DNA from: Octopus vulgaris | Lineage: Eukaryota | Assembly (NCBI GenBank): GCA_951406725.2 | Contig: OX597840.1 | Coordinates: forward strand, 1,178,001-1,242,000 | DNA length: 64,000 nucleotides | Direction: 5' to 3' | Shown: positions 1-64,000 of the stretch, piece after piece | How the letters are laid out: each line of letters opens with the position of its first letter | How positions within the stretch are numbered: position 1 is the stretch's first letter | The notes under the pieces: generated by a model | Databases searched by the model: none | What the model was told of the DNA's origin: nothing | Seen by the model: only the letters and a program-made list of their open reading frames with translations | Made by a program: the position numbers and the translations under genes

Positions 1-209
1 ATGTATAAATGTATGTATAGAGTGTTTGAAGCGGTGTACATATATTGTATATTAACAAAAAGGTGGCAGCCAGAATTTTGGATAATTCTTCATTAGCGCT
101 TTCATTCGTTTAACCGATAGATCTGCCATGAAGGGATATATAGGCATGTATGTATGTATAAATGTATGTATATGTGTGTGTATATGCATGTATATATACA
201 TATATGTTG

Positions 210-262
<53 letters not shown>

Positions 263-266
263 CATA

Positions 267-1504
267 CAGGGGTTGGACATAATAATGGAAACACCTATCA
301 TCATAGCATCATCATTTTGAAATATCTATAAAACCGTTAAAAGCTTGTTATTTTTATGTTTCTTTTTATTTATTGTTAGTGTTGCTTAATATGTTTTGCT
401 AAAGTTCCTGTTTCTTTTCAGATATCAGAAAAAGGTAATTGAAATTCATTAAAATGACAGATCTATCGGACTTTCAAAGAGGTCAAATTGCTGGTGCTCG
501 TATGGCAGACGCTAGCGTAATGAAAGCAGTCAAAATGTTTGATCTATCAATAAGTACTGTCTCGAAAGTAATGACAGCCTCTGAGAAAGAGTGAAAAACC
601 TTTTCATCGAAACAAATCTCCGGAAGAAAACCAACACATTCATATAGGGACCGTCGCACTCTTACGCGAATTGTTAGAAAGGATCACAAAAGTACAGCTC
701 CTAAAATCACTGCAGAGCTTAATGACCACCTCGAGAACCCAGTTTCCATAAAAAAAACTGTTTGCCGGGAGCTGCACAAACCCGGATTTCACGAGAGGGC
801 TGCAATCAGAAAAACACTGCTTTCAAAAACAAACTTTGCCAGAATTGGTCCCTAGAGCAGTGGAAGAATGTTATATTCTCGGACGAGTCATCCATTACCT
901 TATTTCCGACCACCGACCGAGCATATGTGTGGAGACAGCCCAAAGAAGCATTTGACTCAACTATCTTCTTCCAACTCTTAAATATGAAGGAGGATCTGTG
1001 ATGATCTGGGGGACTATATCTTGAAAATCCGCCGACTTAATGGTCCCCCTCCATGTCAAAATTAATAGTCAAGACTATTTAAGCATTTTATCTGATCAAA
1101 TTCATCCTATGGTTGCGGAACAGTTATGGAGGGAAACGCAATCTTTCAGGATGATAATGCACCAATTGACACAGCTAAAGTTGTTACTGAATGTCACGAG
1201 GAACATTTTAGTGAAGTTGAACATCTTATCTGCCCACCACAGTCCCCAGATCTCAATATTATTGAACATTTATGGTGCATTTTAGAAAAACATGTAAGCA
1301 GTCGATATCAACCACCAGCATCGCTACAAGAGCTGGAGACTGTTTTAGCTGAAGATTGGACAAGAATTCCTTTGGAAACAATTAAAAAATTGCATGAGTC
1401 CATATCTTGTAGAATACAAGCTGTAATTACTACCATAGGCGGTCCTACCCCATATTAAAATAAATTCGCTTCAAATTTTAAGGTGTTTCCGATATTTTGT
1501 CCAA

Positions 1505-1506
<2 letters not shown>
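267..1506 (+). mobile_element. Tc1/mariner-superfamily DNA transposon (DD36E type), near full length, decayed
   Basis: Left TIR CAGGGGTTGGACATAATAATGGAAACACCT (267-296) follows a TA. Right TIR AGGTGTTTCCGATATTTTGTCCAACC (1481-1506) has lost its terminal 4 nt. About 1.24 kb, inserted in (TA)n. Confidence 0.95.
454..1458 (+). pseudogene. Tc1-like transposase pseudogene (stops and frameshifts)
   Basis: Starts MTDLSDFQRGQIAGARMA. Catalytic motifs IFSDES, FQDDNAP and PQSPDLNIIEHLW are split over ORFs 762-1001, 1040-1285 and 1126-1458. Confidence 0.93.
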
Positions 1507-1547
<41 letters not shown>

Positions 1548-1551
<4 letters not shown>

Positions 1552-1880
1552 TAGAAATTTAAATATAAAGAACGTGAAATACACGAAGGGACGAACACGG
1601 AAAACAGACAAGTCATTCGAAGCCTTCAATCTTCAATCAGAAACCGAATCATCACGGCAAATTTCGGCTGTTTTATTCTGATATTTGCTCCAACTCGGCC
1701 AGCCCCAAGGAAAAAACTAAGCGGTGGGCATTAGATTTCTTGGTCGAAGGAAAGAATGTAAACGCAACAGAGACGAATATAAATACAAGAAACAAAAGCA
1801 AAATTGAAAACAGTAATGGTTAAAAACAGGATAACAACAGGTGTCTTACGACTTTTAGACAAAATGAGACAAAAACAATA
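1548..1880 (-). repeat. Dispersed non-coding repeat, probably Penelope-like pLTR-derived
   Basis: Reverse complement of 1600-1670 resembles 34400-34475 (CAGCCGAAATTGC..GATGAT.CGGTT..TGA.TGAAGAT..AAGGCTTCGAATGAC). Flanked by (TA)n. Confidence 0.4.
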
Positions 1881-2115
1881 TATATATATATATATTAGTG
1901 TGGGGTATGTCCCTAAGAAGAACGCCGATAAAGGTCGTTCGATGTCAATGGCTACCAGGCGTCATCCACAGTAATTACACGATTGTGACTTGTTCTACCT
2001 CAGGAATTCTTCAGTGTACCTTGAGTATGAGAGAAATAATAGAAACGGAAGATGGAATATACAGGAAACTTCATTGCTCACTGCGATCGTTTCCACATAT
2101 TCTGCAGCGATTTAT

Positions 2116-2345
2116 GACGGCGAGCTGGTAGAAACGTTAGCACGCCGGGCGAAATGCCTGGCAGTATTTCGTCAGCCGTTACGTTCTGAGTTCAAATTTC
2201 GCCGAGGTCAACTTTGTCTTTTATCCTTTCGGGGTCGATTAAATAAGTACCAGTTACGCACTGGTGTCGATGTAATCGACTTAATCCGTTTGTCTGTCCT
2301 TGTTTGTCCCCTCTATGTTTAACCCCTTGTGGGCAATTAAAAATA
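2116..2345 (+). mobile_element. tRNA-derived SINE, family B (GGCGGCGAGCTGGCAGAAACG head)
   Basis: Pol III B-box-like GAGTTCAAATTTC and central GTCGACTTTGCCTTTCATCCTTTCGGGGTCGATAAATTAAGTACCAG-type domain. Many copies in the window. Confidence 0.88.
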
Positions 2346-3205
2346 TAACATTCTGCATCGATCCCACATATGTGGGAAACTACGCATCCCTCGGCGCAGA
2401 ACGTCTCGTCAGGTGATGTAATCAGAGCTATCTCGTTAAATGACACTCTGTTTCGCTCGGATTTAATACCGCATGTTCATAGTATCCGTAGTCTTAATCC
2501 GTTGGCCAAAATGTCCTTAATTCTGCTGAGATCAACACATTCTCTATTAAATCCGGGTGAAATAGCCTTGATCCCAATCCCGTCAAACAGAACAGAGTTG
2601 CTCCCTTACACGTCATGTTTTTGGACTTGAAAGTTGACCTATAAAGTCTCAGTGGAGAAATTAAATTCCCGGTCATATATACACCGTGGATATCATCAAC
2701 CAGCCTTATGACACCCAGGCTTCACGCAAGTAACAACAAGCGTACATATTTTGCAGACGACAGAAGGATAGGCGTTAAAAATGTCTGTTCAAAATTAGAG
2801 ACCAAATTTTGAAAAAACTATATAAACGGTGAATGATAATACACTCCATCTTTCTACATTTTTTTATTTAGAGTTGTCCAGTACAAATTAATTATATGTT
2901 CATTCATTCATATAATCTAATAATTAGTTATTTTCGTAAATGTTTTTTGTTTTGATTTTATATTTATTTATATTGATGTAAAATATATTTTAAGTGATAA
3001 AGTCGGTCGCCATTTTCTGTACATTTACAGAGATTTTGATATACAATTTTTTTAGATTACATGATTTTCAGATGTACTTAGAATACGATGCCTTGGGGAA
3101 ATTTATTGTTTATTTCTCTGCGTGAATATGTATGTATTTATAGATATACTATAAGTATAAACATGTACAGATATATGTAGATATGTATATGTATGTATGT
3201 ATGTG

Positions 3206-3333
<128 letters not shown>

Positions 3334-3534
3334 TATATACAAGTACGTATCTAGTTTGCTGTCACTATATACATACACATATTTACACACGTGTAATTGC
3401 TATGTGTACACAGACACACACATACACACAGACACACACATACACACAGACACACACATATCTTTGTATATAGATATATAGATATATATGTTTAAATGTT
3501 TTGCACTCGTGTATACATAAATTTTCACACTCAT

Positions 3535-3572
<38 letters not shown>

Positions 3573-3963
3573 TTACACATAACCTTGTGTATATATTCAT
3601 GTACATCGACATGTGTATACATATAAATCACAACTATATATACCTATAAACACACACCCACACACATATAACTATTATGCATTACAAGTTATGCGCATAA
3701 TCAGACTCTAACATATGTTTTACCAATAATGGCTACAAAATATGAATTAGCAGCACATAACATTTGAATAAAGTAGGGTAACGGAGTATTCATTTACAAC
3801 TGTCCAATATTCCATGTTTCACGATACTCATTATGACATAATCTTTACAAGGAAGATATATATTCAGAGGTATTATAAGCAACGTCGCTTAGGATTTTTC
3901 TAAAGAAGCATCGTCCTTTCAAATATAAGCGAAATGTATTTTAAAAAACCCTTAAGTAATCGT

Positions 3964-4015
<52 letters not shown>

Positions 4016-4095
4016 CGATTACTTATATATATATATATATTTATATATATATACACATAAGTAATCGTTATTATATGTATATATATAATAACGAT

Positions 4096-4214
<119 letters not shown>

Positions 4215-4217
4215 CAT

Positions 4218-4809
<592 letters not shown>

Positions 4810-4920
4810 TAAAGGAGAACGAAAACAAAATATAGCCAGTACGAGGAACTCAGGACAGAATATTTAGAGTAAGGTGAATCAAAATGGAGTAGAAGTAATT
4901 AATGTCTTACAGCTGTTTCT

Positions 4921-4973
<53 letters not shown>

Positions 4974-5494
4974 AGGAAAAAAATTATGTAATGATACAAA
5001 AGACGTCTTCACGGATTTCATTGAAGGTTGCTTAATTACCTCTAGGTTCAGTCTCACTACATGGCACGAAGGTCAAGTGCCTTCCAATATACACACGAAG
5101 AAACCAAATCATTTTGTGTGGATTTGCTGGAAGAAAACTGAAGGAATTTATATGTGTGTGAGTGTGTGTGTGTGTGTCATTGTGCTTGTATATAGAAACA
5201 TTCATATACCAACATGAAAACACACTCGCACACATGCATATATGATTTATAAGCGGGATACCGATAATTGTAGAAGAATATATTGAAAGAGAACGTGAGA
5301 GGTGTGTAACGACGCATATAAAATCTATTATTTTTATGTGTAAATACGAGACAGGATTTGGGAGTGAGGAGAGACGAAACGATTAGCAGTGTAAAAGGAT
5401 ATTACAGATAATCTGGTTTATTGTATTATGCAGTCCTGTATGTTATATATGTACTGGTATAGATGTGGCAACATTTGAAATATTGTTGAGGTTT

Positions 5495-5567
5495 ATGCAA
5501 CTGATGAGGATAAATCAATTATACGATTGACATTCGTATTTTGAAAAATCCGAAACCGGTACTGCAT
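5495..5567 (+). ncRNA. Minimal type I hammerhead ribozyme motif
   Basis: ATGCAA-CTGATGA-GGAT..ATCC-GAAA-CCGG-TA-CTGCAT. Intact core, stem II GGAT/ATCC, palindromic stem III ACCGGT, GUA cleavage triplet. Confidence 0.75.
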
Positions 5568-5753
5568 TATCCGTTATCTAGGTTTTTCATTTTTCAGATG
5601 TTCTTCCTAGAGGTAAGACAATTTTCTTCATGTTTGTTGCACACACGCATCTTTACTAGTACGTACGCAGTGAAGCTATACATTAGCGTCGTATTTATTA
5701 CGTTCGCTATTTCCAGTAAATATCGGTACTTCGTTGTACGATTTATTTACTTT

Positions 5754-5813
<60 letters not shown>

Positions 5814-5871
5814 AATAAATATATATATATATATATGTATGTATGTATGTGAATACACACGTATATACATT

Positions 5872-5943
<72 letters not shown>

Positions 5944-6171
5944 TAAATCGACACAAACATATATATTTATACATACATATATATGTGTGTGTAGCATTGT
6001 ATATGTGGTATTTAGCTGGCTTACCACCCACATGGTTCCGGTTTCACTCCCTACTGTAGCACACATAGGGCCGACCAAATCCTTGTGAATGGATTTGCTA
6101 GACGGAAACTGAAAGAAACCCGTCGTTTATATATATATATATATATATTATAAAAATAATAGATTATTTAT

Positions 6172-6249
6172 ATAGAAATGCTTTTGCGTGTATGTGTGTG
6201 TATGTGTGAGTGTGTGCGTATACATATTCACACGCACACACCCACGCAT

Positions 6250-6285
<36 letters not shown>

Positions 6286-6325
6286 CGTGGGTGTGTGCGT
6301 GTGAATATGTATACCACACATATAT

Positions 6326-6363
<38 letters not shown>

Positions 6364-6441
6364 ATGCGTGGGTGTGTGCGTGTGAATATGTATACGCACA
6401 CACTCACACATACACACACATACACGCAAAAGCATTTCTAT
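6172..6441. repeat. Near-perfect inverted repeat (~85-bp arms) around (TA)n tracts and a partial third copy
   Basis: ATAGAAATGCTTTTGCGTGT...CCCACGCATCAATATA is mirrored by TATATTGATGCGTGGG...ACACGCAAAAGCATTTCTAT. Confidence 0.9.
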
Positions 6442-6566
6442 TTGAACAGGAAATGTGATTCAATGATATACTTCAATATAATTTAAGGAAACACTACAAG
6501 TTTATTCATTGAACACTTAATTAAAATTATCATCTTAATTAGTGTGGGCGCTTGGGAAGCACAGAT

Positions 6567-6646
<80 letters not shown>

Positions 6647-6648
<2 letters not shown>

Positions 6649-7203
6649 GCCCTGATGCAGTACCAGGCAGTGGCTCTCATGGCTTCTGATCTTAACTGAT
6701 TGGAAGTGTTATCATGGACATTGTTTTGTCTTGGTATAAAAGATGAGCTACAGCAAATATTCTGCTCAATACCACAGATTTGCTTGTCAGTTGTTTGACC
6801 TTAACCAGTTGAGCATGTCCCTTAGTGGCTGACGATATGTGCATCTCTGATCAGGAGCAGAAGTAGTGGGGGAGCATCATAGCCATGTGTTGAGAGGGAT
6901 TCTTTGGGGTTTGAATAATTCACCTCTGGAAACATGGGTGGTTCTTTCAACATCCTTAAACATCCCTTATTCAAGGACCTTTTGAGCGGGATGGGTTACT
7001 TGACCAGAAGAAAATTCTAACTGGGCCCCACCTGCAAGGTCATGTGCTGTTTATCTTCATATGAGATCACCATGATGCGCACATATGGTTGTGATGCATG
7101 TGCCTGGTGTACCTTTATCAGACGGGTAGTCATGATGGGTATATTGGGCTTCGTATATTTTACCCCAGTGTCACTTTGATGGCATGAACTGCTCTCTCAC
7201 TCA

Positions 7204-7205
<2 letters not shown>
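6647..7205. mobile_element. ~560-bp non-coding interspersed element flanked on both sides by (TAA)n
   Basis: The same left end recurs at 37803-37953 and the same right end at 21510-21594, each abutting (TAA)n. No ORF and no tRNA A/B boxes seen. Confidence 0.75.
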
Positions 7206-7600
<395 letters not shown>

Positions 7601-8129
7601 TATTAATAATTATAATTACAATAATGATGGTGATAACGGCAAATACAATGGTTTCAAATTTTGAGACAAGGCCAGGAACTTGAGGGGAGGGTATAAGTCG
7701 ATCAGAGAGAAGGCGGCGAGCTGGCAGAAACGTTAGCGAAAAGCGAAAAGCGCTAGGCATTTCATCCAGCGTGCTAACGATTCTGCAAGTCAAAATGGCA
7801 GCCGTCTTCAATTTTTTTTTTTTCAAAATTGCACCACATTGAATCTTTTCTTCAATTGTTCTGTTCTACAACCAACATAAATCAAATTGATATTGGTGCA
7901 TATTGCTGCGTACACCAAATGTGAGTCTCTACACGTCCCGCTTTCCGTACAAATCACAACATTTCTATAATTTTGAATTTCTATGTATTGCTTTTCAATT
8001 TGAACTCGACAAAGTCACCAAGTTGTCGAAATATCGTTCAAACCAATAAAGTATCTTTGCGCTCTATCTATTCTCTGTTTACGTTTGCGAGGATTTAGTC
8101 AACCCTTTTAAAATATAATAATGATGATG

Positions 8130-8181
<52 letters not shown>

Positions 8182-8196
8182 TAATAATAATAATGA

Positions 8197-8280
<84 letters not shown>

Positions 8281-8281
<1 letters not shown>

Positions 8282-10144
8282 TGTTTATCCTTAATACCTC
8301 TCTCAAAGCTGCTCAATGATGCGCAGTACGGGTATAAAATGTTTGATAAAAATATAAATCATCTCGTTTACATGGATGATTTAAAGCTTTTGCAAAAAAT
8401 GATCAACAACTCAAGGGCTTACTAGCGATAGTCAAACAATTCAGTGACGACATCAGAATGCAATTCGGCCTCGATAAATGTGCAAAGGCTACCTTTATCA
8501 AAGGAAAAATGACAGAAACATCTAACGTTAACCTTGACCAACAGAATGTCATAAAAGAACTAGACCCAGCGGAGAGCTACAAGTACCTAGGGATAATTGA
8601 AGGGAACGGAATAAGGCATTCAGAGATGAAGGAAAGGATCAGGAGAGAATGCTATCGAAGAGTGAGAGCAATACTCAAGACAGAGCTGAATGCAAGAAAC
8701 AGGATCGAAGCAATCAATGCATTAGCTATACCAGTCGTGACTTACAGTTTCAATATTGTTAACTGGTCAATTACTGAAATATGTCATCTCGACAGAAAAA
8801 TAAGGAAACTGTTGACAATGCATAGAATGCACCACCCTAAGGCAGATACAGAACGACTCTATCTGCCAAGAAAGAGGAGGCCGTGGTCTTTTGCAACTGG
8901 CAATAACAATGAAGATTGCTACAATTGGCCTAGACACCTACCTGAAAAACTCTGAGGACTGGATGCTAAAACTTGTCTCAAAACATGAAAACAAGAAAGC
9001 ATCATACTCAGTCACAAAACAGGCAAAGGAATATCTAAGTGAATTCCGAATACAACCAATTTCGGAATTAGAGATAGATATACAAGAAACAAGCACAGAA
9101 AAAGCTAGGCGCATGAAAACCCGTGCCAAAACTGCGGCCTTAGATATTCTGAATAATAAATGGCAAGAAAAACCTCTCTATGGCAAATACCCAAAGAGAG
9201 CGAATAATGCAGATATCGACAAAGCCCTGACCCATCAATGGCTAATGGCCTCTGGCTTAAAATCTGAAACAGAGGGGTTTATCATAGCAGCTCAAGATCA
9301 ATGCCTACCAACAAGAAACTACCAGGCCAACATATTAAAGATCAGAAGCAGTCCAACGTGTCGTGTATGCAAGCAACAAAATGAAACCATTGACCATGTG
9401 GTCTCCAAGTGCAGTCTTCTAGCGCCTACAGAGTATCTCAACAGGCACGATAGAGCTGCACAATATATTCACTGGGTAATCTGTAAAAACCTGGATTTGC
9501 CCCATGAAAAAAACTGGTGGGAACACAAACCACCCCCAGTGCTTGAAAATGACCACATCTCACTCCTCTGGAACTTCACCATTCAAACTGACAGGAAGAT
9601 AGATGCAAATAGGCCAGACATCATATTGAAAAACTTCAAACAAAGAACATGCCTCCTCATTGATATGACTGTCCCAATCGATATAAACGTATCTGTCAAG
9701 ACCTACCAAAAACTGAGCAAATATAAAGATCTTGAAATAGAAATCAGCAAAATGTGGAAGCTGAAGACTAAAACAATACCTGTTGTCATAGGTGCCCTGG
9801 GAATGATAGCAAAAGGGGCTGATAGCTACCTAACTCAGATACCAGGAAACCCAAAAATGGCAGAAGTTCAAAAGATAGTGCTCATGGGAACTGCTCATAT
9901 CCTACGCAAAATACTCTCTATGTAATCTCAAGGTTTAAAACAAACATAATTTTCGGTTTAAAAAAAAAAAAAAAAAAAAACTTTTTTTTTTTTAGACATT
10001 CATTAGTACAACATCCCCACCCCCCAAATATATGGCACACTAGGCATAACAACAACATGAACTTCCAACCCTGTTGTCTCTTGAGGTCTCTGGGTGAGAC
10101 TTGGAGCCAACTTGTACAAATATAAAGCAAAAGTCAAACATAGA
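8281..10144 (+). mobile_element. 5'-truncated R4/Dong-clade non-LTR retrotransposon inserted in (TAA)n
   Basis: RT motif HLVYMDDLK, CCHC finger CRVCKQQNETIDHVVSKC, restriction-like endonuclease motifs RHD, NRPDII, IDMTVP and KLSKY. TAA arrays on both sides. Confidence 0.93.
8282..9925 (+). pseudogene. RT-RLE polyprotein C-terminal part (frameshifts near 8388 and 8872)
   Basis: ORFs 8458-8955 and 8891-9925, plus the upstream frame CLSLIPLSKLLNDAQYGYKMFDKNINHLVYMDDLK. Confidence 0.9.
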
Positions 10145-10276
10145 ATAATAATAATAATAATAATGATATTAATAATTATAATTACAATAATGATGGTGAT
10201 AACGACAAATACAATGGTTTCAAATTTTGAGACAAGGCCAGGAACTTGAGGGGAGGGTATAAGTCGATCAGAGAGA

Positions 10277-10480
10277 AGGCGGCGAGCTGGCAGAAACGTT
10301 AGCGCGCTGGCAAAATTCTTAGCGGTATCTCGTCTGTTTTTATTTTCTTAGTTCAAATTCCGCCGAGATCGACTTTGCTTTTTATTCTTTTCGAGGTGTA
10401 TAACTTAAGTACCAGTCGCATACTGGGATCATCTAATCGGCTGCCCTCTCACTCAAACTTTCGGGCCTTGTACCGAAAAG
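10277..10480 (+). mobile_element. SINE family B copy
   Basis: GGCGGCGAGCTGGCAGAAACGTTAGC head and GTTCAAATTCCGCCGAG. Confidence 0.8.
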
Positions 10481-10505
10481 AATATACAAAGAATATTGCT
10501 GAGTG

Positions 10506-10834
10506 CCCCTTCGGTCATGGCTGACCATGGGATTGCATCTAGAAAGTTACCCTCCCAGGCACAAGTCCGGGCAAGGTTGTTTATGGAAGACCAGCTGTCG
10601 CCCATGTGTACCGGCCACCCTTCTCCACGCCACCAGTGTTATCCAAAGGGAAAGGCAAAGGGGCCGATACAGCTTGGAACCTGTGACGTCGCAGCTTATT
10701 CTACAGCTGAGTGAACTGGAGCAACGTGAAATAAAGTGCCTTGCTCAAGAACACAACACGCAGCCCGGTCCGGGATTCGAGCTCACAACCTCACGATCGT
10801 AAGCTTGACGCTGTAACCACTGAACCATGCGCCT
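10506..10834 (-). mobile_element. tRNA-derived SINE, family D (TTGAGCAAGGCACTT V-domain-like centre)
   Basis: Minus strand: AGGCGCATGGTTCAGTGGTTACAGCG (A box), GAGCTCGAATCCCG (B box), TTCTTGAGCAAGGCACTTTATTTCAC. Second copy at 54180-54424. Confidence 0.85.
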
Positions 10835-10897
10835 ACACATACACAGATATACAAAATAGGGAATGAATAATCTTGTATATATGAACATATATTTATG

Positions 10898-10928
<31 letters not shown>

Positions 10929-11714
10929 GAACATATATTTACATATATATATTATATTTATTGTTTCTATATGTGCACACATATCTATATATACGTGTAA
11001 ATATATGTTCATATGTATACATATATATATATATATACATAAATATATGCGTGTGTGTGTATGTGTGTATGCTAATGTACATGTACCTGTATTTCATTTA
11101 ATCGTTTAAGCAAATATAATACTTGTTTAATTAGGAATGTCTTAATCAACGTGGCCGCCATCGTCCGGAAATTTAGTCTGTTAGAAATGTTTTGGGACCA
11201 ATAATTCTGTAAAACTGTTATAGAAGATTTATTGTAGGGACTTTATTGTTATGTAACTCAATACTGTCTCCCTGTGTCTGGAATGAAAGTATAATTTAAC
11301 TTAACGTTCGAAAGGCCTATGAAGGCTAAATTATTTATAAAGAAGCACACACTTATTTAATTGACAATGTATAATCATAGTTAGCAGCCATCTTACAATA
11401 AACCTCTCGTCACAGCAGAAATAAATCACAGCAAATATAATAACGAAAAACAAGAGAGAGGTGTTACATGATGTCTAAGTCACTCTTTTACAGACTTTCA
11501 TGCTTTATATTAACTACGTTCGGTTATTATGCGCCATCCATTAATCTTCACTGATTCAATTTGAACAAATGTAAAAGCAAGCTGAAAGAATGAGGCAACA
11601 AGAAAGTCGCTAGAAACCAGTTTATTAATGAGCAGCTGCTATGAGATGTACTAGTGTTTGACAGTCAAAAATAATATAGATAAATACATGTAGGTATGCA
11701 TCTATATGTATGTG

Positions 11715-11725
11715 TTTTACACACA

Positions 11726-11800
<75 letters not shown>

Positions 11801-12290
11801 GCATATATACATATATATATACATACATATATCTATATATATAAACATACATGTATATACATATACATAAACATATATATACATATATACATATATATAT
11901 GCATATATATATATATGCATATATACATGTATGAATGCATATATAAATATATATGCATATATACATATATACATACATATATCCATATATATAAACATAC
12001 ATGTATATACATATAGATAAACATATATATATATATATGCATATATACATACATATATACATACATATATACATACATATATTCATATATATAAACATAT
12101 ATGTATATACATATACATAAACATACATATATTCTTATATATAAACATACATGTATATACATATACATAAACATATATATATGCATATATACATATATAT
12201 ATATATGCATATATACATACATATATACATACATATATTCCTATATATATAAACATACGTGTATATACATATACATAAGCATACACACAC
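11715..12290. repeat. (CA)n plus compound TA/CA minisatellite (recurring TATATATAAACATACATGTATATACATATACATAAACA)
   Basis: Direct reading. Confidence 0.9.
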
Positions 12291-12829
12291 GATTATATGT
12301 TATGATTTATGATTACGTATTATTCATATAAAATTAAATTTAATCGGAGTATTCTTAAATGCGATACGCTTCTGTCGTAAAAATTCATTTATGCCAAGGA
12401 GCAATGCGTTATTCTATTTTTATATCAGTTTTTACGCATCATTGTTTTCGGGAGGCCAACTTAATTATAGAAGTGATGATTTGTTGCCAACTTAATGTGG
12501 CAGTCCCAGGAAAGGGAAGAATGCTACTGCTATTAAGCTCCAGGAAACATCGTTTCCAGTTGGTTATGTGACACAAGCGTTCTGTGTCTTTAAGTTTTCA
12601 AACAGGGGAGAAAAGCACCTCCACCCAGCAAAGCCAGTATCCAGAAACTAGTTTCCGAGTCATTGCTCTTTATCAGTCTGAAGTATATTGGCTTGCTAGC
12701 TGTCGATGCTTATTCGCCTTTGAAAATATATAGATTTCAAGTGAAATTTTTATGTTATGGAATAATCAAACTTGCAAATGATTGGTAAAAATGTGTTAAT
12801 TCACGAGAGGATTAGAAATGCAATATTTC

Positions 12830-13105
12830 TAACTTAATTTAAATCTATATTCATTAATCGTATTATTATCAGAGGGGATTATATATATTAATTTATCATT
12901 AAAGCCACTATTAGCCGGGGCATTGTTGTAATAGGGGGCCGCGTTCTCAGAAATTTTTTTAGGGGAAGACAGGTTAAATACTCTTTTACTGATGTTGGCT
13001 ATCAGGATTTTAAATACTATTAGGGACGGGGTGATAAGGCTGTTTGTGTACATAGCAAAGTTTCTTGTAGATAATTTTTTACCGTTTGGTTTGTGATTTT
13101 CGCAT
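12830..13105 (-). pseudogene. Penelope-like element RT C-terminal/linker fragment
   Basis: HKPN..YVHKQ..HP followed by ANISKRVFNLSSPKKISENAAPYYNNAPANSGFNDKLIY, matching the PLE post-RT region. Confidence 0.75.
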
Positions 13106-13584
13106 GATTGCGTACATATGTGTACATGTGTATAGGTGTATTTGTGTGCGTATATTTATGTATTATATATATATATATATATGTCTGTATATGTATGTAG
13201 TCTGTGTGCGTCTATCTGTGTCTTTTGATGTATATATATATATATATATATATATTAGATAGTCTAGTATGCGTATATACTGTTGTAAAATATTTATGTA
13301 ACACAACATAAAAATTTTAATTTTAATTTTAATTTTAATGTATTAATTGATTTATATTTCGTATATAATTGTTTATTATATGTAATTTGAACCCGTTCTT
13401 CTATTTAAGGTTATTCTCGATTTTATAATAGGATGTGTTCTTATTGAATTCATTTATTTGTTTATTTTGGTCATTGCATACTTAAGACCGTTAACTGAAA
13501 GGACCAATGATACAAATTCATTTTAAAGGTGCATCCTTTAACTAGTTTTCATCATATTGTTATTTCGGTTCTATTTTAACAAAA

Positions 13585-13622
13585 CTGTCCGATGAACGGG
13601 AACGTGAAACTCCGAGTAACAG
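13585..13622 (+). ncRNA. Hammerhead ribozyme motif with one core substitution, inside a PLE pLTR-like repeat (about 13400-13730)
   Basis: CTGT-CCGATGA-ACG GGAA CGT-GAAA-CTC C GAG-TA-ACAG. Downstream sequence is shared with 46810-46900. Confidence 0.65.
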
Positions 13623-13727
13623 CTTTTGTTATATGTTCTGCTGCTTTTAAATAAAGCATATTATTCTTCCTCTGGTATTTGAGTACTCTTTTTCCCACCT
13701 TGCTTCATATTTATGTGTATTTACTCC

Positions 13728-13837
<110 letters not shown>

Positions 13838-14073
13838 TATATATATATATATACACACACACACAAACATACACATACACACACACGTATATATATATAT
13901 ATACATATATACACACGTATATATAGATATGTGTGCACATATAGAAACAATAAATATAATATATATATGTAAATATATGTTCATATGTATACATATATAT
14001 ATATATATACATAAATATATGTTCATATATATGTATATATATATATATATATCATATATATAATACATACATA

Positions 14074-14105
<32 letters not shown>

Positions 14106-14893
14106 CTTTGATGTATGCATACATAATTAAATGCACATATATATTCATAAATACATTTTAAAAAACCGTTCACACGCTGACACATCTGCATATGTCTTTG
14201 CCAACGCACCACCGTATGTTATTCTGTATGTATCACACAAACATACACGCGCCCCCACACTTATCTCAGTATGTATATGCATATATATATATATATATAT
14301 ATATCTGTGTGTGTGTTTGTGTATGTGTGTGTGTACACGTATGTATATTTAAGTAATTATAATATAAACACTGACTATTGAATCTCTTTCGCTCTTTCTC
14401 TTCTCTTTCTTTATATCAATTTCTTCTTCTCTCTATTTCTCTTAGAATCTTATTCTCTCCTTCACACTGACCTTCTTCTTGTATTAAATTCTGTTACATT
14501 CTCTCTCGCTCTCATTCTCAATCTTTCTTTCTCTTTTTTCCACTCTCTGTCTGTCTCCCACGCCTCCAACATCATTCCTCACACATACCCTCCCTTTGTT
14601 CTCACTCTGTCTTTCTCTTGCGCACTTTTAAACTCGACACACACACACATACACACAAACACACCACCACATACATACACGCACATGCACATAAGCACAC
14701 ACACACACACACACACACACAAGCATACACAAAAACATTCGTACTCACATGATCCCATACATACACGCACACATTCACATAAATACACACAGACACACAA
14801 CCATCACACAAGCACATATACACATATATGCACAGACACACACAGTCACATATACCACACACAAACACACACACACGCACACACATACACACG

Positions 14894-14926
<33 letters not shown>

Positions 14927-15981
14927 TCCATAGATTTCTCTTATACTCTCTTTCTTTTTCTCAGTAACATTTCTATTTCTTTCAGAATTCTTCACCGCAC
15001 GTCCTTCCATTTTCATATTCTTTCACGTATTCTCCTTCTCAAGAATTCCCTAATAACCGGCCTGTCATTTAAATGCGAATGTGACCTCTTCTCAACCAAC
15101 CTACGATGCCAAAAAAGCTAGGCAATTTCTGTCACTTAGCAGAACTTCCGACCTTCCTTACTTCAACACAGCCACACTGCTGTCATCACCTTTATTATAT
15201 CTATACCTTTTCTATATTGTATCTATACCATTCCTATACCATTGTTTCCTTGCCATCACTGTAGCACTGACTTCATCATCATTCCCATCATCCTTATCAT
15301 TACCTATAGTACAACCATACAGCCACACCATCAAAAATCCAATACAGAAACGAAAGCCATCGCCATCATCACCATAAATGCCTCTACAATAAACAGCAGT
15401 AATATAACAGACTTGAACAACAACACCCACTATAACACTAGCGCCATTAGCAGCTATAGTAAGAAAAGCAAAAACCATCACCACCACCAACTCCACCACC
15501 GACAGGAACCAAAGCAGCTGCACCAGTGTTAGTGGATCTATTATCCTGTTTGCGATGGCTACGATGTTTAATATTGATATGGAAGGCTTCGAATTTTGGC
15601 ACAGGGTTAGCAATTTGTGTGAAGTTAGACAATTTTATCATTCCCGGTACTCAACTTATTCTTATTTTAACGCCTCCGACTCGATGAAAGTTAAAGTCGA
15701 GAGCAGAGGAATTTGAACTCAGAACGTAGAAGACGGGGGAGATGCTCCTGAATACTCTGAGTCGCTTGTGACTTTCTATCAAACAGGACTCAGTTTTAAA
15801 GCGTTGTAATTATTCTATCTGTGGTCTTTTACTAAACCGCTAAGTTACAGGGATATAAACACACAAATGCTAGTTATCAAGCGGTGATGGGGAGACGAAC
15901 AAATACACATAAATAGCCATATATATATACACATATATATATATATATACATATATATATACACAAACACACACACACACA

Positions 15982-16083
<102 letters not shown>

Positions 16084-16179
16084 TAATCCAAACAAGAAAG
16101 CATAAAAAACACAACAACGCGAGGACGTGGAACAAAGAAAGTATTATTGGACGCTCAGGAAAGAAGGAAAGAAGGAGGC

Positions 16180-16212
16180 TTTAACGTTTCGAGCGGAGCT
16201 CTTCGTCGGAAA
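16180..16212 (-). ncRNA. Degenerate hammerhead motif in a pLTR-like repeat (16080-16280)
   Basis: Minus strand: TTT-CCGACGA-A-GAGC TCC GCTC-GAAA-CG-TT-AAA. Same family as 56405-56440. Confidence 0.55.
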
Positions 16213-17344
16213 CATAGGAGAAGGAAAGATCCAGAGAAGGGAAGAGAGAGGGAAAAAAATCGCCAACGGTACACACGTGTGGTTTGGTGCAAACACGTTC
16301 ATATAGCGAGTTAAATAGCCACTTGGTGCTTATATGAATCGAGAGGTTAACGTTAAACGTAATTCATCCGTACCTCAAAGTAAATTGTTAAGAGTTACTC
16401 AAATCCATTCCCACTGCATTGTGCGAACGTACATTTATATGCGTGTAACATCTTGAGAGTCTTTCAGAAATTCTATCAAGGATCTTCTCATTGTTCATCA
16501 GATTAAACAGGGATTCTTGGAACAGAGTCGGCATTTTATCACACAAAATCGGCCAGAGATGATGAATGTCTTTGATTGATTCTCTTGAATCTGGCGACAT
16601 AGTTGAGATTACAGTTCTGAAATGAATCAACCGTTTACCCCATTTAAACATAGGGCCCTCCATTTGTGTGCACGGTACATTTATATACAAAATTTGTACT
16701 CAAACAGTGGTTCATCAATGGGCATTTGGGTTATTCTCTGCATGAGCACTTATATTTGTTTGCATATGGCAGATCCGACCTCATTTACTATAAATATATG
16801 CATTTCAAAGTCCCACAAACATATCAATGAATGCCCATACTGATATGAAAACATAAGGGTACACTCATTCAAGCACGTCTGACATGCGCATATGCACACA
16901 CGCACGATCAAGCACACATTCAATCACAAACGCACGTTCATATACATTTATATGCGTTTGTGTCTGTGTGAGTACCCACGACTGTACGTATAAATATATG
17001 TATAATACACGCATATGCAGATAAACACATATAAAATATACAATATATATATAATATGTGCATTCGTATACTTTTTGTAATATGGTATGATTTGCCATAT
17101 CTTGCGATGTTTACGAATATTTACTGAGAGTACTCGTGCTACGAAATAAATTTTTCCAATGAATCCTATATTGAAGAGAAGCCTTTCTTAGTCTACAGAC
17201 ATTAAATGGTTTAGATGCGCAGATAACGTGTGTCCTATTTTTATTCAGGCAGACGTGATTATTTAAGGGCGTATCTGAAGTCTCGACCATTATATATCTG
17301 TTTAGTAGACCAAAAGGTTTGGAATATTTAAACGCTCTGAACAT

Positions 17345-17862
17345 TTATTTCTTTACTACCCACAATGGGCTAAACACAGGGGCGGGGTAGGAACAAGGAC
17401 AGACAAACGGATTAAGTCGATTACATCGACCCCAGTACGCAACTGGAACTTAATTTATCGACCCCAAAAGGTTCAAAGGCAAAGTCGACCTCGGCGGAAT
17501 TTGAACTCAGAACGTAGCGCAGACGAAATACCTATTTCTTTACTACCCACAAGGGGCTAAACACAGAGGAGACAAACAAAGACAGACAGACAGACAGATT
17601 AAGTCGATTATATCGACCCCAGTGCGTAACTGGTACTTAATTTATCGACCCCAAAAGAATGAAAGGCAAAGTCGACCTCGGCGGAATTTGAACTCAGAAC
17701 GTAGCGACAGACGAAATACCTATTTCTTTACTACCCACAAGGGGCTAAACACAGAGGAGACAAACAAGCACAGACAGACAGATTAAGTCGATTATATCGA
17801 CCCCAGTGCGTAACTGGTTCTTAATTTATCGACCCCGCATTTCGCCCGGCGTGCTAACGTTT
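17345..17862 (-). mobile_element. Tandem array (about 2.7 units of ~190 bp) of the SINE family B body
   Basis: TTTCTTTACTACCCACAAGGGGCTAAACACAG...GAACTCAGAACGTAGCG.AGACGAAATACCTA repeated head to tail. Confidence 0.88.
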
Positions 17863-17965
17863 GTAAGATTAAGTCTTAGTGATATTTAAGAAGAGAATAA
17901 CCGAGGGTTAAATGTTTCGGAGTTACACATGTGGATTACGTATAATGCAATTCTCTTAACTCTCT

Positions 17966-18382
17966 CTTTTACTCTTTTACTTGTTTCAGGCATTTGACTG
18001 CGGCCATGCTGGAGCAACGCCTTCAATCGAGCAACTCGACCCCAGGACTTATTTTTTGTAAGCCCAGTACTTATTCTATCGGACTCTTTTGCCGAACCGC
18101 TAAGTAACGGGGACATAAACACACCAGCATCGGTTGTCAAGCAATTCTTGGGGGACAAACACAGACACACAAACACACACACACACACACACACACACAT
18201 TTATATATACATATATACGACGTGCTTCTTTCAGTTTCCGTCTACCAAATCCACTCACAAGGCTTTGGTGGCCCGAGGCTATAGTAGAAGACACTTGCCC
18301 AAGGTGCCACGCAGTGGGACTGAACCCGGAACCATGTGGTTGGTAAACAAGCTACTTACCACACAGCCACTCCTGCGCCTAT
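17966..18382 (-). mobile_element. SINE family A, full length
   Basis: A box TGGCTGTGTGG, B box GGTTCAGTCCC, CCTTGGGCAAG core, and tail ending GAAACAAGTAAAAGAG. Confidence 0.92.
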
Positions 18383-18827
18383 GTGTATATTTTATCGAAA
18401 TGTAATATATTGCTTTCGGTAAGATGCTGTAGTTGTTTTCTTTAGCATTTCCATGACAAAATGTTCTCAGCATTCTTGTGTCTGCGGATTTATTTGCTGA
18501 TCTATGAGGATAATAGGATCATCTGATATACGATGTGGATATAATTTGAGCGGGAATGACGAAAGAACATTCCAAATGAAAGTAATCGTTCATAGTACTT
18601 ATTTGTTAAGTGATACACGATTGCTCATTCATACGCTTTGGCTAAAAACCCACCTTAAGCGTACGTAATGATAAAAATCATTAACTGTAAGCACAAATAC
18701 ATAGACTTTCTTACACTGGCTCTCCTACACAGACGAGCACCCCCACCATACATATATACGTATGTATATAGGTTGAAAAAAACATTAGAGATCTATACAA
18801 ATCAAATTTCTATATACTAAAAATCGA

Positions 18828-19018
18828 GGTGGAAATAGCACAGAAGTTAAGTCTAAGACATCTCAATTTAAGAGGTAATTTAAAAAAAATGATTTTAAAA
18901 ATTATATAATTTATTCATTGAAACCGGTAATATCTTTTTATATATATTTTTGAATAATTTTTATATAATTCCCCCTTAAATTGAAATGTCTTAGAGTTAC
19001 GTCTGTGCTATTACTACC
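18828..19018. repeat. Fold-back element (~55-bp inverted arms) with hammerhead 3' half GAAACCGGTA in the spacer
   Basis: GGTGGAAATAGCACAGAAG..TCTAAGACAT.TCAATTTAAG is mirrored at 18968-19018. Confidence 0.7.
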
Positions 19019-19023
19019 GCCAT

Positions 19024-19056
<33 letters not shown>

Positions 19057-19059
<3 letters not shown>

Positions 19060-19350
19060 CGTGACCGACCAGGCTATCAGATGTTGCTACACATCGCTGG
19101 TGACAATGCACTTCGCATTGTTTTAGCCTTCAAATGACGCCACCCTGCTTGGTTAAGCGATCAGGCCAACAGAAGACAGAGTGAAAGAAAGTTGTGGCGA
19201 AAGAGTACAGCAGGGATCACCACCACCCACTGCCGGAGCGTCGTGGAGCTTTAGGTGTTTTCGCTCAATAAGCACGCACAACGCCCGGTAGGCGAATCAA
19301 AATCACGATCCTACGACCAAGATTCACTGCCCTAACCACTGGGCCATTGC
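19057..19350 (-). mobile_element. SINE family C-related copy
   Basis: Minus strand GCAATGGCCCAGTGGTTAGGGCAG..TAGGATCG, shared with 43116-43468 and 62244-62629. Confidence 0.8.
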
Positions 19351-19842
19351 CACCAAACTTGCCTTACAAAATTTTCCACGTGATATAGTTGAAGACGTTT
19401 GTCCTAAGTGATGGCTAGCGGGGCTGAACACACGGTCACACACTGACACAGACGCACACAGACACATACACAGACACACAGACACGCACACACACACCCA
19501 TACACGCATATGTACTAAGGGCTTCCACACAGTTTTGGTAGACAAGATTTCAGCAGAAGACATCAGCTGGCCCTAGACTACAGTCGAAGTCCCTGCACAT
19601 AGCTACTACATACATCGATTGAACCTGTAACCTATTATTTACAAAGCGATCTTCTTCACCACAGAGCAACACCTGTGAAGCCCTGGTTTGAACACACACC
19701 TCATCGGTGTAACTTATTACTAGAAACCTGGTGTAAAAATGAAAAAAACAAAAAAACAAATCAACCTTGACAGTTTTCTGTGATGAATTCATTTAAGTTT
19801 CAGCACAATAAGTAGAATAGAATACGTAGGAAGCAAAAGAGC

Positions 19843-20195
<353 letters not shown>

Positions 20196-20365
20196 TTGGC
20201 AAAAAGAAACAAAAAGCAGGCATAGAAAACAATGGAAATTCTATATTTCTTTAATAATGATTGTTCGTTGACATTGTAGAGTTGGTAACGATTTAGTTGG
20301 CAGCTAACCAGATGTTGACCTCATCACATCATCGCACAGTTAAAACCACACTTATATACCTACAT

Positions 20366-20396
<31 letters not shown>

Positions 20397-20480
20397 AGCA
20401 GAGACAAAGAAAGAAAGAGAGAGAGACATTCATAGAAGCATCCATACTTGCATATTTATATGTACATGCATATATATATA

Positions 20481-20559
<79 letters not shown>

Positions 20560-20695
20560 TATACATATATACATATATTTATATATATATATATATATAT
20601 TTACACACATATACACACACAACTGTATACATACGTACATATATCTGACTATATAGGCCTGTGTTTGTGTGTGTCTGTGTATGCGTGTTTATGCT

Positions 20696-20737
<42 letters not shown>

Positions 20738-20844
20738 CAGCGGTATCACGAAAATGTTGAAAACCTCCAAAACAGATCTGAAGCAAATACTGTAGGCAAT
20801 TCTGTTTGTTTTCATGGTGGCTACAAATGTTTAACTCTCTTACT

Positions 20845-20921
<77 letters not shown>

Positions 20922-20975
20922 CTTTCAATCTATCTATGTATCTATCTGTTTATCTGCCTGTCTGTCTGTCTATCA

Positions 20976-21033
<58 letters not shown>

Positions 21034-21188
21034 ATATATATATATAGATACCGAAAGAATTAGAAATGGCAGTCAAAGACTGTTTATTTCCATTTCCTAC
21101 AAGTGAAGGCTCCATATACGACACAACCCTGCGATTCACATACGTAAAATCGGAGTATCAAATAAACGAAAACGATCCCTTACCGTTA

Positions 21189-21248
21189 ATGGTGAACATG
21201 TTTCTAGATCGTAGGCGAGAAATTGCCAAAGTCTTTCTTCAGCACCAT
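21189..21248 (-). ncRNA. Minimal type I hammerhead ribozyme motif
   Basis: Minus strand: ATGGTG-CTGAAGA-[AGA..GGC..GCC..TCT]-GAAA-CATG-TT-CACCAT. 6-bp stem I, palindromic ACATGT, GUU triplet. Confidence 0.75.
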
Positions 21249-21509
21249 CTTCGTTAGATTTATCAAATGCCACCAGCCTCATCCTCTGACCAGGCGGCAT
21301 CAAATAGTGGGGGGAAGTGTGCATAGGTTAAATCTAAGTAAGCGACTGAGACCATAAATTTTCTCTCCAAAATTCTGCCATGCGCACCACCGAGACAGTC
21401 GCAATGGAGTAAGAAATCCAATTAGTAATATAATAAAAGGGTAAAGAATTTTTTCGATGGGTTTTCAGACAACCAACAATTATTTACAGGTAGATTTCGG
21501 TATGTAAAT

Positions 21510-21591
21510 GACGGGTAGTCATGGTGGATATACTGGGCTTCGTATATTTTACCCCAGTGTCACTTTGATAGCATGCACTGCTATCAAACTC

Positions 21592-21594
<3 letters not shown>
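21510..21594. mobile_element. Right-end fragment of the (TAA)n-associated 560-bp element
   Basis: GACGGGTAGTCATG..GGGCTTCGTATATTTTACCCCAGTGTCACTTTGAT..CTCAAT followed by (AAT)n. Confidence 0.8.
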
Positions 21595-21658
<64 letters not shown>

Positions 21659-22479
21659 TCTAGTTGGTACTATTGGTGATGAAAGTAAAAAGATGGGAAC
21701 AGCAAAACCTAAAGAGTACGATAATTTCAAAGAAACGAAGACTATTTTCAAAATAAGCAGTCTCAAGACGAGCAATGACCTCAAGAAAGCTACTGAGAAA
21801 TCCGAGCAATCTCAGGCAACAGATCATAGGGGAGGAAGTAAATACTGAAAGAAAGAAGCTTAGGAACTTGGGGAGAAATTCTACTCAATGCCCATACGGC
21901 TAACCTGAAGAAAATTCGAACTGAAATTTGTTATGTACTGGGCAGGTGAGCATATAACCCTTCGTTGCCAAGGCCAGGACCTATGGAGAGAAAGATAGAA
22001 AGATTGATTTAGAGTAGAACAGGCAAATAGATAGATAGATAAATAGACTGAGATAGAGAGAGTGAAAGAGAGCGTTACGACATCATTGTATTTAACCGAT
22101 GATGTTGAATGTCAATGAATAATTTGATCAATAATTTAGTTACCGTTTCTGAGTGGTCGAAAAATTGCGTAATGCACGTTTCATTGTCACGTGTCATATC
22201 GTATATTGAGATGCAAAGAGAGTAGTGTACATGAGTGTTAAGGTTATCGAAAGATGATGGCGGAATTAATATTTAGCAATAAGCTGTACGGTCGGCATTC
22301 ATTTTTGAAATATCCATAGATGCAGACACTAACTAATCAAAATTCTTACAACAAAAATGAATAACTAGTTCTCTGGAATTTGCATATTTGTGTACAAACA
22401 GCAAAAACCCTTATTTAATATATGTAATATTGTTTAAATCAGTGAATTTACACCGTCTGTACATATTCTTACGCTCTCT

Positions 22480-22692
22480 CTCTTTTACTTGTTTCAGTCA
22501 TTTGACTGCGGCCATGCTGAAACACCGCCTTTAATCGAGCAACTCGACCCCGGGACTTATTCTTTTGTAAGCCCAGTACTTATTCTGTCGGTCTCTTTTG
22601 CCGAACCGCTAAGTGACGGGGACATAGACGCACCAGCATCGGTTGTCAAGCAATGCTAGGGGACAAACACAGACACACAAACACACACATGC

Positions 22693-22725
<33 letters not shown>

Positions 22726-22868
22726 TACGACGGGCTTCTTTCAGTTTCCGTCTACCAAATTCACTCACAAGGCTTTGGTCGGCCCGAGGCTATAGTAGAA
22801 GACACTTTCCCAAGGTGCCACCCAGTGGGACTGAACCTGGAACCATGTGGTCGGTAGACAAGCTACTT
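22480..22868 (-). mobile_element. SINE family A, 3' part (its 5' head is displaced to 25101-25143 by an insertion)
   Basis: The consensus breaks after CAAGCTACTT (22859-22868) and resumes at 25108 CAAGCTACTTACCACACAGCCACTCCTGCGCCT. Confidence 0.9.
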
Positions 22869-25100
22869 TATTTCAAAACATTTGCCATAAAGGCAGTACA
22901 CAGATTAAGTTAGCTTTGCGGGCTGGATGAGGACATTAATGAGGTGAATGATAATGAAAGAAAGATGATAAGGATGGGAGAAGACAGAAAGCGCCCGCCG
23001 ACTTTTGCTTCTCTAAAACATTGTTCTTTTTAAAAAGATTAACACAAAACGAGGTATTAAACCTCTTACAATTTTCCCAATTTTGGGCTTAGTAGTCCAT
23101 TATTAATACAAAACGAGGTATTAATCCTCTTACAATTTTTCAATTTTTGGACTTAAGTCCATTACTAATAATACATATCGTCCTCGAAATAGCTTGTGCC
23201 CGCGCCCTCCACCATCAACCACGCCTCCCTCAGAACGTAGTCAAGTTCCGAGTTCGCATCGCCCGGGACCAAGTTATAGTCTTCATTGAGCTCCTTTAGC
23301 CCTAGCGTCACGTCGAACGCCACGGCCTCCATAGCTACCTGCGGAGGCCATTCGGGGTCCTGTGTGAAGGCTAAAGGTGCTCCCTTGTAGTGCTCTTCCA
23401 TCACTTTTTCAATTTCTCCTCCTCTATAGAAGAGAACCAATACATTCAGTTCTTTCGTTGGCGGCACAGTTTCCGTCAACGGTATTCCTTCTCTTGTCGG
23501 TGGCACAACCCCAACCGACGTAGTTCCGCGACATTCCGGTGCCACACTGACAGCCGGCAACGTCCCGTTTTTCTTCCTCTTTTTCTTTTTTTTCCCTTTT
23601 CAACTGAGGGAGGGTGCGTCTCCTCCGTGGCTGGAAGATTCGCCCTCCTCTCCTCATCCCTATTATCCTTTGGTGAGCACCCATTGTTGCTCACCTTCCT
23701 CTTTCGGCCTCTGCTTGAGGAGTCCTCTGCTTTCTCGGCCGTTATCGTTCCCTCTTCTAGAGGGGTTTTACTTAACTGTTCCGGGATCCTATTTTGTTCC
23801 CGAGGACAGTTCTTCTTTATGTGGCCGGACTCCAAGCACCGATGACACTTAGGGGGCGACCCTCAAGCATCACCGGGTACCTGCACCCGGCCATTTTCAA
23901 AAAATCTGGAAAAACCAGATTGGCTGATTGGGTCCACAGGGTCAAAACTGCTTTCGAGCCAACCCAAGCAGCCGCAGGAAGAACTTTTACATTGAGGAGC
24001 TTAGTTTCGCTGTCACCCAGACCCCGGCGGATAGTCTCCTCTATCCACTCGGGTTCTATGTCGGGTGGCAGTCCGCAGATCCAAGCTTTCATTAATTTCT
24101 TTTTTTTGTAAGTGGGCAGGAATAAGATTTCCTTACCCTCCAAGGGTTCGCTAGCAAATTTGCAAGCCTCTTCAGGGGTGTCAAACAGCAACCACACCGT
24201 TCCATATTTGACACCCCTGGAAATGAATTTAATTGTTGGCAAATACTCCTCCAACTCCTCCTCAATTGCCGTCTTTTCGAATAGGGCGATGGTGTCAAGT
24301 GCCTTGGAGTAGGTTCTCAACACCACCGTCCTATCTTCACGGTCCTTCAACCACTTTTTGGGTGGTATGATTTCCCACTCCAAAACTTTGTTATTTTTCA
24401 TTGCCATGTTTTTTAAAAAATATATTCAAATTAGACTCAAAAGCAGGAAGAAAAAAGTTCAAAAGTCTAAATAAATTTGATAGATTTTTGAAAAAACAAA
24501 AAGGAGAAAGCACAACAGAAGGGAAGAAATTAACGGAAAGTCGCAATAAAGAAAAAACAAAGGGGGGGGGGGGGTAAATGAAGTTCAAAAGAAAGTTAAT
24601 AAACAGAAAAAACACAGCAAAAATATTCTGCGGTACTCCCGGCCTGGGTTGAACCTTGAACGCCTCAACTGCAACACAACCTCCACAAAAATGGGTCCGA
24701 AAGGTAATCCAATAGTGGCTTATTTTTATACTTTTCTTGCGAAGTACTCTGACAAGGGAATAAATTCAGCAAACTCAAACACAGCACTGGTTACTGCCAA
24801 CGGTAATTTTAACAGTAACTGTATTGAATCCTGAGTATACGCCCCTCCACTGTTTTTTTCTTTTTTTTTTTCAATGAACACAAAAACGGCAGCCGCCTAG
24901 CGCAGGCGAAATTGTCTCAGAGTTGGACACAACCTACTGAAATAATAATTGGCACGCAATAAATTATGCCCAACTCACAATAAACAAAATCACTTACCTC
25001 GACAACTTTCCGTTTTTGGTCTTTTTTCTTTAGTTGGACAGAGCTTGTTACTCACGTCCGCTCTAGCTCAACAAGAAGCAACCGACTAACTGCGCATGTC
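22869..25100 (-). mobile_element. ORF1-only (HAL1-like) Tx1/L1-type non-LTR retroelement, ~2.2 kb
   Basis: Flanked by duplicated CAAGCTACTT. ~690-bp 5' UTR, one gag-like ORF1, ~300-bp 3' UTR ending in GAAATAA. No endonuclease or RT. Confidence 0.8.
23165..24407 (-). pseudogene. LINE ORF1 (gag-like, CCHC zinc knuckle), broken by two single-base deletions
   Basis: ORFs 23817-24407, 23476-23835 and 23165-23560 join to ~414 aa. Knuckle CHRCLESGHIKKNC (CX2CX4HX4C); RRM-like GTVWLLF and ICGLPP segments. Confidence 0.8.
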
Positions 25101-26729
25101 TGGTTAGCAAGCTACTTACCACACAGCCACTCCTGCGCCTATAGTTCACTTACGCGAAATATGTCCAAGCAGTTTTGTTAAAGTTGGCAAAAACTATGGT
25201 CTCCATAACTGTAATTTTATAATTGGTTGTAACCAAAATAATTCTAATTTTATAATTGGTTCTAACCAAAATAATTCTAACCAAAATAATTGAAATAACC
25301 AAAATTCTTCGAAAAAATTCTAGGAAAGACGATTAAGGTCACGAGACTTAGATCTATTTCAGAGGTTGGCAAAATGATAAATCTCGTTGGTTGCTGGGGT
25401 ACAGAGTATTTTAGATTGAACGATTAACAAATGCTACACATGGCTGTACACAACAACCTTAAATAAAACTTGGCTCGCCAATACAACTATTGACATGTTT
25501 TATATAGGAAATTCCTATAAGCCGCAGAGTGTCTGTTTTTGCTGCTACCATTCTCCTCCTCGTACTACCATCTGGTTCGCCTACTACCACTTTTATGAAC
25601 CAGCCATCAATTCTATCTACAAATTAGAAAACGAAATTTTATACCATTTCATTTCCATAAGAAAAATATGTGAACTTCTAGAATTTATATTATTAGAGCA
25701 CAGTTCAATTTAATTTATTTCAAAATTTTTTCCCATTTTGTTTCCGTATGAGGAGGTTGTCATAATATGATTGAAACCGGTAGCTGCTTAGGTAAAAGTG
25801 TACGTATCAATTTTCTGTGTTCTCTGAGCAGTTTCTTATTTCAGAAAAATATCTATATATAAATCAAATTTGAAATGACATAAATCATGTTACAAATGTC
25901 TTAAATCACCTGCGGCAGATATGAAAGGAAGCATTGAGGGTTACGAGAAGGAAGTCCTCATATAGATAAAGAATTCATGAACCAGTTTCGTTTCCATGTC
26001 CATCAAAAACTTGCAAGTCATGTGGATTGAAATGGCAATTGAGTATTCGTAATAAACAAAAGTAAAACAGAGCTAATACTGAAATAAGATATTAATGCTG
26101 TATATAGGATCAGCTTTTCAAACGCCTTTCAGGGCTCAAATATAATTTAAGATCTCGTGCTAGGAAGGACAATAGCGGGTAAAAGTGGTCAGGCTCCACG
26201 AGGAGCAGACCGCCGCCATATGTATATTCAGAAACAGCTGGAAACGACTTTCCTGGTGTTAAACAGCACCAACATCCGTCGCATCCAGAACTTCCACAGT
26301 ATTTTGGCAAATAGTCTTTATTTTAAAGTACAGTTAATGAATATCTCTCTTTGAGAGATTTAGAAATAATAATGTTTCTGTTTATTAGACCAGTAACTGT
26401 TTGTCACTTTGAATATTATATATTTTCGACCGTGAATATGGCAGCGGCGTCTAGCCGAACAGGTAGTCTGTGCAGATACAAGCGCAATAACCCAGAAACT
26501 GGCCCACAGATGTTACTTTGTGCTGGATAGGGGTGAGCTCCCCTGTTCGAAAATGTAAGGCCGCAGATATTGTGTTCTTTACCCAGCTGAAAACGGCGTT
26601 TACTGGGGCTAAAACAACAGTAACATTTATCCCTTCCGGGACCGCCATATTATGTTGGCAAATATTCTTTACTTTAATGTACTGTTACTGAATATCTCTC
26701 TTTGAGAGATTCAGAAATAATAACGTTTA

Positions 26730-26781
<52 letters not shown>

Positions 26782-26852
26782 CATAGACACTTATACAAAA
26801 TATACATACACGCACACACACACATACATAGACACTTATACAAAATATACAT

Positions 26853-26910
<58 letters not shown>

Positions 26911-27934
26911 TTTCAGGATTAAATAAAAAGACAACAGACAGAAAATATCACTTACTTATATACAATTCAGATGAACGTGTAATAATTAAATAAACAACTA
27001 TATAATAAATACACAGACGGACAGAATACTTAGACCAATAATTCTTCATTAGTTATCGAGCAGACGATTCAAACGCAATTTCAGCCATTATCGATAGCAT
27101 TGCTTCCACTCTGGAGGCACCGACAAATAACATAACTTGCTGGGAACAGGACTTAAACATAAAATAAAACGGGCTCGAGACACGACCGTTAGGTGAACGA
27201 AACAACAAACAGAATAAAGGCGCAGGGCCACACGAAGACAATAATTAATGACAATAATCAAAATTATATATATATAATGTTTTGTTCTTTTATTCTCTTA
27301 CTTGTTTTAGTCGTTTAACTATGTCCATGCAAATCTACCCCGGACTTATTTCTTAAGCCTAATACTTATTCTTTCGATCGCTTTTTACGAAACCACTAAA
27401 TTAGAGTATATAAATACATCAATACCGGAGAAAAACACACACCCAACAAAAACACACACACATATTATAGGCACAGGCTTAGATGTGTGGTAAGAAGCTG
27501 GTTTACTAACCACATGGTCCCACGTTCAATCCCACAGCATGGCACCTTGGATAAATATCTTCTACTATAGCCTCGGGCCAATCAAAGCCTTGTGAGTGGA
27601 AGAAGCCTGTCAAATATACATGTAAAATTTTTTATACGTTTGTGTATCTGTGTTTATCGCATCTCCATCTTTGGTGCGTTTACGTCCCCGTAACGTAGCG
27701 GTTCAGCAAAAAAGACGGATTGAATAAATACTAGGCTTACAAAGAATCAGTTCTGCGGTCGAATTGTCCGACTAAATGCGTTGCTCCAGTCAATGGCCGC
27801 GCCCAAATGACTGAAACAAGTAAACGAATACATATATACATACATACATGAATACATACATACATACACACAAACATATATATATATATATACGTGTGTA
27901 TATGTATTTTCGTTTTTCGTTTTTTTTCGTTTTT

Positions 27935-28637
27935 TTACTTGTTCCAGTAATTTGACTGCGGCCATGCTGGAGCACCGCCTTTAGTCGAGCAAATCGACCC
28001 CGGGACTTATTCTTTGTAAGCCCAGTACTTATTCTATCGGTCTCTTTTTGCCGAACCGCTAAGTGACGGGGATGTAAACACACCAGCACACAAACACACA
28101 CACCTACATATATATATACATATATACGACAGGCTTCTTTCAGTTTCCGTCTACCAAATCCACTCACAAGGCTTTGGTCGGCCCGAGGCTATAGTAGAAG
28201 ACACTTGCCCAAGGTGCCACGCAGTGGGACTGAACCCGGAACCATGTGGTTGGTAGACAAGCTACTTACCACACAGCCACTCCTACACCTATATATATAC
28301 GATGGGCTTCTTTCAGTTTCCGTCTACCAAATCCACTCACAAGGCTTTGGTCGGCCCGAGGCTATAGTAGAAGACACTTGCCCAAGGTGCCACGCAGTGG
28401 GACTGAACCCGGAACCATGTGGTTGGTAGACAAGCTACTTACCACACAGCCACTCCTACACCTATATATATACGATGGGCTTCTTTCAGTTTCCGTCTAC
28501 CAAATCCACTCACAAGGCTTTGGTCGGCCCGAGGCTATAGTAGAAGACACTTGCCCAAGGTGCCACGCAGTGGGACTGAACCCGGAACCATGTGGTTGGT
28601 AGACAAGCTACTTACCACACAGCCACTCCTGCGCCTA
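27935..28637 (-). mobile_element. SINE family A with three tandem 173-bp head units
   Basis: Near-identical units with period 173 (ORF starts at 28246 and 28419). Confidence 0.93.
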
Positions 28638-28659
28638 TATCCACTCCTGCGCCTGAATA

Positions 28660-28970
28660 TATATAATAAATATAGAAGTTACTGTTTATACCTCGTTCAG
28701 AGGTTTATTATTGCTTGTATACACTTTTTCAAGATCAGTGACGAAAAGTTACTGGAAAAAGGATATAATTATTTGCATTGGGACTCCTTCCATCGAAAAC
28801 CGGTGATTGTCGTGCGCTGGTGACGGGTCAATACCCAGAAACTGCAGTCCGTGCGTATCACTTAAGTTGACAGAAAGTGTGTCAATAGCCAGCTGGAGAA
28901 GATGTTCTCCTGGGGCTACAAGCTACAGTAACATCCACCCTTAGTGGTTAGCTATATCTAGATGGGCAAC
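28660..28970 (+). mobile_element. Hammerhead-bearing non-coding element, same family as 50087-50534 and 55906-56232
   Basis: Shares the arm CCAGCTGGAGA.GATGTTCTCCTGGGGCTACAAGCTACAGTAACA..CCCTTAGTGGTTAGC and the internal ATCAGTG..ACTGGAAAAAG. Confidence 0.75.
28812..28854 (+). ncRNA. Hammerhead motif with one core substitution
   Basis: GTGCG-CTGGTGA-C-GGGT CAAT ACCC-A-GAAA-CTGCAG-TC-CGTGC. Palindromic ACTGCAGT, GUC triplet. Confidence 0.65.
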
Positions 28971-30132
28971 TATGCTTCATATGTATACATATATATATGT
29001 AAGCTTAAAGCTTATGGCAATCAGCGTGCAGTGGCTAAGGAAAATAGTCGAATAAAAGGACATATAATCCCTCGACAGAGGGGTTTATATACCCCTTTAT
29101 TAGATTATTTTCTTCTGTCATTGCACGGTAATCGCCATAAGCTTTAAGATTATATAAAAATACCATTATTATCGTTTACATGATTGTAAATCACGGCGCC
29201 AATATAAAAAACCATTCGCACCGAATGCATATATATATGTATAAACGATGTGCTTCTTTCAGTCTCTGTCTACCAAATCCATTAGATGACTTTGGTCGGA
29301 CCGTCACCATGTTAGAAGACACGTGCACAAGGTGTTACACAGTGATAGCTGAAAGTGAAAGCACAAAGCCACGTTGCATACATATATATATATGTGTCTT
29401 TATGTTTCACTTCGCCTGTTGCCACCGCTTGATTAGAGGTGTTAGTCTGTTTACGTTCCTGTAACCTAGCTATTCGGCAAAAAAAAACATACAAAAAAAA
29501 GAAAACAAAATGCCCGAAAGGATATGCCCGGTTCTTTGATAGACTATTGTAGGTATCGCTATAACATGACCGAAGTCCAATGATTGAAACTTGTAGAATA
29601 TATAAATATATATATATATATATGTGCCCCAGCATGGCCGCAGCCTTCGGGCTAAAATATTTTTAAGGATTTAAGGATTTATGATTAGTCAAAGATGGAG
29701 GACACCAACGTTCGATGAAAGACAGCAATTTTTGATATAGGACACCAACGTTGCATGTGATAGGTTCGATAATTGCTTCGGATATCACTCTAAACATGAA
29801 ACCAATGGTAGCTTGATTAACACGCAAAATAAAGAAAATTTATCCACCAGTTCGGTGTTGAACACTCATTTATAATGTTCGATTCTAACATAAATGTGTG
29901 TGTCTCTCTCTTTCTCTCTCTCAGCATATATATTTTGTGTGTGTGTGTGTGTGTTTGTTTGTGTGTGTTTGTTTGTTTGTTTGTTTGTGTGTGTGTGTGT
30001 ATGCATGCTTGTATGTGTGTATGTATGATTCTTTTTATGGAATGGTGAAATTTGCTTCCCATAAAGCTGTAAATAATAGCGTATATATATGAATGTATAT
30101 ATGTGCATATATACTTGTATATTTGTGTTATG

Positions 30133-30176
<44 letters not shown>

Positions 30177-30353
30177 CACATACATATAAGCATACACATA
30201 TACACACATATATGCTCAATACTACAATGGTTTTGAAATACGCTAAATATTTGTTATACTTTTCAATAAAAGAAATTTTACATTTTAACATAGGATACAT
30301 ACATACATATATAATTACATACTGACATGAATACATAGATTATATACACACGA

Positions 30354-30417
<64 letters not shown>

Positions 30418-30440
30418 CATACTTACATATATATTGTATG

Positions 30441-30493
<53 letters not shown>

Positions 30494-30867
30494 TAGTTAG
30501 ATTATATTTGCACAAAAATAAAATTGTTTATACATAAAACAAAATTACTGAAAAAGTTTTAGTGCAGGTTTTCAGAAAGTAAGTTTTACAAAAACGAAAA
30601 TCTCATTTTACGAAGAAATTTTCCATATAAAAAAAAAATGTTTTATTGAATAAACATAAATGCAGGACTTTACAAAAGAAATTGCACAGAAAAAGCAAAA
30701 TAACATTTTGTTAACAGGTTTACTTGCTGTTTTGCAGCTTAGCAAAGTTTAAAGTTCGTTCTTTAATGCAATTTTTACCCCTTGTGGTCTCTCTCACACT
30801 CACTCTTTCATCTTCGCATGCACTCTCACTCCTTCACTTTTTGTTTCTCCTCTCTGTCTGTCTGTCT

Positions 30868-30915
<48 letters not shown>

Positions 30916-31329
30916 AAGGAAGTACATAAGAAAAATTATTTTGACACAATATTTTATTCACTTACGTACGTTTCAAATGGTTCGGTGTGCTGCCGAATTG
31001 TTTATACATAGCGAGTTGCATATAAAATCGAAAAATTAATTGGTTCGTTAACCATTCAATTTACGAAACGGTTCTCTCACCTGCCAGTCTTCTCAAAGTT
31101 CTACAAATGTGTTATTGTTGATCAACTTCCAATTTAAACGATTTAAAATTGGACAACCTGGTAACTAGATCTTGTTTGCATGGATCGCTGAGAGAGATTT
31201 CCCTATAGGTGTACTAAATATCTTTTTAATTCAACGGATATATTTGTGCGTGTGCATGTGCATGTCTGTGGGTGTATACATATACATACAAATATACATA
31301 TACGTATGTTTTTATATATATATATATAT

Positions 31330-31462
31330 TTCACCTTGATCACCTTTGACACCGCTGTCCACTCCTCTCTGGATCGCGCCTTTCTCATCTACGTGATCCC
31401 AATCGTCCTCCTGAAATCGTAACTCCACCTTCGTGGAGGCCTTCCGGGTGGTCGTTTCCGCG
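31330..31462 (-). pseudogene. RTE-clade LINE 3' terminal fragment
   Basis: RKRPPGRPPRRWSYDFRRT..MRKARSREEW, typical of an RTE C-terminus. Confidence 0.7.
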
Positions 31463-31678
31463 TACACACAAAATTTTATCACTTAGTCGCTTGGTACAAC
31501 TGCTAACTCTCACTCTTTCTCTCTGTCGCTCTCTCTGTCAGTATATATATATATATATATGGTGGCAAATGGCGGGCTGAACCCAGATACATGGGACTGG
31601 GTATCGAACTTATTATAGTATAGTCAAACCTGTATGCGTATATATGTGTTTATAATTGCCTCATTCACTCTGTATGTA

Positions 31679-31718
<40 letters not shown>

Positions 31719-32836
31719 CAGACAGACAGATAAATTGATAAATAGCTAGATATATATACATATATACACTGTAAAGGATATCGTGTTCTTTCAGATGGTA
31801 TTGGCTTTTTTCGTAGATTCTCTGCGACTTCCTTCACATTTATCTACGCCAGAAAATTTCTTAAATTCGCCATCTAAATTTCCAGACTTTCACTGTCACA
31901 CATTCAGGATGACGTAATGTTGCCGTAGGTTTTATGTCTTATACTGTAGTTTCAGTATGGTTGTAAAATTTGCCACCAAATCGCGTATTTATTGTTGTAC
32001 GCTTTGATGCGAGGTCGAGAATATATTAACCATTATGTTTATACATCACCAGACAGGTGTTTATTTTCCCATGTGACTAGAGAATTGTCTATGCTTATAT
32101 CTTAGCGTGGCTCTGTTTTATAGATATTACTTCTAATATTAATCATATATTTCTCTGTACAAACCTCTATTTTCTGAGAATGTTATAGTTTCCTATCTAG
32201 TTTTGTTTCGGTTAGTACATTCCATACTAATTGCTCATTGTTGTAAGTACATAGACGATCGGCATGGAACCGTCGTGTTTGTATGGCCAACAGAACAGCT
32301 GGAATCATGACGTTTACAAATTTCACTTCATAACTGAATTTATAAATTATTATGTTTGTCAGAATCTTGCTCTCGTGTTTACATACGTCTGGCAAAATAA
32401 ATGAATAAAGAATACAAAAAAAAAAACGAATTTTCTGTTCTCTATTACGAGATATTTTGTAAGATAAAAATCTAGTTTATATTTACTATAGATATGGTTT
32501 ATATAATTATTGAACATGTTAGCGTAGTACTTAATGTACTTACTGCTTATTGTAGTTACCTGTTCCTTGGAATAAGACTAAAGTCTTCGAACATGAATTT
32601 AGATCTTACACTGAGTTTTCTGAATGTATTTGTGATAAAACTAGTAGAGGAGAGTCGTTCTATTATAGAGTGTACAACTGACATTTTGTAGCTAAATGGA
32701 AGTTTGTGTGTCTGTATTCATGTAAATATATACTTGTGTATTTGGTGCCAACGGATGTGATGCATCTCCGCTATTTAATTGTGTATGTCAAGAAATGGAA
32801 TCGTTGTATCGCAAAGAGTTTTATATATATTCTTCA

Positions 32837-32891
<55 letters not shown>

Positions 32892-32907
32892 TTTATATAC
32901 ACATAAA

Positions 32908-32979
32908 TAATGTACGTAGCCACTTCAACATGGCTGTCCATTTGGACGGACAGCCATATTGAAGTGGCTACAAACATTA
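32908..32979. repeat. Short hairpin (~30-bp arms, 8-nt loop)
   Basis: GTAGCCACTTCAACATGGCTGTCC pairs with GGACAGCCATATTGAAGTGGCTAC. Confidence 0.88.
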
Positions 32980-33061
32980 CTTGTTAGTACAACTACTGCG
33001 TTGATCTGTTAGAGAGATTATAGAACAAGCATTTTTGCTCATATATATACATATGTATATG

Positions 33062-33108
<47 letters not shown>

Positions 33109-33184
33109 GTAAAAAATATAAACTGGGACAAGAACGCAAAACAATTAGAAGACGCTACAAATATATATATATATTATTATATAT

Positions 33185-33217
<33 letters not shown>

Positions 33218-33220
33218 ATA

Positions 33221-33499
33221 AATATTAGGGAATAAATCCAAATTTACAGGGAAAAAAATCAGATTTAGGATTAAATCCAATTTTATAGTAAAATATTATA
33301 TAATATTAATTAGAGACAAAACCACTATTTTGCAAAACAAACAAAATTGAAACTGATTTGAAAATCAGAAATCCACCTGAAGATTGTCATTGAAGACATG
33401 AAACAATTGTAGTGGCGGTTTTTTTACTTTTTATTAAAATTTTATGTATTGATTAAGTCTTTCCTTGTTTGTTTTGCAAAATAGTGGTTTTGTCTCTAA

Positions 33500-33512
<13 letters not shown>
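33221..33512 (+). mobile_element. Fold-back PLE-type element (48-bp inverted arms 33297-33344 and 33465-33512) within (TA)n
   Basis: Perfect arm complementarity, a one-sided extension, and a hammerhead in the spacer. Confidence 0.8.
33373..33415 (+). ncRNA. Minimal type I hammerhead ribozyme motif
   Basis: CCAC-CTGAAGA-T TGTC ATTGAA GACA T-GAAA-CAATTG-TA-GTGG. Palindromic ACAATTGT. Confidence 0.78.
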
Positions 33513-33583
<71 letters not shown>

Positions 33584-34214
33584 GTATATATTATAATGGG
33601 AGATGCCGGTTAATGATTTTAGAAGCATGTATTTCCTTTAAAGCTAATATTTTGGGTTTGTCTCACAGTAAACTATCATCTTGGTAATATTTTAGCTTTT
33701 TAGGCGGCGAGCAGAATTTTTAAAACGTCGGGCAAAATCCTTCGGGGCATTTCGTCCGACTTTCTGTTGTGAGTTCTAAATCCACCGACGTCGATTTTAT
33801 CTTTCATCTCTGTGGAGTCGATAAAACAAAAACCAGTTGAGAACTGAAGTTTATGGAGACGACTTAACTACTTCCTCAAAGTTGCTGTTATTGTATCAAA
33901 ATTTGAGACCAATACCATTTCAGAATTTATAGCAGTGAGCTGGCAGAATCTTTGGTACACCGAGCAAAATACTTCATGGCATGTCATCAGAGTTTTCCTT
34001 CTGAACTCAAATTTCGTAGAGGCGACTTTGTCTCTTATCCTTTCGGGATCAATAAATCCAGTACCAATTGAGAACTGGTGTTGATGTAATCGACTAACCT
34101 CCATCCATTTTTGCTGTTAGTAAGGTTTGAAATATTACTTTGGAGGTTAAGAAGGCAGCGAGCTAGCAGAATCTTCTGGCAACATTTCAAACTAATATTA
34201 TTTTAGATCTCTCA

Positions 34215-34571
34215 TAGGCGTAGCAGTGGCTATGTGGTAAGTAGCTTGCTAACGAACCACGTGGCTCCGGGTTCAGTCCCACTCCGTGGCACCTTGGGCA
34301 AGTGTCTTCTATTATAGCCTCGGGCCGACCAGAGCCTTGTGAGTGGATTTGGTAGACGGAAACTGAAAGAAGCCAGTCGTATATATGTATATATATATAC
34401 TTACATAATCAGCCGAAATTGCGAGGATGATCCGGTTCTTGACTGAAGATAAAAGGCTTCGAATGACACGTCTGTGTTTTTTTGTATCGTCCATCAGGAT
34501 GTTTTGTTGTCCCCTTTTGTATCACCTAGTTGTCCGGATGTTTTGCGTTCTTGTCCCATTTTTTATTTTAT

Positions 34572-34658
<87 letters not shown>

Positions 34659-34910
34659 ATATATAAATACGTGTGTGTATATATGTTTGCGTGTCTGTGT
34701 TTGTCCCCGCCCTACCCCAATATCGCTTGACAACCGATGCTGGTGAGTTTACGTCCCCGTAACTTAGCAGCTCGGCAAAAGACACCGATAGGATAAGTAC
34801 TATACTAGGTTTACAAAGAATAAATCTTGGAGGTCGATTTGATCGACTAAAGGCGGTGCTCCAGCATGGGCTCAATCAAATGACTGAAACCAGTAAAAGA
34901 GTAAAAGCGT
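34215..34910 (+). mobile_element. SINE family A with a pLTR-like repeat (34400-34570) inserted in its internal (TA)n
   Basis: Head 34215-34380, tail 34690-34910. Confidence 0.85.
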
Positions 34911-35658
34911 AAACTCCTACCAATCAGATGAAACCTCGCCTCGTTTTAGACCACCCATATTCCTCCTCACATTAAAAAAATTCTCATCTACTTTATATGT
35001 TATAAAGAATCTCATATTCTATGAAACAACAGCACTTTTGAAGAATGTTTTCTTTCTCAACAATATTTATCTGTTTTAAATTATGTTTCAAATCCAAATT
35101 GAGCTATGCCAGAAATTATCTTTGACAGGTGGCAGCACTAAACAGACACGGAATCTCTTCAGATATATTACCAATGTTTCGCTTTTGTTTTATTTTCGCT
35201 AATATTTCTTTCAAATCTTTTCTCTTCCATTTTGATTTCTCGTGTCTAATGCTGCTTTGAATATTCCAGATTCTTTTCACCCAGGCGAAAAGATAAAAAA
35301 AATATATAAATATAAACAAGAGATATACAATAAAAAGTAAAAATATAAAAATATGTAACATCTATTTTATCTCTCATCTTTCATTTGTTTCAGCCATTGG
35401 GCTGCGGCCAGGCTGGGGCATCGGTTTCAACGGTTAAGTCGAACAACACGGCCTTTTATACTTATTTTTTCTTCTAAAGTCTGTTACATAATCAAGAAGA
35501 GTCTTTTGACGAACTGTTAAGTTACAGGAAGGTAAACACATCAACACCACGTATCAAAATATGTTGGGAAAAAAGGCACAAAAACACACACATCTACGCA
35601 TATACGAGTGTATGTATATATGTATATATATGTGTGTGTGTTTGTGTGCGTGCGTATA

Positions 35659-35733
<75 letters not shown>

Positions 35734-36209
35734 ATATGTATATATATATATATATGTATGTATATATATTATATTATATGTATATATTATATGTATATAT
35801 ATTATATTATATATATATATATAAATGGCGGTGCCCCAGCATGGCCACAGCTCATAAGCTGAAACTAGAATCAATCAATCAATCATGTATGTATGTATGT
35901 ATTGTATAAAGGATCGTGGGTAAGGCCCAAACAATGCGAAGTAAATACAAGGTAAATCACAAGGAAACAAATATGTGAATTAATATAGATTTTCCTTGTA
36001 TTCAATATTTTGGGGTTAATTATCACATTTTCAAGAAATAGACGAATATTGCCGTTGTGTGTGCGGTTCAGCCACAGATAATCTTATATGCAATTTAGGT
36101 CCTCTGGCGCAATTCAGGGCAGTTCTACAATGTGCACTCCTCGGAGTAGTGAGAGGTGTTGTTCTTGGACAGAGATTTTCTCAGGGAAGAGCTACAATAA
36201 AAACGACAT

Positions 36210-36944
36210 CAGAAATAATGATGATGATGTTAATGATGGTGGCGATGATGATGATGATGATAAGGATGTTGATGATGGTGATGAAGGTGGTGTTGGTAGT
36301 GGTGATGGTAGCAATGTTAATGACGACAATGATGATGATAATGATGGTTATGGTGATGATAAAGATCCCGAAGATAATGATGATCACGATGGCGGCGCTG
36401 GTGGTGTTGCTGGTGGTGATGATGACGTCAATAATGTTGATGATGATGAAAACGGAGCGGCAAAAGACGAAGGAGTCGAAGATGATGAAAAAGAGGGAAA
36501 AGTGAAGGAGGGGGCAGATGGGAGAGAGGATGATGATGTGAACAACGACGGTGAAGTAGAGAAAGAAGAAGAAGAGAAAGAAGAAGAAGAAGAAGATGAA
36601 GAAGAAGAAGACGACGAAGAAGAAGAGATAATGGTGATGATGGTGATAATGAATATGATGATGACGATGATGATGATGATGATGATGATGATGATACCAA
36701 CGTCGTCGACGATATTGGTCATGGAGTTGTTGATACTGCTACTACTGTTGATGGTGTTGTTGTTATTGTTGTAGTTGGTGGTGCTGTTGCTGTGTTGTCA
36801 CCAGTGTTATTGAAGTTGATCAGGATGCTGCGGTTGCTGTTGATGAAGATGGTAATGATTACGACGACGACGACAACGATGATGATGATGATGCTGACGA
36901 CGAAGATGATGATGTTGATGATAACGATGACCATGACTATGAGC

Positions 36945-36987
<43 letters not shown>

Positions 36988-37010
36988 CGATGATGATGAT
37001 GGCGAATGTG
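36210..37010. repeat. Degenerate (GAT/GAA)n low-complexity tract
   Basis: Direct reading. Confidence 0.9.
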
Positions 37011-37392
37011 ATGAAGAGCCTTTAATAAACTGAATTCATTTCTCGTAGAAAAATAGAAAGAGAGAGAGAGGGAGAAAGAGGAAGGAGAGAAAGAGAGAGT
37101 CATGTGGCAGACGTGTAAGGTCTTGGACACAGCACATATTCAACAATTTGGAAATTCATTTGCAGCACTTCGAGAATCAGCTTGACAGATATGGGCTGGG
37201 TTGACGCTAATAGAAACATATTACTAAGAACGGCAGCGACAGTGGTTAGAACAACACTAGCGCCACCAACAGCAACAGCACTCATTGTAGTATTAATAAT
37301 AACATTATCGATAATAATAATAATAATAGTAGTAGTAGTAATAATAATAATAATAATAGGTAATAATAATAATATAAATAATAACAATAATG

Positions 37393-37438
<46 letters not shown>

Positions 37439-37688
37439 TAATAGTAATAATAATAATAATAGTAGTAGTAGCAGTAGTAATAATAATAATAATAAAATAA
37501 CAATAATAGTAATAATACTAATAGTAGTAGCAGTAGTAATAGTAATAATAATAATAATAATAACAATAATAATAATAATGATAATGATAATAATAATAAT
37601 AGTAGTAGTAGTAGTAGCATTAGTAGTAGTAATAATAATAATAATAACGATAATAATAATAGTAATAATAATAATAATAATAATAATC

Positions 37689-37751
<63 letters not shown>

Positions 37752-37802
37752 TTAATAATAATAATAATAATGATAATAATAATAATGATAATAATAATAA
37801 TA

Positions 37803-37953
37803 ATGCCCTGATGCTGTACCAGGCATTGGCTCTCGTGTCTTCCGTTCTTAACTGATGGGAACTGTTATCATGTAGATGTTTTGCGTTGCTACGAAAGATG
37901 AGCTACACCAAATATTCTGCTCAATAACACAAATTTACATGTCAGTAGTTTGA
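37803..37953. mobile_element. Left-end fragment of the (TAA)n-associated 560-bp element
   Basis: ATGCCCTGATGC.GTACCAGGCA.TGGCTCTC directly after (TAA)n, the same start as at 6647. Confidence 0.82.
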
Positions 37954-37972
37954 CAATATATATATATATGCA

Positions 37973-38256
<284 letters not shown>

Positions 38257-38340
38257 ATCCAGAACGCAATGATAAATCGTTCGCTCCTACACGTATTTTT
38301 TTCTCTCCTTGTTTCTCTCCTTGTTTTTTTTTTCTGTGTA

Positions 38341-38378
38341 TCTTTCTGTCGAAGAGTGTAGGCTCGAAATGTAAAAGA
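38341..38378 (+). ncRNA. Degenerate hammerhead motif in a pLTR-like repeat
   Basis: TCTTT-CTGTCGA-A-GAGT GTAG GCTC-GAAA-TG-TA-AAAGA. Confidence 0.55.
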
Positions 38379-38483
38379 CTTGTTCTATTTTTATTCTTGA
38401 GCGCCATACTAATACATTTATTTGTTTGTACTCCACCTGTCTTCGTCTTTTGTATATTATCGTATACCTTCCTGTTATATATG

Positions 38484-38537
<54 letters not shown>

Positions 38538-38616
38538 CTTGTGTGTGTATACATATACATATATGTATATATATACATATATATATGTATACATATATAT
38601 GTATGTATATATGTAT

Positions 38617-38654
<38 letters not shown>

Positions 38655-38735
38655 GTATTTTAATATAAATACATAAAAGTACATGAAGTTTGTTAAAAAA
38701 GGGGGGGTCATGTATATACCTCCTGGCTGTTGAGA

Positions 38736-39200
38736 TTATAACACCTCGTTGTAAACAATGTTCCTTGTTTTTCCTTGTGGAGCATATACAAAAAGGATTC
38801 TTTTGGTTCCTACTCTTGAGCAGCCAACATACAGTTGCTCATGCGAGAAACAGGATTCTTCTAAGAGATAACCAGCTACAGAGAGGGTTTGACCCTGAGA
38901 TTTGTTAATGGACATGGCAAAGCTGACACGAAGGGGGAATTGCAGTCTTCTGAATGTAAATGGAATTTCTACTCCTGATGGAGTAAGAGGAAATCTTGGA
39001 ATAAAGATGTCATCACCTTTTCTAAATCCAGAAAGAATGATCGCCTCGATAACATGTGACATCATTTTCTTTATCACCAGTCGTGTTCCATTGCAAAGTC
39101 TTAGTGTTTCCAGATTGCGGAGTAGCATTACAGGAGTTCCAACTTTAAGTGCTAATATGTGTGGAGGTAGTCCAGGAGGCTCCAGTGAATTGAGAAATTC
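38736..39200 (-). pseudogene. Helitron Rep/Hel PIF1-helicase C-terminal fragment
   Basis: [74 protein letters not shown]. Confidence 0.93.
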
Positions 39201-39213
39201 CACCACCACCACC

Positions 39214-39263
<50 letters not shown>

Positions 39264-39824
39264 CGACAACAGCAACAGCAACAATATCGTCGTTTTGCCG
39301 TCTACCATGACTGCCAACAACAACACCACTACTACAACCTCAACCACTACAAGTGACACCAACACTACCACCAATACTACCGCCAAAAACAAATCCAATT
39401 TTGCACAAGCGTTAAAAATAAAAAAATATTAAACTTCAAAAGTTTGTGTTCGGATAATATTTTTTATGTAAAAGTTATGCAACAACTAAAACATTCGGTT
39501 GTGCAAATTCTGTGCACGGGAAACCTTCCCAGTGTGGCGTGTTTCCCGATTTTGTAGAATTTGCTTTTGGCTTTCTTAGACATTTCTGTTTTGGCGACTT
39601 CAAAGTCAAGAAGTCGTCGGGGAAAAGGTCACTGGTCTCCTTGACAACGCTTACGACGTTGATTTCTCTACCCTGCCTTCCCCACTGCTTCACGAGGGAG
39701 GGAAAGAAGGGGAGGAGCAAGACAGGTGCAGGTGCGAGCATTGGACGCCAACTCCGCCACCGATAGACGAAGAATTGGAAGAACCCAGACGACAGCTTCA
39801 CAGTCAAAGGACAACTCTGCCATA

Positions 39825-40310
39825 AACATCACCACCATCACGACGACGACGACGACCACCACCACCACTACCACTACCACCATGACCACCACCACCACCA
39901 TCACCACTACCACCATGACCACCACCACCATCACCACCATCACCACCACCACCACCACCATCACCATCAGCACCACCAGCACCGCCCTTACCACCATCAC
40001 CACCACCACCACCAACAACAACAAAAACACGACCACCACCACGACCACCACCAACCACCATCATCACCACCACTACCACCACCACGACCACCACCACGTC
40101 CACCAACACGACCACCACCACGACCACCACGACAACCACCACCACCATCACCACCACGACCACCACCACCATCACCACGACGACGACGACGACCACCACC
40201 ACCACCACCACCACTACTCCTACCACCACCACCACTACCACCATGACCACCACCATGACCACCACCAGCACCACTACCACGGCCACCACCACCGCCGCTG
40301 CCACTATCAC
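39825..40310. repeat. (CAC/CAT/GAC)n low-complexity tract
   Basis: Direct reading. Confidence 0.93.
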
Positions 40311-41062
40311 CCCTCAAACATGTGTGTACGGATCAGGCCTTAAAAATAAGTACTATTGTCGATATATACGATCAAAATTTTTTAAACCGGTGCTCCTTCA
40401 GGGCTGCAGTCCAATGACCGAAAAAAAAGATAAAAGATGAAAAAAAAACCCCTAAAAACCAGTAAACAAACAAAAAATATGCAGTTGATATTTATATGCA
40501 CCGAGCAGCAGAATCGACCTCGGAACCACATGATAGCAAATCAAACCTCACTGAACCACACACACACACACATACATACACACACACACACATGCCTGTA
40601 ATGGCATTAGTTAAGATAACGCAAGACAGATAGTAAAATTAGGCGATACACAAACTCACAAATTGTCAGAAATTAACGAACTAGTCGTAGTATGACACAC
40701 AAAGGAAAGACGAGGTTAGGCCCTGATATTACAGATGTATTAGATTAATACTAAAAACAGAAATAATTGCGCAATATACGGTAAATGTATATCAAAACTC
40801 GAGCTGTTCCACTTATAATTTTTATCTCTGATATTCCTAACTGTAAGTTAAGTGAATTAGGACGACTAGACGAGTAAAATAATGACTGACTCTACTTAGA
40901 ATAAAAGCTGATATGCAGAAAGAGAGAGAGAGAGTGGGGAGGGGGCGAGGGGAATAAGCGGAGACTACGGAGAGAAGACGTAAAAGAAAAGGAAGAAAAA
41001 TGGTGCTACTTGCCAGGAAAACATGGCGGTAAAAGGTCTTTAGATATATTGGAAATGATTAT

Positions 41063-41111
<49 letters not shown>

Positions 41112-41161
41112 GTAGGTATATATATGTATATATATGTAGGTATATATATGTATATATATAT

Positions 41162-41203
<42 letters not shown>

Positions 41204-41258
41204 ACATATATATACCTACATATATATATATATATATATATGTATGTATATATATATG

Positions 41259-41303
<45 letters not shown>

Positions 41304-41589
41304 GAGTAGACTGTTAAAATATGGTGTAATTTATCAACATCGTCATTCTTGTCTTCGTCTTCCCCCACCACCACTACCACTACCAGTACCATCAACACCA
41401 CTACCACTACCACCACCACTACAACTGTCATCATCAACACCACCATTACCATCATCATCGTCATCATCATCATCAAACCATCATCATCACCATCGTCATC
41501 ACCATTACTATTATCATCGTTATCATTACCAGCGTCAACTTCATCTTCGTCATCATCATCATCGTCGTTATCATCGCCGCCGTTATCAT

Positions 41590-42780
41590 TGCCGCGGTTT
41601 CTCTCAGCCTCCACGAGCAGTGGATCACCAACCACTTTCTTACTCTCTTGCCTTTCCCTAGCTGTTACACGTAGTCGAGGAGAATCCGCTCTAATGTGGC
41701 CTTTCGGGTCACATTTATACCACCGCGGAATGCTCCCTTCCACTCCTTCCATCTGCGACCGTGATTGTCTCCACCATACTTTCAACAACTTCTGGATTAA
41801 TCTGTACCACCATGTTCAGGCTCTGCTCTTGCCAGGTTCTGCAGGGTGTTTTTGATAGCCTGCAGGACCACCACCTTTTTTCCTTGCCTAGCAGAATGGC
41901 AGCCACTAGCCGGGCTACATTCCCTTCTGGGGGTATGCTTTCTACCCTAACCCTGGAAGCACGTCTCCCAAGGTATACGGTAGAAGCATGGACGGCGGCG
42001 AGCTGGCAGAAACATTAGCACGCCAGGCGAAATGCGTAGCCGTATTTCGTCTGTCGTTACGTTGTGAGTTCAAATTCCGCCGAGGTCGACTTTGCCTTTC
42101 ATCCTTTCGGGGTCGATAAATTAAGTACCAGTTACGAAGTGGGGTCGATATAATCGACTCAATACCTATGTCTGTCTTTGTTTGTCCCCTCTATGTTTAG
42201 TCCCTTGTGGGTAATAAAGAAATAAGTATACGGTAGAAGCACCACACAATGGTGTGGCTGACTGGCGGTAGCTATCTCTCGAAACTGCACTTCTACCGTT
42301 CCCTACTTTCTTCCCCTGGCATGGTAGGGCTTCTCTTGCGAGACTGGCCTCAATCCCTTTTCAACTTGTGCTTACGCTACCACTTCTATTTTTCTTGTTG
42401 CCACCGCGAATGTCCTGTAATCAATCGTTCTCTCTTCCTTATCCTTTAACACTTCTTTAGTGGGGGGAACACTTTCACATCATTCTCCTCCCTTTAAATA
42501 TTTTCTTCGACTTACACAACTCTTTCCTTTGTATGTCTCTGCTTTTCCTCTTTGCCGCTCCAGCATAATTCCTTGTTTCTATTACTGTGTCAACCTTCTT
42601 CAAATATTTCACCATTTCTTTCTCAGACGACACAAATTCCGAAGAAGAATAATTTAAACCCTCACAACTCATCTCACGACGCCCCTCCCTAAACAAGAGG
42701 GAAAACGTCGCACCGCCAAGACAACCAAAACACGTGTGTTATTCACAAAAACAGCAACCGAAATAAACAAACCGCTCTAC
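41590..42780 (-). mobile_element. Older, decayed relative of the ORF1 retroelement at 22869-25100
   Basis: VPPTKEVLKDKEERTIDYRT..RGRK*GTVEVQF aligns with IIPPKKWLKDREDRTVVLRT..RGVKYGTVWLLF. Decayed knuckle WYKCDPKGHIRADSP. 5' end abuts a SINE-A head at 42781-42822. Confidence 0.78.
41989..42225 (+). mobile_element. SINE family B with perfect 16-bp TSD, nested in the ORF1 relic
   Basis: GTATACGGTAGAAGCA at 41973-41988 and 42226-42241. Confidence 0.95.
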
Positions 42781-43115
42781 CGGAAGCAAGCTTCTTACTA
42801 CACAACCACAACTGTGCCTATAATATTTTCTATTTTAGGGTTTCCTGGTATCTAAGTTAGGTAGCAATCAGCCCCTTTCGCTATCATTCTCAGGGCACTT
42901 ATGACAACAGAAAAAATTTGAGGGATGGATTAGTCGCTTACATCGGCACCAGTACACAGCTGGTATTTTTTTTCAATGAAGAAAAGAGAATGGAACGTAT
43001 AGTCGCCTTCGGTTGCATTTGAACTCGGAGGATAAAGAGTCGAAACGAAAGCCATCAGTTTATTTTGTACAGCGTTCTAAAGGTTCTGCCATCTCGCAAC
43101 GTTGATACAATTAAT

Positions 43116-43468
43116 GGATGGAAGCACTCCGTCGGTTACGACGATGAGGGTTCCAGTTGATCCGAATCAACGGAACAGCCTGCTCGTGAAATTAACGTGC
43201 AAGTGGCTGAGCACTCCACAGACACGTGCACCCTTAACGTAGTTTTCGGGGATATTCAGCGTGACACAGAGAGTGACAAGGCCGGCCCTTTGAAATACAG
43301 GTACAACAGAAACAGGAAGTAAGAGTGAGAGAAAGTTGTGGTGAAAGAGTACAGCAGGGATCACCACCATCCCCTGCCGGGGCCTCGTGGAGCTTTTAGG
43401 TGTTTTCGAAACCGCGATCCTATGACCGCGAGTCCGCTGCCCTAACAACTGGACCATTGCGCCTCCAC
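43116..43468 (-). mobile_element. tRNA-derived SINE family C with 12-bp TSD
   Basis: GATACAATTAAT at 43104-43115 and 43469-43480. Head GTGGAGGCGCAATGGTCCAGTTGTTAGGGCAGCGG. Confidence 0.93.
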
Positions 43469-43482
43469 GATACAATTAATAA

Positions 43483-44230
43483 GAATGATGATGATGATAA
43501 TGTTGACAAGGACGACGATTGTAGTGATAATGTTGATAATGATAATGATGATGATGAGGAAGGGGATCATGATGATGATGATGATGATGATTATGAATAA
43601 TGATGACGAGGATGACAGTGAGGAGGATGATGACGATGGTGATAACAGTGATGACAATGATGATGATAATGTTGATGATGATATTGTTGTTGATGATGAT
43701 GATGACAATGATGATGATGATGATGATGATGATGACGATGATGATTATGATGATGATGATGGGGATGATAATGTTGACAACGACGGCGATTGTAGTGATA
43801 ATGGTGATAATGATAATGAGGATGATGATGATGATGATGATAATGATGATGATGATGATGATGATGATGTGATGATGATGGTGATGATGAAGATGACGAT
43901 CATGTTGAAGATGAGGATGATGATGGTGATGATGATGATGATTTTGAATAATGAAGATGAGGATGACAGTGAGGGGGATGATAACGATGGTGATGAAAGT
44001 GACGATGATGATGATAATGATGAAGATGATGAAGATGATGATGATGACGATGATGATGATGATGATAGTGATGCAATTGCTCATTATGGTGTTTGGAGAG
44101 GATAATGACGAATACGGTGTTGGTGACGATAACTATGATGATGATGATGATGATGATGGCGATGGCGACGACGATCACCACGTTGAGCGTGATGAAGATT
44201 ATGATGATGATAATAATACTGATGATGACG
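43483..44230. repeat. (GAT)n-rich tract with an internal higher-order duplication
   Basis: GATAATGTTGACAA.GACG.CGATTGTAGTGATAATG and TGAATAATGA.GA.GAGGATGACAGTGAGG each occur twice. Confidence 0.9.
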
Positions 44231-44477
44231 ACAGTTATACTTCCAGTCGGCCTACATTCATCATTCAATTTGTCTGTACTAAAGAAAGGCAGCTGTGAAT
44301 GTGTTTTTGTATGCATAGCATTTTATCTTATTGCTGTGATTTCGTTTATTGTCTTTGAAAGTAATTTTCCGTCACGATAGCGAAGTGTCAAAGAAATATC
44401 ACAGAACAGAAAATACACTACGGATCATATGAACATTATATGAACATTATGAACATTATAGGCGCATATGAACATTA

Positions 44478-44835
44478 TAGGCGCAGGAATGGCTGTGTGG
44501 TAAGTAGGAAGTAGCCACTGCGTGGCACCTTGGGCAGGTGTCTTCTACTGTATCCTCGAGCCGACCAAAGTCTTGTGAGTGGATTTGGTAGACGGAAACT
44601 GAAAGAAGCCCGTCGTAAATATGTATATATATGTATGCGAGTGTGTAGTTGTGTGTCTGTGTTTGTGTGTCTGCGTTTGTGTCCCCGTTACTTAGCGGTT
44701 CGGCAAAAGAGACCGATAGAATAAGTACTGGGCTTACAAAAGAATAAGTCTCGGGGTCGAGTCGGTCGACTAAAGGCGGTGCTCCAGCATGGCCGCAGTC
44801 AAATGACTGAAACAGGTAAAAGAATAAAAGAATAA
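44478..44835 (+). mobile_element. SINE family A (internal deletions)
   Basis: Head, CCTTGGGCAGG core and tail present. Confidence 0.88.
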
Positions 44836-45143
44836 ATATAGTAAGGTTACTGTCTCGGGAATTCCTTATTCAATTTAAGTAGATATTCTAATTGTACCTG
44901 TGGTATTGAAAGCACAGTTTGTTATATATTGCCTATAAGTGTTATTGTATGTGGCGTGCTTTATGCGTAATAAAAGCGGTTTCTATTTGGAATTACAGAA
45001 TAGGAAGTACAGTAAGCAATACGTGCATATATCAATCAATGTTATTGTACTGGAAGTAATTATATGTAAGAATCATTTCCAGTTGTAATTATAGTAATGG
45101 AAGAACAGCATGTAGTATCAAAGGTAATATTTCTCCCCTCCTA

Positions 45144-45541
45144 AGGCGGCGAGCTGGCGGAAACGTTAGCAAGCCGGACGAAAAGCTTTTTGCGGTATTT
45201 CGTCTGCGTTACGTTGTGAGTTCAAATTCCGCCGAGGTCGACTTTGCCTTTCATCCTTTCGGGGTCGATAAATTAAGTACCGGTTACGCACTGGGGTCGA
45301 TGTAATCGACTTAATACCTATGTCTGTCCTTGTTTGTCCCCTCTGTGTTTAGCCCCTTGTGGGTAATAAAGAAATAGGTATTTTGTCTGTCTTTACGGTT
45401 TGAGTTCAAATTCCAGCGCGGTCGACTTTGCCTTTAATCATTTCGGGGTCGATAAATTAATTATCAGTTGCGTACTGGGGTCGACCTAATCAACTGGTTC
45501 TCTCCGCAAAAATGTTGGGCCTTGTGCCTAGAGTAGAAAAG
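45144..45541 (+). mobile_element. SINE family B dimeric form with imperfect ~17-bp TSD
   Basis: AATATTTCTCCCCTCCT and AATATTTATCCCCACCT flank it; the central domain is present twice. Confidence 0.88.
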
Positions 45542-45858
45542 AATATTTATCCCCACCTCAACGTGGATGTTGTATTAAAATAAACTTCACTATGGCAAAT
45601 CACGTGATAGCAATCCTTGATTTTGTCAAGGATGAACATTCGACTATATGACACAGTAGCAATTCATTTCCCCTTCAGTGATGTATAGAGACTGACAGCC
45701 CGAGAAAAGGCACTGGTGTCTTATAGGGATAAAATACTACAGGTCAGTTAAATATTTCCTCGGTCACCAATATGTGGCTTTAACAATCAAAATAGCTAAT
45801 TGCGACTCAATATAAGACCTAGGTAACCGTAATATCTATCTACATATTTATCTGTCTG

Positions 45859-45972
<114 letters not shown>

Positions 45973-45983
45973 AACATTCCTAT

Positions 45984-46099
<116 letters not shown>

Positions 46100-46307
46100 G
46101 TCTGTCTGTCTATTTGCCTTTTTTTTTTCCTCTCCCCCTTTTTTTTTAAACCTTTTTTTGTCCTCTTTCTCTCCTTTTACGATCCCTTTTGATCGAAACT
46201 CCCCCTTCCTTTTTTAAAAAAATTTTTTTTTTAAACGTTCAAAAGAAGAGCTCTACCTTGTAATTTATTCCATCTGTGTGCAGCCCTGTGTGGCTGATAA
46301 AGAAACA

Positions 46308-46375
<68 letters not shown>

Positions 46376-46691
46376 AATCAATCAATCTATCTATCTGTCT
46401 ATCTATTTGTCTCATCTCTCTCCCTCTCTCTCGTTCTTTCTATATATATATATACTTTTATTCTTTTATTCTTTCACTAATTTCAGTCACTTGTTCGTGG
46501 CCAAGCGTGAGCCTCGCATTCGGTTGAACTAATCGATCCAAGGATTTATTCATTGTAGGCTTAGTACTTATACTATCGGTCTCCTTTCCCGAACCGCTAA
46601 GTGACGTAGACATAAGCATACACACAACCACATACATACATATATATATACACACAACCACATACATACATATATATATACACACACACAC

Positions 46692-46750
<59 letters not shown>

Positions 46751-46755
<5 letters not shown>

Positions 46756-46899
46756 TTAAAAAAGCAGCAGAAAATTCAACAAAACCTGTTACTCTGAGTT
46801 TTGATGAATTTTCTGCTGCTTTTAAATAAAGCATATTACTCTACCCCTGGTATTTGAGTACTCTTTTTCCACCTTGTTTCACATTTATGTGTTTACTCC

Positions 46900-46900
<1 letters not shown>
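46751..46900. repeat. Fold-back pLTR-type repeat (same family as 13400-13730) with a hammerhead 3' remnant on the minus strand
   Basis: TTTATTTAAAA..GCAGCAGAAAATTCA pairs with TGAATTTTCTGCTGCTTTTAAATAAA. Loop reverse complement is AAACTCAGAGTAACAGG. Confidence 0.75.
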
Positions 46901-46944
<44 letters not shown>

Positions 46945-47642
46945 GCACGTACATACACACATATACATATATTTCATATAGGTCTAGATTAACGAGTGAT
47001 ATTTATAGGTTTTTGCGAAATACATTGCGTACTACACCTTCCCTAAATTGATTTTGTTTTTCAGTCTGCTAAACCCCGACCTGGGAAAATATTTGAACAC
47101 ATTAGACTCAAAGTGACGAGAGTTCGTTTCAAATCCGAAAGCACTTAGATTTGAAACCAAGTTTGTAACTATACTGGCATATCTGCCCTCCAATTAATCA
47201 CCCCACCGCATGCTCCAGTTCTTCCCCCGTAAATATCTAAACCGCAACCCAATACATCTCTCTTTGATTGATCAATCGTAATTGATGTCAAAGTTACTAC
47301 CATAATCTGAAAGCGCAGTGAATGCAATTGAGAACGTTAGTTGTCTTTTCTTCTATGATGTGGACAGTTGACCAAATAATAGGCTGGAAATATATCTTTG
47401 TATAATGTGTATGTAATGCTATTTATCTATTTACTTCAAATACAGTAAATGTACATTAAGCTAGGCACATGCACTTTTAAGTGTGGTTCCTACGAAATAA
47501 GCACAAAACACTACGTATTAATACATATATATATACGTGTCTTTAATGAGAATAATGTGTATATGTACGTGTATGTGCGGATATATATATACATACATAT
47601 ATATGAACATACAGACATACATGCTTATGCATGTATACATAC

Positions 47643-47689
<47 letters not shown>

Positions 47690-47734
47690 CATGCATATGC
47701 ATACATACATATATATATATATATATATGCAGTT

Positions 47735-47765
<31 letters not shown>

Positions 47766-47914
47766 ATACGTAGGCATGTAGTTATAGTACAATATACGGA
47801 GCTTGATTTATATGTATATAAAGTCAGATCCTTATGCATGAATGTATATATCTCACTCTACTTATTTGTGGTGTATATATATATATATAGACATATATAT
47901 ATATATATATAATT

Positions 47915-47945
<31 letters not shown>

Positions 47946-47958
47946 CATATACATATGA

Positions 47959-48001
<43 letters not shown>

Positions 48002-48199
48002 TATACAAATTGAGATAGGGGTTGTAAATGCAACCCTCCATGGGATAACATATATCCAATATACTGCTAGTGAAGTACCCAATAAAGTTAATACATAAAT
48101 GTTAAGAATTGCGATGCAATTAATTCATTTACTGTATTATATGGGTAAAGGTAAAATGTTTTACCACAAATTAATAATACAAAATAAGAAAATGGAGAA

Positions 48200-48251
<52 letters not shown>

Positions 48252-48427
48252 TGTTATATATCCTGTTATAACAGATATCCTGTTATGGCCGTCTCTTATG
48301 TGTTTAAATGTACACTATATGTACACATTTTTATATGAGTAATATATATATTATTTGACTAGGTTTTCTTCTCGCTATACCACTGGTAGCAAAGAAATTT
48401 TCTAAATGTTTTTGCTAAAATAGAATT

Positions 48428-48555
<128 letters not shown>

Positions 48556-49129
48556 GTAATAATAATAATAATAATAATATATATATATATACAACGAAGC
48601 CAATCCAGCATGCGCCTCAGTGCTTATAGATTTTAATTCTTTTCAATTCCACCGCGCAAGCGCAGTCTTTTTTGACGGCACCAAAATGATGCCGGCAAAT
48701 TCTTCGAACGAATCTACCAGAAATCATTATACATAATTAATAACATTAGGGTAATAAAGATTTTAGAAATTTTTACTACCAGTGGCATAGCGTATAGAAA
48801 AATTAGTCAATAGACTATATATTATTCATATAAAATATACATTTAAACACATTAAGATGTTTCCATCATAGGAATCCTTTACGGTAGAAAAAACTGCTAA
48901 AGTCCAAACCATTAGTTAAGGTTAAATTCTCGAATGGAATGAAAAATAAAAGCATTTACCGTCTTTTTCCTGGACCAATGATTTCTGACTTATTTTAGTA
49001 AATAAAATAATTTACCAGGCGAAGTCTTCATCAACAGGGACGCCAGATATTAAATATACAAACAACGAAGCCAATCCAGCATGTGCTTCATTGCTTATAC
49101 ATTTCAAATTTTTTCAAATCCCTGCTCTC

Positions 49130-49500
49130 GGCGATGATGGCATTCTGGATGGCCCCTGTTAGGTTTGTAGATTTTGTGGAGGAAGCAAATTGTGGGAGTG
49201 CGAGGGTTGCGGACAATGAGGTCATGGATAGTGGAGGATACAGTCTGTTGGTAGCTAGGTGTGAGGCTGGAGGGCAGAGATTAGTAGAAGGAGGTGTCTT
49301 GAATTTGGTGGAGAGTTTCCGCCTTGTAGAGGCTCGCGCACCACAGCACCACGGCTCCACCGTAGTCGGCCGTCTTTATGATGATGTCGGTGCGGCGTCA
49401 AAGACATTCGAAGGGCCGAGAATTCAGCTGGGGAGATTTTCAGATGTCAGGGACGCTTGGAAAATTCAAACTGGTCCACAGCACGCTGGTCTCTCCTGCC
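49130..49500 (-). pseudogene. Penelope-like element RT N-terminal fragment
   Basis: IIIKTADYGGAVVLWRASLYKAETLHQIQDTSFY..LIVRNPRTPTICFLHKIYKPN matches PLE ADKG and LPKIHK motifs. Inverted and direct pLTR-like repeats nearby (48280-48425/48760-48875; 48590-48630/49060-49100). Confidence 0.82.
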
Positions 49501-49585
49501 AAACCGCTAGGTGACGTGGACGTAAACATACCAGCATCGGTTGTCAAGCGATGTTGGGGGGGGGACAAAGACACACACACTAACA

Positions 49586-49622
<37 letters not shown>

Positions 49623-49982
49623 CTACCCACAATGGGCTAAACATAGAGGGGACAAACAAGGATAGACAGAGGGATTAAGTCGATCGCATGGACCCTGTGC
49701 GAAACTGGTACTTTATTCATCGACCGCGAGAGGATGAAAGGCAAAGTCGACCTTGGTGGAATTTGAACTCAGAACGTAGCGATAGACGAAATACCGCTAA
49801 GCATTTCGCCCGGCGCGCTAACGTTTCTGCCAGCTCGCCTTATATATATATATATATATATACGACGGGCTTTTTTCAGTTTCCGTCTACCAAATCCACT
49901 CACAAGGCATTGGTCGTCCCGATGCTATAGTTGAAACCATGTGGTTGGTAAGCAAACTACATGCCACACAGCCACTCGTGCA

Positions 49983-50073
<91 letters not shown>

Positions 50074-50086
50074 TTATATGTATATA

Positions 50087-50532
50087 TAATGATAAATTTC
50101 AGAGCGACTTATAAACAGTAGCGGTAACACAACGTGATGCATATATGCCATTTGAATATGGCTAACCCAAAAGGGTGGATGCTACTGTAGTTTGTAGCCC
50201 CAGGAAGACACCTTCTCCCGCTGGCTATAGACACACTTTTTCGATATCAGTGTCATATCGACACTGGAAAAAGTATATGTATTTGTGAAGGAATCTGACT
50301 TCTCGTCGACAACCATGATTGTCACACGCTGATGAAAGGTAAACACCTTGAAACTCGGGTACGTGTGTATCATGTGTTGAAGACGGGGAGGATGACTCCC
50401 CTTCACAAATACTGACAGGACACAGATAGTGTGTCTATGGCCAGCGGGAGGAGGTGTCTTCCTGGGGCTACAGACTACAGTAGCATCCACCCTTTTGGGT
50501 TAGCCATATTCAAATGGCATATATGCATCACG

Positions 50533-50534
<2 letters not shown>
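50087..50534 (+). mobile_element. Non-coding fold-back element: 107-bp inverted arms (50131-50237 and 50428-50534), ~45-bp one-sided extension, within (TA)n
   Basis: Arms are near-perfect reverse complements; hammerhead in the spacer. Confidence 0.9.
50323..50367 (+). ncRNA. Minimal type I hammerhead ribozyme (best example in the window)
   Basis: CACACG-CTGATGA-AAGGT AAAC ACCTT-GAAA-CTCGGG-TA-CGTGTG. All core nucleotides present, 6-bp stem I, 5-bp stem II, predicted cleavage after A50361. Confidence 0.88.
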
Positions 50535-50607
<73 letters not shown>

Positions 50608-51159
50608 ACATTGAAGCTGCGATATATTTCAAGTACTTCACCTTATGTAGATTACAGAATATAGCGCCAAATGACAAGCAGCAAGTCTTATTCACAAGAA
50701 CCTATAAATTTTAATATTCAACAAGAACCGAATCAAAATTAAAAATACATGAAAATATGGTAGAAGAGAAGAGAAATTGAATCGATAAATTACATATAAT
50801 ATTTGGGCTAATGAAAAGAAATAAATATTTATCCGTTGACAACGCGATGACACAAGGAGAAATATCACATTTCTAATGTTATTAGACGCGATTCTTTCTT
50901 CATCTTCTTCACACATTATAGATCTAAACAAAATGGCTGAACATCATATAAAGCGTCTCAGATGTCCAAATGTGAAAGTATGGCTTCGTCGTTTAACATG
51001 TTGATACATAAGCTGTTCATTAAAAGCGTTCTATAATTCACATCGTCTAACGGTTAAGCGTCGTATGCGCCCTGCTGCTTCTCTTGTCGCTTCTGTCGCT
51101 TCTGTTTTTGCTAGAAATACCAGTAATGAAGAAGACACAGCAGGAGTGATATTTCTATA

Positions 51160-51611
51160 TCATCATTGTCATCATCATCATCTTCATGGCTTGGCTTCGC
51201 GAACGTAGATCAGGAAGGCTGTCCCCGTCGCGTGCATGCACGCTCATGACTGACAAATCTGATATGGTAAAGGCAGGTCCATGAGCAGTGTCCACAGACG
51301 AAGGTAACATCAGGTGTGGTGTCAGAGGCGGCTCACGCCTTCCTCCTGCGTCTCTTGTCCTTAAGTGCATCTCTTCTTTGTTCCTCAGACTTGCTGACTG
51401 CGTTGAAGATCGTGTGGCACCAGACATCACGGTCCGCAGCCAGGTCTGACCAGCATTGGTGGTTAATATGACATGCTGTTAGAGACTTCTTGAGGCAGTC
51501 TTTGTAGCGCTTCCTCGGAGCTCCTCTCACTCGGTGGCCAGTGGAGAGTTCGCCAAACGGGGGAATCTTTGGAGGCGATGGTTCTCCATTCTGGAGACAT
51601 GCCCTGCCCAT
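51160..51611 (-). mobile_element. RTE-BovB-like LINE 3' end with (GAT)n tail
   Basis: WAGHVSRM..FGELSTGHRVRGAPRKRYKDCLKKSL..WSDLAADRDVW..KRRRRK, then GAAGCCAAGCCATGAAGATGATGATG. Confidence 0.9.
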
Positions 51612-52671
51612 TATATAAATAATAGGAAAACACAGTGTTATACGTGACTAAAAAGGATATACATTTGGATGCTTATTATAAGAGAGGATTGTCATTGTAG
51701 GAAAGTATTTGTTAGTAGTTCTTCTGTGACGTCTGTTTTGTACTAAAAGACACCAAAATGTGCATACCTACTGCATTTGTTGTATAATATGATATTCTTT
51801 TATACTCTAAGCACAAGGCGTGAAATGTCTGTGGAGGGGGCCAGTCGAATAGATCGACCCCAGTACGCCACTGGTGGTTAATTTATCGACCCCGAGAGGA
51901 TGAAACGCAAAGTCGACCTCGGCGGAATTTGAACTCAGAACGTAGGGATAGACGATGCCCACTGGCGAGAATATACTGGACCATTACATATAAATAGTAG
52001 CTGTCTGACTAAGTGAGTTAGTTCAAGATCGCAGACTTCAGCTATGTCTACCATATATTGACATAGTAGCGTATCTACGTCTTACGTGTTTTCATCTCTT
52101 AATAAAATGTCATTTGTTCCTTCCAACAATTAATGAAGTTTCTGGTGCAGTTTTATATCTCTAATAAACACACTCTCGATATTTTTGGTATTTTCGTCTC
52201 CAGGGTTGACAGCAACGACTTTTGCGGTGCCTACCCTCTTCATATATCAAGTAGAATTTCTTAAGGTCGTTACCCCCAATTAAGCAAATATAGTCGCGTA
52301 GTGTATAAATCTTATTAGAGTTTAATTATAATTAAATATTCATTAGTCATATTTTAATTAGTCGCTGTCACGGGAAAATCGAGAGCATTATTCTGTGCCT
52401 TGGGTACCAAGGATTCTTTTAAACTTCTTCTTTTTCAAACAAATTACATTTAATGTACTCTCTGTCATATGTATGCAGTTCTATTATTTCTATGAATTCT
52501 GCATATTTCTAAGAACCTGGATTCAGGCGTTTTGGTATTTTGGTTAATTATTTTTCTACTTATTTTGTTTTGTATTTAATAATTTTCAAGTCATCTGTGA
52601 AAATACAGATGGCTTTTAATGGCCACGTTGTTAAAATTTCTATTTGCAGATATTTATATTCCGTTAACCTT

Positions 52672-53040
52672 CAAGTGTACGCGGATACCCTCGGTGTGAG
52701 TCATGTGAAATAATTAAACAAGGAACAACTAAAGCTTTCAAGAACCGGAAGGAATTGAAAGTGAATGTAAATATGAATTGCAAAGCAAAACAGTCGCAAC
52801 TGTTGCATTACATATATATTATGCAGCGAGAATTACACTGGAGAAACAGGGACGAAATTAAATCAACCAACCGTGTAAGCGTGCACATACAGCAATATAG
52901 ATATGCACCTCTCAGAAATGTTCCAGGCTGTACACATCTAGATGTTTGTGGAAACAGAAAATTTTAAATATTTCCCCTTTACAAAATAAAAGTTGAAAAT
53001 GTTCAACTGAGAAAGACAAAAGGAATTTAGTTTAAAAGAA
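52672..53040 (+). pseudogene. Penelope-like GIY-YIG endonuclease fragment with upstream Cys motif (Neptune-like)
   Basis: PRCESCEIIKQG..MNCKAK..NYTGETGTKL..NRVSVHIQQYR..CTHLDVCGNRKF across frameshifts. Confidence 0.78.
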
Positions 53041-53197
53041 TTCCGGAAACGAAACGGGAAGGAGTCAACACGATTGGTGAAAGAACTTCCTCTATATGCA
53101 GCAGCCCAGAATATGTGTGATTGAAGAGTGGAACAAGAAAGGTGCTTACCAATGAGTTACACACGAGGCACAAAATACACATTATATGCAAACTTAT

Positions 53198-53367
53198 AGG
53201 CGTAGGAGTGGCTTTGTGGTAAGTAGCTTGCTTACGAACCACATGGTTTCAGGTTCAGTCCCACTGCGTGGAACCTTGGGCAGGTGTCTTCTACTATAGA
53301 CTCGGGCCGACCAAAGCCTTGTGAGTGGATTTGGTAGACAGAAACTGAAAGAAGCCCGTCGTATATA

Positions 53368-53417
<50 letters not shown>

Positions 53418-53620
53418 TGTGTGTTGTGTTTGACCCCCAACATCGCTTGACAACCGATGCTGGTGTGTTTACGTCCCCGTAACTTAGCGGTTCGGCAGAA
53501 GACACCGATAGAATAGGTACTTGGCTTGCAAAGAATAAGTCTCGGGGTCGATTTACTCGACTAAAGGTGGTGCTCCAGCATGGCCACAGTCAAATGACTG
53601 AAACAAGTAAATGAGTAAAC
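53198..53620 (+). mobile_element. SINE family A, full length
   Basis: Head, core, TA tract and tail. Confidence 0.92.
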
Positions 53621-54179
53621 TTCTTTCCCAAAAGCTGATGACAGCTTGTATTAATGTTTCTTTTAACTAGATTATATGCCTACGACACAAAAGTAGTACA
53701 AGCAGCCAAGGAACCTTCTGATGCTAATCTTCTACAGAAAGACAATCGTCAGCCCCATCATTTCTGTCTCCTTAAGGTAAATTTTCTATTACCTTTCTTT
53801 GTGACAATGTTTATAAAAAATGAGTAAAGACAGCCTTCGGTCACCAATGATAAAGAAAGTTCTCCTCCGAGGCACAAGTCCAGGCAACACTGGTTCTTTG
53901 TCACATGGCAGGCAAGAATATGGATTCGATTTCTTCATAAGAAGCGCTGTCTTTCACAGTAAGGCAATGATCTATAATGTTTTTGTTGGTATCTTCCCAG
54001 ATTTGCAGATCAGATTTACGTACAATCAACAAGTCTATCAACTTTTCATTATAAATTTCTAAAAATGACAATTTTTTTTATAAGTATGCATTTCATTTGT
54101 AGCAGTTTTAATGGCCTGGCATAAATCCCTTAATGCTTGTGGTACAATTCCTGGCTTATCACTGGTTCCGACCATCGTA

Positions 54180-54424
54180 TAGGTCCAGGCAAACTTTCTG
54201 TGCGAGACCAGCAGTCATCCATGTACACCAGTCTCCCCTCTCTACACCATCGATGTTGTCCTAGGGAAAGGCAACGGCCGATTCAGCTCAGCATCAGTGA
54301 CGTCGCAACTCATTTCTACAACTGAGTGAACTGGAGCGACTTGAAATACAGTGCCTTATCCAAGAAGCGAACTCACAAATACATCATTGTAAGTTCCATG
54401 CAGTAGCCACTGAGCCATGCGCCT
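54180..54424 (-). mobile_element. SINE family D, diverged
   Basis: Similar to 10506-10834. Confidence 0.75.
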
Positions 54425-54949
54425 TCGACAATATTTAATAATGCTGTTGTAACTTCCGGTGCAGAAAATCTGATCAATTCTTATTTTTCTCTAGTCTCTT
54501 TTCATTAAAATTACACACAGAGAAAAACCCATTCGTTTCCGCTGTCCACTATTCCTGGGAGGGTCTTTGGAGTAGACTTTTCTGACACCTTCGCCATAGT
54601 GTCATTTCATAATTAAATACCGCTAGATCCCTCAGCTGAATTTCTAAGCGCGACTAATTGAAACTATATATATTATTTAACCGACGAATCCCATTTTGGC
54701 CATTTGTATTCGTTATCGTACTCTTTCGGTCATTACCAAACATTCATTTCCATAGATGAGGATTGTGACGAAAACCGAATTGAAGAATCAAGTTTGGCAT
54801 TTTACCAATCTTTCCTCTGTTGAGGATTGGCTGTTGGAGCTGGCACGTGACTGTGCCAACACCTGTAAATCCAGGTTCCACTCGTCATTTGTCAATACGG
54901 TCATAGAAGTAATTAAGCTTATCTACATAATTTAATGAAGGTCAACGAA

Positions 54950-55160
54950 CATGCAGAGGTATTGGTCTTTTCTTGTGAGAACCCAATTTTCATAACACCT
55001 ATTCTTTACTTTGTTTTGCAACACACGGCAGCAAACATATTCAGTTTATGTTTGAGATCACCGTCTAATGAGCAAAGTAGCACCGTGTTATTGCGCATTT
55101 CAATCCAGTTCATAACAATTATGAAAACAAATGGTGTCTGTGACACAGTCGCATAATTTT
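54950..55160 (-). pseudogene. Highly decayed non-LTR RT fragment
   Basis: PFVFIIVMNWI..NNTVLLCSLDGDLKHKLNMFAAVCCK resembles the RT domain 4-5 region (SPxLFIIVMDW..ADDTVLL). Confidence 0.4.
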
Positions 55161-55905
55161 CCGATAGTTTTTGCAATCTACTTCATTATAAGACTTTTGT
55201 AGTTTCTGAAAGTTATTCCTCAAACAGCTGGTTTATTAATACCCGTTAATTTCTTTTAATTTATTTTTCTTTTTACATCTAACTCACTCTTAAACATTAA
55301 TCTTACGTGTGTGTAATAATCCTTCTTAGAATTTTGTGTTTATTTTATCTGTCTGCCTCGTTAATTCTGAAGTATTTCTGAATATGTGTTTGCTCAAATT
55401 CTCTTATCTGTGTTTCCTTGTACTAACATAATAATAAATCGCTATTGTCATTTTCGTCATGGAGAGTGATAGCTGGCTAATAATACGTTATCTAGACGCC
55501 TGTCTGAATTCCAAAGTTACACAGAATTTTTCCATTGTCTTTCTCTAAAGCCAGGTGCAAGTTCGTATGCGTACGAGAGAACTTAGTGTAGCTGCTTTTG
55601 AAATTTCATAGAAAGGCTATGTACAGTGGCTTGACGACATTGTTGTCTCTAATTGTATTTTGTCGAGGTCACCATAGAACCATGTGGTTCATTACCCAAG
55701 AAAATATATCAAACATATTACATATTTCAAAACTAAATTATATTTCAAAACTCCTGTGTGGAGTGGTGTATCTTTCGTATCCGTGCTTTCTCAGGATGCA
55801 CTAATTTTTTAATTTTTCCATTTTCGTACTTTTTCTGCTGAAGGACTAACGTCCGAAACTTCATAGTGTTCTGATTTCAATTGCTGAAACATTAAAATAA
55901 TATCA

Positions 55906-56232
55906 ATAATAAATCTCCTGAACGAGGTATAAATAGTAACTGCACGACAATGTGAGGGATATTTGCCATCTCAATATGGCTAACCACTAAGGGTGGGTGT
56001 TACTGTAGCTTGTAGCCCCAGGAGAACATCGTCTCCAGCTGGCTTTAGGCACACTTTCTGTGCTCTAAGGTACCTTACTGTAGCTTGTAGCCCCAGGAGA
56101 ACATCGTCTCCAGCTGGCTTAGGGCACAGAAAGTGTGCCTAAAGCCAGCTAGAGACGATGTTCTCCTGGGGCTACAAGCTACAGTAACACCCATCCTTAG
56201 TGGTTAGCCATACTGAGATGGCGAATATCCCT
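55906..56232. mobile_element. Fold-back element of the 50087 family (arms 55955-56069 and ~56118-56232), hammerhead spacer lost
   Basis: Near-perfect palindrome with an internal partial arm duplication. Flanked by direct repeat TAAAATAATATCA (55893-55905 and 56232-56244). Confidence 0.88.
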
Positions 56233-56404
56233 AAAATAATATCATTGTTTGACTATTGAAATTGAAGAACATTTCTCTTCTCGAGTTGCAGTACTTAATG
56301 TTTCCAGACTCTGCACTGCAAACACAGTTATATTTTAATATTTGACCGCATGTGTATCGTTGACAATTTTCTTTCTCCGTCTTTCCTTCTTTGAACTTTT
56401 TCTA

Positions 56405-56440
56405 AATTACTGATGAAGAGCTCCGCTCGAAACGTGAATT
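56405..56440 (+). ncRNA. Hammerhead motif with intact core but non-canonical cleavage site
   Basis: AATTA-CTGATGA-A-GAGC TCC GCTC-GAAA-CG-TG-AATT. Confidence 0.55.
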
Positions 56441-56540
56441 CCTCTTTCTTTCCAGAGCGTCCAATAACATGGTACTTTTTCCACAACATCGTCTTGTTGT
56501 TTTTTCTTGCTTGTTCATGTTTGGACTGACTATATATATA

Positions 56541-56588
<48 letters not shown>

Positions 56589-56686
56589 TAGATAGATATA
56601 ACGTTCGTATATGTAAGTATTCGTATGTTGTATTTATATATATATATATTATATATATATATGTATTTATGTTTCTTTCTGTGTAT

Positions 56687-56745
56687 ATTCCACTGACGAG
56701 GCAAAGCATTCCTAAATGCAAAGTCAGAAATCCGGGATCTGTAAT
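56687..56745 (+). ncRNA. Hammerhead ribozyme motif
   Basis: ATTCCA-CTGACGA-GGC..GCATT CCT AAATGC..GTC-A-GAAA-TCC G GGA-TC-TGTAAT. AUC triplet. Confidence 0.62.
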
Positions 56746-57093
56746 TTTTTTACTAGTTTCATCTTATCTCTTTCTCTTCTCTCCGTGCTGCTATATGGAC
56801 ACTTAAGGTGGTTTTAGAGTCAGATCATGGCTGCTATTTTCAGCATTGTGGTATCTCACAGATGCCCTAATTCATAATTTTATATATATATATTCTTTTA
56901 CTCTTTTATTTGTTCCAGTCATTTGACTGCGGCCATACTGGAGCACCGACTTTAGTCGAGCACATCGACCCCAGGACTTATTCTTTGTAAGCCTAATACT
57001 TATACTATCGGTCTCTCTTGCCGAACCGCTAAGTTAATGGGGACTTAAACACACCATCATCGGTTGTCAAGCGATGTTGGGGGACAAACACAA

Positions 57094-57126
<33 letters not shown>

Positions 57127-57135
57127 TACACACAC

Positions 57136-57208
<73 letters not shown>

Positions 57209-58297
57209 AGTTCTGGGCTGAAAATAGAACTGCTGTGATCTATTCGTTCGACTAAACCGTCCAAGGCGTTGCTACAGCATGGCCGATATCTAAATCCTGA
57301 AACCAGGTTGAAGATGTAGAAAAATATACGATGTATAACTTCGTGGAAACGTAGCCATGTGCTTGCTCAGAGAAGAAAGATCTACGGCAATAATATTAGC
57401 AAATGCCTCGTAGTTTGTTCGAAGGCGATGGTTCTGCTACATTCTGTGTGCGAATTAAAATAACGTTTGCACAAAGAAACACAGATAAGAGTCTTTAAAT
57501 AAACACTTATTCAGAAATAGTTAAAGAAAGGAAGAAGCAGACAGATAAAACAGTTACATAACATTAAGATGGATTATTTGCAGACACGTTCGACGCATGC
57601 GCAACAAAATCTTAAGTGCCAGCGAGGAAGAGGTAAATGAGATTTACAGATACCGTCAATGAAAGAAGCATATATGTCCTGCGGGCTTTATCCTTGCATT
57701 AGTTTCTCACACCTCAAACCATTCATAGCGGGAAAGCCAGATTTAGTGATACAGAGATGGATAGTAATATGAATATTTATGAGGCTCATTAATATTTATT
57801 AGGAGCATAAATAATTATGAGATACGTAAATATCTAAGTCGTACGTTATGTATTCAATTTGATAGACTTATGTTACTCCTGACATAATACGGCAGATATT
57901 GAGATCTTTCATTAAGTATTGCTTGAGGTGTACAGGAATACTCATGTGGCATGATGTGATTTGCTAGAGATAGACGCTAAGTCACCTCTTATCAACTGTT
58001 ACAGGATTAAACAGAGGAGTATATGGAATTCTAGTGGCATTATTTCTTGAGGCAAAATGATCAAAGATAAAATATTGTTACTGTAACTCTCTATAAACAC
58101 AACAGGGCAAACTTGGGGCGTTAATTTCACAAGACAATGACAAAATAACAAGAACGACAACGACGAGGAAAACAATAACAATAACAACAATAATAATGAT
58201 AATAATAATAATAATAACAACAACATCAATGGTAATAGTAATAATAATAATAATAAAAATAATAATAATAATAAAAATAAAAATAATAATAATGATG

Positions 58298-58352
<55 letters not shown>

Positions 58353-58629
58353 TAATGATGATAATAATAATAATAGAAAACACTCGGCGAGAAACGGAAG
58401 AAAATTTGAAGAAAGGAGAAAACATAATAATAATAATAATTGTAATAATAATAATAATTGTAATAATAATAATAATAGTAATAATAATTGTAATTATAAT
58501 AATAATAATAATAGTAATAATAATTGTAATAATAATACTAATAATAACAATGTGCCTTGAGTAACGCTGCGATGGACTGGCGTCCCACCCAGCTGGGGAG
58601 GGAACACATACGCCATAGAAACCGGAAAC

Positions 58630-59090
58630 AAATTAAGTACCAGTTACGCACTGGGGTCGATGTAATCGACTTCATCCGTTTGTCTGTCCTTGTTTGTCTT
58701 CTCTGTGTGTAACCCCTTGTGGGTAGTAAAGAAATAGGTATTTCGTCTGCCGTTAAGTTCTGAATTCAAATTACGCCAGTGTCTACTTTGCTTTTCATCT
58801 TTTCGTTGTCGATAAATTAAGTACCGGTTACGCACTGGGGTCGATGTAATCGACTTAATCCGTTTCACTGACCTTGTTTGTCCCCTCTATGTTTAGCCCC
58901 TTGTGGGCAGTAAAAAATAAGAATCGTTAGTACGCCGGGTGAAATGTTTAGTGGTGTTTCCTCTATCATTATGTCCAAATTCCACTGTGTTCGACTTCAC
59001 CTATCATCCTTTCGAGGTAGATAAATTAAGTACCAGTTGCGTAATGGGTTCGATCTAATCGACTGACCTTGTGCCTAGAGTAGAAAATGA
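58630..59090 (+). mobile_element. Tandem SINE family B bodies
   Basis: AATTAAGTACCAGTTACGCACTGGGGTCGATGTAATCGAC-type module occurs three times. Confidence 0.85.
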
Positions 59091-59727
59091 TATATATTCT
59101 ATCGGCTTGGAAAGTATGAAATGCAACGTCGATCACGATGGAATTCGAACTCGGGATGTAAAGCCAGATGAAATGCCGCTATCCCTAATATATCATGGAG
59201 GCAAGCAATACTTATACAGATGAATTTACTAGGTGGAAACTGTGAGGAATCCCACTGACCATATATGGCTACTTGTATATGTACATATAATTATGTATGT
59301 ATTTGTGTATGTTTTTTTGTGTGTTTGTGTGTTCACCTACACCACTTGAAATCCCTGTTAGTATATTTACGTCCATGGAATGTAGTGGTACGACAAAAAA
59401 TATCGATAGAGTAAGTACTTGGCTTGCAGACTTAGAAACTTAGTAAAATTCGTTCGATTAATGAATGGCTGAAGTGTAATGACCGAAAGAGCTATTAGGT
59501 AAACGATAAATATACATAACCACATGCACATATATGTATGTATGTGTGTGTGCATGTATATATATGTGTGTATATAAATATATATATATATACGTATATA
59601 CATATATTTATATGTATATACGTATATATACATGTATATATATATATATATGTATGTATATGTATGTATATACATTCAAACACATACACATATATTTTAC
59701 GTGCAAACATATGTATATATATACATT

Positions 59728-59765
<38 letters not shown>

Positions 59766-59849
59766 TAAATATATATACATATATATACATATATATAAAT
59801 GTATAGATATATATATATGGGTATGTCTATATATATGTATAGATATTTA

Positions 59850-59884
<35 letters not shown>

Positions 59885-59926
59885 AAATGTATATATATAC
59901 ATATACATGTATATATATATGCATGC

Positions 59927-59967
<41 letters not shown>

Positions 59968-60426
59968 TACATTCGTAAACTTATACATCTATTGTTCTAA
60001 CAAATCAGTTTGTTCGCAGTCGCGAAAGAAGTCTACTAAACCATATATTTTTGAAAGTTATTCTCTTTTATTTCTCCCCCCACTTCCCCTACAGCGAAAT
60101 TCAAAATGTCTTATATTTCTTCCTCTCCTCGAATATTTATAAAGAAATATATAAATTATGTATTCGGAAACATATAAATTATATTAAAATACCGCAATTA
60201 TGAAGACTTAACATTAGATGTTGGTTATTTAGTAAAAAAAAAATATATATAAAAAGTGACAAAGAGAAGGAACATGAAATAAAATATTTTTTTCAAAAAA
60301 GTAGCAAATATGTAACTTATTTCCTTCTTTTCTCGACTTAAATGAAAGAAGTCTTGTCGCTACCAGACAGACTCACATATAAGTCTGTAAGAATATATAT
60401 ATATGTGTGTGTGTGTGTCTGTGTGT

Positions 60427-60499
<73 letters not shown>

Positions 60500-60565
60500 T
60501 AGATAGATTTATAGATATATGTATATATATATATGTATATAAATATATATATGTATATATGTATA

Positions 60566-60607
<42 letters not shown>

Positions 60608-60862
60608 ATATATGTATATATATATATATAAATATATATATGTATATATATGTATGACTATAGATATGTATATATCTATATATATATATGAATATATATG
60701 TATATATATATATATATGTATGTATATATATATATACATATATATACATATTATCTATTTATCTATATATATATACATATATATATAGATATATACGTGC
60801 ATAAATGCATACATATATATATATGTATGCGTCTATGCACGCATATACACATCTCTCTCTCA

Positions 60863-60917
<55 letters not shown>

Positions 60918-61041
60918 CATATATAAACTAATTGAATATACGTTCATAAGTATTTCTGGTTAGCACTATACTGTCTGGCAAGTATTAATATCTAAAACCA
61001 GTTCATAATTCTTGAAAAACATAACAGTAGACTACTTATAT

Positions 61042-61106
<65 letters not shown>

Positions 61107-61577
61107 TGCATGCATGTATGTATGTATGTATGTATGTATGTATGTATATGGAACTGTGTGCAGCACACGTATGACATGTGACTGTCGGATTTGACTGCAT
61201 GCATGTACATACACTTATATCTGTGTACAGAGATAAATGTTTTTGAATATACACACACAAGCATAACATTGGAGACAAAAGAAATGTACAAACACATACG
61301 CACAGAAGCACTCTCACACACATACCAGCAAATATTTATACACACAAGTCCATACAGTGACACACAAATACACCTCTATGAATGGCAAACACAGAGACAT
61401 GAGTTGCACACACATCTATGCTTGCAACGCATAGACACATGCAAACTTTCTGCGTACGAGTCGGGGTTGCGCGCGACGTGTCGTATTTTATAATTTCGCT
61501 TGTCAACCTGTCATTGGTTTCCTATAATACGAAGATAATAGAAAAATCTATACTGTCTCGTGCTCGGCATATATACA

Positions 61578-61662
<85 letters not shown>

Positions 61663-61734
61663 TTATATATATATATTCCCAGCTACAACGGAAATATACG
61701 TGTATTAATATATCCACCTCTCTTTCACCCTCAC

Positions 61735-61804
<70 letters not shown>

Positions 61805-61950
61805 TAGATAGATATATTTATGTATATGTATCTCATATATATCTATATATGTATGTATGTGTGTGTATATATATATATTCATATCATATATATCCATATA
61901 TATATATATATATATGTGTATATACATGTATATATGTATATATATATATG

Positions 61951-61993
<43 letters not shown>

Positions 61994-62243
61994 GTGCGTG
62001 TGTCTGTGCGTATGCTGGTATTAGAGCTCAATACGTATTGCAGACATTATATAATATTCAGTATATAATATTCTAAGATGACATCATATATATATATGTG
62101 GGTGAATACTTCTGCGATATATGTAGATATGTATGCCATGCCATGTGCCCGAAAATCTTGACATGGTTAAAGGGGTGCTACAGTGAGGCATAATATATCT
62201 TGAGATTTTCAAATCAACTCAAAACCTATGATCGCCAGCACAA

Positions 62244-62629
62244 TGGAAGCACTCCGCCGGTTACGACGCTGAGGGTTCCGGTTGATCCGAATCAACGGAA
62301 CAGCCTGCTCGTGAAATTAACGTGTAAGTGGCTGAGCACTGCACAGACACGTGCACCCTTAATGTAGTTCTCGGGGATATTCAGCGTCACACAGAGAGTG
62401 ACACGGCTGGCCCTTTGAAATACAGGTACAACAGAAACAGGAAGTAAGAGTGAGAGAAAGTTGTGGTGAAAGAGTACAGCAGGGATCACCACCATCCCCT
62501 GCCGGAGCCTCGTGGAGCTTTGAGGTGTTTTCGCTCAATAAACACTCACAACGCCCGGTCTGGGAATCGAAACCGCGATCCTATGACCGCGAGTCCGCTG
62601 CCATAACCACTGGGCCATTGCGCCTCCAC
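62244..62629 (-). mobile_element. SINE family C, full length, with 14-bp TSD
   Basis: GATCGCCAGCACAA at 62230-62243 and 62630-62643. A box TGGCCCAGTGG, B box GGTTTCGATTCC. Confidence 0.95.
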
Positions 62630-63374
62630 GATCGCCAGCACAAATTATTGGACGACATATGTACGCATATGTGTTTACATATGTATGACATATGTGTTTA
62701 CGTGGAATTTTTTGTATAATATATAAATACATAAATGGAGTTTAACTCAGGTATAACGTGGAAATACATTATCGACCATATATAGCTAGTGCGTGCACCT
62801 TGCTTTTTTGCCGCTAGGCTGTCAACAAGCAGTAGGAATGACTCTCTCAAACTGTCGATTGTTACAATACAATAAAGGCATGTGCAGGCGAAACAACTCA
62901 CTCCAAGTTCCATTCAGAAGCGATGGACATCGATATTTCACTACATGCGTGTCTGAACTGCATTAGAGACGAATTGAATCGTCAATCTATGACTGTCCAC
63001 AAATATTGTACACACCATATGCTGGTATGCCTCGACGATGCGTAAGTAGGAATATATTAAAATACGAATTCGAAGCAACGCTAGTTTTGTAAACATTATC
63101 GATGACAGATAATCATTTGAGGCATGCAGTTTCTCCTGTCCACGCCTTTCAGTTGTTTTAACACCCGGCTCTTTAAAGAGTACGCCACACCTTGGTACAT
63201 GCAACCTACCGTTAAGAAATCTTCTTCTGTGCACTGAGTATGCATGGCCGATAATGTTTATAACACTAGCGCTGTTTCTAATTCATAGAATTCTCTCTCA
63301 CACTCTATATAGGCATACGAACATACATATTTATATACGACCTTTCATCGTTACTTCAAAAGCACCAAACACTT

Positions 63375-63773
63375 ACTCTTTTCTCTCTTTCTTGTTTCAG
63401 TCATTTGACTGCGGCCATGCTGGAGTACCACCTTTAGTCGAATCAAATCGACCCCAGCACTTATTCTTTGTAAGCCTAGTACTTATTCTATAGGCCTCTT
63501 TTGTCGAACCACTAAATTACGGGGACGCAAACACACCAGCATCGGTTGTCAAGCGATGTTGGGGGGACAAACACAGACACACAACATACACACACACATA
63601 TATATATACGACGGGCTTCTTTCTGTTTCCGTCTACCAAATCCACTCAGAAGGCTTTGGTCGGCCCGGGGCTATAGTAGAAGACACTTGCCCAAGGTGTC
63701 ACGCAGTGGGAATGATCCCGGAACCATGTGGTTGGTAAGCAAGCTACTTACCACACAGCCACTCCTGCGCCTA
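63375..63773 (-). mobile_element. SINE family A, full length
   Basis: Head, core and tail as in the other copies. Confidence 0.92.
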
Positions 63774-64000
63774 TTCGCACAGCTAAGACAACATAGCAAA
63801 AATGCCATCAATTCTCAAATAATTATATTTTCTGAAGTCTAGCAATACTGACGCAATCATATAGTTTCATTTCATGCAATTCTTTTCAAGATCTCACCAC
63901 ATTGGAAGAGATACGTTGATGAATATTTCTTAAAACATGTAAGCCCTTACGAAGCAGTTCTATAATCAAAGCAATATACTCTTTACTCTTACTCTTTTAC

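Follow-up and report, generated by a model that had tools for sequence, protein, structure and literature searches.

Non-autonomous LINEs that have kept ORF1 are known as HAL1 from L1, HeT-A from Jockey and Ag-Sponge from CR1 (excerpts of PMC5786205, PMC5753468 and PMC3627910). LINEs of the Tx1 group have been found inside other repeats, namely Xenopus Tx1 in Tx1D, crocodilian Tx1-Mar in Mariner-N4_AMi, Tx1-9_AMi in Harbinger, and Tx1-8_Crp and Tx1-4_AMi in LTR elements, and Keno sits in U2 (excerpts of PMC4494074). A type I ORF1, built of RRM and CCHC, is described as associated with Tx1 (excerpt of PMC5203782), and for SART1Bm and R1Bm a short 3′-UTR or read-through RNA has been proposed to pair with the target DNA (excerpt of PMC7265360). 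For octopus, a repeat annotation from 2026 reports 13 recently active L1-Tx1 families; a term search of the accessible main text of that article gave no hit for 'target', 'ORF1' or 'non-autonomous', and its supplements may hold the families described here (PMC13282606). The accessible parts of PMC4758252, PMC3706591 and PMC8869645 contain nothing closer. The ingredients are known, HAL1 and HeT-A on the one hand and transposon-targeting Tx1 LINEs on the other; their combination with a SINE target, that is, a SINE-targeting LINE with ORF1-only passengers, was not found in the literature searched, with most subscription papers and Repbase outside its scope.

Here we analyze such an arrangement in a stretch of 64,000 nucleotides of Octopus vulgaris DNA, called the window below. 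With a probability of about 0.88 the insert at 22869..25107 is a copy of an ORF1-only family, family A, that occupies one constant base within the head of a SINE and was likely copied in trans by the EN and RT of a co-resident LINE of the L1/Tx1 type. The fixed site, the target-site duplication (TSD), the lack of ORF2, the tail and site shared with the LINE, the open ORFs of this likely helper, the independent insertions and the selection on ORF1 are shown by the sequences.

The insert and its host SINE

25118..25142, minus strand: 5′ head of the host SINE, with an A-box-like motif at 25119-25129; it matches intact SINE copies in the window
25108..25117, minus strand: 5′ copy of the TSD, AAGTAGCTTG, 10 bp
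22869..25107, minus strand: ORF1-only retroelement of family A, 2239 bp, with 30 genomic copies of 96-100% identity
25102..25107, minus strand: element-encoded 5′ end CTAACC, which repeats the target bases past the TSD and rebuilds the site
24408..25101, minus strand: 5′ UTR with many runs of four or more T, assigned from the letters; presumed internal promoter
23165..24407, minus strand: ORF1, 414 aa in open copies, with two single-base shortfalls at this locus
23865..24362, minus strand: predicted tandem RRM region, about residues 16-181 (AlphaFold2 and Foldseek)
23806..23847, minus strand: zinc knuckle CX2CX4HX4C, read from the sequence (Pfam zf-CCHC, E 0.0016)
22869..23164, minus strand: 3′ UTR, without poly(A)
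22907..22916, minus strand: anti-target motif AAGCTAACTT, the TSD reverse complement plus one extra base
22883..22895, minus strand: 4-bp tail hairpin TGCC-N5-GGCA, common to family A and the helper LINE
22480..22858, minus strand: body of the host SINE, with a B-box-like motif at 22827-22837, a CORE/Ceph-like CCTTGGGAAAG at 22805-22815 (motif named in an excerpt of PMC5786205) and a AGTAAAAG-type tail
22859..22868, minus strand: 3′ copy of the TSD

Elsewhere in the window the SINE is intact, at about 17972-18382, 53195-53615 and 63383-63774, and each of these copies runs uninterrupted through the insertion point. This supports the preliminary description, which saw a SINE split between its two promoter boxes and a duplication of 10 bp (CAAGCTACTT, at 22859-22868 and 25108-25117), with the boxes being A- and B-like only. 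We take them to be such boxes by eye, against the consensus; they lie 43 nt apart (also by eye), and ARAGORN and Rfam, which gave no tRNA match, assigned no tRNA identity to the head. The SINE also bears, by eye, a loose CAAAT..TGAAA resemblance to the LINE tail.

Insert and SINE are co-oriented, as had been noted, both lying on the minus strand. The TSD had moreover been thought to extend imperfectly to about 17 bp. This had to be abandoned: the extension beyond 10 bp is inexact (13 of 16 and 13 of 17 matches) and is the target-like 5′ end of the element itself. We compared 48 junction pairs, setting aside rows whose junctions contain indels: target variants at positions 11-16 were carried to the 5′ side in 0 of 14 cases and variants within positions 1-10 in one of two. 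From this pattern of variant copying we conclude that the TSD measures 9-10 bp and that CTAAC(C) is owned by the element, and a TSD of 16-17 bp was rejected.

No terminal repeat was found within the insert, and its ORF is a LINE ORF1 homolog, so that an LTR element or endogenous virus, which is defined by LTRs and gag-pol, was dismissed. The absence of EN and RT, stated earlier, was confirmed with Pfam, in which three ORF pieces gave no match to any EN or RT family. The 3′ UTR region contains a direct repeat of 87% identity (23038-23108 / 23102-23170).

As an exact 30-mer, the intact SINE site is present at least 59,332 times in the genome, and about 58 of the first 100 intact sites carry the CTAAC variant (own count). 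The elements insert into both SINE variants; a preference for the CTAAC variant is not established. The SINE ends lead into AGTAAAAG-type repeats and not into the target, both in 13 window matches and in 25 host copies, and a LINE-type tail on the SINE found no support (best local score P 0.42 and 0.29 against shuffles).

Family A, its relatives and a candidate helper LINE

A DNA search of the 2.8-Gb genome, in which the best 40 of 2,076 candidates were scored, retrieved 30 copies of family A; all our genome searches scored only the best 40-150 candidates. The copies are about 0.7% apart, showing that the family is young. Their 3′ end is identical in 30 of 30 and lies at the same SINE-head target at every one of these loci, while the 5′ end is identical in 27. 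The 3′ neighbor is the SINE body in 28 cases and another element in two; on the 5′ side we found the SINE head in 26 cases and, directly, a sister element in four. Because these 30 loci were the best matches, we added tail and junction searches that are independent of the flanks. The A-type tail has 211 genomic matches, which include those of a chimeric family carrying the same tail, and in all of the 100 listed the target follows, so that the flanks are indeed non-random, as anticipated. The tail-target junction AAATAAAGTAGCTTGCT has 1226 exact occurrences, compared to one for the reversed control. Copies truncated at the 5′ side with intact 3′ junctions exist as well, which is consistent with target-primed reverse transcription.

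No ORF2 follows this type of ORF1, in agreement with the preliminary description: it was absent at all 30 family A loci and, within about 2 kb, at all 30 further loci selected with a divergent ORF1 query. In 24 of the latter, tail and target lie 1.2-1.5 kb past the ORF1 start. We classified 70 junction loci from contig 1, namely the initial 30 of the listing plus the next 40 in order, with four duplicates skipped and tandem neighbors merged; by our own tally they comprise 38 ORF1-only, 12 RT-bearing and 20 short or unclassified cases, three of the last resembling chance matches. ORF1-only elements are hence in excess over RT-bearing ones by about 3:1. In a tree of the ORF1 N-terminal part (quick search, midpoint root), a single branch with an SH-aLRT of 100 parts 29 half-type rows, from ORF1-only elements, from four autonomous rows; because only four autonomous ORF1s were sampled, a LINE with a half-type ORF1 could be missed. 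The half-type ORF1s form about ten diverged lineages. The ORF1-only state, lacking EN and RT, is a family trait.

The elements also form mixed tandem stacks, with at least five copies of family B before an A copy (L031), an A copy before a helper (L035), or the order helper-B-helper (L146). Stacks arise because the element 5′ end CTAAC(C) rebuilds the target. Among the 11 family A 5′ ends without the usual G at position −13, nine are tandem junctions.

An autonomous partner sharing tail and target had been predicted, and behind one family A copy we found a LINE of 5,441 bp with Exo_endo_phos, RVT_1 and zf-RVT (Pfam) that has these properties. All 30 retrieved copies lie at the same SINE site, and its tail gives 115 matches, of which 98 of the 100 listed are at the target. 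The copies are about 99% identical; ORF2, with 1,133 aa, is open in eight of 22 and frameshifted in 14, and ORF1 and ORF2 are both open in two of 22. The helper ORF1 shares 29% identity with that of family A over 196 aa (E 1e-24). At the DNA level, the sole blastn match between the two is the last 37 nt (78% identity, E 0.036), which is weak when taken alone. The tail hairpin covaries: over 28 tails, 93.8% of the cells are paired with five doubly changed cells, exceeding 500 of 500 shuffles and all slid controls, which counts as support and not as a probability since the sequences are related. The 5.44-kb LINE is likely the helper of family A.

The closest solved structure to its ORF2 is L1 ORF2p (E 8e-67, versus 6e-20 for R2), and the nearest named protein to the RT region is from Argonauta hians (64%). 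As in Tx1 elements, the L1-like ORF2 combines an APE endonuclease, an RT and a C-terminal zinc motif, and the helper has a type I ORF1 (RRM and CCHC) together with target specificity. A labelled Tx1 reference was absent from the 120 listed homologs and 6 clusters. It is by this architecture, and not by a phylogeny that includes named elements, that the LINE is assigned to the L1/Tx1 type.

ORF1 and alternative readings of the locus

At the locus studied, the stretch from the ATG at 24407 to the stop at 23165 comprises 1243 nt, 2 nt below the 414-aa frame. The frameshifts had been ascribed to two single-base losses in homopolymers, and we indeed find shortfalls in the runs 23852-23856 and 23586-23593. 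The repaired length given at the time, about 414 aa, equals exactly that of the naturally open family A copies (7 of 30); the other 23, including the locus studied, are frameshifted in the assembly.

When the three ORF pieces were compared with Pfam, the sole match was zf-CCHC with an E value of 0.0016, below the curated cut-off. AlphaFold2, with an alignment of 15 rows as input, gave a pLDDT of 71-93 in blocks of residues 11-190 and a mean pLDDT of 59 in the C-terminal half. The top Foldseek matches are tandem-RRM proteins (E from 6e-5, with low TM-scores), and an Atlas search with ORF1 led to CCHC and ZCCHC3-type RNA-binding clusters. ORF1 is consequently predicted to be a type I ORF1 with a tandem RRM and a CCHC knuckle. 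Of the gag-like ORF with a CX2CX4HX4C knuckle that had been proposed, the knuckle stands, and gag is to be replaced by a LINE type I ORF1 (RRM and knuckle). A HAL1 in the strict sense, a mammalian-type L1 derivative with a type II ORF1, was rejected given the predicted tandem RRM and CCHC and the lack of a Transposase_22 match. The nearest named protein to ORF1 comes from Octopus sinensis (64%). In gene catalogues, half-type ORF1s are listed as 'uncharacterized proteins' (P0001).

Between families A and B, dN/dS amounts to 0.13 at a dS of about 1.6 for the N-terminal RRM-knuckle part and to 0.4-0.6 for the C-terminal half of ORF1, as obtained by a simple counting method with dS near saturation. 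Judged from these aligned sequences, purifying selection on the N-terminal domain is shown.

All copies of family A share their SINE family, their insertion base and their orientation, which is also what one would see if a single SINE insertion had been amplified as a composite SINE-insert-SINE unit. However, in 25 copies the SINE-body flanks are 8.2% divergent on average and the inserts 0.7%, so the flanks differ about 11 times more, and the two are uncorrelated (Mantel p 0.22). Sister inserts reside in different SINE variants (L001/L010 12%, L009/L002 13%), in copy L019 a variant TSD flanks the insert at either end, and truncated copies and mixed stacks are present. The comparison of flanks and inserts rules out hitch-hiking with the SINE, to which we give practically no weight. 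A recent internal deletion of an autonomous LINE, with ORF1 as a passive relic, would explain why ORF1 and tail are homologous to those of the helper and why most assembled copies are frameshifted. It is nevertheless very improbable, given an identity to the helper ORF1 of merely 29%, a separate ORF1 lineage with about ten branches, the dN/dS of 0.13 and the 0 of 30 ORF1-selected loci with an ORF2 within about 2 kb.

The most serious competitor retains the ORF1-only family and holds that the studied copy and about half of the family are truly frameshifted, with ORF1 being supplied in trans. The run at 23852-23856 has five bases in 16 of the 30 copies and four in one, against six in 13, and one short-read contig of low depth (42, with five other differences) crosses the run and lacks the extra base. 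On a tree of 27 copies (three with other 5′ ends excluded), however, the short-run state requires 11 changes compared to 9.3 after shuffling. It is scattered and hence not inherited, so that an inherited frameshifted subfamily receives no support, and so many changes are implausible on branches of 0.1-0.3%. Frameshifts are about as frequent among the helper copies, which are 99% identical (14 of 22 ORF2s). Finally, six bases are seen in the sole long contig and, for two read runs, in short contigs of high depth, in a check in which the contigs were not placeable at the studied locus and the A-run was masked. We thereby believe that the frameshifts at this locus are likely assembly errors and regard true frameshifting as rather unlikely. 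The preferred reading of a protein-coding non-autonomous element, already put forward in the preliminary description, is borne out by the family-wide ORF1 without ORF2 and by a likely helper with the same site and tail.

Proposed mobilization and comparison with known systems

Mobilization in trans by the ORF2 of the partner is what we infer from the shared site and tail, the young age and the mixed stacks. Nicking, priming and staggered cutting are here modelled on the standard target-primed scheme. Family A RNA would be made from a promoter in its own 5′ UTR, because the T-runs and the displaced B box speak against the Pol III promoter of the SINE, and its ORF1 protein may coat this RNA in cis. 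The helper ORF2 would then bind the tail hairpin in trans and nick the bottom strand at GGT^AAGTAG, reverse transcription would be primed at the RNA 3′ end, and the top strand would be cut 9-10 nt downstream. The CTAAC 5′ end of the RNA would restore the site so that later elements can stack in front, and the SINE would serve as a safe landing pad.

Part of the specificity may reside in the RNA. The anti-target motif, which is the TSD in reverse complement, appears as an exact stretch of 8-9 bases between −63 and −82 in five of the six autonomous tails tested; half-elements have 4-9 bases of it, around −30 to −49. It exceeds shuffles (P ≤ 0.05) in 18 of 24 representative tails, which are not independent tests owing to shared ancestry and a palindromic AGCT core; for family A itself, with one bulge, P is 0.083. 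Its persistence in UTRs that are otherwise unalignable suggests selection on the motif, which might anneal to read-through RNA or to the target top strand. One may speculate, though we find it doubtful, that the AAGCUACU(U) motif pairs with the nicked SINE top strand or with read-through RNA, frees the primer strand and so fixes the site. If true, an APE-type LINE would here recognize its target with the help of RNA, a trait retained throughout a system of three tiers, SINE, LINE and half-LINE. SART1Bm and R1Bm are similar in that annealing of a short 3′-UTR or read-through RNA to the target has been proposed; in those two elements the RNA corresponds to the top strand and anneals to the bottom strand, which is the primer (excerpt of PMC7265360). 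The anti-target motif, in contrast, has its complement in the top strand or in read-through RNA.

The octopus genome thus offers a young, apparently still competent, single-base-specific LINE together with several natural passengers. This permits tests of what makes ORF1-only elements retain an ORF1 of their own for so long, how an APE-type LINE attains near-absolute site specificity, and whether the template RNA contributes to target recognition. To the 'safe harbour' targets, so far rRNA genes, snRNA genes and DNA transposons, it adds a SINE, with each insertion parting the promoter boxes of that SINE copy.

Compared with described elements, family A has the features of an ORF1-present non-autonomous LINE: ORF1 only, a homologous ORF1, a shared 3′ end and selection on ORF1. 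Like HAL1, HeT-A and Ag-Sponge, which in excerpts of PMC5786205, PMC5753468 and PMC3627910 consist of a 5′ UTR, ORF1 only and a LINE 3′ part, with ORF1 coding long kept and ORF2 presumed to act in trans, it is a passenger that still codes. It differs from them in having no poly(A) tail, a strict single site in a SINE and an invertebrate host, and from HAL1 in its predicted type I ORF1 (RRM and CCHC), which is not the mammalian Transposase_22 type. The source clades given for ORF1-only elements in these excerpts are L1, Jockey and CR1, not Tx1. With the Tx1 LINEs, the helper shares APE and RT, a multicopy element as target, TSDs and tandem insertions that sandwich a TSD (excerpts of PMC4494074). 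It is set apart by the tRNA-like SINE head as target and by a near-absolute specificity (98-100 of 100 listed), and its passengers, unlike those of the known Tx1 systems, are protein-coding. A close parallel to these passengers is SINEU-3, which shares the target of Tx1-Mar and stacks in tandem with it, and which is non-coding with an snRNA head (excerpts of PMC4494074). Family A, in contrast, encodes its own ORF1, and ORF1-only elements of this kind outnumber the helper by about 3 to 1.

Chimeric ORF1-only elements

Three loci (L192, L198 and L199) were found to form a chimeric ORF1-only family, in which the N-terminal half of ORF1 is of the type of family B, a diverged relative, while the C-terminal half and the 3' tail are of the family-A type. 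This combination suggests, from its sequence, that recombination between passenger families may have produced the chimera. The 5' end and tail of the chimeric family also occur in L200, L204 and L205.

A minimal derivative, arrays and a decayed relative

At L086 (G000:C1:39263471-39263591), a 95-bp element consisting of the first ~53 and last ~42 bases of family A sits at the SINE-head target with a target-site duplication; judged by this structure, it is a minimal non-coding derivative of family A. Another locus, L151 (G000:C1:111116887-111116972), holds a back-to-back pair of tails flanked by two inverted SINE bodies.

Tandem arrays with ~2-kb spacing were detected at G000:C1:223694761-223706766, with seven tail-target junctions, and at L031 on contig C5, where at least five family-B copies are followed by one family-A copy. 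Within the window, the first ~173 bases of the SINE are repeated three times head-to-tail (28258-28639).

The window also carries an old, decayed relative in another SINE head:
41675-42800, minus strand, starting at the same SINE-head position as family A

Its ORF1 remnants match the ORF1 of the helper, an endonuclease-RT LINE, with E 3e-11, and cluster with the autonomous rows in the ORF1 tree, on a long branch.

ORF1 in protein catalogues and sequencing runs

Another octopus has half-element ORF1 sequences annotated among its own proteins as "uncharacterized" (P0001 and P0002); in P0002, an ORF1 start is fused to an integrase-like piece. When sequencing run X1, which we guess to be RNA, was compared with positions 23041-25110 of the window, the unique flank of the family-A element there received no coverage, and one 2,083-nt contig spanned nearly the whole element.
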